A DNA stretch of 64,000 nucleotides from Somniosus microcephalus (lineage: Eukaryota). Where the stretch lies: positions 111,042,001 through 111,106,000 of the forward strand of contig CM126210.1 in assembly GCA_052327205.1 (NCBI GenBank), given 5' to 3'. Shown in pieces: positions 1-64,000 of this stretch (the first letter of the stretch is position 1; each line of letters opens with the position of its first letter). The notes under the pieces are model-generated. The model saw only the letters and a program-made list of their open reading frames with translations, did not search any database and had not been told where the DNA came from. The position numbers were made by a program, and so were the translations under genes.

Positions 1-756
1 GTCCAAAATAAGGGTTTAATTAAACAGAAAAAAATCAAAAAATACATATTTCACAATTCACTAATAAATTTACTCATTGTATTGTCTTTTGTGTCTTTTC
101 ATGCATTCATTGAAGTTTTACTTGAAGACATCAGTAACTTTCAAAAACCTGGGCTTGGATTTGATATTTTTACTTCGAGCTGTGACTGAGAGCTGAATTT
201 GGATTGTGCAATGTACCTAATTTCCCAGGATGCTTTAGTAGTATTGAGTCATCTGCACTGAGGAGATAGTTCTCTTCAGCTTCTAGTACTTTCTGCCCAA
301 TAGCTTCTCCTCAAATAAATAATTTTGAAAAACTGGAGAACTACCTCAAAAGGTAGGTAAAATTTACATTGACTTTTTAAAAAAATGCAGTGTATTTAAA
401 TGAGAGGGAAAAAATTAGTGTTCTGATTACGGTCCTGTTGTAGATTTTTTTGTGTCGCATAAACTTCAGAAAGCATATTGGACTGAGAAAGAGAGACAGA
501 TATTTGATGGTTGTTTGATTTTTTAAAAAGTTGAGTTTTTCAACCTAAGAATTGTCTCCACCTAGACTTTTGATAATTGTGGGTCATTGTGGAGTTTAGG
601 ATTACAAGTGGTTTGAGAGTATGGGGACAGTGTCTGAGAATTTGGCAGAACTGTGGGAGGAGGGGAAAGTCTCTGGGGTTTGAGTGTGTTGGGGTAGTGT
701 AGTTTGGTAGAAGTGGTGGAGAACTTGAAAACTTACCTGTGTGTATGTGTATTGCC

Positions 757-1012
757 TTGCATTTATATAATGCTTTATTATCTCACCAGGATGTCCTAAA
801 ACGCTTCATGACCAATTACTTTTAGATTGCAGTCACTGTCACATACGAGATATGGCAAACAATTTTCACAGCAATGTCCAACAAACAGTGAATGAGATGA
901 AAAAATGGTTATTTGTTTTTAGTGATGTTTGATTGGGAGAAGAAAGTTGGCCAGTTGGCAATATAGCACTCCCTCAGTGTGCCACTGAAGTAGCCATGAA
1001 GGATGTTTCTGG
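757..1012 (-). mobile_element. Degraded 3' part of Deu-domain SINE (SacSINE1/AmnSINE1-like)
   Basis: Begins CTTGCATTTATATAATGC, the reverse complement of the SINE tail seen in the full copy at 26339-28099; further matches (GTCACTG, CACAGCAA, ACAAACAG). Confidence 0.65.
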
Positions 1013-2711
1013 GAACTCTGGGAGAGGATGTTTTGTGGTATGGGAGCAGTGGGAGAAAGCAGTAGGCACTTGAGCAACTTTGGTTGCAGTATGTGTAAAT
1101 AAGAGGTTGGGGTGGGAAGAAGGGACTGCTGGTTGGGTTGGATTGGGTCAGAGGGGAAGAGGCTGTGAGAGGGGAAATGTTACATTGTGGAACGGAGAGG
1201 GAGAAATGGCAGCAGAGTGGGGACTGTTGGCTGGCAGGTTGGGTGGTGCTGTGAACAACCGGACTACATGACTTTAAGATAGCTCTGGGAGAATTCATTG
1301 GGAGGTAAATATAATTCATCATTAATGTTTTAAGTGTAATGGAAGTGTACAGGCAGTAAATGTGACACTTGCAGGAATACTTTACATATTAATAGGAGGA
1401 TACAATTGTTTTATAACCTACTTAATTTGCTATAAAATGCTTTGGGATGTCATGAGGTTGTGAAAGGTGCTATATAAATGCAAGTTCTTTCTTTACAGGT
1501 GTTCTACCATGCAACAAGCAATTTATTTTCAGGGATGTTGATTTATGGTTACTTAAGTCAAATTCTGTTCTGTCAAATTAACTAAGTTTGACAAAGAAAG
1601 TGCTTAAAGAAGTGCAACACTTATAAGATGCGTGCCATATACGTAAATATATATTCGTGGATTTCCTATGGCATCACTCATGGTAAGTTGGAGGACATAG
1701 TGATTTTCTTGTCTGCCATCCTCCTGTTGCTGTTTGTCCCTCTTGTTCTGCTCTGTGTCTCTCACTTGTTCTAATCTTCTAGTTCATGGCCCCTGTTGTG
1801 TTTTACTTCTGTTCTGTGCCCTTCTGCTGTTTCTGTGTCTCTTTTCTTACCGGATCGAAGATGATGTGACATAGAAGGGGGTTGTTGAGGCCTCAAGTCC
1901 TGATTTTCTGGTGATGACTTTAGGGGTAGCAGGGGTAAGGCAAATGCGACCTGTAATCCATTCCCGCCATCTCAATTGCTTGTGCTCCATTTTTTGCTCC
2001 TATTGTGTCTCCGATGCTTTTGGTTTCACACAATCCCTTCACCTTCCCGTCAGCTCATTGCTGCTTGGACCCCTTGAAGCATGTGGTGAACCACTGTATT
2101 CACCACTGTGCTTTGCTTTGTTGCTCCCGTATGTCTTTTGCCTAACAGCCTATTTGGTCACTTGGGTGTTATGAGGGCAGGTGGGTAGAAGTTGCTTTGT
2201 TCTATCTCTTGTCCTCCTATCTGAACTCCTACTGTCTTCATTTACCCCATCCACTCTTACACAATGACCTCTGTGCTCTCTACCTCTGTATCCCCTCTCC
2301 CCTACCTCTGTCATTGGTGCCAGCCCTCAAACCATCCAAATTCTTTCCCTTAGCTCTCTGTCTATTTGCATTATCGATCCCTTAGCAGAGTGGTATGTCT
2401 CCTATCACAGCTGCTTTTGGCCACTAAAGCCTACACCTCTGACCCATTATCCTGCTGATCTTGCCTCTGGCCACTTCCCTGTGAGCCTATCACTTCCTCC
2501 CCCCACCCCTTTTCCCCTGTACCCTTGCTTCCTCAGTCATCCGATCCAAGTCATGCTACTGCTTCCTCTCAATCCCTAACCCACTGTTGGCCTGCCCATG
2601 CTGGCCACATTTGTCACTCACCTTGTCTTTAACGGGAAACAGGAATTTCTGAACGTTCTGATACCCAGGTGTGATAGGAAGTGTGACAATCAGGAAGTAT
2701 GTGCTGAATGA

Positions 2712-2832
2712 TGGCAAAATACTGCAGAGGCTGGAAATCCGAAATAACAACAGAAAATGCTGGAAAAACTCAGCAGGTCAGGCAACATCCGTGGAGAGAA
2801 ATTTGAGTTGACGTTTCGGGTCGAAACCCTTT
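2712..2832 (-). mobile_element. Penelope-like element 3' end (family A), 5'-truncated inside the hammerhead motif
   Basis: Near-identical to the 3' end of the GIY-YIG-bearing copy at 29207; flanked by 12-bp direct repeat TGTGCTGAATGA (2700-2711, 2833-2844). Confidence 0.85.
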
Positions 2833-3132
2833 TGTGCTGAATGACTTGTACTATATAACATCTGCATATGTAGTTATAATCGCCTATATATTAATACCTT
2901 CTAATCAAAGCAGCTTGAAGAGCTGGGAAACTAAAAAAACTTTTAGAAATCTTATAGAACTATCATTGGGCAATATATGGAATGCGGATTCAAATTGGCC
3001 TCCAATTTGGGTAATGCAGGGAATAATGAGGTGAGGAGAAAAGCTAAGATAGAGATAATGCAAATGATGTGCTAAGTTGCAGGTATGCCATAGAGTAGAA
3101 TTTTCTCAGTGCATTTGCTCCTTTATTGAATA

Positions 3133-4134
3133 CTAGCTGGGGAGCCCCGCGTTGCGAGGGCAATTTAGGGGCGCTTGGTCTCCCTGCCCCTGTGTGTCCC
3201 CCCTCTCCCTGTCATGTCCTCTCCCTGTCCTATCCCTCCCTCCCCTCCCCTCTCTCTCTCCCTCCCCTCCCCCACCCCTCCCCCACCACTCCCCTGCTCC
3301 CCTCTGTCCCTCTCTCCGGCCCCTCCCCCTGCCTAGCGCCTGAGGTCCGGTGCCGTTGCGATAGCGGGAATGCTGAGCGGCGGCCGGCGCCGGGAGCGGG
3401 CTCTCGCGGGCGGCGCATGCGCGGTCAGTGCGGGCGGCCCGCGGGGAGCAGGCAAGACCGCCGGTGTGCCCCGTTGCCGGGGTAACGGGGGCCGTGCGAA
3501 TGCGTGCCGTCGTCAAGGCGGCCGCGCAACTGGCGGCCTCTTGTTTTTTTTAAACTCATCAGCTCTCCCACCCCACCCCCCCCCGCGCGATTTCCCGAGG
3601 CGCTCCCCGCCCCCCCCCCGCGATTTCCCAAGGCGCTCCCCCCCCCCCCCCCAATTAAATTGTTATTTAATTCCCTAACACATCATTAAAATATTTACCT
3701 TACTTCCCTAACACACTGAAAGTGTGGGGAAAAAATTGTGAAAAATCAAGATGGCGGCCACTCACCTCAGTTCAGAAGGATAAGGCCCGCCCACACACGC
3801 ACCGATTGGTCGACCGGTCAGGTCACCGAAGCGTAGGATTGGTCAATCGTCGAGTCACTCGACACTCAACTGTAGGAAGGAACCCGCCGTCCGATTGGTC
3901 GACCTCGACGTCACACGGTCGCTAATGAGATGCTAATGAGCGGAAGGCTGAACGTTTTTCGGATACTGCGGGCGCGGTTTTTGTCCGGCCGAAACGTAAA
4001 TACGCCTATGACCGGTCCGGAATCGCAAGCTTTCTTTTGAGGCGACGCGCGCGTCGGTACGCTCTGTAACTTTCAAACGTATAGAGAACGGACAGACATC
4101 GGGGCAGACAGAAGAGCCGCTTTATATATATAGA
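3133..4134 (-). mobile_element. Non-autonomous Helitron
   Basis: On the minus strand it starts TC(TATATATAT) at 4134 and ends CTAG at 3133. A GC-rich subterminal hairpin GCCCCGC-GTT-GCGAGGGC lies at 3144-3161, inserted between A and T with no TSD. CpG-rich in a CpG-poor background. Confidence 0.85.
3747..3946 (-). promoter_or_regulatory. Promoter-like motif cluster and splice donor inside the Helitron
   Basis: YY1 motif CAAGATGGCGGC 3747-3758; minus-strand donor GAG|GTGAGT (GT at 3765-3764); GC box 3786-3792; three GACCAATC boxes (ATTGG at 3805, 3838, 3894); CRE-like GACGTCAC 3907-3914; octamer-like ATGCTAAT 3930-3937; ETS CGGAAG 3941-3946. Confidence 0.55.
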
Positions 4135-5674
4135 TGCAATGCAAGTATTATCAGAATGCTCAGACTTGGATGCAGCTGTTCATAAATTACAAATTTGTCA
4201 GTTAATCCTATTAAATGACTAAACTGTTGCTTTTATTTCCAGTTGTACTGTCACCTCCCCATTTAAAGATGTGGTGTGAGACAGGAGCTTGGGATCATTA
4301 AGCAAAAAGCCTGATGCAACACTTCTACTATTTTTCCAAGGAGATTTAACCAAAAGACATGCATTGTGCTGCTAAGGTCATAATACTTGGTGCATTAAGT
4401 ACATTTGGAAAGTTCAATGATTATAAACCTGAGGATTGTCTGATTCCAATGCCAGGGATTTGGACTGTAGTTTCCCACCTCTGTGAGCTACTACTTTTGG
4501 GTAAGTACTTTTCGGTAGGGACCTCTTCCCACCCTCCTCCAGGAAAAGGGGAAATCCAGGTTGCTTTGGGTAGTGGCTTAAAGAGCGGCAGAGGCCCGAA
4601 AGGAGATGACCTTCCAGTGTGCTTGCGTGGGCAATGTTGCGAAGTGCTTAGACACGAGGAAAGCAATTCAATTTTGAGGGAAAAAATCTTGCTGCTAAAA
4701 GGCTTGAAGATGTGTTAGTAGTTTTGGACACTTAGTTTTATTTGATCTATGTCTGATCCACAACACATGAGGTAATGTTGCAGAAACCAGCAGGCCTTTG
4801 TTGTCCTATTGAATTATTAGCGTTTCCTATCTGCTACTCACAGCAGGTGCTTTCTTGCACGTCTTGGGTGAGGACACAAAGTTCCTGCGAGGAGCATTGA
4901 TCAGTTGACTGGTGAGGTTCTGTGGCAGCGACTTTCCTCCCCTCTAACACTGACGATGATGATTAGCTGTGTAGCTGATCATTCTGAAAGAGTTTACTGT
5001 TGCTGACATTCCTATCATTCGGGTTTTCACATATAGTAAAACAAATTTGTCTAGTAATATGACATCTGTACAAATTAATTTTAAAAATCAAATGCATAGC
5101 TGTTTAAATTTAAAATTTGTTGAAATTTGATTTCTAGAAATGTTGGTGTTTACGTTGAGGACTTGGAAATGCTACTTTTAGCCATATTTGCTATAATATT
5201 TAAGAGTTTAATATAATTTGAAGTTGAATATAACAAAATGCTTTTTTAATACTATGGAGTGAGCTACTTTGGAATCAAACTGCAGCTCAGTCTATGTTGG
5301 ACGATTATTTTTATTAGTATATAATGGCTGCCCTGGACTGGGTTAGAGAGACAGCTGTACTGGGAACTGATGTGTCAGCTAATTGATATCATTGATGCTG
5401 GAATCATAATTGAGGTACAAATGTGCTAGTCATAGATTTCACACATTTCCTTTTTTGGTCAGTCAGGGGCTGACCACACACGAAACCCATCACTATGTTT
5501 AAGAGTATTCAAATCCAGCGTGTGTGAAATCCATGCAGGCAGTGTTTCTATTTGCCCAAAGCAGAGTGTACACATACTCTCCAGTGACAGACTCCACTTA
5601 CACAAGTCCTTGGGTGTAGATTGGCAGAGCCAAGGCAATAGGACTGGGATACTGACCAGCATTTTGCATTTTTT

Positions 5675-5917
5675 GGAAGAAGTGGAGTTATCCCAGTGTC
5701 CTGGTCAACCTTTATTCCTCAACCAGCACCACTGAAACAGATTATCCTGTCATTTACCTCCTTGCTGTTTATGGGACCTTGCTTTACACACATTTGCTGC
5801 TATGTCTCCCTACATTACATCAATGACTACACTTCAGAAGTACTTATTTGGCTGTAAAGCACTTTGGGACTTCCAATGGTCACGTAATGTGCTATATAAA
5901 TGCATGTTTGTTCTTTC
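5675..5917 (+). mobile_element. Deu-domain SINE 3' fragment
   Basis: Matches 27850-28099 (TGACTACACTTCAGAAGTACTT...GCTATATAAATGCA). Confidence 0.75.
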
Positions 5918-7522
5918 TGGCACTAGTAAGCTTCCATGGCAGGTCGATCTTGAGTTGAGTGATAACCCTGCAAGCCATTGCTCGAATAGATTAGCTGGTC
6001 CTAGCTGGACAAGTAGTGGAAAAGTTACAAGTAAGCTGTGTTGTTCCAGCAGTTTCCTGAGAATCCCCCAACTTGGGGATTTTGCCAACGTATGCCAAAC
6101 CTCTCTGGGCTTGGACAAGTGGGTGTCTCTCTAGCCTACAACGAGAGAGTGCATTTCTTGTCAGCAAATGAAAACTCTACTTCTGTGGATCTCTCAACAG
6201 TTTGTTTCAGAGACTCATAAGCATAATGATGGGTTTTCATGTGCGTCAGACAATTGGCTTACTGAAAAACACCACCTGCCTTTATTTGTACAATGCTTAT
6301 AGAAATCGCTCGTATAACTAAAACTATTAATATTTGAAACTATTCCATGTAATAAATGTAAAACAAACACTGATTTGATAGCCGTAGATAGTTTCTATAT
6401 TTTTAACTTAATTTAACATAAGCCATGTCCTAGGCTTGTTTTAGAAAAGACTTTGTACCAACCTGGCCATTCATCTAACGGGGGTTGATAGTACTGCAAA
6501 ATGCTACAGTAATATGCTGCTGGGGAAGTAATTTCAGCATACATGCAAAGTTGGTTAAACATTCCTGCTGACAGGTAAAATAAAAACAAAGCATCAGCTG
6601 ACAGTACTGTACTATTTCAGAATGATTTAAAATCTAGTGCACATTTTTATGGACATACCTTTTTGCCTTTAGAAACAAGTCTGCAATGTTTTTCTACAGG
6701 TGAAATTCTTGTGCTCGTCACACAGTGCTTTAGAACATTCAATCACTGCAGCATATTTTGATTCTGTCAAATCTGTCATCTTGGGGTTAATGAGAATCTT
6801 TTAAAGGAAGAAGGTCTGCTACTAAACGGGCAATGTCTTCATAATAGTGGATGACTTAAAATGTCATTTCATACGTTGGGACTTCAAGGTATAGTTAGCA
6901 ACAGTTCTACTGATACAAAGAATTGTCAAGAGCTCTGCTGGCTTTATGGATATATGTAGGCTTTTTTTTCCCCTCTTGAGTTTTTATAAGCTGTTCAGTT
7001 GCTTCACATTGTCTCTGCACTATAGGTCTCGGACTTTGCTTTGGTTTCTCAATTTAAGAAAAGTTAGAATTTAAAAAAAAAAAAAATTATGTCCACTCCT
7101 TTCTGCATACCATTATATTTGTTTGATTGGAGTTCTTGTTGAGTTTAAAATAACTGCTAATGGTGGCTAGTCTATCTACCAGATCTTATCATTCCTTCTT
7201 CTTTTCAGCTGTAAGTACAATTTTGTCCCTATATGTCAGTTCATTAAACTTTTTGTTTAACTTTTAAGCTTCCTTGAAAGCCTTTGAGAGCAACTGTCAT
7301 AATCAGCTGAGAGTAACTATTGAGAAAGTGGGGAGACAGGTTGCATCCTTGTATGCTTTTCTTTGTCCTTAATTTTTCGAGTTCTTTATCATGGTCTCAT
7401 TTCTGGTTTCTATAGGACTTCTTGCTCAATTTTACATATCTAGCGAATCCCATGTGCGCTGTTTCTTTCCATAGCATTTCAACTCGAAGAGCTTGTGTAT
7501 AAGCCTAAAAACCAAAGAAAAC

Positions 7523-8257
7523 GGCCCGTAATTTGCAGCCAGCGGCGAAACAAAGGCGTTCGCCGCTGGCCCCAAAGTAAGCTTTGCACAAAGACCTCGT
7601 GATCTCTGTCGAAGTTAGAGTTTTCCGACACATAATTCAAATCAACGTAGCATAGTGGGAATCTCCTTGTGCGAGCTGCTGTGACGTCAACAGGCTGTCT
7701 AAGCAGCCAATCAAAACGCAGAATTCTCACAGACAGCGAACAAGCAAAGTAGGTAAGCTCTTAAAATTCTAACTTTTTAAAAATGTTAGAGAGCAAAACA
7801 AAGATTGGGGATCTTTCATGTGGAAAAGGCAAACCTGAAATAAAGATGAACAAACTAAAGTTTCTTTAAATTTTTATTTTTATTAAAAGGGATAAATTTG
7901 ACACTGCACAAAATTAAAATTAGTTTTTCAGGGCCATAACCTTTGTTTAGCAGTCAATACGCTGTTAAAACCTCAGTTACACCTAATCCCTTTAGGTCTT
8001 TAGTGGGGAATTTAACAATGTAATTACTGCGGAAGAGCCGACAATGCCGTCATTTTCCATGACTTGAGAGATTTCACTGATTGCCGGCTCTGGGGGGCGG
8101 GAGGGGCACAGTGCAGCCTGTGGAGGAGCAGTGAATGATAGACTGCAACTTCAGGATTTCCGCATTAGTTTGCGCACGCGCTAAATCCTGCAGTTGCGGT
8201 CAGTTTCAAAGGCAAAATGACAGCGAACGCCGTCATTGGGACTGCAAATTCCAGGCC
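7523..8257. mobile_element. Non-autonomous TIR element (possibly PIF/Harbinger-type)
   Basis: Imperfect TIRs GGCCCGTAATTTGCAG / CTGCAAATTCCAGGCC with shared subterminal GGCGTTCGC; CpG-richer than flanks; no clear TSD, so superfamily is uncertain. Confidence 0.55.
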
Positions 8258-10369
8258 ATTGTCTTTCTCTCCCTCCCTTTGCCTGCCTCTGTCTCCCCCT
8301 TTTGTTTCATCTCTTTCAAACTCTTTCTCCCTCTCGCCCTTTTACACTCTCCTTGGAGTCTCGCACTTTATAGATGATGTAATTTTCATCTGATCTGACA
8401 TGAGGGGGAAGGGAAAAGAAAACGATTGTTCTTTACATTTTCCAAAATGACCACAAATTGAGGCCCACTATCTTTCCTGAGTGCTGAACCCAAGTACTGG
8501 GTAGGGCTACTGCTGGATATTCGATTTATGCATCTTGTTGGCTTTGATGGCGACAAAGTCTATGATTCTGCCCTTTTGTAATGGAGAGGGCCCTCGATTA
8601 AAAGATGGAACCGCACACCTCATAGCGGCTTAATGTTTAGAAACCAGCACCTCACAAAGGCAAGTGATCGCGTATTACTTTTTTTTGTTTGGCAGTTCAT
8701 GATTACTGCTTAAACCAGCGAGCTTCTCCTATAAAGTCTTGTCTTGCAACACCTGACTAACAGGTCTAAAAACAAATAATTACTTGATCATGTTTGGAGA
8801 CTTTGTTGCCAAATTGTTTGTTTATTGGTTAATTAATGTCTGTAGTTTACATGAAAATAAAGGATGGGAAATTTATGGTATTTGGATTACTGATTAATTT
8901 TGTAGCTGCCTTAATTGTTCTTAAGAGCTGATTTTTGTTCGTGTGTTTTCCTGCAAAAGATTATGAAACAAATTTGCCATATTTTGCTCTAAGGCACCCA
9001 GACTGCTGGAAGTGAGTTGGAGTAAAATGCTTTCTGTTTTTTTTGTTGGGGGTCCAAGCAACATGCATATGGTACATGGCAGAGAAACAAAATGACTGTC
9101 TGCTGGTGAGTCCATTAGAATGGGATGTAGCTTAATCCAGATAAATTAGGAATTGTTTGCTGAGAAATATTGTTTGAAGATTTCTGTAAACTGCTGATAA
9201 AAATGACCATTATTGCAAATTTTAGGACACCGTATTACCTTTTACTGAAGCAAACCTATTTACAAAATCTGACACAAGTTAGTAGATTTCTGCGGCAGAG
9301 TTGCTGCTTCTAGCTAACATTTGGAAATGGTTTGACTATTTTGGTGTGGTGAAGACTGGGCCAACACTACACAAAGGGAGTAAATGAGATGTTTTTGTTG
9401 TTTTGTGATGTGGACCAGTTATGCCCATTTATCTGGAATGGTTTGTGCCAGAACCATTCAAAGAGTTCTCAATCTCTGCCTTTGATATGGGGAATGCCAG
9501 GCGGTGGCCGGATGCTTCGAAAAACGGCGAGAGTTGCCACCCAGCTGCTTAAGTATCTCCTAGCATTCAGTTCAGCCCATTAACGGAGGTCTGGCTGGAG
9601 ATCATCCACCTTGGCCTTGATGAAGGAAAGTAGATTGTTGGGGTGGGGGAAATAAGCTGCTCCATTATTTGTCAGAGGATTTTTGCATTTTCTGTAAGCT
9701 TTCACATGCTAGTAAATACTTGCATTGGATGAAATTGTAAAAGGAGTAAGAGGGAATTAGATGAGCACTTCAAGAAGAAAATTATTACAGGACACAAAGA
9801 AAGAGGTTTGGAATGGGATTAAAGCAGATAGCTTTAGTGTGGCACAATGCACTGAATGGTGTTTCCCTCTGCTGAAACTTCTTCAGCTCTGTGAATTACA
9901 TCTTTGGTATATTGCAGCAGATTGCAAAGGATGAAGGTTTAAACTTGGAGAAGAACACACTGGTATAACTTGCCAGCTGACAAGCTGCCTTATTTATCAA
10001 CCTGCTATAGCAATAAAATAAATAGTTCCCCATCCTCAATTTTGCACAGCCCAGCCCAGCCAGTGACTGAAGCGTTTACAGGAGGTTCCCAAACTTCACT
10101 TACTGCGTACCCCCTTCCAGATCTACGAGCTTCCTGCATACCCCTACCAGCATACAGGTTTAATATTTTAACCCTTTTAATGCCCAAGCATGGTACAACT
10201 TATAATACACATGTACAACTTAAACAATGGCTTAATAGTACTACTCCCTATTAATGTGACAGATGAGGTTGTTTGTTTGAGCATAGGTGCATAATGTTTC
10301 GAGTGATAGGTGATAGTTTGAGTCGTAAGTTATTTTCTACACAAAGGCGCTGACGATACTTCGATTTCA

Positions 10370-12223
<1,854 letters not shown>

Positions 12224-12734
12224 AGGCTGAGATTCACATGATGAGTCAGTAGTCGTTGTCTCACCAGCGATTTCAGCAAGTGCACCGGTACTGGCAAGAC
12301 AAATTTCATTACTTCACTTCTCATCACTGATACGTTGTGTCCTTCTTAACACTACCTGTCTTTATCCATCTGTCCATTCTTCACTGTTACATCCCGGCAG
12401 ATATAGTTATAGTGCGACATATACAACCGAAAAAACACCCGACTTGGTTCAGAGCAGAGTTAGACTGGACAGTTGCTGGGCAACTGAAACCGTGCTGTAG
12501 TGTATGGTGATTGGAGGTGAGGGCTATGTACGTCATCGTCCCTGTGTATCTGTGTTCTTATTGGTACATCTTGAAGTAAATTAATTACTTTATATAACAA
12601 ATTCCCACAGAGTTTTAAAGCTTTGTCTGAGTTGCCTATTATAAAAATGTGATGATTAAATAAAATCCACCATCAGACAATTTCTCCCATGTACCCTGCA
12701 GAGATGTACACGTACCAGAGTTTGGGAACCCCTG

Positions 12735-14660
12735 ATTTACAACCATCTGCAGCCAGAAGTGCTGAGCGAAGGATCCTTCTCAGCCTCCTCCTGAGGTCAC
12801 CAACATCACAGTTGACAGTCTGCAGCCAATTCAATTCACTTCACGTAATATCAAGAAATGGCTGAGTGCACCAGACACAGAAAGGTTACAGTCCCCAATA
12901 ACATCCTGGCTGTAATGCTGAAGACCTGTGCTCCAGAACTAGCCTGACCAAGCTGTACTGCTGCAATACATGTATTTATCTGACAATGTGGAAAATTCTT
13001 CAGATCTGCCCTGTCCACAGAAAGCATGACAAATCCACTACTGCCAATTGCCATTCTATCAGCCTACTCCCAAACATCAGTGATGGAAGGTATCGTCAAC
13101 AGCGCTATCAAGCAAAACTTACCAATAATCTGCTCACCGATGCCCAGTTTGGGTTCCTATGCGAGCACTTGGCTCCAGACCTCTTTATAACCTTTGGCCA
13201 AACATTGACAGAGGAGCTGAATTCCAGAGGCGAGGCAAGAGTTACAACTCTTGTCATCAAGACAGTATTGACCAAGTATGGCACCAAGAAGCCCGAGTAA
13301 AACTGAAATCAGTGGAGATCAGGGGGAAAACTCCAGTGGCTGAAGTCATACCTGGCAGAAAGGAAGATGATTGTGGTTGTTGGAGGCCAATCATCCCGGC
13401 CCAAGGATATCACTGCAAGTGTTCCTCAGGGCAGTGTCCTAGGCCCAACTATCTTCAGCTGCTTCATCAATGACCTTCCCTCCAACATAAGGTCAGAAGT
13501 GGGGATGTTCGCTGATGCTTGCACAGTGTTTAGTTTCATTTGCAACTCCTCAGATAATGAAGCATGTATGCAGCAAGACCTTGACAACATCCAGGCTTGG
13601 GCTGATAAGTGGCAAGTAACATTCGTGCCCTACAAATGCCAGACAATAATCATCACGAGAAAGCCTAACCACCTCTCCTTGACATTCAGTGGCATTACCA
13701 TCAGCGAGTCCCCCCACCATCAACATCCTGAGGGTTGCCATTGACCAGAAACTCAATTAGACCAGCCACATAAATGCCGAGGCTACTAAAGCAGGTTAGC
13801 GGTTGTGATGAGTGGTTCATCCCCTGATTGCCCAAAGGCTCTTCACCATCTACAAGGCACAAGTCAGGAGTGTGATGGAATACTCTCCACTTGCTTGGAT
13901 GCGTGCATCTGCAACAACACTTTAAGCTTAACACCATTCAGGACAAAGCAGTCCGCTTGATCGGCCTCTCGTTCACTAGTCTAAACTTCTATACATGGTT
14001 ACAGTGTGTACTATCTACAAGATACAGGAAACTTTGTGTTATCCGGAGGCTTACTGTCTGGAATGCCCGAGCCACCGGCAAAAATCAGGAGCCGTTTTCG
14101 TTAGGTTTTTTTCTCCTCGTTGCTTTTTTTCTCGTTGCTTTTTTCCTCAACAGTCAAGCTCTGCAAGGTCTGCTGAAGCTGTTGCTAAGCTACAGAGACG
14201 CATGGACTGTTTAGAAGCTGTTGCTAAACAACAGGGTTTGTTGACAGATACGGAGCTCAAAAGCTTCCGTATCTTTCAACATTAGCGCTGGAGTGTCTGG
14301 CAGTTTTGAGGGAATGGCAACAGCTCGGTCCCATCGGTGCCGGATAGCACAAAGTTTCCTGTACACTGCGGCAAGTTGCCAAGGCTTCTTCGGCAGCACC
14401 TCCCAAACCCGCGACCTTCACCACCGAGAAGGACAACGGCAGCAGGTGCATGGGAACACCATCACCTCCAAGTGCCCACCATCCTGACTTGGACATAGAG
14501 CGCCGTTCCTTCATTGTCGCTGGGTCAATGCTGTTAGGCAGGAAGTTCCAAAACAATGTGGGAGCTCCTTCACCATATGGACTGCAGCGATTCACCACCA
14601 TCTCCTCAGAGCAACTTGAAATGTCAGCCTTGTCAGTAATGCCCACGTCCTGATAACGAA
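12735..14660 (+). mobile_element. Decayed non-LTR retrotransposon (CR1/L2 group) RT region and 3' end
   Basis: Peptides QFGF, VPQGSVLGPTIFSCFINDL, MFADAC (FADD motif) and QQDLDNIQAWADKWQVTF; interrupted by a MITE at 14025; continues across the hAT to ~10060. Confidence 0.8.
14025..14361. mobile_element. Tc1/mariner-pogo-type MITE, copy 1
   Basis: 22-bp TIR CAGGAAACTTTGTG(T/C)TATCCGG with one mismatch; TA TSD on both sides. Confidence 0.85.
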
Positions 14661-14770
14661 AAAACTGTTGATCTGTAGCCTAATTTGTATCTTGCAGTAA
14701 TGTGTATTTATTTAGTACCATGATTTTTAAATTTATTGAAACTGCCAATCTTACATAAAAAGAAAATAAA

Positions 14771-15012
14771 ATGTTGCATTTATATAACTCCTTTCATGAC
14801 CTCAGGATGTCCCAAGGCAATGAAGTACTTTTGATGTGTAGTCACTTGTGATATAGGAAATGCGGAAACCAATTTCCGCACAGCAAGGTCCCACAAACAG
14901 CAATGTGATGATGACCAGAATTTTTTTGGGATGTTGGTTGAGAAATAAATATTGGCCAGGACACCAAGGAGAACTCTCTTGCTCTGGTGCCATGGGATCT
15001 TTTATGTCCACC
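14771..15012 (-). mobile_element. Deu-domain SINE 3' fragment
   Basis: Reverse-complement match to 27830-28085. Confidence 0.75.
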
Positions 15013-16789
15013 TCAGGGCATAGTTGTTTAACACCCACTGCCCACCAAAGTTCATTGTTGATATATCTTACAATGCTTCAATACCACTGTAGCACCAGAC
15101 ATAATATCAGATTTCAGTGTCTTAATCCTTTATTTCCTGGACTCTGAAATGCTGAACTAATCACTTTGTCACATTTAAGGTGCGTGTCGCCAAGATGAAT
15201 GGTGATGATTTTTGTTTAGTGTATTGGAGTCAGCTGATATAGTGGGGACTCAAAGCAGATTTGATTGCAGAGGCTAATGTAGTTTGCTGTTGGATAGTGA
15301 TTCTGCTTTCTGAAGCAATATTCCAAGTTCCCATGTGAGTTCAGTCCCTCCGACCTATGTGTGGAAAGTGCCTGCATCTTGAGCTTCTCTCGCAGCAAAA
15401 ATATAGATTTCATGTGTTCCACATCAAAAGCAAATGGAACACTTTTAGGGCACTGGGTGATGATATTGTCTTGTAGCTTGACTCTCTACTTAGTGAGTAT
15501 TCGTCATGAACAATGGTCAGTGTTCCTTTAAAGTATTTTAGAGCGGTTTCTAGTTCTATAAAAACAAAAATCATTACATATCATGCCTAATTTTACAAAG
15601 TACTTTTGCAGGAACCTTGTATTTTAATCTGTCAATCAAAAGCATGGATATCTTAGCACAGGAGGAGGCCAGTTGATACTTCATGATTCTGCTCAATTCA
15701 GGCACTTCTCTGGAGCTGATTTTACACAGGCCCATTTTCCTGCCTTCTCCCCAAACCATTTTATATATAAGTAATTATTCAGTATCTTTTTTTGTATGCT
15801 GCAATCGATTTAGCATGTCTCCACTTGTGGCAAAGCAATTCATGTTTCCGTAACTATGAATGGAAAGACCTGTTTTAGATCCTCCTTTGTTTGAGAGCTT
15901 ATCTTGAGATCGTGGCCTCTTGTGTTCAATTTACTCATCAGTGGAAATGATCTGTTTACCGTGTTTATTTCTTACATAATTTTGAATACTTCAGTCAATC
16001 ACTCCTCAATCTTAGTTTGAGAAAATACAACTCTAGTTGCTCTAAACTTTGCTCAAGTTAAACCCTCATTCTTGGTACCATCCTAGTAAATCTCCATTAC
16101 ACTTTCTCCATTGGCTATTATATACTTCCTGTAGTGAGCAGCTCCAAACTGCAGACTGTTTCAGATCTGGCCTAACCGAGATTGTACTGTTCCTGTTTAA
16201 GGATAGTTCTACATATAAACTAGCTACAAGCACGTGGAACATCTCTATAGGGCTATGTAAGGTTTGAGCATTAACCAAGATCTTTGACATTGCATGCAAA
16301 AGAATTCTGTTCGGATTAGATGCTGCTTCTAAAGCATAGCTTTGACGCAACTGGAGCTAAACTAAATTCCTTGAATTATTTGCAGTTTTTGCTGTTTGGT
16401 CAGCAGTGGTGCAATTTTCCAATTGTATTTCAAAAAAGTCATTGATTTAGCATAAATATTTCTCTGCTTCAGAAGCATTCAGTTCTATTATAAATCATTA
16501 CATGAGTTTCAGCTAGCCAGTTGGATTGCTAGGTTGATGACCTGAGGGTATCTGTACAATCAGTATTTGTGATGGGTTGACCTTTTTGCTATTACTTGCA
16601 CACCTGCTATGCTTCTGAATTTTCTACATTGACCCAATCTTGCCAGTGGGCCATAAGTTAGTTATTAAACCTCTAACTTGTATAATGTTCAAATCAAGTG
16701 ATTCTCTTTCTCCTACTTAACTTTTGTATTGATATCGTGTGTTTATATATATGTAGGGCACTTGATTGGCAGAGCAAAGCAAGGGTATA

Positions 16790-17143
16790 AAAACAAAATG
16801 CTGGAAATACTCAGCAGGTCAGGCAGCATCTGTGGAGAGAGAAACAGTTAACGTTTCAGGTCAGAACTGGAAAAAGTTGGAGATCTAACAGATTTTAAAG
16901 CAAGTGTGGGGCAATTGAAAGGGGGAGGGGAGGAAAGAACAAAAGGGAAGATCTGATAGGGCGGAAGGCAGGAGAGATTAAAAGACAAAAGGGATGATGG
17001 TGCAAGGCAAAAGGAGATGGTAATGGGACAAGTTAAGAAACAAGAGGAGTCTAGAGGAGGTGTAAATGGGAATAGCAGAATAATCAACAGCTGCCATGTG
17101 GAAAAAAATAGGAGCAGAGGTTATGGTCTGAAATTGTTGAACT
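16790..17143 (-). mobile_element. Penelope-like element 3' UTR (family A), hammerhead stem II deleted
   Basis: Last GIY-YIG codons (FNNFR) at the right end; minus strand CAGTT-CTGA-CCT-GAAA-CGTT-AACTG; 13-bp TSD AAGCAAGGGTATA (16777-16789, 17144-17156). Confidence 0.85.
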
Positions 17144-19699
17144 AAGCAAGGGTATATATATATCATTTTGTTGAGATTTCAATAACTTCCTCTGAAATTG
17201 AGAATTTCTGAAATCATAAACTACAATAGGAGTTTATGAACAGTGGCAGAACTCAGAATGAACTACAACCTTGAACTTGCCTTGCAGCTATTCAATATAC
17301 GACGAATTCAAAAAAGATTCTAACCGTAACTATGGTGAGTGATCGCATGAGGATGGGGTGATCTATACTCTAAATACATGCACTTTTTCCACACACTTAT
17401 AGTACAGTGATGATCGTAATTAAGAGCTACCCAAATTGCCTCTGTTAAGGCTGAATCACTTCTACCGCGCCTCAACTAAGCTGCTGGTGAACGAGTGGAC
17501 TGACATTGCCTGCTCCTGAATTAACAGTTTGAGCAGTCAGACTGCTTTTCAGAGTTAGCAGACAAAATCATTCCCGTACCATCTTTGTGGTGCATAGGGT
17601 TTCTAATTTGTTTTAGGCATTGTTAGTTTATACAAGTTTTCTATTTTATGTTGTACCGTAGGTGACATTTTAATGTGCTCCATGTCATTGCATGACGGTT
17701 GCTGTTGCAAATAACCTTGTAACATTATTACAAATCAGGAAAATGTACATGGAAAAGCTATACTTGTAATTGAGAGTGTAATTTGTCTTTCATTGGCACC
17801 CATTAAAACAGTTGCCTGCTAGCTGTGTACAACAGTGACTACACTTCAAAAGTACTTAATTGGCTGTAAAGTGCTTTGGGAAATCCTGAAGACGTGAAAG
17901 TGGCTACATAAATGCAATCCTTCCTTCCGTCTTTCAATAGTTGAGACTCTTGGATGCCATTGGGGAAGAAAGGCAGGGAACACCCATCGAGTACAGACTT
18001 TCTGCTATTCTAGATGTACAAGCTATGTGACCCTTCTCTGGGAGACCTGTTATTCATTAAACAAAGAAATACTGTTAACTCTTCAAGACTACCATCTTCA
18101 TTAAAGCTGCTGTTATTACTCAAAGTATACGTAAGCTAATGGGACATCGTAGAAAAAATGGAGAAGTAGTATTTAAAACCTGGAGGGTACTGCAGTCGTC
18201 TTGATGTGTAACATCTTGAACTTTAAGCAATCCCCAAGCTACTTTTGAAATGTTACTCGGCGAGTTTTTATTGAAACTCCAAGATCAGCAATTTCATAAT
18301 TTGTGCAATATTATGGGATGTTTTGTGTTTTGGGTATTGTATACTGTACCTTATGTTGTGACAGCCCAAATTTGTTTCATGTAGTACCCTATACCAGCAG
18401 AGAGGAAACTTTTCAACCCATCACTTCAGGCTGGATTTGAGCTTTGTGTTGGGCAGATACCAACCAGCATATAGGAGTCTATATAGTAACAACTGACTGG
18501 GTTATGATGAGATCTAAAATTTAAAAAGAAGTGACCATTATCACTGACCCCACATGCGAAGTAATTTGGCTGTATGTATCCTTTCTAAGTATAAAATGTG
18601 AATCAGAGAATTGTCTAACATCTCTGCATATGCGAGACCCAAACTATTTTCCAATTTTCAGTTTAAAAAAAAAAGACTAATTGTTTGTGTTTCCTGCACA
18701 TTAAACGTCAGAGCTGGAAAAGGCCAGTGAAAAGGTTATTTTGTTCTGTGTCACATTGCTACAAAATTGCATTTCATTTATAAAAAAAAAAAAATCCCTT
18801 GTAAGTGTTATCTATCTCTCAATATTCAAGAGCAAAATAAACTAATTGTTTGGTTCTATAGTGTGCATTTTTACACTTAGAGATGCATATATAGCCAGAA
18901 TATTCAATGAAGTAAGATGTATTGAAGTTGTAAATTAGAGAAACAAAGACAGATGGAAGTAGGAAAATGCTACTTTGAAGTCAGAGCTGCCTTTTGAAAT
19001 GGAGCCCTGAGTTTACAACCAATGACGCCAGTTTGTTGGCACCCTGCAGCGTATCAACTAGGGCTTCCTCGACAGTATGTGGAGTGATGGCACTTGCTTC
19101 AGGGTAAGCACAGGATACATTTAGGCAGTGGGTTGGTAGGTCTCATGTGAAAGATGTCTAAATTAACAAACCAGCAGGGATCACATGTACTGTGTGGAGT
19201 ACTCGGCAGGCTAGACCTGCATAGTGCTGTCAAGTCTGCTGGCCAGGAACTCCCTCCCATCAGTATTGGGATCTGGATTAATGTTGCTTTTAATTACTTG
19301 TCGTTAAACCACCAGCATGATCAAATGTTTTGGGTTAATGAACTGTTGTGCCAAGCTCCTTCAAGGTAGCAGAGACATTTGACAAGGTTTTGCTCCAGTT
19401 CACTGATTTGTGCTGTTCATCGATGTATTTTTGTGTAATCACTTTTTCTTGAAGGTGGCGATCAACTTTTGCAACATACTGAATTGTTTTGCACAGTATT
19501 TGTAGGTTATCATACTATTTATGTGTAGTACAAGGAAGTAGTGCTACACAAGTCCTGGTTACGTGCATCCTGGAGTGATGAGGAAAGTCAGAGAGGAAAT
19601 GACACAAGCTCTGACGACAATCTTTTCAGCATCCTTGGATATGGAAGTGGTGCCAGAAGCCTGAGCATTGCCAGTATAACCTCTGCTCAAGAATCGAGA

Positions 19700-20190
19700 A
19701 AGCGAAAACCAGATAACTATAGACCAGTCAGCCCAACATTGGAGTGGGTAAGCTTCTGGAGACTATAATACAGGATAAAAATGTGCATTAATTAAGGGCA
19801 GCCAATATGGGCTTGTAATAGGCAAGCTGTGTCTGAAAAATGTAAGAGTTCTTTGAGGAAGTAATGGAGTGTATTGATAAAAGAAATGCAGTGGATGTTG
19901 TGTATATGGATTTATAAAGGCATTTGATATGGTGCCACATAGGTTTGTTAATAAACTTTAGGTGGAAATATTAAGTGGAATATGGCAGAAGTTTACAGCC
20001 CATAGCTAACCGAGAAAAATGGGCAGTGGTTCACCATATATGGAGCAAGCATTTGTTTTTAAGTTTCAGTATATACCTGTATTGAGAACTTGGCTGAAAG
20101 ATACGAAGTTAGCAGAGGGCAGAAAACGAAGTGATGGTTAATGAGGTTTTTTTTGTACTGCAGGGATGCAAACAGTGGTGTTCTTCAGCC
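19700..20190 (+). mobile_element. Old CR1 ORF2 fragments
   Basis: KPDNYRPVS, and degenerate matches to the young CR1 at 56698 (GTGGATGTTGTGTATATGGATT, GTGCCACAT). Confidence 0.6.
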
Positions 20191-20900
20191 ATGACTTTAA
20201 GGAAAATTAATAATTAATGTCTGTTAGTTTGTCTTTTTTTTATTAGTCACAGTACACAGATGGTGCATTTTGGTTTCAATTGACCTTTTCTGGAAGGTAC
20301 CAGAATAAATATTTTGGTTGGGACAAACCAAAAAACAACTGGGTGTCTCTAGTTTTGATTCCTGTTGGATAGTAAAGCGGCCAACATGTTAATTGTTTAA
20401 ATAGCACAAGCTATCTTAATTCAGTTCCAAATATCCTATGTAATTGAAGAATGGCATCCAATCTGTGTAAATAAAAGAAGCTAGTCTGTTGATGTGTTTT
20501 GGTTATGTCTTCACAGATTCAAGTCATCTGACACAGATTAAAAATCAGGCTTGCCTGGGGTGTTGGTTTTGATTGTCAGGCGGTGTCTCAGATGGGATAA
20601 GGTCAATGATTGGCTGTTGTCTTTTTTTCTGGACAACTCTGTGGCCAGAAGTTTCTAGCATGGACTTGTATCTTTGGTTGACTGGTCTATATCAGCAGTT
20701 TACAGTCTCAAGCCAGCAGAGAAACTAGGCTAGTTTGACTCCATGACACTGGTTCACTATATTGGAAGTAACTGTCTATCTTTAAGATTCAATATTTGTT
20801 GAGAGCTCAAGGAAAAGCATACTTACTGTTTTGGTATATGTCAAGGGGCATAGTAACGTTTCTAATTAAAATTACTGTTTTGCACTGAGTACTGTTCATT

Positions 20901-21615
20901 TCATAGAAACTTACAGCACAGAAGGAGGCCATTTGGCCCGTTGTGCCTGTGCTGGCTCTTTGAAACAGCAGCCGTGCTTAGTTCCACACTCCCTGCTTTT
21001 CGTTCGTAACCCTATAAGTTCCTCATCCTCAAGTACTTGTCCAACTCCCTTTTAAAAATTATTTATGGAATCCGCTTCCACCATCTTTTCAGGTAGAGCG
21101 TTCCAGATCCCGACAATTCTGATTGAAAACATTTCTCCTCATCTCCCCTCTAGATCTTTTGCCAATGGTTTTAAATCTATGAACTCTGGTGATTGACCCA
21201 CTTGCCAGAGGGAATTGTTTTTCTCTATCTACTCAATCAAAACCTCTCATCACCTTGAAACCTCTATTAGGTCACCTCTTGGCCTTCTGTTCCAAGGAGA
21301 ACAGCCCTAACCTTTCCAACCTCTCCTCCATAACTGAAGTCCCTCATCCCTGGTAACATCCTGGGAAACCTTCTTTGTACTCTTTTGAAGGCCTTTACAT
21401 CTTTTCTGAAGTGTGGTGCCCAGAATTGTCTGCAATACTCCAGCTGAGGCCTAGCGTGATCTCTGCTTTTATATTCGATGCCTCGATTCATAAACCCAAG
21501 TAACCCATATGCTTTTTTAATCACCGTATCAAATTATCCTGCCACCTTTTAAGGATTTGTGTATATGAACACCAAGGTCTCTGCTCATCTATACTTTTCA
21601 AAATCGTGCCATTTA
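20901..21615 (-). mobile_element. CR1 LINE 3' end
   Basis: RPQLEYCRQFWAPHFRKDVKAFKRVQRRF; CR1 tail GGGCCAAATGGCCTCCTTCTGTGCTGTAA on the minus strand. Confidence 0.85.
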
Positions 21616-23599
21616 TCAGACTTTTTAAAGCATTTGTCTTTTGGTTTATTGGCTGAGTCTCAGTCTAGTGGTGTGTATATTCAGTCCACTAACGGAAGAT
21701 GAGGAGAATTACGTAGCGGCTTGTGATGCATTCAATTAAATCAGCAAGGGTTCTCTGTTTGATCCCCAAATTTTGTTATTGTTCGAGATACCAGGAAGGT
21801 GAACACAAAGTCCAATCGTTGGGTATGTGAAGTCTGCTTAAAGCAGTGGTCAGTAAAGCTGAACCTGTGTCGAATATTTTGTGTAAAACCCAAACGCATG
21901 CATGATCTCGCCTCTGGCATAGGAGGCACTAAATCAAAATTTGCAGATGACCCAAAAATGGTTAACTGTGAAGAAGTTTGTAAGTGACTTCAGGAGGGCA
22001 AAGGTTAGTAAATTGGGCAGATGTATATTGAAGAAATGTGAGATGGTGCATTTTGGGCGGAAGAATAAGGTGGAGATTTTCCATCTAATTCGTCCTCTTC
22101 CCTTGTGGGGAAACACTTGGCCTCCACTTGGCATCTACCAAGGCAGCATAATTCAGGTCAGTTGCTTAGTCGAGTAGGGGACTGAGCCCGAATTCCATGG
22201 CATTGCCCTTCTATGCTTCAGGGTGTAGTGCCATTCCATTCTCCAACTGAACAAAAGTTCTTCTCCAGGAGAAAGATGAGTGATGCCAGACAAGTTGTGA
22301 CAATCGCTATCTATATCTGGAAATGACTAGTTTAGCAGGTTGCTGGCAAAAATGTGGGGAAATTTGACATAGTATGGAAATGTTTTGTTATTTGAAGCAG
22401 AATTCTGTGCTTGGGTTAGGCATAAATTTAATATTGTACCATCTTTAAAAGTTCAACTTTTAATAGGATTTATTATGTATGTTTATATTTGGATGGGCCT
22501 TTTCAACACAAGAAGGGTTTTGATTGGGAACTGCAAGGGGAAAGCCACCTTTTTGAAGGTTAACTAGTTTAACAAAAAGAAGCTTGAGACAGATTATTGG
22601 CAGTCAAGTCCACATGTGGTCAGGGTTAAGTGTATTATGTTTGAATGCTCTCTTTTTTAAATTGACAGATATCTGATTGATGTCCATCCCCATGCCACAC
22701 ACCTATCAGCTTAGAGCAGGTCATCGCCTTACACACAGCACCAGCTCAGCAGTCAACTGCATGTAATTCAGTAAGAAAAAAAATACCATGCAGCAGTGCT
22801 GTACGTGACATCCTTGGGGAGATAATCCAAGAATAGTAACGAGGATACTGGGGAACAAGAGCATGAACTAAGAAGCAGATTGGTTAAATTACTGGCTTTA
22901 TTAGGCAGAGTATGGCTGAAACTGTGTTGCAGGCATCATGCTACCTGAACCAACATCTTGAATTCCATTTGGGTGAGAGCTGAAGTGAGATGTTTTAGCC
23001 CTGATGTAATATTTCCTGTTTGGGTTATGACTGCTTATGATGAGGGTGGTGATTGGAGGATTTTCTTCTGCTCACCAATAAATCCATTCAGGTTTGGAAG
23101 TTCCGGGTTTTAGTTTCCAATTTTGAGCGAATAAAGTGATACGATCTGTTCAGCTCCATTCCAATGGATTTCTCCAGATAAATATGCACTCTGCAGTTAT
23201 GTGTAAAAATATAATGTTTGTACAAATTTGCATGAATTGTATCGATTGCGGGATTTTCCTTTGACAGAAGGAAGAGATAGAGGAAATACGAACATGTAAC
23301 AAGTGAGAAAAGATCAGGCCCATGAAGTCTGCCGCAGCCAGACGCGGTGTAAACTCGTACATAATTCACTCACCCACTAACAGCGATACTTCAAGAAACT
23401 GGGAAATTCCTCTCCAATTCCATAAAGCAGGCAAGCAAGTTCCACGGGACTATAGTAGCCTAAAAATTCTTCATAATCCCCAATTTAGCCCCATAACTGA
23501 AAATGCCCTCGTTTCTCAGGGACATGTCAAGTTACCTTTTTATAGGACTGTGACCTGTCCTCCTTGCATGTCAAATATTTCACAACATCTAAACTCTTT

Positions 23600-24720
23600 G
23601 TACAGTATACAGATTTTATAGCCATGCCGTCTCATGCTGTTTATTTCAAATAACCCATCTAACTGAATTATATTCAATCCCTTCATTCTTTTAAAAACTT
23701 CAGTCATACCCACTGTAAATCTGCATTTCTACGAAGTAAATAATTCAATCTCTTGGAGGGGAGCTTTGTAGAATGACTGCGAAAAAGCCAAGTGCATGCA
23801 TATTCGTGCCTTGCAGAGCCTAACTATAATACATTTATTGAAATTCAATATTAGCAAGGCAACCTAAATCTATTTTGCTTTTTCTATCATGCACTTTTAG
23901 CAAACAATCGACAATTAAGCTTGTCTTTTTCTTGATCTGTTACCTTTTAATAGGTACCTGTGCAGGTGTAAATATACCTGGAGGTTTCTAGTTCCAAGTG
24001 CATGATGCTGCACTTGTCCACATTAATTGACATCTGCTACATTCTGGGCCCATTTACCTGACTTACCTAAATTGGCCTCCAACCTATTGATTTGAAATAC
24101 TCACCCCCATGCGCATTTTTGTATTGTATGTGAATTTAAACATAGTTCCATTTAAGCCCTCTAGCACATTAGTGAAAAAAATGAACAGTGATCGTCCCAT
24201 ACAGAGCCATGTGGAATTCTAGTTATCAGACCCCAATCTGATCCATTCCCATTAATAACAGCTCTCTGCTTAGGTTTAATAATTAGTTGGATTAAATCAC
24301 ATAACAGCTGTTCTATAATCCAATTGTGATCTAATTGTTTCTTATGACCATCTATGAGGTACTTTATGGAACAATTTTTGGAAGTCTTGAGTGTTCTACG
24401 TCAATCATCTTCATCCACGATTCTGGTCACTTCTTTGATCAGGTTAGTGAGGCAGAACCTATGTTTCTTTAAGCCACTCAATACTCTTAATCACCAAACT
24501 CTCCAAGTGATCACCTATCACTGTCGATGTAATGCTTTCCAACAGCTTCCCTACTACTCAAATGAAACTCAGAACTTATAATTTGTAGCGTTCGATTTCT
24601 TCCCTTTCCTAAATAATGGGGCCATATGACCCACCCTTCATTCCATAGGAACCAACCAGAATGAAGAAAGGATACCTTCCTTGTAGGACTATCTTCATTC
24701 TTGGAATGATATGCATTTTG
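23600..24720 (-). mobile_element. Very old CR1-group LINE RT relic
   Basis: Degenerate minus-strand similarity to CR1 ORF2 (PLFRKG and NYK-like segments, DFQK-like); boundaries approximate. Confidence 0.5.
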
Positions 24721-24789
24721 TAGACACTGATTTCACCCATCCTTTCAGGCTCTGGGAGTATAATTTTTGGGGATGGGGTGGTTAGTGTT

Positions 24790-25560
24790 TAATCATGCGG
24801 ATGAAGACGTCAGGGAACTATCTGCAAGTTCGTGGATGATAAGATTTCTGTAGGTGTTTGGATCTTTGATGAGAGAAATAGATTACAAGCATATCTAGAT
24901 ATGATAGGTGAATGGACTTGTCTGGCTATATATCTGTGTAGATATAGATATATAGGCATAGAGAGAGAGATAGGTAGGGCTAATTACAAGCATGTGTATA
25001 CCATGGAGGGTTGTGAACTTAAGGCTGTTGAGCAGAAGGAAGACCTAGATATTATAGTACATGAATCTCTGAAGGTTCACAACCAGTGCCGTAAGGCTAT
25101 TGCACAAGAGACCAGAGTACTAGGATCTTTTACCAGGATGACTAAATACAAAAAAAACTACTATAATTGTCCATGTGTAAGACCTTGGTTAGGCTTGGTT
25201 TAGAATATTGTGTCCACTTTCGGTCTCCTCATATGATCGTTAATATAGAGGCCCTGGAAAAATTTTAGAGGCGGCCAATAGATCGATACCTAGTTTCAAG
25301 ACCCTTAACTACCACAATAGGCTTAGAAAGCTGGGGCTTTTTACACTAGCAACCACGATAGGCTCGGAGAGCTGGGCTTTCTACTCTAGAAAAGTGTAGG
25401 CTTCGATTTGATTGAAGCCTTCAAAATAATGAAAGGATTACATTTGGTCTGTGTGGATAGGATATTTAAATTAGATATGTTCAGGAGGATCAGGGGACTT
25501 GAGTATAAGTTACAGATACACAGAACTCTGTTATATGTTGGGAGGCATTTCTTTTCAGTG
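24790..25560 (+). mobile_element. Old CR1-group LINE RT C-terminal relic
   Basis: CKFVDD (FADD-like), EDLDIIVHESLKVHNQC and LEYCVHF-like segments. Confidence 0.6.
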
Positions 25561-26338
25561 TTATTGACAGTGTCAGTGTGATGGTACAGGTTGTTGGCTT
25601 GAGCAGTGAGGGCAGATTAAAAGTTCCCGACTGTGCCAACATCACGATGTATAGAAGGCAGGTGGGGTATTGGGGGGGATATGCCTTGCAGCCACTCCAG
25701 TAGAGAAATTTCCCAGAATTTTTGTTCCCCCTAAATTAACCTTGAGTTTTTTTTCGTGCCTTTCAGGAGATTGCGTGTCTGGCTGGTGTGGTAGGAGGTT
25801 GTGTGAATGCGGGCTTTGGTGTGCATAAGCTGCACCTTACCAGTATGAGATAGGCTTGATGGACCAGCGGCCTTTTCCTACGTTTGGCCTCAGGTCAAAC
25901 TAACTTAAAATGGCAATATATCATAGAATGATGCAGCACAGAAGGAGGCCATTTGGCCCAACGTGCCTATTCAAATAGTCCCACTTCCCTGCCGTTTCCC
26001 CATATCCCTATAAATTTTCTCCTTCAAGTATTTATCCAGTTCCCTTTTGGACGTTATTACTGAATCCGCTTCCACCACCCTTTCAGGCAGCGCATTCCAG
26101 ATCATCATAACTCGCTGCATAATTTTATTTTCCTCGTGTTCTTTTGCCAATCATCTTAAATCTGTGCCCTCTGGTTACCGACCCTTCTGCCACTGGAAAC
26201 AGTTTCTCCTTATTTGCTCTATCAAAACCCTTCATGGCTTTGAACACCTCGATCAAATCTCCGCTTAACCACCTCTGCTTGAAGGAGAACAACCCCAGTT
26301 TCTCAAGTCACTCCAAGTAACTGAAGTCATTCAGATGT

Positions 26339-28099
26339 GTCAGCTGTGGCTCAGTGGGTAGCACACTCACATCTGAGTCAGAAGGTTGTGGGTTCAAATC
26401 CCACTCCAGGGACTTGAGCACATCTTCTCTTCTTAGGCAGTCCTTCTGAACCGAGGATGACTTGCTTCCACAGTCTCTGTCTCTGTCACAGGTGGGGCAG
26501 ACGGTGGTTGAAGGAGCGGGTGGGTGGGGTGCTTGGGTTGACGTGCGTTGCCTGTGCTTGGCTTCCGCTTGCTCCCGGCGAAGAGACTCGGTGTTCGGCG
26601 CCTTCTCGGGTGCTTTTCCTCCACTTTGTGCGGTCTTGGGCCAGAGATTCCCAGGTGTCGGTGGGGGTGTTACACTTTTTCAAGGAGGCTTTGAGGGTGT
26701 CCTTGAAGCGTTTCCTCTGCCCACCTGGGGCTCTCTTGCCGTGCCGGAGCTCCGAGTAGAGCGCTTGTTTTGGGAGTCTCGTATCGGGCATGTGGACAAT
26801 GTGACCCATCCATCGGAGCTGATTGAGCATGGTCAAAGCTTCGAAGATGGGGATGTTGGCCTGATGGATTTGCAGGATCTTGCGGAGGCAGCATTGGCGG
26901 TACCTCTCCAGTGCTTTGAGGTGCCTGCTGTACATGGTCCATGTCTCTGAGGCATACAGCAGGGTGGGTATCACTGCTGCCCTGTAGACCATGAGCTTAG
27001 TGCCAGGTTTGAGGTCCTGGTCTTCAAACACTCTCTTCCTCAGGCGACTGAAGGCTGCACTGGCACACTGAAGGCGGTGTTGGACTTTGTCGTCGACGTC
27101 TGCCCTTGTTGACAGTAGGCTCCCGAGGTATGGAAAGTGGTCCACGTTGTCCAAGGCCTTGTCGTGGATTTTGATAATCGGGGGGCAGCACTGTGTGGCA
27201 GGGGCAGGTTGGTAGAGGACCTTTGTCTTAAGGATGTTTAGTGTAAGGCCCATGCTCTCGTACGCTTCGGTGAAGGTGTTGACGATGGTTTGGAGTTCGA
27301 CCTCCGAGTGAGCGCAGACACAAGCATGGTCTGCATACTGTAATTCGACGACAGGATGGGACGACCTTGGATCTGGACTGGAGGTGACGGAGGTTGAACA
27401 GTTTCCCGTTGTTCTGTAAATTAGCTCCACTCCAGTGGGGAGCTTACTGAGGGTGAGATGGAGCATTGCAGCAAGGAAGATCGAGAAGAGCGTTGGTGCA
27501 ACGACACAGCCTTGCTTGACCCCGGTTCATACGTGAATTGGGTCTGTGGTGGAACCGTTGGTCAGGATCACGGCTTGCATGTCGTTGTGAAGCAGGCGGA
27601 GGATTGTGACAAACTTTTGAGGGCAGCCGAATTTGAGGAGGACACTCCATAATCGCTCATGGTTGACGGAGTCAACGGCCTTCGACACTGTCAACTTGAG
27701 CACATATATCTAGGCTGACACTTCAGTGCAGTGCTGAGGGAGCGCTGCATTGTCGGAGGTGCCGCCTTTCAGATGAGACACTAAACCGAGATCCTGCCTG
27801 CTCTCTCAGCTTGATGTAAAAGATCTTTTTTCGAAGCACTATTTCAAAGAAGAGCAGGGAAGTTGTCCCCGGTGTGCTGGCCAATATTTATCCCTCAATC
27901 AATATAACAAAAACAGATTATCAGGTCATCATCACATTGCTGTTTGTGGGAGCTTGCTGTGCGCAAAATTGACTGCCGCGTTTCCCACATTACAATAGTG
28001 ACTACACTCCAAAAGTACTTCATTGGCTGTAAAGCGCTTTGAGACGTCCGGTGGTCGTGAAAGGCTCTATATAAATGCAAATCTGTCTTTCTTTCTTTC
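26339..28099 (+). mobile_element. Full-length tRNA-headed Deu-domain SINE (SacSINE1-like), interrupted by RTE
   Basis: A box TGGCTCAGTGGG 26347-26358; B box GGTTCAAATCC 26391-26401; body resumes at 27706; L2-like tail CTATATAAATGCAA plus (CTTT)n. Confidence 0.8.
26424..27693 (-). mobile_element. 5'-truncated RTE-clade LINE
   Basis: GVKQGCV, LQYADH (YADD), GLTLNILKTKV, FPYLGS, QLRWMGHIVHMPDTRLP, GGQRKRFKDTLK; short GAA-type tail; 12-bp TSD ACTTGAGCACAT (26412-26423, 27694-27705). Confidence 0.92.
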
Positions 28100-29206
28100 A
28101 CTCATCCCTGGTACCATTCTAGTAAATCTCCTCGACATCCTTCCAAAGAGAATTGGCCACACTACTCCAGCTGGGGCCGAATAGCTGCTCCCAAACTACC
28201 CTGAGCTATCATTCAAGGCTTCTAAAAAGGCTGAGGAATGTGTTTTGCTACTGCCTAAGCTGTCTCCATTTTTAGCAATTATTACTAAAATTAATTGTGG
28301 CACAGATTGGCCTTGTAGGACTTTTTTTAGTGTGCCGTTTGCAGGCTTCAGTGAAGGGTTAGCAATCATATTAACAGCTTATTTGAAATTTTGGTTTCAT
28401 AAACTTATTCCATAGTGTTTTTATGAATTAAGATAATTAAGATTTGGGTGGTAAGTAATGGCGGTAGTGTGGAGGGGTAAGAGAGAACCGCACCACATGA
28501 AAATCTTTGCCCTGAGGCTCCTGCTTCTTCATTTCATGCATCCCCTTTCCTGTGTTTTGCTCGAGGCACAGAATGACTAATGTTACCACAGGTCCAAAAA
28601 ATAAAACCTTTTTTATGGTTTTGGATTTTGCTGCTGGGTAACAAATGCCTGGAGCTGAAGAGAAAGAATGTCAATTTTTTTTTTAAAGGTAGCTATCCCT
28701 CTCAAAATCTGTTAAACTCTTTCATGCTACCAACCCGGTTTCCAAGTTTTAATTGATTATTCACACCATCTTAATTTAGATTAAAGTAAGCTGAGGATTT
28801 TGCAATTTGACAAGGAATATTTCAGTAATTGATTAGTCAACACAGCCAACCCTTTCCTCTTATCTCTGCCCCTCTCTTCCCCCACCCCAAACCCACCTCA
28901 AGCTGATTAATAGAAAACCTTTCTCCAACCAGTTTTGAAATGCAGTAATTAGAGAGTCAAGACTCGTCAAGATACCTAGTTTCAGACATCTGATCTCTGT
29001 GGAGAGGTTGAAGAATTTGGTTTACTTTGAAGAGAAGTCTTGGGGAGATATTCTAAATTCTTAAGGTAATAGATAAATTGAACCCTGATAATGTGTTTGA
29101 GATTGCCACAACACTAGAACAAGGGGACATCATTTCAATCTTAGAGGAGGGAAGGTGGCAGAGACAGTTTAGATTTAACTATCGTACACAAGTGGCAAAT
29201 ACTGTA

Positions 29207-30036
29207 CGATAGCAAAATACTGCAGATGTTGGAAATCCGAAATAACAACAGAAAATGCTGGAAAAACTCAGCAGGTCAGGCAACATCCGTGGCGAGAAAT
29301 TTGAGTTGACGTTTCGGGTCAAACCCTTCTTCAAAACTGGAAAGAAAAGAAAACAGATTGAAGGCAGGGCTGCGATCGGACAAAAGAAGTGAAAGAAACA
29401 AAAGAGCTAGACGAGATGGTAATAGGCTGAGATTAGGTGTAAAGTGTACTGGCAGGGCAAGAGATAGCCGCCAGGTGTGAGAGAGAAACAAAAGGAAGGG
29501 GGGGGGGGGGGGGGAAAGGAGTGGAAAAAATGTGTAATGGGGCCGAGGTTATCATCTGAAATTGTTGAACTCGATATTGAGTCCGAAAGGCTGCAGAGTG
29601 CCTAATCGGAAGATGAGGTGCTGTTCCTCGAGTTTACGTTGAGCTTCCGTGGAACAATACAGGAGGCCAAGGGCGGTGAGGTCCGAGTGGGAATGGAGCG
29701 GTGAATTAAAATGACAGGCGACCGGAAGCTCGGGGTCACTCTTACGGACTGAACAGAGGTGTTCCGCAAAGCGGTCACCCAATCTGCGTTTGGTCTCCCC
29801 AATGTAGAGGAGACCGCATCGTGAGCAGCGAATACAGTATACTAGATTGCGAGAAGTACAAGTAAATCGCTCTTTTGTTTCTTTCACTTCTTTTGTCTGA
29901 TCGCAGCCCTGCCTTCGATCTGTTTTCTTTTCTTTCCAGTTTTGAAGAAGGGTTTGACCCGAAACGTCAACTCAAATTTCTCTCCACGGATGTTGCCTGA
30001 CCTGCTGAGTTTTTCCAGCATTTTCTGTTGTTATTT
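29207..30036 (-). mobile_element. Penelope-like element (family A) with GIY-YIG fragment and inverted pseudo-LTR
   Basis: ORF 29552-29870 NLVYCIRCSRCGLLYIGETKRRLGDRFAEH...GLNIEFNNFR; 168-bp inverted arms 29240-29407 / 29869-30036 (3 mismatches); 14-bp TSD TGGCAAATACTGTA (29193-29206, 30037-30050); sits in an old CR1 3' end. Confidence 0.92.
29938..29972 (+). ncRNA. Minimal type I hammerhead motif with C3>U variant (mirror copy on - strand at 29304-29338)
   Basis: AGTT-TTGAAGA-A-GGGT-TTG-ACCC-GAAA-CGTC-AACT: stem I, core, stem II, palindromic ACGT stem III and GUC triplet. Confidence 0.6.
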
Positions 30037-30080
30037 TGGCAAATACTGTATGTGGAATTGACTGCCTGTGGAGGCATATC

Positions 30081-30415
30081 CAGGAAACTTTGTGCTATCC
30101 GGCACCGACGGGACCGAGCTGTTGCCGTTCCCTCAAAACTGCCGGACACACCAGCGTTAATGTTGAAGCATACGGAGCTTTTCAGCTCCATATCTGACAA
30201 CAAACACTGTTGCTTAGCAACAGCTTCTAAACAGTTGGCCCGTACCTTGGAAGTGTCTCTCTGAAGCTGTTGCTAAGCTACAGAGACTTTGCAGAGCCTG
30301 ACTGTTGGAAAAAAAAAAGCCACGAGAAGAAAAAAAACCTAACCAAACGGCTCCTGATTTTTGCCGGTGGCTCGAGCTTGCCGGACATTTAGCCTCCGGA
30401 TAACACAGTTTCCTG
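30081..30415. mobile_element. Tc1/mariner-pogo-type MITE, copy 2
   Basis: Same TIRs and interior as copy 1 in opposite orientation; flanked by TC on both sides. Confidence 0.85.
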
Positions 30416-31204
30416 TCGTGCGAAAAAATTTAAGGGAAAGTTGGATAGATATTTGAGGAAGTGGGAGCTGGATGATTGACAGCTATTAGTGTTTGGGATT
30501 GGCAAGATGGGTTACAGAATCATTTCTGATCCTGTAATTTCTGTTTTGTGTATAAGTTTCAGTTTCCAAAAATGTGGCATGCGTGCGCAGTGTTCTGTGT
30601 CTTGCCTGTTTCCATGCTATTTATTGCATTTTTGTGTTAAAATATAAACGCTATGACACTTCGTATATTGTCATTCAGTTTTCAGTGTTTCCTAGCTTTG
30701 CTGATTTTCAGTGTTACGTTACCAATTTGATTTAATGGTAATGCTGTTTATTAAGTGGATCTTGTTTTCACCAATATCTTTCCATCAGGCCATTATTGAA
30801 TTAGATTGAAACTACAGCATTATTTTTTCCTTCTCCTCTTCCCACCTCCATAAAAAGAATCCTGCTTTGCTCATCTAGAAAACAAAATCAGAATTTGTAG
30901 ATTATTGATGTGGGTACCCATCATTAAGAACAAGCTAAGTTTATTAAAAAAAAAAAAAGTCCCTACGCAAGTTAGCCTGGAAGCTCTGGCAGTTAACCAT
31001 TGAGGATGCTCAGTTTAAAAAAAATTAAACACAAAAATTGAACCGATTGAATCACACTCAATTCTTTCTCGGGGTGGGGTGGCGGGCGAAGTAGCTTTTT
31101 CTCAGCTGACATTTCAAATGTCTAAAATAAAGTTTGAAACAAACTAAAAACATCAAAAGTTACATATTTCACAATAACATGATTAAATTTACCCCATCGA
31201 ATTA

Positions 31205-31519
31205 CAGGAAACTTTGGTTTATCCGGAGGTTGTATGGCCGGAAACTTTGCACTTACGGCAGAAATCAGCAGCCGTTTTGGTTAGTTCTTTTTTCTTCTAG
31301 CATTCTTTTAACAGGCAGGCTCTGGAAAGCGTCTTTGTAGCTTAGCAACAGCTTCAGAGACGCTTCAAGGTATGGGCGAGTGTTTAAGCAACAGTGTTTG
31401 TTGTCAAATACGGAGATTTTCATCTCCGCATGCTTCAACGTTGACTTTGCATGTCCGGCACTTTTGATATATCGGCAACACGCCGGTCCCGTCGGTGCCG
31501 GATAGCAGAACTTTTCCTG
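31205..31519. mobile_element. Tc1/mariner-pogo-type MITE, copy 3
   Basis: TA-CAGGAAACTTTG...CTTTTCCTG-CA; homologous interior. Confidence 0.8.
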
Positions 31520-31971
31520 CATCTTGGTGTCTTTAATACTTTCAGTAAAGCTTTTACTTGAAAACCTCAGCCTCTCAAAAGTCTTGGCTTGGACTTGATG
31601 TTTTTGCCAGGAGTTGTGACTCTGCCAGCTGAAGACAATTCCTGCAGCCTAAGCATGTGTAGTATTCTCAATTTCCTCGGTTGCATCAGTAGAATTTGTC
31701 ACCCCAACAATTCCATTGTTTCTCCTCAGCTGATCTGCTTGTTGTTTTTCAAGATTATTTGCAGAAAAGCTGGAGGACAAATCTCAGAAGCTCTATTCAG
31801 GTTAAGTTTGTACTGAGCCGTTTCTGTGTGTAACAATATTTATATATTTCTGAAATGATTTGAACACAACCTAGATGATGAATTTGATTAGGTTTTCAAC
31901 AACTTGAAAACTTTTATAACTGCCAAAAAGTATCAAGCTGAGCCAGACAAAGAGAGAGAGGAACAGACACT

Positions 31972-32840
31972 GGCCGCGATTTTGTCAATGGATGCGGGTC
32001 GGGAACGGGTCAGTTGGTTTCCGGCTTCCAGTCCCGCCGCCAACTGCATCCGGCCCACGGGCGTGATTTTACGTTGATTGACCTTGTTAAGCCCGCCCTG
32101 CGGGCTTGCCAGCCAATTAAGAGGAAGCCGGTCAGATGACATTTGATAACGCATCATCTGCCGGTTTTCTTAAAGGGACCATGCACAATTTTTTTTGATG
32201 GCTAATTTCTCCGTGTTTGGCAGCATTGAGGTGCTGCAAACACTGACAATCACTGTACAAAGGTGTGCTCTTGCACCCAGGCTCTCCATTGACTCCCTCC
32301 ATAGGCTGGAACAGATGGCAGCTGCAGGTGAGGTGACTGAAGCGATCTGTCACTGGTGAGAGAGATTCTCCCAATGAGGTGGGACTAGACATCGTTTTCA
32401 AAACTTGTTACCTAAAGAAATCTGTAAATGCATTAAAAATGATTTTCCCAACATTTTCTTACCTCCTGAGACTCACCAGTGCACCATTGGATCCTTCACA
32501 CCACTTCTGCAGCTGTCATTAATGCAATAACATTACAGCAGACTCACAACATGCCACACTTACCTGGCGTGGTGTCCGGATGTCGGGAAGCCCGAGGCAG
32601 AAGTGGCAAAATTGAAAGAGCCTGTCAGCTACTCAACTACTTGTTAACAGGCAGGTAAGTAGCTTTAATCCTCTTCCTGCCGTTAGGTGTCGGGTCCATG
32701 TGCAAATCGGGGACCCAACACTTGGGAAAATTGTTTGGAGGCAGGTTGATGGCGGGATCCGACCCCGCCGTCAATCAAAACAATTTAAACCTTTGACCCG
32801 CTTCCAAACCTGCCCCCTCAGTGCCGATAAAATCGTGACC
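31972..32840. mobile_element. Non-autonomous TIR element (possibly Harbinger-type)
   Basis: TIRs GGCCGCGATTTTGTC / GATAAAATCGTGACC; CpG-rich ends; possible CTG duplication (31970-31972, 32840-32842). Confidence 0.6.
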
Positions 32841-35800
32841 TGTGTCTTGCCTCATCCTCATTTGAGTTGTTCCCCAAATTAAACAAATAAATTAAATTTT
32901 GAAGGCTTCTCGGGCAAACAGCAAGGTTATGATTAGAATCACTTGTATTTTATTGATACCTAAAAATGTATGCAGACTGACCAGTGAGACAGAGAGACAC
33001 ACATCCACTCCCAGTTATGAAACGCTAAATTCAATATTTGTAGAGATCTAGGCCTCGCCTTCTCCCACTATTATCAGGCCCATATCTTCTCCTTCCCCTC
33101 ACTGCTGCCAGACCCTAGAAATTCATCATATTTACACACCCCACCTTCATTCTACCAAACTTCATATTCCCTCTCCACAGGACCCTAGCACTCCCACCCC
33201 AGTGCTGCCAAACTCCAGGTTCCCCCACTATTGCTCCCAAAGTAAAGACTGCCCAACTTCAACTGTACCATGCACCATCCTCTGTACTGCTAAAGACCTT
33301 CAATCCCTAGCTTCAAAAACAGCAAGGGATTAAAAATTGATTCTGTAGGCTCAACAATGTATATAAAATAAATGCCACTGAAGTGAAGTTTTCAGAGCGT
33401 AATGGAAAGAATGTCGGCCTTCAATCCTCAAAGCACTGATTAAAAATACCACAGAGCATCATGAAACAAAAATGGAATTTCATATATTCAGTCTCTGTAA
33501 ATCAGTGGCCCTGGTGTTATCCTCTAAATTGGATAAAGCCCATATATTTATAAAACTGTATCCTCTGATTCATTGTGAGCAAGGCCATGAGAGATGGGCA
33601 CTGATGCTGCAGTGGCAGGCAGTGTAAATGAAGCCTACATTCAGTCAGGGCCTGACTGACTTTAGAGTGAAGAGGAGTGAGAACCTCTGGAGGAGAGAGT
33701 TTCACTCCGCTTCACTTCAGAGTCTATTCAGTTCTTGATGTTTCCTGCACAAATTTAATGTCATTGTGAAGCTGAAACCACTTCATGCTGTTGGTAAACT
33801 TTCAGGTGTATGTACTGTTCAATGAAAGCCTCTTTTCTCCGATTAGCATATTTCAGTGTTCGACAGGTGTGCCAGACCCTACTGACTTGCAAATTCAATT
33901 TTAAGGAAACCTGCATGTGACTTTCTTTCATCGGAAGTTCTGATTTATGCGTGCATGATTACTAATTTTCCCCTTAATTAAATTTGTAGAATAGGACAAT
34001 AATAAAATGTTTGTTACTATAATGCATATTTAAAAATGGTGCAAAAGTGCCAATAACTTTTTTTTACTGAGCTTGTAAATATATTTTAGGCTAGCATTTG
34101 ATTTGTTAAAAACATCTGTCCTGCTTTGTTTGCCATGGTATTTGATATGACTGTAATTCACTAAAATTTTTCCAGGTGCTTTTTTTAATGCAAGTATGGT
34201 TAATATAAAGATTAAATGTATTCCAGCAATAGGTGGGGTGGAATAAACATTGAGGGACTACATCTCACAGTGCAGTCTGGATTCTACAAACCAGACCAGA
34301 CCGTGTCAATACTGGCTCTCAAAGAAAGGAAGGAAACTAGTTCGTTTTATAGGATTTGTTTCATTGTGATTTAAAGTTAAAACATATTATTAGCTGTGAT
34401 TTGATCCTACATTATATGAAGACCCACTACCTTCATTGATTTTAATTACAGCAGCTCATGTGTTCTGTTGGTGGTGCTACACTGCACTATCATTGTTATT
34501 CATTGGGGCACTAGTTATTGCATGTACATAAATCAGCCATGTCCATTTCTGCATGAGCAGCAAGGTTGACATATGTTGTGCATACTTTGCAAATTTCTCT
34601 CGATTGAGCATGTACATTGTAAAAATCTGTTATAAATGGTCAAAAAGAATGTGTGAACTTTTCAAAGGGTTCGCCCAGTTGACATTTAATACAATGCTGT
34701 ATGTTTTTTTCTATGACCCATCTTCTCTGTCTTCAGTGCATTGACTGCAACTTGTATGCCAGAACTATGATGGTGTGAAGTAATACATTTTTGTGCTGAC
34801 ATTTCTGTGCTGTTTGTGTAAGGATAGCTGTGCACCATTGTTACTTTTAAACAGAAAATGTATTGCCGTGCAATATTTATGTTGTGATTGCTGAGAATAT
34901 CTGCATTATATTCAGATTTTAGCAAGCAAAACAAAAATCTTGTGTATGTGTGCACTACCTGTCCAATTTACTGTTCTCACACTGGTTAAGTCTTTGTCAG
35001 CATTTGATATTGAAACTGCTTATGTAAATATTCAAGTGGAAATCCTGCCTGTAAATAGTCGGAGTGATTATTTGCAAGGCCTTCTGCATCTGTCTGCGCG
35101 TGCGTACTAGCATACACTAAATATAATCATCTTGTTGAATGTTTGAGAGGGTATTTTCACTTGGAGCACCCAAAGATAAGACGCATGCAGTGGGTGTTGG
35201 CAATATGGAAAAGTTTGTGGCTGGAATTTTGTGGTGAAGGCAGTTACATTACTTTTATAGTTTAAAAACTTATTTAGTCATTTAAATGGATATGTCTTCT
35301 TGACACCACCAGAAATCAAAGTAGTAGTATTGGCCTTTGTGAAGGAGCATGAATTAACTTGTGTACCCTGTTAAAAAGAAAATGTTCAAGTAACTCAAAT
35401 ATGCAACGGAAAGCTGTGAAGTGATTATTTTCCCACTAGTAATGCAGACATGGTACTTGAGCTGAGGCATGTATCTGAAGTGAGAATTAAAAACTTTTTC
35501 AGTGCCTTCTGTTGTTCTCCGTTGTGTTTTCATTTAGATACGGATGTAGTTTTTACAGTTTGGTGTTTTAATTTCTGAAAATTCAATGCTACTTCTGCAA
35601 AGTGCTAGATATGGCCAAGAAATTGTCCCGTACATTTTCAATTACTACATAGGCTATGTAAGGTAATATTGAAACTGTACAACTATGAGTTATTCTGTAG
35701 TTGTTGGACTATTCAACAATTATTGGGGGGTGGGCGGGGGGGAAGGAAAGAGTATATCGACGACTGATTTGTAAACTAAGTTTTTGTTGTCCTGGCTCAA

Positions 35801-36684
35801 ACAGCTGTGACTTTGTGACAGAAACTCAACATTTTTCTTTGTATTTCAATTGACTTTTTTTTCACACAACAAATGGTGCACATTTATTGAGGTTGTCCAC
35901 GAGCACAGCTGAATCTGCCTCTAAACTGGAATTCTGTGGCTGCAGCAGCACCAGCTTTAGCCGCCTTGTCTGCATCGGGGGAGCAGTAAGTGTCTCTCCG
36001 CTTCACCGCGAAGACGAGCTGGACGCCCCTCGCCCACATCTTTTAGGCCTTGGCTTGGCAGTCTCAATGCAGGTCTGGTGACGTAGAGTAGCAGGAACTA
36101 GTGTTGTTTTGTTAATTAATCTAATTAACATAAAACTAGTGTTGCTTTCGGTGTTGAAGTAGTTTAGTGTTCACTATAATGCAGCAGAATAGTAAATGAA
36201 ATGATTACATGGTTTTCGGAGATCCTAAAACAAGAGCAAAACCAATGGATTTGAAGGTGCTTCTTGTTTCTGTCTGTCTCTCTGCCCTTCCAAACATATT
36301 TCAGAGTTTTCCATTGTTCTCTTGTTTTTATTTAGATAGCTGACGTTTGCCGATGCACAGTTCCACAAATGCCAGCAGTTCTCTGGTATCTTACCCAGCT
36401 GGTTGTTTTTCACACATGCGTGTAAGCAGGGTGTCATAAATGAGCCTCATCACACCCCCCCCCCTCCTCACTTGCACACTTTCCAGCAAAGCTCACTATA
36501 AAGAAAGATAAAACTTGCATTTATATCGCGTTTTTCATATCCCCACAAACCTCCCCCGCCCCCCCCCCCCCCACCCCAGCGCTTTGCAGCCAATCAATTT
36601 GCTTTTAAACTGTAGTCACTATTGTTATGTGAGCTATTGGACAACAATTTGAAGCAGAGATCTTGACTGTTTTTACAGTCTGCC

Positions 36685-36830
36685 CAGAGATGTTCAGGCC
36701 CATTGTAGCATCCAATTTCTGCTCTGGTTGAAATTAGCACATGCAGCAGAGACCAGAAATTGAACCTCCGACTTTCTGGCCTGTATGGATCAGTGTTACA
36801 TTGGGCAGTGCTTTTACCCAATAGGCCATG
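36685..36830 (-). mobile_element. Old tRNA-derived SINE head (unidentified family; related copy ~47290-47430 on +)
   Basis: Minus strand TGGCCTATTGGGTAAA...GGTTCAATTTCTGGTC (A/B-box-like) followed by GCTAATTTCAACC...CTACAATGGGCCT, echoed at 47350-47400. Confidence 0.4.
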
Positions 36831-38489
36831 GAGAGAATTCTTCATTCTGTTTGAAGTTCCACTGGAATTTTACTGCCCCAAACTCTCCTCCTGCCCTACA
36901 TTGCATCTGTGTTTTTATTTTTAATGAAATTTTAAACTCTCACCTCTGGTGTTGTGAGCTACCTCAGATCCCTGTGGAGTCATGTCAACTTTTTAGATGC
37001 AAGATACAATCTTAATCTGACGTGGATGTTTTTGGTTTGGAGTGAGGAGGTATTCGTTATACCTGTATAAGTTGTACATTTATGCATTTACCTGATATTC
37101 TGGTGAAATTATAAAATAACAATTCCAATCCTTTCCTCAAACATAACTATCTTAGGACTTGAGCACTTATAAGTGAAATTCCTGCTATTGACTATAAAGT
37201 TGACTAGCAAAATGCAGTTAGCTTTTTCACTTTGCATCCAATCAAGTTCTGGTACAGTATTGCTACAGAATATCCAGAGCAAACTGTACGTTGCTAGCTT
37301 TTGGGAATGATAGTGGCAAGTATTTTAGGGGATGCACATTATAGCAGAAACTGTAGTGTATTGAAGAATGTTATAGTGAGAGGCTGCTGTATTTTTAGGA
37401 GATGCTACTAAGTGTGTCATAATTCATCCATTTGTTTTTCTACAGTAGCTCATCAGAGGAGTGAAGGCAGCGATATAATGGTCAGTGTCTCTAGTCTAAA
37501 AGAAGCTGAAGTCTAGCAGTCTCTGAGATGCCCAGCAGTGGGAGATGAACTCTTCAGTATGAATGGTAATAGAGAAAACACTAAAGAAAAGACTCTAGGC
37601 CAGCGCGTGACATTTTTCTCCTCCTCTGGCAACCTCACATCAGCGTGCTTGGCTTTTCCAACTGCTCATTAAAATACTATCCTGAGGCTGAACCTTTACA
37701 GCGGTGTATTAATTTAAAATGCTCAATTCACCACTCTGGTGGCAAGTTCAGTTTTGCAGCATAGCTGGATTCTGGTTTGTGAGCCCTGATGCGATGAGTC
37801 TTGTCCTTGTTGGGTGGGATGCTTTGTGGGTAGCAGAGTGTCACATCCTGCATGGGGGTGTGGGAACCAACCAGATTTGTTTCAGCAGCAACTACAATAA
37901 TGCATGCCTTCTATTGGCTGATCACGATATGACATTAATTTGTGAAGCTGTCGAGCTTGCATGGCTAGCTCAAAGAGGTTGCTTAGAGTTTAGAAAAGAG
38001 GGGAGAGATCAATCTGGTGGTTGAAAAGATTTTGTGGAAAGTTTTAAAGTTGACTGTTTCAATACTCTACAGTATGTGGGGTATCAATGTAATTAAAATT
38101 ACTTAAAACTTGGAATCATTTAAAGTTTGGTTACTGTTGTTTTTATTGTCCATTTTGAGGTTGGCTACTAAATTATTTCAGATGGGCCTCAAGTGGGACT
38201 TGAATTTTTGAGTGAAAGCTTATAAAGTTGTGGTTTTGGCTTCTGTTTGTTCATGTGCCGACACTGACAACATAGCGCAGGTTTATTTTGGCACCAAATA
38301 TATGGAAAACACTTATGGCTATTTGCTGATATTGATGTTTTTCAGTTTTGATAAATGCATTTTTGTGAATTGCTTCCCTCAAACATTGTGTGGCCTAAGT
38401 ATTTTCATTAAGAAATCTTAGTTTTAACATTATTTTGTTTGGTTCATTTTTTTTTAATTCATCTTTATTTTAACTGTTTTCCTATGCTG

Positions 38490-38535
38490 AATTCATTTTA
38501 ATTAATGTTTTTGTTTTTTCCTTTTCTCCTTTCAG
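38490..38535 (+). other. Strong candidate 3' splice acceptor
   Basis: Long polypyrimidine tract TTTTTGTTTTTTCCTTTTCTCCTTTCAG ending at 38535 in repeat-free DNA. Confidence 0.45.
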
Positions 38536-40706
38536 GTTTTACAGAGTTTCAGTGATGTCCACTCATAAGAACATGATGGCCATATTTGTTTTAGAAGTAC
38601 AAGTATTGTAGATTATGCAATAAGTTCAATGCAACATGGGTATTAGGTGCTTGAGCATTCTGTAGTAGAAACTGAGGAATGTAAATAGCTACTAATCAGA
38701 AATTGTTGTATTTTACATTCTACCAGCAAATAATGTAGTGACCAAAAAGTGCAAAAAAAAGCCTTAATCTATTAGTTCTGTACTATAAACAAATTTACAT
38801 TTTCATCCAGCTGTTTTAGAATTTCCACACTGATAATTTGATTTTGTTTTTGACCAAATCTAAGAATTTTAAAACTGAGTGGTCGGACAATTATGGCAGC
38901 ATCATTCAATGCATAAAGCTAAGAGGCCAATTGACAGTGTTCAAAAGTGATCTAAATTAAAAATCTGTACAGCCTGGTATTGCAGTGTAAATTCTGATCC
39001 TCATTTCTCTGATTTTTGATCCTTTCCCTTTCATTTTTAACAGCCCACAGTTCCAGATAGAACAAGCAAACAAGACAGTTGATTAGAAGCTCTGATTCCT
39101 ATTTTGGAAGGTAGTTGGATGATGTGTTAACTTTAAAAACATGGGGTTAGATGGATTTCTTTCCTTTCCCAAAACCACTAAGGGTGAACACTTCCACACA
39201 TGACTCGGAGCGACCCTGATGTATGTTGGAATAGTGTAGTATGGACTTGCATTCTATCATAAAGAGGTTTTGATTGATTAAAGCGTGCAAAGATTGGTTT
39301 GGAAGAAATTGCCACTGGTAGCAACCTTTGTTTTCAGTTGTATAATGTTCACATGGACAATGTACGTGATTATGTGAAGTTGTGTAATATATATTAACTG
39401 ATTCAACAGTTGCAAAATTGTGATTGCTAAAAAATCTTTTGTTAGTGGTAGTCGTCTTGGATTTCACCAAATCATACATATTTTAGAAAACACAATTTTG
39501 CTTTGTTAGAAGTCATGTGTAAGATGATGTGGTGATGTGCTTGCACCTGCTTTGAAATGAAAGAAACCTTATGCAGCTAACAGACTTCTTTGAGTTCAAT
39601 CACTGCTGAAAGTCCTATACAAAATTTGCTAATTCCTAAGCACTATCAAAATTGTTGCAGCCACGAGGAAATTTGAAATACTAAAGGCACTCAACTTTGA
39701 CTTTATCCAATGGGAGCCACTTCTGAAAAGATGTTATCTAGTCGCTGATCAAATGTAAAACTTGGCTGCATATTTTCAAAGTTGTTGGCATTCACAAGAA
39801 AAAAAGTGAGGGGTAGTGAAAGTGAACAATAGGGTGTACTCTTGATGGTGTCTATTATATTTTTTGTCAGTGGCAATAGAGGCAGATATCCTTAATTGAA
39901 AGTTTTTAACCGGATGCCGTTCTTCTACATGACTTGCATGTTTTTGGTAACAGCATTTCTCCTGCAATTTTCCTTATATTGTACAGTTGTCTAATTTAAA
40001 AATGCCTAGGAGTGCGTACTTCCCATTGTACGTCAACTGTTGTAGCTGTAATGCTTGCACTGTAAAGTTGAGTACATAGTATATACTGGTAATGTGTGCT
40101 CTGCTATGGTTAGCTGGTAACTCCTATTTGATATTGTTCATCTGTTGCAAAGATTAGTTAGGAGATACAGATATATTTGTAATAAAACACATATTTCACA
40201 TCTGTGTATACATTTCTCTGAATTTTGATATAAAATGGTTTCACATGTGTTTTATGAAAATTAGCTAAATTTTCGAGCAATCCACATTTGTTACCTCTTC
40301 GAAAGTGGTTTTGGGTATATTAAGAAATAAATCAGCAAAAGCTCTTCAGAATTCCCTGAATTATGGGATATTTAAACTGTTGAGGTGCTGACCTGATGGC
40401 ATAAACATTAGAGTGGTAATTTCACAAAGCCAACGCTAATGGTTCATGTCCCCCAAGGCTGCTTTTCACTTAATCTGGACGCATTAGGCAACAGTCAAGG
40501 TGAGTGAATCATTACTTTAGCTAACTAGGACACCTCTACCTGTTTTGCCTAAATCCTCTGTCGTGTTTATGCAACTCTGGCTTCCCTCTGGGTCCATTCA
40601 TATACACACCGTGGCTGCAACTGTATACCCAAGCCCACTATTCCTAATTCCCTTTTTTTTAAAAACTTTTGTGGGTTTGCTCTCCTCTCTCTCCCTTTCA
40701 TCTGAC

Positions 40707-40840
40707 CAATGTTTCCTGTAATTTTTTTTGAGCTGCACGGCCCATTCAGAATACCGTGCATGCGCGGTTTTTCTATTGAAAAGCTGGCTGCGCAGGACCT
40801 CTAGAGCGTTGCATGGCCGCGCAGCTTGCATGGAACATTG
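40707..40840. mobile_element. Small hAT-like MITE
   Basis: CAATGTTTCCT...TGGAACATTG termini; interior similar to 10575-10738. Confidence 0.55.
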
Positions 40841-42152
40841 TCCCTGGTCATGCCACTTTTCATCTTCCCCAAACAAGCCTCCTTTGAGTCTTTTGCCCAT
40901 CAGCACTCCTCCACCTACCTTCTCTCTTCATGCTGGCCAGGCTCCAATCCCTTGTGGGAAAAGCCCACAGCTTCCCCCCTCTGCCTTACTCCGCATTCTC
41001 TGCCAAGCCCATTGTGGCACACATTGCTACCCCTTATGTAGAATTTACAGCACAGAAGCAGACCATTCAGCCCAACTAGTCTATGCCAGTGTTTATGCTC
41101 CACGAGTCTCTTCCCTCCACTCTTCATCTCAGCCTATCAGCATATCCTTCTATTCCTTTCTCCCTCACGTGCTTATCTAGCTTCTCCTTAAATGCATCTG
41201 TGCTATTTGCCTCAACTACTCCACATTCTAACCATGCTTTGGGTAAAGTAGTTTCTCCTGAATTTCTTCTTGGATTTTTGAATCACTATCTTATATTTAT
41301 GACCCCTGGTTTTGGTCTCCCCACAAGTGGAAACATTTTCTCTACATCTACCCTATCAAACTCCTTGATAATTTTAAAGATCTCTATTAGGTCACTCCTC
41401 AGCCTTCTCTTTTCTGGAGAAAAGAGCCCCAACCTGTTCAGTCTTTCCTGATGAGTATAACCTCTCCGTGCTGGTATAATCCTTGTAAATCTTTTTAGCA
41501 CTTTCTCTCATGCCACTATATCCTTTTTATAATATGGAGACCAAAACTGTTCACAGTGCTTGAAATGTGGTCTAACCAAGGTTTGATACAAGTTTAACAG
41601 AATTTCTTTGCTCTTCAATTCTACTCCTCTAAAAATGAACCCTAATGCTTTGTTTGCTGCTTTTATGGTCTTATTAACCTGCGTTACTACTTTGAGATTT
41701 ATGTATCTGTACCCCTAGACCCCATTGCTCCTTAACCCCTTTTAGATTCTTAGTTTCCAAGCAGTGTGTAGCCTCCTAATCTTCCTACCAAAATGTAACA
41801 GCAGACACTTATCTATATTGAAATTCATTTGCCAATTACATGCCCCTTCTGCAAGTTTATTAATGTCCTCGTCTTTTGTCACATTCTTCCTCAGTGTTAA
41901 CTATACTCCAAAGTTTGTGTCGTCGCAAATTTTGAAATTGTATTTCCGATTCCCGACTTCAAATCACTTATGTAAATTGTGAACAACAGTTATTCCAACA
42001 CTGATTCCTGAGGGATGTCACTTCATGCCTTTTGCCAATCTGAGCAGCTACCCTTAATCCCTATTCTGTTTTCTGTCTGTAGCCAGCTTGCTACCCTTTC
42101 TGCTACTTGTCCACTGACTCCACATGCTCTGACTGTTGTCATGAGTCTACTA

Positions 42153-42474
42153 CAGGAAACTTTCTGGTATCCGGCACGGACGGGACCGACGTGTTGCCGG
42201 TTCATCAACAATTCTGGATAACCGAACGCTATAGTAAAAGATACGGAGCTCAGAGCTCCGTATAAAGCAACAAACCCTGTTGCTTGCTTCAAAACAATCG
42301 GCACAAGTTGCAAGTGTCTCTAGCTTAGCAACAGCTTCGGCTGCACCCTTGCACAGCAACAAATGGAGTAAAAAAGTAACTAAAAGTAAAAAAAGTTACC
42401 TGAACCGACTCCTGAATTTTGCCGGTGGATAGAGCGTTCCGGTATTTAGGGGCCGGTTAATCGAACGTTTCCTG
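42153..42474. mobile_element. Tc1/mariner-pogo-type MITE, copy 4
   Basis: TA-CAGGAAAC...GTTTCCTG-TA; host CR1 rejoins across it. Confidence 0.8.
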
Positions 42475-42801
42475 TATGTGGTACCTTCTTGAAGGCCTTT
42501 TGAAAATCCAAATATATTACATCATCTGCATTATCCTTGTCTACACTTTGTTATTACTTTTTCAAAGAATTCAATAAGATTAGTCAAGTATGAGCTTCCC
42601 TTTTGAAATCCATACTATTTTATTATTTTTGTTTTCTAAATGTTTTTCTATTACATCTTTGAGTAAAGATTCCATTATTTTTCCTACCACCAATGTTAAG
42701 CTAGCTAGTCTATCATTCCTTGGACTTGTTCTATCTCCCTTTTTAAATTTATGTAAGAAGTCACACAACACCAGGTTATAGTCCAACAGCTTTATTTGAA
42801 A

Positions 42802-42838
42802 TCACAAGCTTTCGGAGCGCTGCTCCTTCTTCAGGTGA
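42802..42838 (-). ncRNA. Minimal type I hammerhead ribozyme motif (mirror copy)
   Basis: Exact reverse complement of 43374-43410. Confidence 0.8.
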
Positions 42839-43373
42839 AGTGGAGAAATGCATAAAGACACAGCTTATATAGTCAGAGAATCATGTCAGATGTTTACAGG
42901 TAACCTTTCCAACTGCCATTTATCACACCTCGGCAGAGAGATAATCACAGCAGTCAAAGGTGTGAATGGTGTCCAAACAGGTCAGTCAGGGAAACATTAC
43001 ATCAAAGAACAATGAGGTGGGGTCACAAGGGGTCAAATATTGCAGATGCTGGGGTCTGTATGAAAAACAAAAAAAGACAAAAAACAGATGCGGCCGGACC
43101 TGCTGTGATTTCCAGCCAAAAAAAAAGTTTTTTGTCTTTTTTTGTTTTTCATACAGACCCCAGCATCTGCAATATTTGACCCCTTGTGACCCCACCTCAT
43201 TGTTCTTTGATGTAATGTTTCCCTGACTGACCTGTTTGGACACCATTCACACCTTTGACTGCTGTGATTATCTCTCTGCCGAGGTGTGATAAATGGCAGT
43301 TGGAAAGGTTACCTGTAAACATCTGACATGATTCTCTGACTATATAAGCTGTGTCTTTATGCATTTCTCCACT

Positions 43374-43410
43374 TCACCTGAAGAAGGAGCAGCGCTCCGA
43401 AAGCTTGTGA
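43374..43410 (+). ncRNA. Minimal type I hammerhead ribozyme motif
   Basis: TCAC-CTGAAGA-A-GGAGC-AGC-GCTCC-GAAA-GCTT-GTGA: perfect stem I and II, intact CUGANGA/GAAA core, palindromic AAGCTT stem III; predicted cut after 43406. Confidence 0.8.
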
Positions 43411-43749
43411 TTTCAAATAAAGCTGTTGGACTATAACCTGGTGTTGTGTGACTTCTTACATTTGTCCACCCCAGTCCAACTCCGGCATCTCCACACCATT
43501 TTTAAATTTAGGTATAGCATTAGCTGTCTGCCAGTCCTCTGGCGCTATTCCCTTTTCTAATTAATTTTGATATATATGTAATAGTGACTCTGCTATCTCT
43601 TCCCTAGCTTCTTTTAATATGCACAGATGGGTTTTATCCTCTCTAAGTTTGATTAGTTTATCAATCTCCCTCCCCCCCCCTTTCTATCTTAAATGTCTTC
43701 ATATCTTTTTCAATCTTAACAGAACAGCAAACCTAATTGCCTGATTCTC

Positions 43750-45920
43750 TGCTCCCACTATCTCGTCCAGTGTTCTCATCGGAGGTTAATCTGTCCAACC
43801 TCCTTCATTCCTTTCACCTCTTCCAGTACTGTGTTCGCCCTTGCCATTTCCTCCCCCAGATCCCGCTGCTGGATCAGCAATTGTTCCCTTTCTCTGTATT
43901 TCCCTCTAGAATGTTTGCTCGCACATGAGCAGGACTATCGGCATCCAAGACCTCATTATGCATGATTGTATTGACATATTGGCAATGACAGAAACATGAC
44001 TCATGGTCGGCATTTCTTTCCTCCTTAAAGAAGTCCCCCTGCGTGGTTGTACTTTTTGCTACCTGCCTTGCCCAAATTGCTGCAAAAATGGCATGGCCCT
44101 TATCTCCAAGTTACACCTTTGGCCTCTTAACTTCCCTTCAGCACTTTGCCCTCTTCCAAGCCTCATGCCTTTCATTTAAAATTCTCATCTTTTACAGTAC
44201 CTCAAGCCCTATGCTAACTTCCGCCGAGCTGCCTTTTCGCTCTCTTCCCTTAACTTCTGCACCTAGCGAATCCTCATCCTCAGTGATTTCAACCTTCAAC
44301 TAAACGCCACAGTTAAATTCCCAACTCCTTGTCCTTGACCTGCCACTTATCATGGCAGCTGCACCACTGTCAACTCGCGTAACTGCTCCCTCACCTTTGT
44401 ATTTGACGTCTTGTTCTCAATATTATAGTCATTGTCTCCCACCCTGCTCATTCCCACAATACAGTCCCTTCTTCCCTCGTCAGTGGAGCAAACTTGAACT
44501 TACTTGGAATTCAACTGGCCAAGCCATTAATTGCTAGATCTGACTTGACTACATGAAGCATAATCATGCCTCACTATCCTCAACCAAAACCTCCTACTGT
44601 TACTGGATCATCCTGGAGTGCAAGGACAATCCCAGGCTTCTTTTCTTCATGACCAACTGGTTCCTTAAACCCCTTTCTTTCCACCCCCACTTCAAGTGCA
44701 ATTTTGAGGAGTTTGTGGATTTCTTCTTCACCAAGATTGAGACCATTTGTACATCTGTCTTTAATGCATTCTCCCATTCCTCTCACCCCTAATCTTCCAC
44801 CCACTCTAACCCCATCTCTCTGCACTTTCTTCCCCATCTGCACTTTCTTCCCCACCTCTCCTCCCTCTTTAACTTAAAGTCTTGTTATCCATGAGACCAA
44901 TCTCTTGCTCCCTTTATCCCTTTCCCACTCAACTCCCAGTTCCTGGCCCTCATTCTAGCTAACATTGTCCCTTTTTTTCCTTCAAAATCACCACCACCAC
45001 CATCTTCTTCGTCATCATCATTCTCAAAAACCCATCCAAATGCTGGGTTTTTATCCAAATGCTGCCATTGCAACTTTAGCAGTGGCTTGTCTTACCTCCT
45101 ATCTCCTGCTGCCTCCAGAGACCTCCAAGGATCCACCGTACGCCCTCTCCACTTCCTCATCTACACTCTGCCCCTTGGTGACATCAGCTGTAGGCATGGG
45201 GTCAGTTTGTACCTTTGCTGGTGATGCCCAGCACTACCTCTCTGAACCCATTGTTTGCCTCTCGCCAGACTACTTTTCAACATTCACTTTTGGATGAGTT
45301 ATTCCTTTCTATAGTTCAGCATTGGGAAAATCATCATCTTTGCCCCCTGCCACAAACTTCAACTTCCTTGCATCCCCGGCCATTATCTTGGGCTGAACCA
45401 GACCATTCTTAACTTGGTTGTCCTGCTCAACCCTGAACTAAGTTTTAAACCCCATATCCTTTCCATCAAGATCATTTGCACCCACCTTCGCAACATTACC
45501 CACCAAAGCGATTCACTTTCATAGGCACAGATGCGATGGGCCGAATGGCCTCCTTCTGTGCCATAAGCTTCTATGGTAAGCCCATCTGACGCTGAAGCCC
45601 TTGTGCATGTCTTTGTTACCTCCAGACTTTACTACTCTGGTCTCCTATCTGATACATTCCATAAACTTTCAACTTTTGCCAAAACTCTGCTGCATGTTTC
45701 CTGTCCCACACTACGTCCCACTCCAAATTGCCCTGTCTCTGTTGATCTTGATTGGCTCTTCATGGTGTTGCAACACTTTATCCTTGATATTTCCTCCATC
45801 TCTATCCCATCTAATCTCTCCTTTCCGAGCTCGGCATTGTGTTTCCTGGCATCTATTTGTGAAGCGCCTGGGACTTTTTTTTATGATGAATGCACTATGC
45901 AAATCGTTGCCTGTCAGTTT
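43750..45920 (+). mobile_element. Old L2 LINE relic
   Basis: APE-like DILAMTET*L near 43970; FFFTKIETI; AEALVHVFVTSRL; a short CR1 tail is inserted at ~45520-45575. Confidence 0.65.
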
Positions 45921-47727
45921 CACCTCATTGCTCCAATATATTTCTCTTATCAGTGACACTGGGTGACAATAAAACTAGAGAACTCTTATCTAGGTTTGCA
46001 CCCTAGCTAAAGGCGAGATGAGAACAAGTGGCCCCCTTTTGTTTGAAATGGGAGGAAATAAAAGTGTAAGTTTAAAAAAAACTAATGGATGAGAGATGTT
46101 TGGGATGAACTGTAGTTATCATTCTGAGGTGTTTTGGAGCCAAGATATGAAGAAGTGCCAAATAAATGAGGGCGGAGGTAAAATCAAAATTGTGGATTAT
46201 TCCATGCCCACTGGTCAATGTTATACGTAATCTGCATAAGTTTGATTTTCAAGGAAGAAGCTTCTCTGAGCATACAACAAATGCCAAAGATGGAACTTCG
46301 CATGGATGGATTTCTGTGGGAGATTACTGGAAGACCAATATCTTAACGTGTAAATAACAGGCATACTATTTTCAGGTTGGAAGACAGGAGCTTGTTTATA
46401 GAGGGTATAATAAATTTTGTTTTTAGACACCAATATTAGATGAGAAAACAGTATGAAATTGTTCAGTTTTTTGGGAGGTTAATAGAGTTTAAAATGGGTT
46501 ATTATGCTGAATGTATTACAAATAAAAAAAAATAAAGATTTTTTTTTCCAATTCTTGCTTTGCTTTATTTTATTGTATCTGAAAATCTCAGTTCTGTAAC
46601 AAAACCAAGAGCTTAACAGAAGCTAATAAGTTTTATTTTAAAAAGTAGAAATTAAGGATTAAGGAGATAAAATGGAAGATAAAAAAACAAAAGATCTGCT
46701 GGTGGCAGATTTTAATTTGTGCTTCCAAAACATCATACATAAATTGCAGTTGAGTGCTGATTGCATGTACAACTAAAGATTACTTCACTTGAAGTTTTAT
46801 ATTCTATTATGTTATGTCTAAAAACAGTGGGAAAAACTTGCTTGTTAACCAAAACCCTTATAAAAGAATTTTTTAGGAAATCCTATTCACTGCTCCTTAG
46901 TTCAGACCTGCTTCTTAGCTGCTCATTGTTTTGTGTGTGGACCCCTTGTATTTGGAGGTAAGTGCTGTTAAATGTTTCCTCCTCAATATAAGAGAAACCT
47001 AATAATCCCCTCTAATCTTTGTAACAGTAAACCAGTTTATTTTCATTGACTCAAAATGGACACATGTATGTCGTTTGAGTCGTAGGATCAGTTACAGAGG
47101 GCCCAAAATCTGAAAAAAGCTGTTTCAGAAATTCTCAGTGATTGGTAATCATGCCATGTGTCCTAAATTAAAGGTAGTTTGCATGCAAGTTTGGAGCATC
47201 AAAAGTGCAAGTTGTAGTGCTTTTCATTTTTTTGTCTCCGTTTCCTTTCTCCACTTCCTAACGTTGCTTGTGAAAATTCCTCGGGTTTAGCCATGAACAG
47301 CTGAAAGTTACAGACGAAGAAGGCTCCAGGTGTGCTCCTCTGTGTGTCCTGAGTTAGCTGAGCTCAACCTAGGGTGGTAGGGATCCTACAGTTGGTCTCA
47401 GCACCTCTGGTTAGGGAGGGAAGATGGGAGAGTACCAGCTCAATTAATCTCGTTTCTATAGTAGTCTCCCTGAGGCAGCAAGTACTGTAGAATGTTACAA
47501 AGCACTTTGTACCAATGTCTTTTTTGTGTATTGGCTTCTGTGGTGGTGAAAAGTGAGAGAATATTTGGAATCTCTTGAAAAGGGCTATATTTTCACTTCC
47601 AAACTGAACACTTCATATTTCAGTAAGAGCTTTTGAGATTACATGAAAACAGTTTTCATTGTCCAAAGGGCCCTTTTCCTCTTGAACACGGACTGCTGCA
47701 CACGCATAGAAAATAACATAACATCTG

Positions 47728-49095
47728 AAATAACAACAGAAAATGCTGGAAATACTCAGCAGGCCAGGCAGCATCCGTGGAGAGAGAAACAGGGTTAATG
47801 TTTCAGGTCTGGGACCCTTCATCAGAACTGGAAATGTAACAGATTTTAAGCAGGTGCAGAGGCCGGGGGGGGGGGGGGGGGGGGGGTTAGGAGGAGAGGA
47901 AGGAATTGAAAGAACCTGCTGTGAAAATGTTGCAAATGGGAATGGCAAAATCATACTGCATGAAAAATGGGGGCAGGGATTATTATCTGAAATTGTTGAA
48001 CTCTATGTTGAGTCCGGCAGGCTGTAAAGTGCCTAATCGAAAGATGAGGTGCTGTTCCTCGAGCTTACGTTGAGCTTCATTAGAACAATGTAATAGGCCA
48101 AGGACAGAGAGATCAGAGTGGGAGTGAAGTGGAGAATTAAAATGACAGGCGACCGGAAGCGCAGGGTCACCCTTACGGACTGAACGGAGGTGTTCCGCAA
48201 AGCCGTCGCCCAATCTGCGTTTGGTCTCCCCAATGTAGAGGAGACCACATTGTGAGCAGCGAATACAGTATATTAAATTGCAAGAAGTACAAGTAAATCG
48301 CTGTTTCACCTGGAGGGGGTGTTTGGGGCCCTGGACGGTGGGAAGGGAGGAGGTAAAAGGGCATGGTTGCATCTCCTGCGCTTGCACGGGAAGGTGCCAG
48401 GTGAAGGAGAAGGGCTGTTGGGGGTGATTGAGGAGTGGACCAGGGTGTTGAGGAGTGGACCAGGGTGTCACGGAGGGAGCGGTCCCTTCGGAATGCTGAA
48501 AGGGGAAGATGTGTTTGGTGGTGGGATCACGTTGGAGGTGGCGGAATTGGCGGAGGATGATCCGTTGAATGTGGAGGCTGGTGGGGTGAAAGGTGAGGAC
48601 AAGGGGAACTCTATCGTGGTTCTGGGAGGGGAAGGGGAAGGGGCGAGAGCAGAAGTGCGGGAAATAGAACGGACTTGGTCAAGGGCTGTGTCAACCACAG
48701 TAGAGGGGAATCCTCGGTTGAGGAAAAAGGAAGACGTCGGAAGCACTGGTATGGAAGGTGGCATCGTCAGAACAGACGAGACGGAGAAACTGGGAGAATG
48801 GAAGAGAGTCCTTACAGGAAGCGGGGTGGGAGGAAGTGTAGTCCAGGTAGCGCTGGGAGTCGGTGGGCTTGTAGTGGATGTTTGTCGAAAGCCGATCGCC
48901 AGAAATGGAGACGGAGAAGTCGAGGAAGGGAAGAGTCAGAGATGGACCATGTGAAGGTGAGGGAAGGGTGGAAATTGGAAGTAAAGTGAATGAACTTATC
49001 TAGTTCTGGGCGAGAGCAGGAAACGGCACCAATACAGTCATCGATGTACTGGAAAAAGAGGTGAGGGAGGGGACCTGAGTAGGACTGGAACAAAG
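47728..49095 (-). mobile_element. 5'-truncated Penelope-like element (family A) with RT C-terminal part and GIY-YIG
   Basis: FFQYIDDCIG (RT catalytic motif), FHPSLTFT, FFLNRGFP, LIYCIRCSQCGLLYIGETKRRL; frameshifted; 13-bp TSD AACATAACATCTG (47715-47727, 49096-49108). Confidence 0.92.
47794..47830 (-). ncRNA. Hammerhead motif, partly decayed
   Basis: CAGTT-CTGATGA-A-GGGTC-CCA-GACCT-GAAA-CATT-AAC; core intact, stem III palindrome (ACGT>ACAT) and stem I eroded. Confidence 0.6.
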
Positions 49096-51056
49096 AACAT
49101 AACATCTGTGTTGACACCAACTTATATTTTTTGTTTGAAAAAAGTTAGATGGCACTCAATTATTGGTAATAGGTATAACTTGCAGTACTGCATTTGTTTA
49201 TCCTCCACACATATAAGGATAGGACTGTTAAAGATACTGCCCTTGTATTTCTTTAAGAGCTGGGGTAATCTTAAACCATGTAATCCTTCCCATTTATATG
49301 GTGGTTATGAACTTCAGGTCTTGGGCAAATATTGCTAGCTTTCAGTTGCAGATTACAATCCCAAATATGCGTTGTTCCAAGACTGCCGCATTGTGGAGAA
49401 AAGGGTTGTGGGGCAGTGCCTGCAATATCGGCATGTTTTAAGTAACTAATTTCAATTATGCCACTGTGGGCAGTATTTGATAGCAGGAGGCCAGGCATTT
49501 CCTACAGGAGAAGGGGAAACCCCGGAGACCAAGAGTTCTATTTTGTTAGGGCTCTTTCACTTGCAGTATGGAAGATGACATAATGCTGCGTTCCAAAAAG
49601 TGTTTTGTTGCTACATTTTTTAAAGGGTGAAAATAGGAAAAGGAATAGCTTGGCTAGGATCCCACACTGGAGCAGGCTGTGAATGGTGGCCCAGAGTCTG
49701 TTGCAAAGAAGGCTGCATATGGCTCCCAAGCAATATGAGCGCCACTGCTACACACCAATGCTTGATTCTTCTATTGACAAGCTTCCTGCTGTTGCTTTTC
49801 ACTAGGCAAGTTTGTTGAGTCTTTGTTTTTATCTTTCAGCTGAATCTGTGTTCAGTTCTGTTTGTAATTCCAACTCCTATTTTTTTTTTTCTCAACATTC
49901 TTTGCTATCAATAGTACTCCAGTGCCAAAGTATTTCTTGCAGTCTGAAGTGTTCTTACTAGCTCCCTTTGGTTGATGCCTACATTAGGTTTTATATCCTG
50001 TCGCAGTGCTTTTCTAGAATTTGTTACTACCACTTTGCACTGAGGCTTAACTTTCAACAGTGTGAAGCTCATTTTCATCTCTTCACGTCCTAGCAGTGTG
50101 TTCCAGCTATTTTTCAAAGGAGTTTTTTTTGGCCAGTACAGTTCTAAACCTATATAGGCGTGCCAGGAAGGTTAGCATCCTTTCTGCTTTGAAAGATTCA
50201 TTTGAAGGTTTTGAGTTTTTATTTCTCATTTTGATTGTGTCAGAATGGGAGAAAGTGTAATCTTCTGCCAAGATTGGACTGCAATCTTGTGTGCTTGTGG
50301 GACATTGCTTCCTATATGGTAGCTTTGTTATATTTCTGAACTGCAGAGAAGCAAATTTGATTCATCCTTAGTGGTTTCCTGAAAAAGATTTAGTGTTGTT
50401 ATAATGCAAAATGAAAGGCATAAGATGCTACTTTTTAAATCTCACTACCACACAAAATAACTCAATTTTTGCTCATCTATATCTACAGTCAGGGTATTTG
50501 TACCCTGACATGGACAACTGGCTTGGGTATGCCTTTTAATGATGTTTCAAAGCAAATACCAGGCAGTCCAAACATTAGTGTAACTAGATGCATTTCATAA
50601 GACCAGTTATAATTGCGGTAGCTATTACGATGACTGTTTAAAAATTGTCTTTCATATCTCACTATTTTTCATGAATATTTAACTCACCTGACCTGGCTCG
50701 CAATAGGTAGAAGGCAAGGAAAAAATTATTAGTTCTGGGATTCAGTCATTTTCTTAGTTCCTGAGTAAAAAAAAAACAAATCGTAGGAGTTCCTGATAGA
50801 CTGGCACGTTGCTATAGTTACTCTCCCCGCCTCCGCCCCCCCCCCCCCCCCCCCATCATGTTACCTTAACCTGTGTGACCGTTTCTGCTGGCATTTTAGA
50901 ATATTTTAATGAGTTTCTTCTGACAACAGTCTGGCCTTACTTCTTGTAAGCAGATCTTGTGTCTTCTACAAACCTGAAGCTGCAGCCCTGTGATTTTCTG
51001 TTGCTGCTCCAATCTTTGTGCCCTTCAGGACTTGCATAATCCCAAATTGCTAGTAC

Positions 51057-51965
51057 CAACAACAACAACAACTTGTATTTATATAGTGCCTTTAACATAG
51101 TAAAATGTCCCAAGGCATTTCACAGGAGTGTTATTAAAACAACATTTGACACTGAGCCACATAAAGAGAAATTTGGGCAGATGACCAAAAGCTTGGTCAA
51201 AGAGGTAGGTTTTAAGGAGCATCTTAAAGGAGGAAAGAGAGGTAGTGAGGCGGAGAGGTTTAGGGAGGGAATTTCAGCGCTCAGGGTCCTGGCAGCTGAA
51301 GGCACGGCCACCAATGGTGGAGCGATTAAAATCAGAGATACTCAAGTGGCCAGAATTAGAGGAGCGCAGATATCTTGGGGGTGAGGGGTGGAGTTGTGGG
51401 GCTGGAGGAGATAGGGAGTGGCGAGGCTATGGAAGGGTTTGAGAACACTGATGAGAATTTTTAAATTGAGGCGTTGCTTAATCAGGAGCCAATGTAGGTC
51501 AATGAGCACATGGGTGAATGGGACTTGGTGCGAGTTAGGACACGGGCAGCTGAGTTTTGGATGACCTCAAGTTTATGTAGGGCAGAACGTGGGTGGCCAG
51601 CCAGGAGTGCATTGGAATAGTCATGTCTAGAGGTAACAAAGGCATGAATGACAGTTTCAGCAGCAGATAAGCTGAGGCAAGGGCGGAGACGGGCAATGTT
51701 ACGGAGGTGGAAATAGGCGGTCTTAGTTATGTTGCAGGTATGTGATCGGAAGCTCATTTCAGGGTCAAATATGACACCAAGCTGCGAACAGTCTGGTTCA
51801 GCCTCGGGCAGATGATGGGGAGAGGGATGAAGTCGGTGGCTAGGGAACTGAGTTTGTAGCAGGGACCGAAGACACTGGCTTCGGTCTTCTGAATATTTAA
51901 TTAGAGGAAATTTCTGCTCCTCCAGTACTGGATGTCGGACAAGCAGTCTGACAATTTAGAGACAG
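51057..51965 (-). mobile_element. L2 LINE 3' part
   Basis: YFHLRNIARLRPCLSLSAAETVIHAFVTSRHDYSNALLAG; tail CTATATAAATACAAG(TTG)n on the minus strand. Confidence 0.88.
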
Positions 51966-53055
51966 TGCCTACTGCACTTGATTTCTCTGCAGTGGTTCTC
52001 TTCCGAAGTGGTATTATTAGCACACTGCACTTGAGCTGGGCTCAGATTCCAAATTAATTAACTAGATTTATTTACAGTAATTAAATGAGGGTGGCTACTG
52101 AACAGCACAAGCTGTGATATAGTGACAGGAATAAACGATCTGTTCTTTCACTATTGTCAAGGGCAGAGCAAAGATTTAGTGTATAGTGCACACAATTCTG
52201 TTTTTTTTAATCATGGACCACCCTGTTCCCATACTTCTGTAATTTGTTCTTTCTTACACAAGTTTAAATAATTCCTTAGCGTTTGAATTGCCTGGAATGT
52301 ACATTAATGGCTTAATGTGTTCTGACAATCCCATTTCTAGGTTGAATAATCCACAGGTCCGTGTTCACATCCAAGCTAAGTCTTCTTCACTAACATCATA
52401 ATTGTGTTTGGAAGCAGAAGACACAAGCCAGCTTCTGGAAGCCAGACATGCTGCAGCCAGATCGCCATCTTTGATATCTTGCCTCTTTCCTCCTCCACGC
52501 CGCCCCACCACCCACCTCCACCCCCCCCCCCCCCGGCCCCCCAAACTTCCAGCTGTAAAGTTATTCACAGCACAATGTCTGAAATTTAGATATGTAGACA
52601 AAACTAGCTCTGTATAGCAGATACTGTTTTTTAATTGTAAGGAATAAATCAAGCGGTCTCGACATAGGACCTTATACAGTACTAAGATGTCTTTAGACGA
52701 AAACTGAAGATGAATTATGATACGGTTTTTAGTAGCAAAGGGTTTTAAAGAGACAGGTGCTCCATTGATTTCTCAAATTGCGGATCTCTTGTGGTAAGTG
52801 GAGTAAAATCTCCGTTGAAAGAATGACTGGACCTAAAGGAACACAGTATATATATATTTCCTTGTGTTGGTGCTGAAGTAGTTTGCTGTGTGTGGAGGGA
52901 TCAGAAACCTTGTGCTTTCTTTTGCAGTATCAGTTTCTCTACTTAGTATTGACATCCATTATTTTCCTCTCGCCTCCATTTACTGCCAGTCACACACACA
53001 TCACAAGTGTCCTGGGTTATCCCTATCAGTTGCTGATGTAAGTAATGTATGAGTA

Positions 53056-53506
53056 CAGGAAACTCTGATATCTGGCACCAACAGGACCGGGATGGTGCCG
53101 GTTGATTAAAAATTCCGGATGACGGAGAGGGCTATCTACCGAGGCTATTTTTAACAAACAAAAATTTAAAAATCAAGAAATGTGCAGTATACAGTAATTG
53201 GGTACTCACCTACAGAATGTTGTGTTAAATGGATGGTGGAAGATGCTTGATTAAGTACAGCACTGCCAGTTGATGGTAATCCATAACTCTTTAATTACTT
53301 AAAGTGAGGTGTTCGGACTTCCGACAGCGCCAAGAAGCCGAGTAGTGGCAGTTTGGAGAACTAGCCCACTGACGAACTCGGTCACCACAGGAGACTCGGA
53401 CTCGGCAACATTTCCGGTTATTGAGGTGTTGTTTTCGGAGTATGAATTTTGCCGGTTAATAGAGAATTCCGGATATTTTAGGTGTCGTTTAAACGAGAGT
53501 TTCCTG
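53056..53506. mobile_element. Tc1/mariner-pogo-type MITE, copy 5 (different interior)
   Basis: TA-CAGGAAACTCT...AGAGTTTCCTG-TA; subterminal similarity to copies 1-4. Confidence 0.8.
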
Positions 53507-53896
53507 TAGATTATATAAATATTCAATGTTGCAGGATTTTTTCAAACAATAGCTCTATTTACGGTTTTAATTATGAAATACAGCAGCTTTAACATAGTCA
53601 GGCTTAGACATAAACAAATGTTTGATCATTTGAATCCCTTCTGCTTCAGAGTGACTAATCCCAGAATGTCATTTCTGAGGTCAGGCTTAGTCCTCTTTTA
53701 AAGTAGAAAAGATGTTTAGTAATGTAAGTAGTTTTATTAATTTGATTGGATATGTTTGTATCTTTAAACTCTTGTCATTGCACCTGAAACTACTCAACAG
53801 CTTGCATGATTTTGTTCCCTGCTTTTTGTTTAAAGTTATTTAATTTTGTATGATTCTTATTTCTGGTGCTCTGGTAACTAAACGAGCTTGATTGCA

Positions 53897-54067
53897 AAAT
53901 AACAACAGAAAATGCTGGAAAAACTCAGGTCAGGCAACATCCGTGGAGAGAAATTTGAGTTGACGTTTCGGGTTGGACCCTTCTTCACGGATGTTGCCTG
54001 ACCTGAGTTTTTCCAGCATTTTCTGTTGTTATTTCGGATTTCCAACATCTGCAGTATTTTGCTATCG
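53897..54067. mobile_element. Miniature fold-back Penelope-like insertion (family A)
   Basis: 49-bp perfect arms 53897-53945 / 53986-54034 and a 33-nt tail; TSD (CG)AGCTTGATTGCAA (53883-53897, 54066-54080). Confidence 0.88.
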
Positions 54068-54334
54068 AGCTTGATTGCAAGATGTTTACGGTTTGAAATC
54101 ACTGCAAACTGGCATTTCTAAAGGGAAATGCTTTGCGTTGACAAGACAACTCTGGGCATCAAGGTGAAGTGGAATGGGACCTAATGCCCACAGATCATTA
54201 ACACCAATAGTTTAACTGGGTGTTTAGAGCATTTTACATTGTTTAATTGAAATACTAGTTACCCTTTTAGAACCTAGTTCAGTGCTCTTTGTAATACAGC
54301 AATTGCTTGCATTTATGTAATGCATCAAGTTACA

Positions 54335-54970
54335 TCGAATGTACAGCACAGAAACAGGCCATTCAGCCCAACTGGTCTTTGCCGGCATTTATGCTCTACC
54401 CGAACCTCCTTACCACCCTACTTCGTCTAACCCTATAAGCATATCCTTAACCCTATAAGCATATCCTTATATTCTTTTCTCCCTCGTGCTTATCTAGCTC
54501 CCCCTTAAATGCAGCTATGCTATTTGCCTCAACTACTCCACATTCTAACCACTCTAGTTTCTCCTGAATCCCCTGTTGGATTTATTAGTGACCTATCTTA
54601 TGTTAATGACCTCTAATTTTGGACTCCCCCCGCCCCCCACCACCAAAAAAAAAAAGTGGAAACGTCTACCCTATCAAACCTTTTCATTATCTTAAGGACC
54701 TCTATCAGATCACCCGTCAGCCTTCTCTTTCCTACAGAAAAGAGCTCCAGCCTGTTGAGCCTATCCTGATAAGTATATTCTCAGTTCTGTTATCATCCTT
54801 GTGAATCCTTTTTGCACCTTTTTCCAATGCCTCCATATTCTTTTTATAATGTGGAGACCAGAACTGTGCACAGTACTCCAAGTGTGGTCTAACCAACGTT
54901 CTAAACAGGTTTAACCTAACTTCTCTGCTTTTCAGTTCTATCCCTCTAGATATGAACCTCCGTGCTTGGT
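54335..54970 (-). mobile_element. CR1 3' end
   Basis: CR1 tail at ~54340; TGCACAGTACTCCAAGTGTGGTCTAAC (VRPHLEYCA on the minus strand). Confidence 0.8.
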
Positions 54971-54996
54971 TTCCAGATAAAAGGGGGGGGGGGGGG

Positions 54997-55182
54997 AAAC
55001 CTGTAGTTGCTGGAAATCAGAATTAAGACCAAAATTGCTGGCAATATACAACAGGTCATTCAGCATCTGTAAAGAGAACAGAAATGGGTTCTGAAGAAAG
55101 TTACACAATTGAAATAATCTTTTTTCTTTTTGCAGATGTGGATTGCTCTGCTGTGCATTTCCAGCAACTTCTCTTTTTATTT
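54997..55182. mobile_element. Old, diverged fold-back family A PLE end
   Basis: Left arm resembles CTGCAGATGCTGGAAAT...CAGCATCTGT; right arm carries CTGAAGA (55091) ... GAAA (55111) and TTTCCAGCA. Confidence 0.55.
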
Positions 55183-58100
55183 ATGTTTATTTAGTGCCTT
55201 TTAATATAATATGTCCCTAATGCTTCACAGACAAAAATGGGCAGCGAGCAGTGATGGGGAAAGATTTAGGAGAGCTAATCGAAGACATGGTCGTCAAAGA
55301 GGTCAATTTGAAGGAAGGGAGGGGCAAGGTGGAGGAATTTATAGGCAGCGTTCTAAAGTTGTGTGATCAAAATGGCTGATTGCTCTGCGGTCAAATTTGG
55401 GGATTGAAAAGGAGGCCACTATTAGAAGGTGAGATTGGTCTGAAGGAGATTGCAGAGGTAGGGACGGGCATGATCATAAAGGGATTTGTAGATGTGGTTG
55501 AGGTTATTGAATTTGACTAGTTGGGGGCATGGGAGCCAATAGCGGTTGGCGAAGGGTGGTTGGGGGCAGGATTTAGTGTGGAATAGGGATGTGGACAAGT
55601 TGTAGTTCTGGACGGGTTGTAGGTTGGAATTCAGGAGGCTGCCAAGGACTGCTTTGAAGTAGCTGAGCCTGGAGGATTTCATTGACAGTGGAGGTGAGAT
55701 GGGGGCGTAGGCGGACGATGTGGAGGTAGAATAGGCAGTCTCGTGGTGGGTAGAATGTGAGGTTTGAACCTCTCGTCAGGGTCGAATGGCAAATCAAAGG
55801 CTGCACAACAGTCGGCTCAGCCTGAACAGGCAACCAGGGAGGGGAATAGAATCAGGTTGAGGTGTAGCGTTTTTGACGGGAGTGAATAAGATGACTTCAA
55901 TTTTGCCAATGTTAAGGTCAAGGTTTTTGCTCATTCACATCTTCATATCTGATGAGCACTCAAAGCACAAAGCTGGTTGCAGAGCCAAGGGTGGTAAAGA
56001 GTTAGAGCTGGGTTTTGTCAGCATACATATGGAAGCTAACGCTGTGCCTACAGATGATACCAAGGGGTAACATGTAGACAAGGAAAAAAAGTACAGAACC
56101 TTGGGCAACTTGAAGTGATTGTGCGGGGTGAGGGGGGTGGGGGAGTCTTTGCAGGAGATGTACTGACTGCATTGAGACAGGCAAGAATAAAACCGAGTGA
56201 GCACTTTGCAATGGAGGTGAATCACAGAAAAGGAACAAAGGTGAAGAATGGAGTGGTTGAACATTTTGAATATCAGAGTGGAAAAAGAGCAATCAGTGAT
56301 AGTATATTACCTTTTCCATTACAAGGAATGTTGTCGGTGACTTTGACTAGCATGGTTTCTGTGGGAACCAGGGTGAAAAAAGACAGAGATTCAAACAGAG
56401 TGGTGGTGGGGTGAGGGGGATGGTGATGCTATATTCAAGAACCTTGGAGTGGTTGGAGGTAGAGTGGTAGCTGAAGAAGGCTGAGGTGGGCTTTTTGAGA
56501 AGGAATGTCTGGCAGTTTTGAAGGGCAGAGGGATGAACTTGGAGAATAAAGAACCATTGATGATAGTGAGCATTGAGCTGAGGAGAGGTGGTTGTGCAGT
56601 AGGGAGTGACACAAGGGTACATTGAGGTCTAATGGAAGAGAGGAATTTCACAGGTAGAGAGGAATTTCACAGGTAGAGAAGAGATTAGGGAGTAGCTGTT
56701 CCCATGGATTGGAGGATAGCGAATGTAACCCCACTATTTAAAAAAGGTGGTAGAGAGAAAACGGGGAGTTATAGACCGGTAAGTCTGACATCGGTGGTGG
56801 GGAAAATGCTAGAGTCCATTATAAAAGATGTAATAGCAGAGCACTTGGAAAACAGTGACAGGATCGGACTAAGTCAACATGGATTTACAAAAGGTAAATC
56901 ATGCTTGACTAATCTACTGGAATTTTTTGAGGATGTAACTGGTAGAATAGATGAGGGAGAACCCGTGGATGTGGTGTATTTGGACTTTCAGAAGGCTTTC
57001 GATAAGGTCCCGCATAAGAGATTAGTGTGCAAAGTTAAAGCACACGGGATTGGGGGTAAGGTACTATCTTGGATAGAGAACTGGTTGGCAGACAGGAAGC
57101 AAAGAGTTGGGATAAACGGGTCTTTTTCTGAGTGGCAGGCAGTGACTAGTGGGGTACCGTAGGGATCGGTGCTAGGACCCCAGCTATTCACAATATATAT
57201 AAATGATCTAGACGAGGGAACTAGATGTAATATCTCCAAGTTTACAGACACAAAGCTGGGTGGGCGTGTGTGCTGTGAGGAGGATGCAGAAAAACTCCAG
57301 TATGATTTGGACAGGTTGGGTGATTGGGCAGATGCATGGCAAATGCAGTAAAATGTGGATAAATGCAAGGTTATACACTTCGGTGGCAAAAACAAGAAGA
57401 CCAGATTATTATCTGAATGGCAATAGATTGGGAAAAGGGCAAGAGCAACGAGACCTGGGTGTCCTTATGCACCAGTCACTGAAGGTAAGCATGCAGGTGC
57501 AGCAGGCGGTTAAGAAGGCAAATGGCGAGAGGATTCGAGTACAGGAGCAAGGATGTCTTGCTGCAGTTGTACAGGGCCTTGTTGAGACCACACCTTGAGT
57601 ATTATGTGTAGTTTTGGTCACCTTATCTGAGGAAGGATGTTCTTGCCATGGAGAGAGTGCAGCGAAGATTCACCAGACTGATACCTGGGATGGTAGGAAT
57701 GACGTACGAGGAAAGATTGGGTCGATTAGGCTTATATTCGCTAGAGTTTAGAAGAATGAGAGGGGATCTCATTGAAACTTATAAAATTCTAACAGGACTA
57801 GACAGACTAGATGCTGGAAGGATGTTCCCGATGGCGGGGGAGTCCAGAACCAGGGGTCACAGTCTAAAGATAAGGGGTAAGCCATTTAGGACTGAGATGA
57901 GGAGGAACTTCTTCACCCAGAGAGTGGTGAACCTGTGGAATTCTCTACCACACAAGGCAGTTGAGGCCAATTCATTAAATATATTCAAGAAGGAGTTAGA
58001 TATATTTCTTAAGGCTAGAGGGATCAAGGGATATGGGGAGAAAACAGGGACAGGGTACTGAATTTGGATGATCAGCCATGATCTCATTAAATGGTGGAAC

Positions 58101-58255
58101 AGGCTCGAGGGGCCGAATGGCCGACTCCTGCTCCTATCTTCTATGTTTCTATGTCTATTACCCTATCATGGGGGCATGCTGGTAAAAATCGGGGTTGGAG
58201 AGAAAGAGGAAACAGAAGCAGTTCCGGAGGTGAAATTGATCCATTCCTTCTCAAC
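55183..58255 (-). mobile_element. Old L2 relic split by a young CR1 (segments ~55183-56697 and ~58156-58255)
   Basis: FHMYADKTQL (YADD motif), YLHIVRLRPHL, KSLYDHARPYLCNLL. Confidence 0.65.
56698..58155 (+). mobile_element. Young 5'-truncated CR1 LINE (ORF2 RT to 3' tail)
   Basis: DWRIANVTPLFKKG, YRPVSLTS, QHGF, YLDFQKAFDKVPH, SGVP*GSVLGP, ERVQRRFTRLIPG; tail GGGCCGAATGGCC...TTCTATGTTTCTATG; few disablements. Confidence 0.93.
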
Positions 58256-58764
58256 TAACTTGAGGATTAGGTTATGCGCTGGTGCAAATATTAAATTACT
58301 GAACATTCAAACAAGGCAGCAATTGGATGACACAATGGGCTGCTTTATCCTTTCGCTTTGGGGAAATGAAAATGATAAAGTACTGAGTGCAATGAGCTCT
58401 TTTTGAGTACTCTCCACCCAGTGTGTTCACAGCACAAAAACTATCAACAATTGGGTAAATTCCATTTAATCTGAAGAAATACTGTGAATATAGCTAATAC
58501 TGTAGTTTCTATATTCATTTTAAATTAAATTTCTTCAGTGAATGAAAGAGGATCAAAAATTCAGTTATACCCATGGTTAAAAACAATTGTAATATATTTA
58601 CCCAGTGCTTTCTTGAATATTACAACTGCCATGTACATAATTTCAATGATATAGTGAGTTAATTCTGCAGTTCACAGTTTTCAGAAGTAAATGTTCTTTT
58701 ACACTGGAATATTAAGTATTGAATAGTAAAACCTGTAAAAGAATTCATAATTTAAGAGTCCTTC

Positions 58765-60290
58765 ATTCAAGCTTCTTTTCTCATTACCAACTGTTTTCTT
58801 AAACCCCTTTCTCCTCCCTCCTCTACCCTCATTTCTTTCTCCTCCCTCCTCTACCCTCATTTCTATCAACAAATGCGAAGAGCTCATGGATTTCCTTGTC
58901 ACCAGGATTGAGACCAGCTGTTCAGCTGCCTCTGTTGCTTCCCTCTTCCCCTTACCCATGAAGCCAAAGTCCTTGAATGTGTTGTTGCTTCCTAAATCAA
59001 TGCTTTCTCGCAACTCCATGGTTGAATCAATCCGCTTTCCACCCCTGCTACAGCACAGAAACTGCCCTAATCAAAGTCACAAGCGGCTCTGTGACTGTGA
59101 CCATGCTACGATTATTCCTCCACAGCCTTTCTGCAGCTTTTGATATGGTTGACCACACCGTTCTCCTCCAATGCCTCTCCTTTGTTCAGTTTAGTGGTTG
59201 GTTCCACTCTAACCTATCTAATTTTAGCCAGAGCGTCTCCAGAAATAGCTCCTCTTCCTATCACTGCACCATTACCTCTTGAGTCCCCAAAAGATCTGTC
59301 CTTGGCCCCCTGCTCTTCCTCATCTACATGCTGCCCCTTGGTGATGATATCTGAAGACATGGGAATCAACTTCCACATGTACACTGACGACATCTGGCTC
59401 TACATTTCCACCACCTTCTTTGACCCCTCCGCTGCCTCTCTGCTGTCAGGCTGCTTGTCCAAATTTTGGACTTGGATGAGATGCAATTTCCTCCAGTTAA
59501 ACATTGGAAAGACCAAAGCCTTCGTCTTCAGCCCCCACCACAAATTTAGTGCTCTTGTTAACCCATTCCATCCCACTTGCTGTCTGAGATTGAACCAGAC
59601 TGTTCTCAACTTCAACATCTTATTTGACCCTGAGCTGAGCTTCCAACCCCATATGTTCTCTGTCACAAAGACCACGGACTTCCTCCGTAACATCGCCCAT
59701 CGTCGCCCTGCCTCAGCCCATCTGCTGCTGAAACCCTCATCCATGCCTTTGTCACCTTCAGACACGACTGTTCCAATGCTTTCCTGGTCAGCCTCCCATC
59801 CTCCATAAACTTGAGTTAATAGAAAATTCTTCTACCCATACCCTATCCCGCTCACCCATCACCCCTGTTCTTGTTCACCTACATTGATTACTGGTCCTCC
59901 AACGTCTCCAATTTAAAATTCTCATCTATGTGTTCAAATCCCTTCATAGTCTTGCCTTTCCTATCTCTCTAACCTCCTCCAGCTTTACAACCATTCCCTC
60001 TACCCAAGAACTCTGTTCGTCCACCTCTGGCCTCTTGTGCATCTCCCCCTTAATTTGCACCGCCATTGGTGGCTGTACTTTCAACTTTCTAGGCTCCACG
60101 CTCTAGAATTGCCACCCTAAACACTTCCACCTCCCTCTCCTCCTAATAGACCTTCCCTCAAACTCACTTCTTTGGCCTCAACTAATATCTTTATTGGCTC
60201 AGTGTCCATGTTTGACTAATTACGCCTCTGTTAAGTACCTTGGGTCGTTTTTCTACTTTAAAGATGCTATATAAATGCAAGTTGTTGTTG
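58765..60290 (+). mobile_element. L2 LINE relic
   Basis: STETALIKV, LSAAFDMVDH, FHMYTDDI, NFLQLNIGKT; tail GCTATATAAATGCAAG(TTG)3. Confidence 0.85.
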
Positions 60291-62156
60291 CTTAGTGGAA
60301 GTGATCTTTTTTGTGTGTGTTTACTGACCGCCCCCCCCACCACCAAAATTGATAGGTTCCACTCCTTCCAGAATGAGATGTGACACACATTCCATGACTA
60401 ACACCTGTAAATGGTTTTTTATAAGTAAATATCTGCAACAAATATAATAAAAACTGGGCCAGTATAAAAATCACACCTACAAATTTTGCACTCTGCACCC
60501 AACTGGCAAAAGTTCATTTGAGTCTCAAGTTTTCAGGCCCTAAAACCATGAACTTGTAGCTTATGCAACAGGTTTGATACTCGTTAATAATTTCCGTCCC
60601 CTTTAAAACTGGACAATTGAATCAGGAAATTTGAAAGTTGAAAACTATATCTGCTTACGTACAATATTAAATTATATTTTGAACAGACCCTGCTGCATGT
60701 TTAGCATTAATGCGGATACTGGCATTCAAGCTCTACAGTGCTTTCATTCAAGTTTATTTTTATTAAATGTCAGATTTTTTTAAATTGTTGTGTCTGAACT
60801 TCTAATTAGCTTACCCCCATCTTGCAATTTTGGAAGCTGGGCTTCTGAGCATTAAATTTTGCCTTAAGTTTCTGCCTTTACTGATTGCTGCTAACAGAAC
60901 AATTGAGGGTGCTTGGTGTTGAGGCTTAGGACAGAAACATTCATATGTTTCAATGCTCCTGCCTTAGCAAATGGTATGAAGTTGGGGGCCAGGTCAGGAG
61001 GTGACTGAAAGCAAGTTTTTTTAGTTAAATAAAAATAACCTCTCCACATGTATTTTTCCACAAATAATTGAAGAGCATTGTTGCTTTACCATGGAGTGTT
61101 CCTGAAAGGGCTTGATTTTAACAGCATGTTGTGGGGGTGTGTTCGCCTCTCTTCTGCCAAGAGTTAACCCATTGCTGATTCCTGACCACAAATATTGTGC
61201 TGTATTCCTGGTTACTGTAGCTGTGTTTTCAACCACTGGTTATTGCTTAGATAACATTAAAAATTAATTCAAAAAAAAATAACCGCAAATGTAACTACAT
61301 ACTGTAAATGTTTAATGTTACTGAATAGAGCTGTGTTTCATAATTTAATTGAAAAATACTTTTAAAAATGTAAGCTTGGAGTAGTAACTGTTTGTTGAAC
61401 TCCAGTTCATTACTGCTGAGTAACATCACCTCATTATAATGAGCTGTAGGCACATTTATGTTGAACTGTGTTTACTCATCCTCTAGTATTTGTAAGAGAG
61501 CAGTGTAGAAACTTTTTAAGACTAGTGTGTAACAGTTGTATGAATGTTGTACACAAATAAACAATGAAGTGGTTTGCTGCATTGCCCCCACAAGCAGCAT
61601 GTGGTGATCTTGTTTTGATGGCACTGTGCATTTTGAGCCATGTGTATTCGTAAACATTTTTTTTGGTGTTTTTTTCCCAGCCATAAAAATGCTGAAGAAT
61701 TCAACCCATTTGTTTTTAGGTATCATTTTATTGTATTGGTTAATGAGGGTTCAGTTTTGTGGTGATTGTTGTCAAGCATTGTAATTTTTTTTTTAATTTC
61801 TGGAAAATCAACTGTGACTTATGATAGGACTCACATTTCCGCTGTGCATAATTAATCAATCTTAGAAAATGTGCAGAGACAACATAACATTTTATGTTTG
61901 CTTTGACGAGTAATAATCATACACTGATCGAGATGCTTTCTGATGAGTAGAACAAACTTTTATATTAGATTATTAATTAAAGTTTTAAATTAAGGCAGTT
62001 TATTTTACACTTCTTGATGTTCTATGGTGTTCACGGACAATTTTTAAACTTTGTTTATAAGTGACGTTGTCTGCCTGTCTCCTGCTGTAAATCTTTCTGT
62101 GTACGTCTCTGTCCTTTGTGTTTGATTCTTCCAATATTTTATTACTATTTTTCTAG

Positions 62157-62858
62157 ATCATAGAATCATACAGCAGAGAAAGAGACCATTTGGCCCATCA
62201 TGTCTGTCCTGGCTCTTTGAAACAGCTATCCAATTAGTCCCATTCCCCTGCTCTTTACCCATAGCCCTGCAAATTTTTCCTTTTCAAGTATATATCTGTC
62301 GTGTATTGATTGCGAGTTTGACACCAGTCAATACGGTAATGTAATGTGCGAGTTTGACACCAGTAAATACGGTAATGTAATGTGCATTGCATTATGGGAA
62401 TTACCCGGGAAAGCTGCAGTCAGCCATTTTAGGAATAAAGTAAGGATCACAGTTAGAAGCCTGTCTGCTTGACTCTGATTTAATTCGACGTATCTACATG
62501 CTTGATTGAACGCATTAAAGCATAGATACAACAATATCCAATTCCTTTTTGAAAATAACTATTGAATCTCCTTCCATCACCCTTTCAGTCATTTCATTCC
62601 AGATCCTAACAACTTGCTGCATAAATAAATTTCTCCTCATCTTCTTGGTTCTTTTACCAATTATCTTAAATCTGTGTCCTCTGGTTACTGACCCTCCTTC
62701 CAGTGGAAACAGTTTCTTATTTACTCTTACCAAAAACCCTCATAATTTTTGAACACCCCTATTAATTCTTCCCTTTACTTTCTCTGCTCTAAGGAGAATA
62801 GTTCCAACTACACTAGTCTCTCCACATAACTGAAGTCCTTCATCCCTGGTATAATTCT
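62157..62858 (-). mobile_element. CR1 3' end interrupted by a solo LTR
   Basis: LFPLEGGSVTRGHRFKI...FKKELD; CR1 tail at ~62160-62210. Confidence 0.8.
62297..62533 (+). mobile_element. Solo LTR (237 bp)
   Basis: TGTCGT...ACAACA termini; 5-bp TSD ATATC (62292-62296, 62534-62538); internal AATAAA at ~62433; 36-bp tandem duplication 62311-62382. Confidence 0.8.
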
Positions 62859-62879
62859 GTTTTTTTTTAATGTTATCCT

Positions 62880-63950
62880 TTCAGTATAGCTTTCCCTTGT
62901 TCCAGAACTTGCTCTAATGCCCCAGGAATGTGAACCCTTCACTCCTGCACCAACACATTGACCTGCCTCATCTTTCTCTCTTTTAACTGTCCAGTATGTA
63001 GCACAGGGAGCAACTGGAGATTATTACCTTTGGGATCTTTTTCAATCTAGCGCCTAAATGCTTAAGCTCCCTCAAACATATGTCTGTCTATGTCATTGGT
63101 TCTGTTCTCCCTCCCTTGCTTGTTCTGTAATGTCCTTCACCCTGCTACCAGAGAGGCAACATACAATTCAGGATTCCTTGTCTTGACTCCAGAAAAGGTT
63201 GACTATTTCCCTGACAAGAGAATCTCCTACCACTGCTACTCTCCTAATCTTGTATTCAACCTGCCTCTCCCCCCTGGTTTCTCCCACTCTTTGTATGGCT
63301 CATGCAATTTCTTTCCCTAAGTTTGCCCCACTCTTTCTTTCAGTAGATTTGTTGTTATCTCTCTTTCCTCTGACCTCCCAGTCTGGGGCCTGTGATTGGG
63401 AGCGAGTGAAGGGCTAAGACCTGGAGTAGAATACATGTCTATCCCAGGCTGTTGTTTTGGAGCTAGAGCTGTGGCCCTGAATGGCAGTGGTGCTTCCAGG
63501 AGCTGCTGCAACACAAAGAGGGAGACTAGGAGGGAGCAGTGCATCATGGCATAGACTGGAAGCGATTCGGGCCTGAGGCAAGGACATGAGCTTGTAGGGA
63601 ACTATTGGCTACTGGCTGAGATGAACGTGTTGCTTGTCTGCCTCTGCCTGCATATAATATGCCTGTATGCACTTCCTGTCAACTTTTTTCCATTATAAAT
63701 TCCTCTGTCCACATTTGGAATGGAAACTGCTATGTAGAAGGTGTCATGGTATAGTTACACCCTCCTCTCTCCGCCTCCACCACCCCCTTCAGTGGAGGTG
63801 CAATAAGCGATAACCAATTCAAAAACAGAAAAACATAGACTTAACCAATGAGAAAACAAAGTCACTTAAATGAGGAAGAGTAAAATTGATGGACATTCAC
63901 TAAAAGCACTACAGTCATGGTGTACGCTAATATACATACCTTATCTTGAT
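62880..63950 (-). mobile_element. Probable decayed CR1 ORF1/5' region
   Basis: General resemblance to CR1 upstream regions next to a CR1 3' end; no intact motif read. Confidence 0.3.
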
Positions 63951-64000
63951 GGTGTGATGACCCAATAAGACCTGTCATTTACAAATGGACAGATGCTGTA

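Follow-up and report, generated by a model that had tools for sequence, protein, structure and literature searches.

The window, by which we mean the whole 64,000-nucleotide stretch of Somniosus microcephalus DNA analysed here (free of N), carries a palindromic unit that interrupts a decayed LINE-type reverse transcriptase (RT) on the minus strand (Table 1). The arms of the unit are exact reverse complements of 335 nt each, separated by a 41-nt spacer, and a 12-bp target site duplication (TSD) brackets the whole. This geometry, the TSD, the placement of the motifs (TATATAA at 43341, the CTGAAGA core at 43378, GAAA at 43399 and AATAAA at 43416) and the lack of coding capacity had all been described in an initial annotation, and sequence comparison agrees on each point, the longest stop-free stretch inside the unit being 91 codons. 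The unit is asymmetric, in that the right arm alone has an extra 37 nt ahead of the TSD, and this extension, which the annotation overlooked, is the diagnostic tail of a Penelope-like element (PLE). The join between the spacer and the left arm shows 2–3 nt of microhomology. The host sequence had been described as a CR1 element rejoining across the insertion; the minus-strand LINE-type RT frame does continue once the insertion is removed, and by its motifs the remnant is putatively CR1-like. The same remnant is interrupted at 42151–42483 by an unrelated repeat of ~330 bp, with ~69% copies at 14016–14363 and 30081–30416.

Table 1. The palindromic unit and its host site, in window coordinates.
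Feature	Position	Strand	Remark
Host LINE RT remnant, downstream part	42470..42739	-	boundary approximate
Left TSD copy, 12 bp	42740..42751	.	last base common with arm
Inverted tail-less arm, parent PLE 3' UTR/pLTR	42751..43085	-	parent positions about 2771–3106 of 3143
Left-arm minimal type I hammerhead motif	42802..42838	-	mirror of 43374–43410; motif scan
Spacer, native parent 3' UTR	43086..43126	+	starts 59 nt past ORF stop
Sense arm, parent PLE 3' UTR/pLTR	43127..43461	+	
TATA-like motif TATATAA	43341..43347	+	putative promoter role
Self-complementary 12-mer	43372..43383	+	overlaps hammerhead stem I and core
Right-arm minimal type I hammerhead motif	43374..43410	+	sequence and motif scan
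AATAAA	43416..43421	+	putative polyadenylation role
PLE tail, 37 nt	43462..43498	+	one arm only
Right TSD copy, 12 bp	43499..43510	.	
Host LINE RT remnant, upstream part	43511..43600	-	in frame with other side; boundary approximate

Positions 43086–43498 are the last 413 nt of a longer parent element, from 59 nt past its stop codon, and differ from one of its copies (L033) by 1 mismatch in 413 nt. The 40-mer spanning the hammerhead is found 6621 times without mismatch across the 6.45-Gb genome of this species, and a reversed control 0 times; genome counts here are exact pattern matches. Three same-strand hammerhead pairs 3142–3148 bp apart occur among the first 100 of the 6621 matches listed, and a partial tandem of pseudo-LTR (pLTR), ORF and pLTR is present at L031, L032 and L033, with a spacing of 3148 bp and an open 891-aa ORF at L031. 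The PLE pseudo-LTR origin put forward in the annotation is borne out by this structure and by the match to the parent's end. In the tandem parents the tail terminates on the A of the ATG that opens the ORF, a tail-to-ATG junction with 530 exact genomic matches, and the TATA-like motif lies upstream of the ORF; at 43341 it faces the host LINE remnant.

The parent ORF matches RVT_1 (E 1.4e-9; 38.4 bits vs a cut-off of 29.6) and carries DKG at aa 296, YIDD at aa 532 and a CX4CxxC linker at aa 753–761, followed by a GIY-YIG-like segment in which two cysteines lie between the counterparts of GIY and YIG. Pfam GIY-YIG gave no direct match to the parent protein, NCBIfam gave RT matches only, all below cut-off, a PDB sequence search gave three weak RT matches (E 0.5–0.7), and a single-sequence structure model of the endonuclease had a pLDDT of 39.6. 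When 162 candidates were searched with residues 700–891, 17 proteins were returned; the nearest relatives with a name come from sharks, identity to a Heptranchias protein being 93%. PF01541 is passed by two of the proteins (P0017 and P0012) and not by a third (P0004); the C-terminal domain of the parent is 34% identical to P0017 across the GIY-YIG match of the latter, and the endonuclease residues Y, C, C, Y, G, R, H and N are invariant in 8 of 8 aligned proteins. We therefore count the parent as encoding a putative C-terminal GIY-YIG endonuclease (EN) with CCHH-type residues. Judged by sequence, the parent is an autonomous 3.15-kb EN+ PLE with a predicted 891-aa ORF for an RT and a GIY-YIG-type domain. 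The ORF is found in 20 of 24 listed sequencing runs, with no RNA run among the listed holders. A CX2-5CxxC linker between RT and EN is absent from Penelope and Poseidon according to the motif rule in PMC8557442, and the CX4CxxC linker thus places the parent outside both. Its clade is likely Neptune, whose members share the C-terminal endonuclease, DKG, YIDD, the CX4CxxC linker and the two inner cysteines; the parent differs in being placed by motif rather than by tree and in having no direct Pfam GIY-YIG match.

Parts of the parent protein also occur inside annotated shark host proteins, among them septin and XRCC5 (P0003, P0008, P0009, P0010, P0015 and P0016), and these are likely gene-model errors or exonisation. 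Within the parent 3' UTR, window positions 43086–43170 include pyrimidine-rich AG sites that may be candidate splice acceptors, and a motif with 87% identity over 32 nt to the end of a second PLE family (16800–16831). That second family contributes an inverted insertion at 29207–30039 (171-nt arms, a TSD-like repeat of ~13 bp, an endonuclease remnant at 29576–29866 with 40% identity to the parent and a hammerhead-like motif near 29944) and a small palindrome at 53893–54067 (53-nt arms centred near a hammerhead-like motif, a tail on the right and a TSD-like repeat of ~15 bp). The window further holds, on the minus strand, a decayed PLE ORF at 47998–49066, running from RT thumb to endonuclease with 26% identity to the parent protein, and a LINE-type RT fragment at 26486–27526 with 346 stop-free residues.

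The initial annotation regarded the unit as a non-autonomous, retrozyme-like element and suggested counting copies with the same centre and independent TSDs. The junction of left arm and spacer has one exact match in the 6.45-Gb genome, the window itself, which is the outcome that the annotation had associated with a one-off truncation of an ordinary PLE. A shorter and looser junction pattern matches three places, namely the window, one simple truncated copy and one diverged copy (89% identity) whose inverted piece measures only 23 nt. Spacer sequence set in its native context is matched 6795 times in the genome. With a unique centre and a spacer of native parent 3' UTR, the retrozyme-like description does not hold, and the unit is almost certainly an isolated insertion derived from the 3' end of an autonomous PLE, truncated and inverted on its 5' side. 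The window arms match the sample majority at every position, the single difference lying in the spacer. Since both arms equal the family majority, a perfect palindrome is what would be expected of a young copy; the young age proposed in the annotation stands, and the insertion is likely recent and inert.

Sister insertions were surveyed in a sample made up of the first 100 of the 6621 hammerhead matches listed, all on contig C1 and all with the exact 40-mer, which gave 73 non-redundant loci after 14 overlapping locus ids were dropped. Inverted pairs were found at 48 of these 73 loci; some of the remaining 25 may have arms beyond the fetched range or a more complex structure. The only two loci with the same long-arm breakpoints (L013 and L015) were counted once, because their TSD and flanks are identical and they represent one duplicated insertion, and the 48 non-redundant pairs analysed comprise 47 and the window. 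Exactly one tail is present in 47 of the 48 pairs, the tail-less arm usually ending 30–40 nt short, and 44 of the 47 one-tailed pairs are bracketed by a TSD (median 12 bp, 69% A+T). Of these 47, 22 have the longer 5' reach on the tailed arm and 16 on the tail-less arm, with no difference in 9. Spacers range from 0 to 2427 nt, and 18 of 48 are no longer than 50 nt, compared with a mean of 5.2 and a maximum of 12 in 2000 shuffles. The junctions show an overlap of at least 1 nt in 32 of the 48 pairs, a blunt join in 2 and inserted bases in 14, with microhomology lengths that are approximate because the arm ends are BLAST-defined. At one locus (L048:3654–4006) the arm junction holds 353 nt of other sequence, part of which is a mini-palindrome from another PLE family.

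The two arms of an insertion resemble each other more closely than they resemble other insertions. Perfect identity is seen in 11 of the 44 pairs whose arms overlap by 60 nt or more, the window being one of the 11, and the pooled mismatch within pairs is 100 in 15433 sites (0.65%) against 1.36% between insertions, the within-pair value being the lower in 34 of the 44 pairs and not in the other 10. Minority variants are common to both arms of an insertion in 64 of 157 cases (41%), against a mean of 2.7% and a maximum of 9.2% in 500 partner shuffles. Variants confined to a single insertion and present in both of its arms number 25 against 0.15 expected; they come from 8 loci, with 10 of the 25 from a single one (L039). 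Because private variants are shared and the spacers are short relative to shuffles, we conclude that one template served for both arms and that their breakpoints are coupled. A literature search over a limited collection, with paper supplements outside its reach, found no counts of arm sharing within insertions. The survey also includes a fixed-centre mini-palindrome of ~215 bp, centred on the self-complementary 12-mer of the hammerhead, with 196 exact matches in the genome; a TSD is present in 22 of the 25 copies fetched (L088–L112). The variants of this fixed-centre form also segregate in other arms of the family, and for this reason we read the 12-mer as a joining hotspot rather than as the mark of a mobile family.

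These data suggest that the unit in the window is very probably a single insertion of a 5'-truncated PLE 3' end, with the inverted arm likely built during integration itself. For the second arm, a route with two primers on one RNA has in our judgement about an even chance of being correct. The element protein would cut both target strands ~12 bp apart, and each nick would prime reverse transcription of a single shared element RNA, one start lying at the tail end and the other ~37 nt further in. Both cDNAs would end early, one after 413 nt and the other after 335 nt; joining of the free ends via the 2–3 nt of microhomology would leave head-to-head arms, one tail and a TSD. This scheme of two nicks, priming on one RNA and end joining is preferred because it fits the survey data with the fewest extra steps. 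Its fuller form, in which two RTs, one per nick, copy the same RNA from starts 37 nt apart before the cDNAs are joined, with the 12-mer as hotspot, is held tentatively, at somewhat less than even. In vitro work on one PLE protein shows both strands of AT-rich DNA being cut and extended, with reverse transcription beginning at two positions that delimit the tail (PMC11167929); the element used there belongs to the Poseidon clade, another family than that of the window.

The second arm might instead arise by fold-back, one cDNA (or an antisense template) priming itself and copying itself, with the endonuclease or repair leaving the tail on either arm; we regard this as possible and on balance doubtful. 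The private variants shared between arms and the coupled breakpoints are equally what a self-copied strand would show, the 9 zero-spacer palindromic junctions among the 48, several of them at self-complementary sites, fit a snap-back just as well, and 196 copies are centred on one self-complementary 12-mer. Self-priming has moreover been proposed from junction palindromes (PMC3846280), and EN-mediated formation of the tail has been proposed in PMC8557442. Under simple fold-back, however, the shorter arm should never be the one with the tail, yet this is the case in 16 of 38 unequal pairs, and those 16 still share variants between their arms (21 shared, 19 unshared). It likewise predicts that the tailed arm continues the native centre, whereas of the 25 fixed-centre copies 10 carry the tail on the native-centre arm, 14 carry it on the opposite one and 1 has it on neither. 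Fold-back would require an additional random trimming step to meet these counts, and the tail matches the two in vitro RT start sites reported in PMC11167929. Later gene conversion could also be a source of the variants shared between arms.

With the unit read as a one-off PLE stump, the hammerhead, TATA-like and AATAAA motifs on each strand are presumably passengers of the duplicated pLTR and not a selected switch. The right-arm hammerhead has a 4-bp stem I, the core CUGAAGA, an extra A, a 5-bp stem II, GAAA and a palindromic AGCU, with U at H17 and predicted cleavage after 43406, and a motif scan of the window gave exactly two matches, one per arm. The motif architecture agrees with the minimal type I hammerhead, palindromic stem III and cut site of the initial annotation. 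The annotation called the hammerhead intact; the motif is present on each strand, as a motif match, and Rfam searched over 38000–48000 returned no hammerhead family at E<=5, only hairpin-driven chance matches below gathering scores. Departures in the sample amount to 0.70% at hammerhead positions against 0.66% in the upstream pLTR, in a family too young to show conservation, and the folding z-scores of three hammerhead-containing stretches (-0.48, 0.07 and -1.83) indicate no unusual stability. Minimal PLE hammerheads have been reported without monomer cleavage and with low dimer cleavage (PMC4209133), and in PMC11167929 a PLE hammerhead cut only with the element protein and was dispensable for insertion.

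That the palindrome belongs to a mobile, non-autonomous, retrozyme-like family, with a hairpin masking the ribozyme as a switch or silencing trigger, is in our view highly improbable. The unit does lack coding capacity and has a hammerhead motif on each strand, the predicted fold of a read-through RNA is a hairpin of -660 kcal/mol in which 37 of 37 hammerhead nucleotides are paired, and the related fixed-centre mini-palindrome does recur. The masking half of the proposed switch is thus compatible with the predictions; its other half, exposure of the ribozyme in single-arm RNA, is not. In four single-arm transcripts the predicted probability of stem I is 0.00–0.11, and a competing hairpin formed by the self-complementary 12-mer covers stem I and core with a probability of 0.81–0.98. 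Because stem I is improbable and the competing hairpin favoured in these predictions, an RNA started at the TATA-like motif would not simply expose an active ribozyme, and a built-in switch or silencing trigger finds no support in the modelled folds. The centre of the window unit is unique, its head-to-head arrangement differs from the head-to-tail tandem of defined non-LTR retrozymes (10.64898/2026.07.22.740005), and among the fixed-centre copies the tail may sit on one side or the other and the variants recur in other family arms, as expected of repeated de novo formation. Since most insertions yield inverted copies of this kind, no locus-specific function need be invoked.

Our reading of the locus as a true insertion rests on the assembly for the palindrome at 42740–43510, since no read or contig was seen to span it: when the left flank, left arm and spacer were queried, no listed contig of the public runs bridged the flank-arm junction, repeat depth having swamped the locus. 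An assembly or library artefact such as a fold-back read, which the perfect arm identity and the lack of independent sequence across the locus might suggest, is scarcely credible, given that the unit has a 12-bp TSD and a tail on one arm only, that the host flanks are unmirrored and rejoin in frame, that the same layout with its own TSDs recurs at 48 of 73 sampled loci, most with arm mismatches, and that both window arms equal the family majority, so that a young copy would be expected to be perfect.

The locus itself is minor, one among thousands of stumps. The family to which it belongs is young, with arms ~1.4% apart between insertions; it has open ORFs, shows 530 pLTR-to-ORF junctions and takes the form of an inverted repeat in about two thirds of the insertions sampled. 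Numerous long, perfect palindromes of this kind may be a source of dsRNA and a problem for assembly. The origin of the tandem and inverted structure is termed undefined in PMC8557442, and the statistics gathered within insertions reduce the range of models and are scalable genome-wide: the arms share a template and have coupled breakpoints, a single tail is present, and either arm may be the longer. If the reading of two RTs on one RNA is true, thousands of inverted copies could settle the origin of PLE arms and tails from genome sequence alone.

In LINE-1 twin priming, two primers act on one RNA and the junction shows microhomology, and the inversions split the RNA into non-overlapping parts. 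The proposed route shares the two primers on one RNA and the junction microhomology and differs in that both arms of the window unit copy the same 3' end. Non-LTR retrozymes, as described in 10.64898/2026.07.22.740005, are head-to-tail tandem repeats with a hammerhead per unit. The window unit is likewise non-coding, derived from a pLTR and equipped with a type I hammerhead; whereas those elements form tandem families, it is a single insertion with two head-to-head copies and a centre junction with 1 match. With the minimal hammerheads of PMC4209133 the window motif shares a short helix I, an unpaired base between 9 and 10.1, the G10.1-C11.1 pair and palindromic 15.2-16.2, and differs in a helix II of 5 bp rather than 7–8 bp and in the predicted cleavage triplet, CUU. 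Dual hammerhead motifs 100–700 bp apart on opposite strands were already reported in that paper.

The closest likeness is to the EN+ PLE insertions described in PMC8557442, PMC3846280 and PMC8969392, which share 5' truncation, an inverted truncated copy at the 5' end, a tail of 30–40 nt at one end, a TSD and a TATA-like pLTR motif; the window unit differs in having no ORF between its arms and a TSD of ~12 bp. An inverted 5'-truncated copy with a 30–40-bp tail is usual in PLEs in the first of these papers, and the third, a curation guide, lists inverted pLTRs and short extensions. In Pen2a_Av (PMC3846280) the direct pLTRs exceed the inverted one by 37 bp, an offset equal to that in the window unit, and a TATA box is present; small RNAs from Penelope copies are also reported there. 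The pLTR and tail of Pen2a_Av and PAc continue into the ORF, whereas the tail of the window family stops at the start codon. The inverted pLTR with its tail and the paired hammerheads on opposite strands are thus already published, and the unit in the window represents a known architecture in a new family member.
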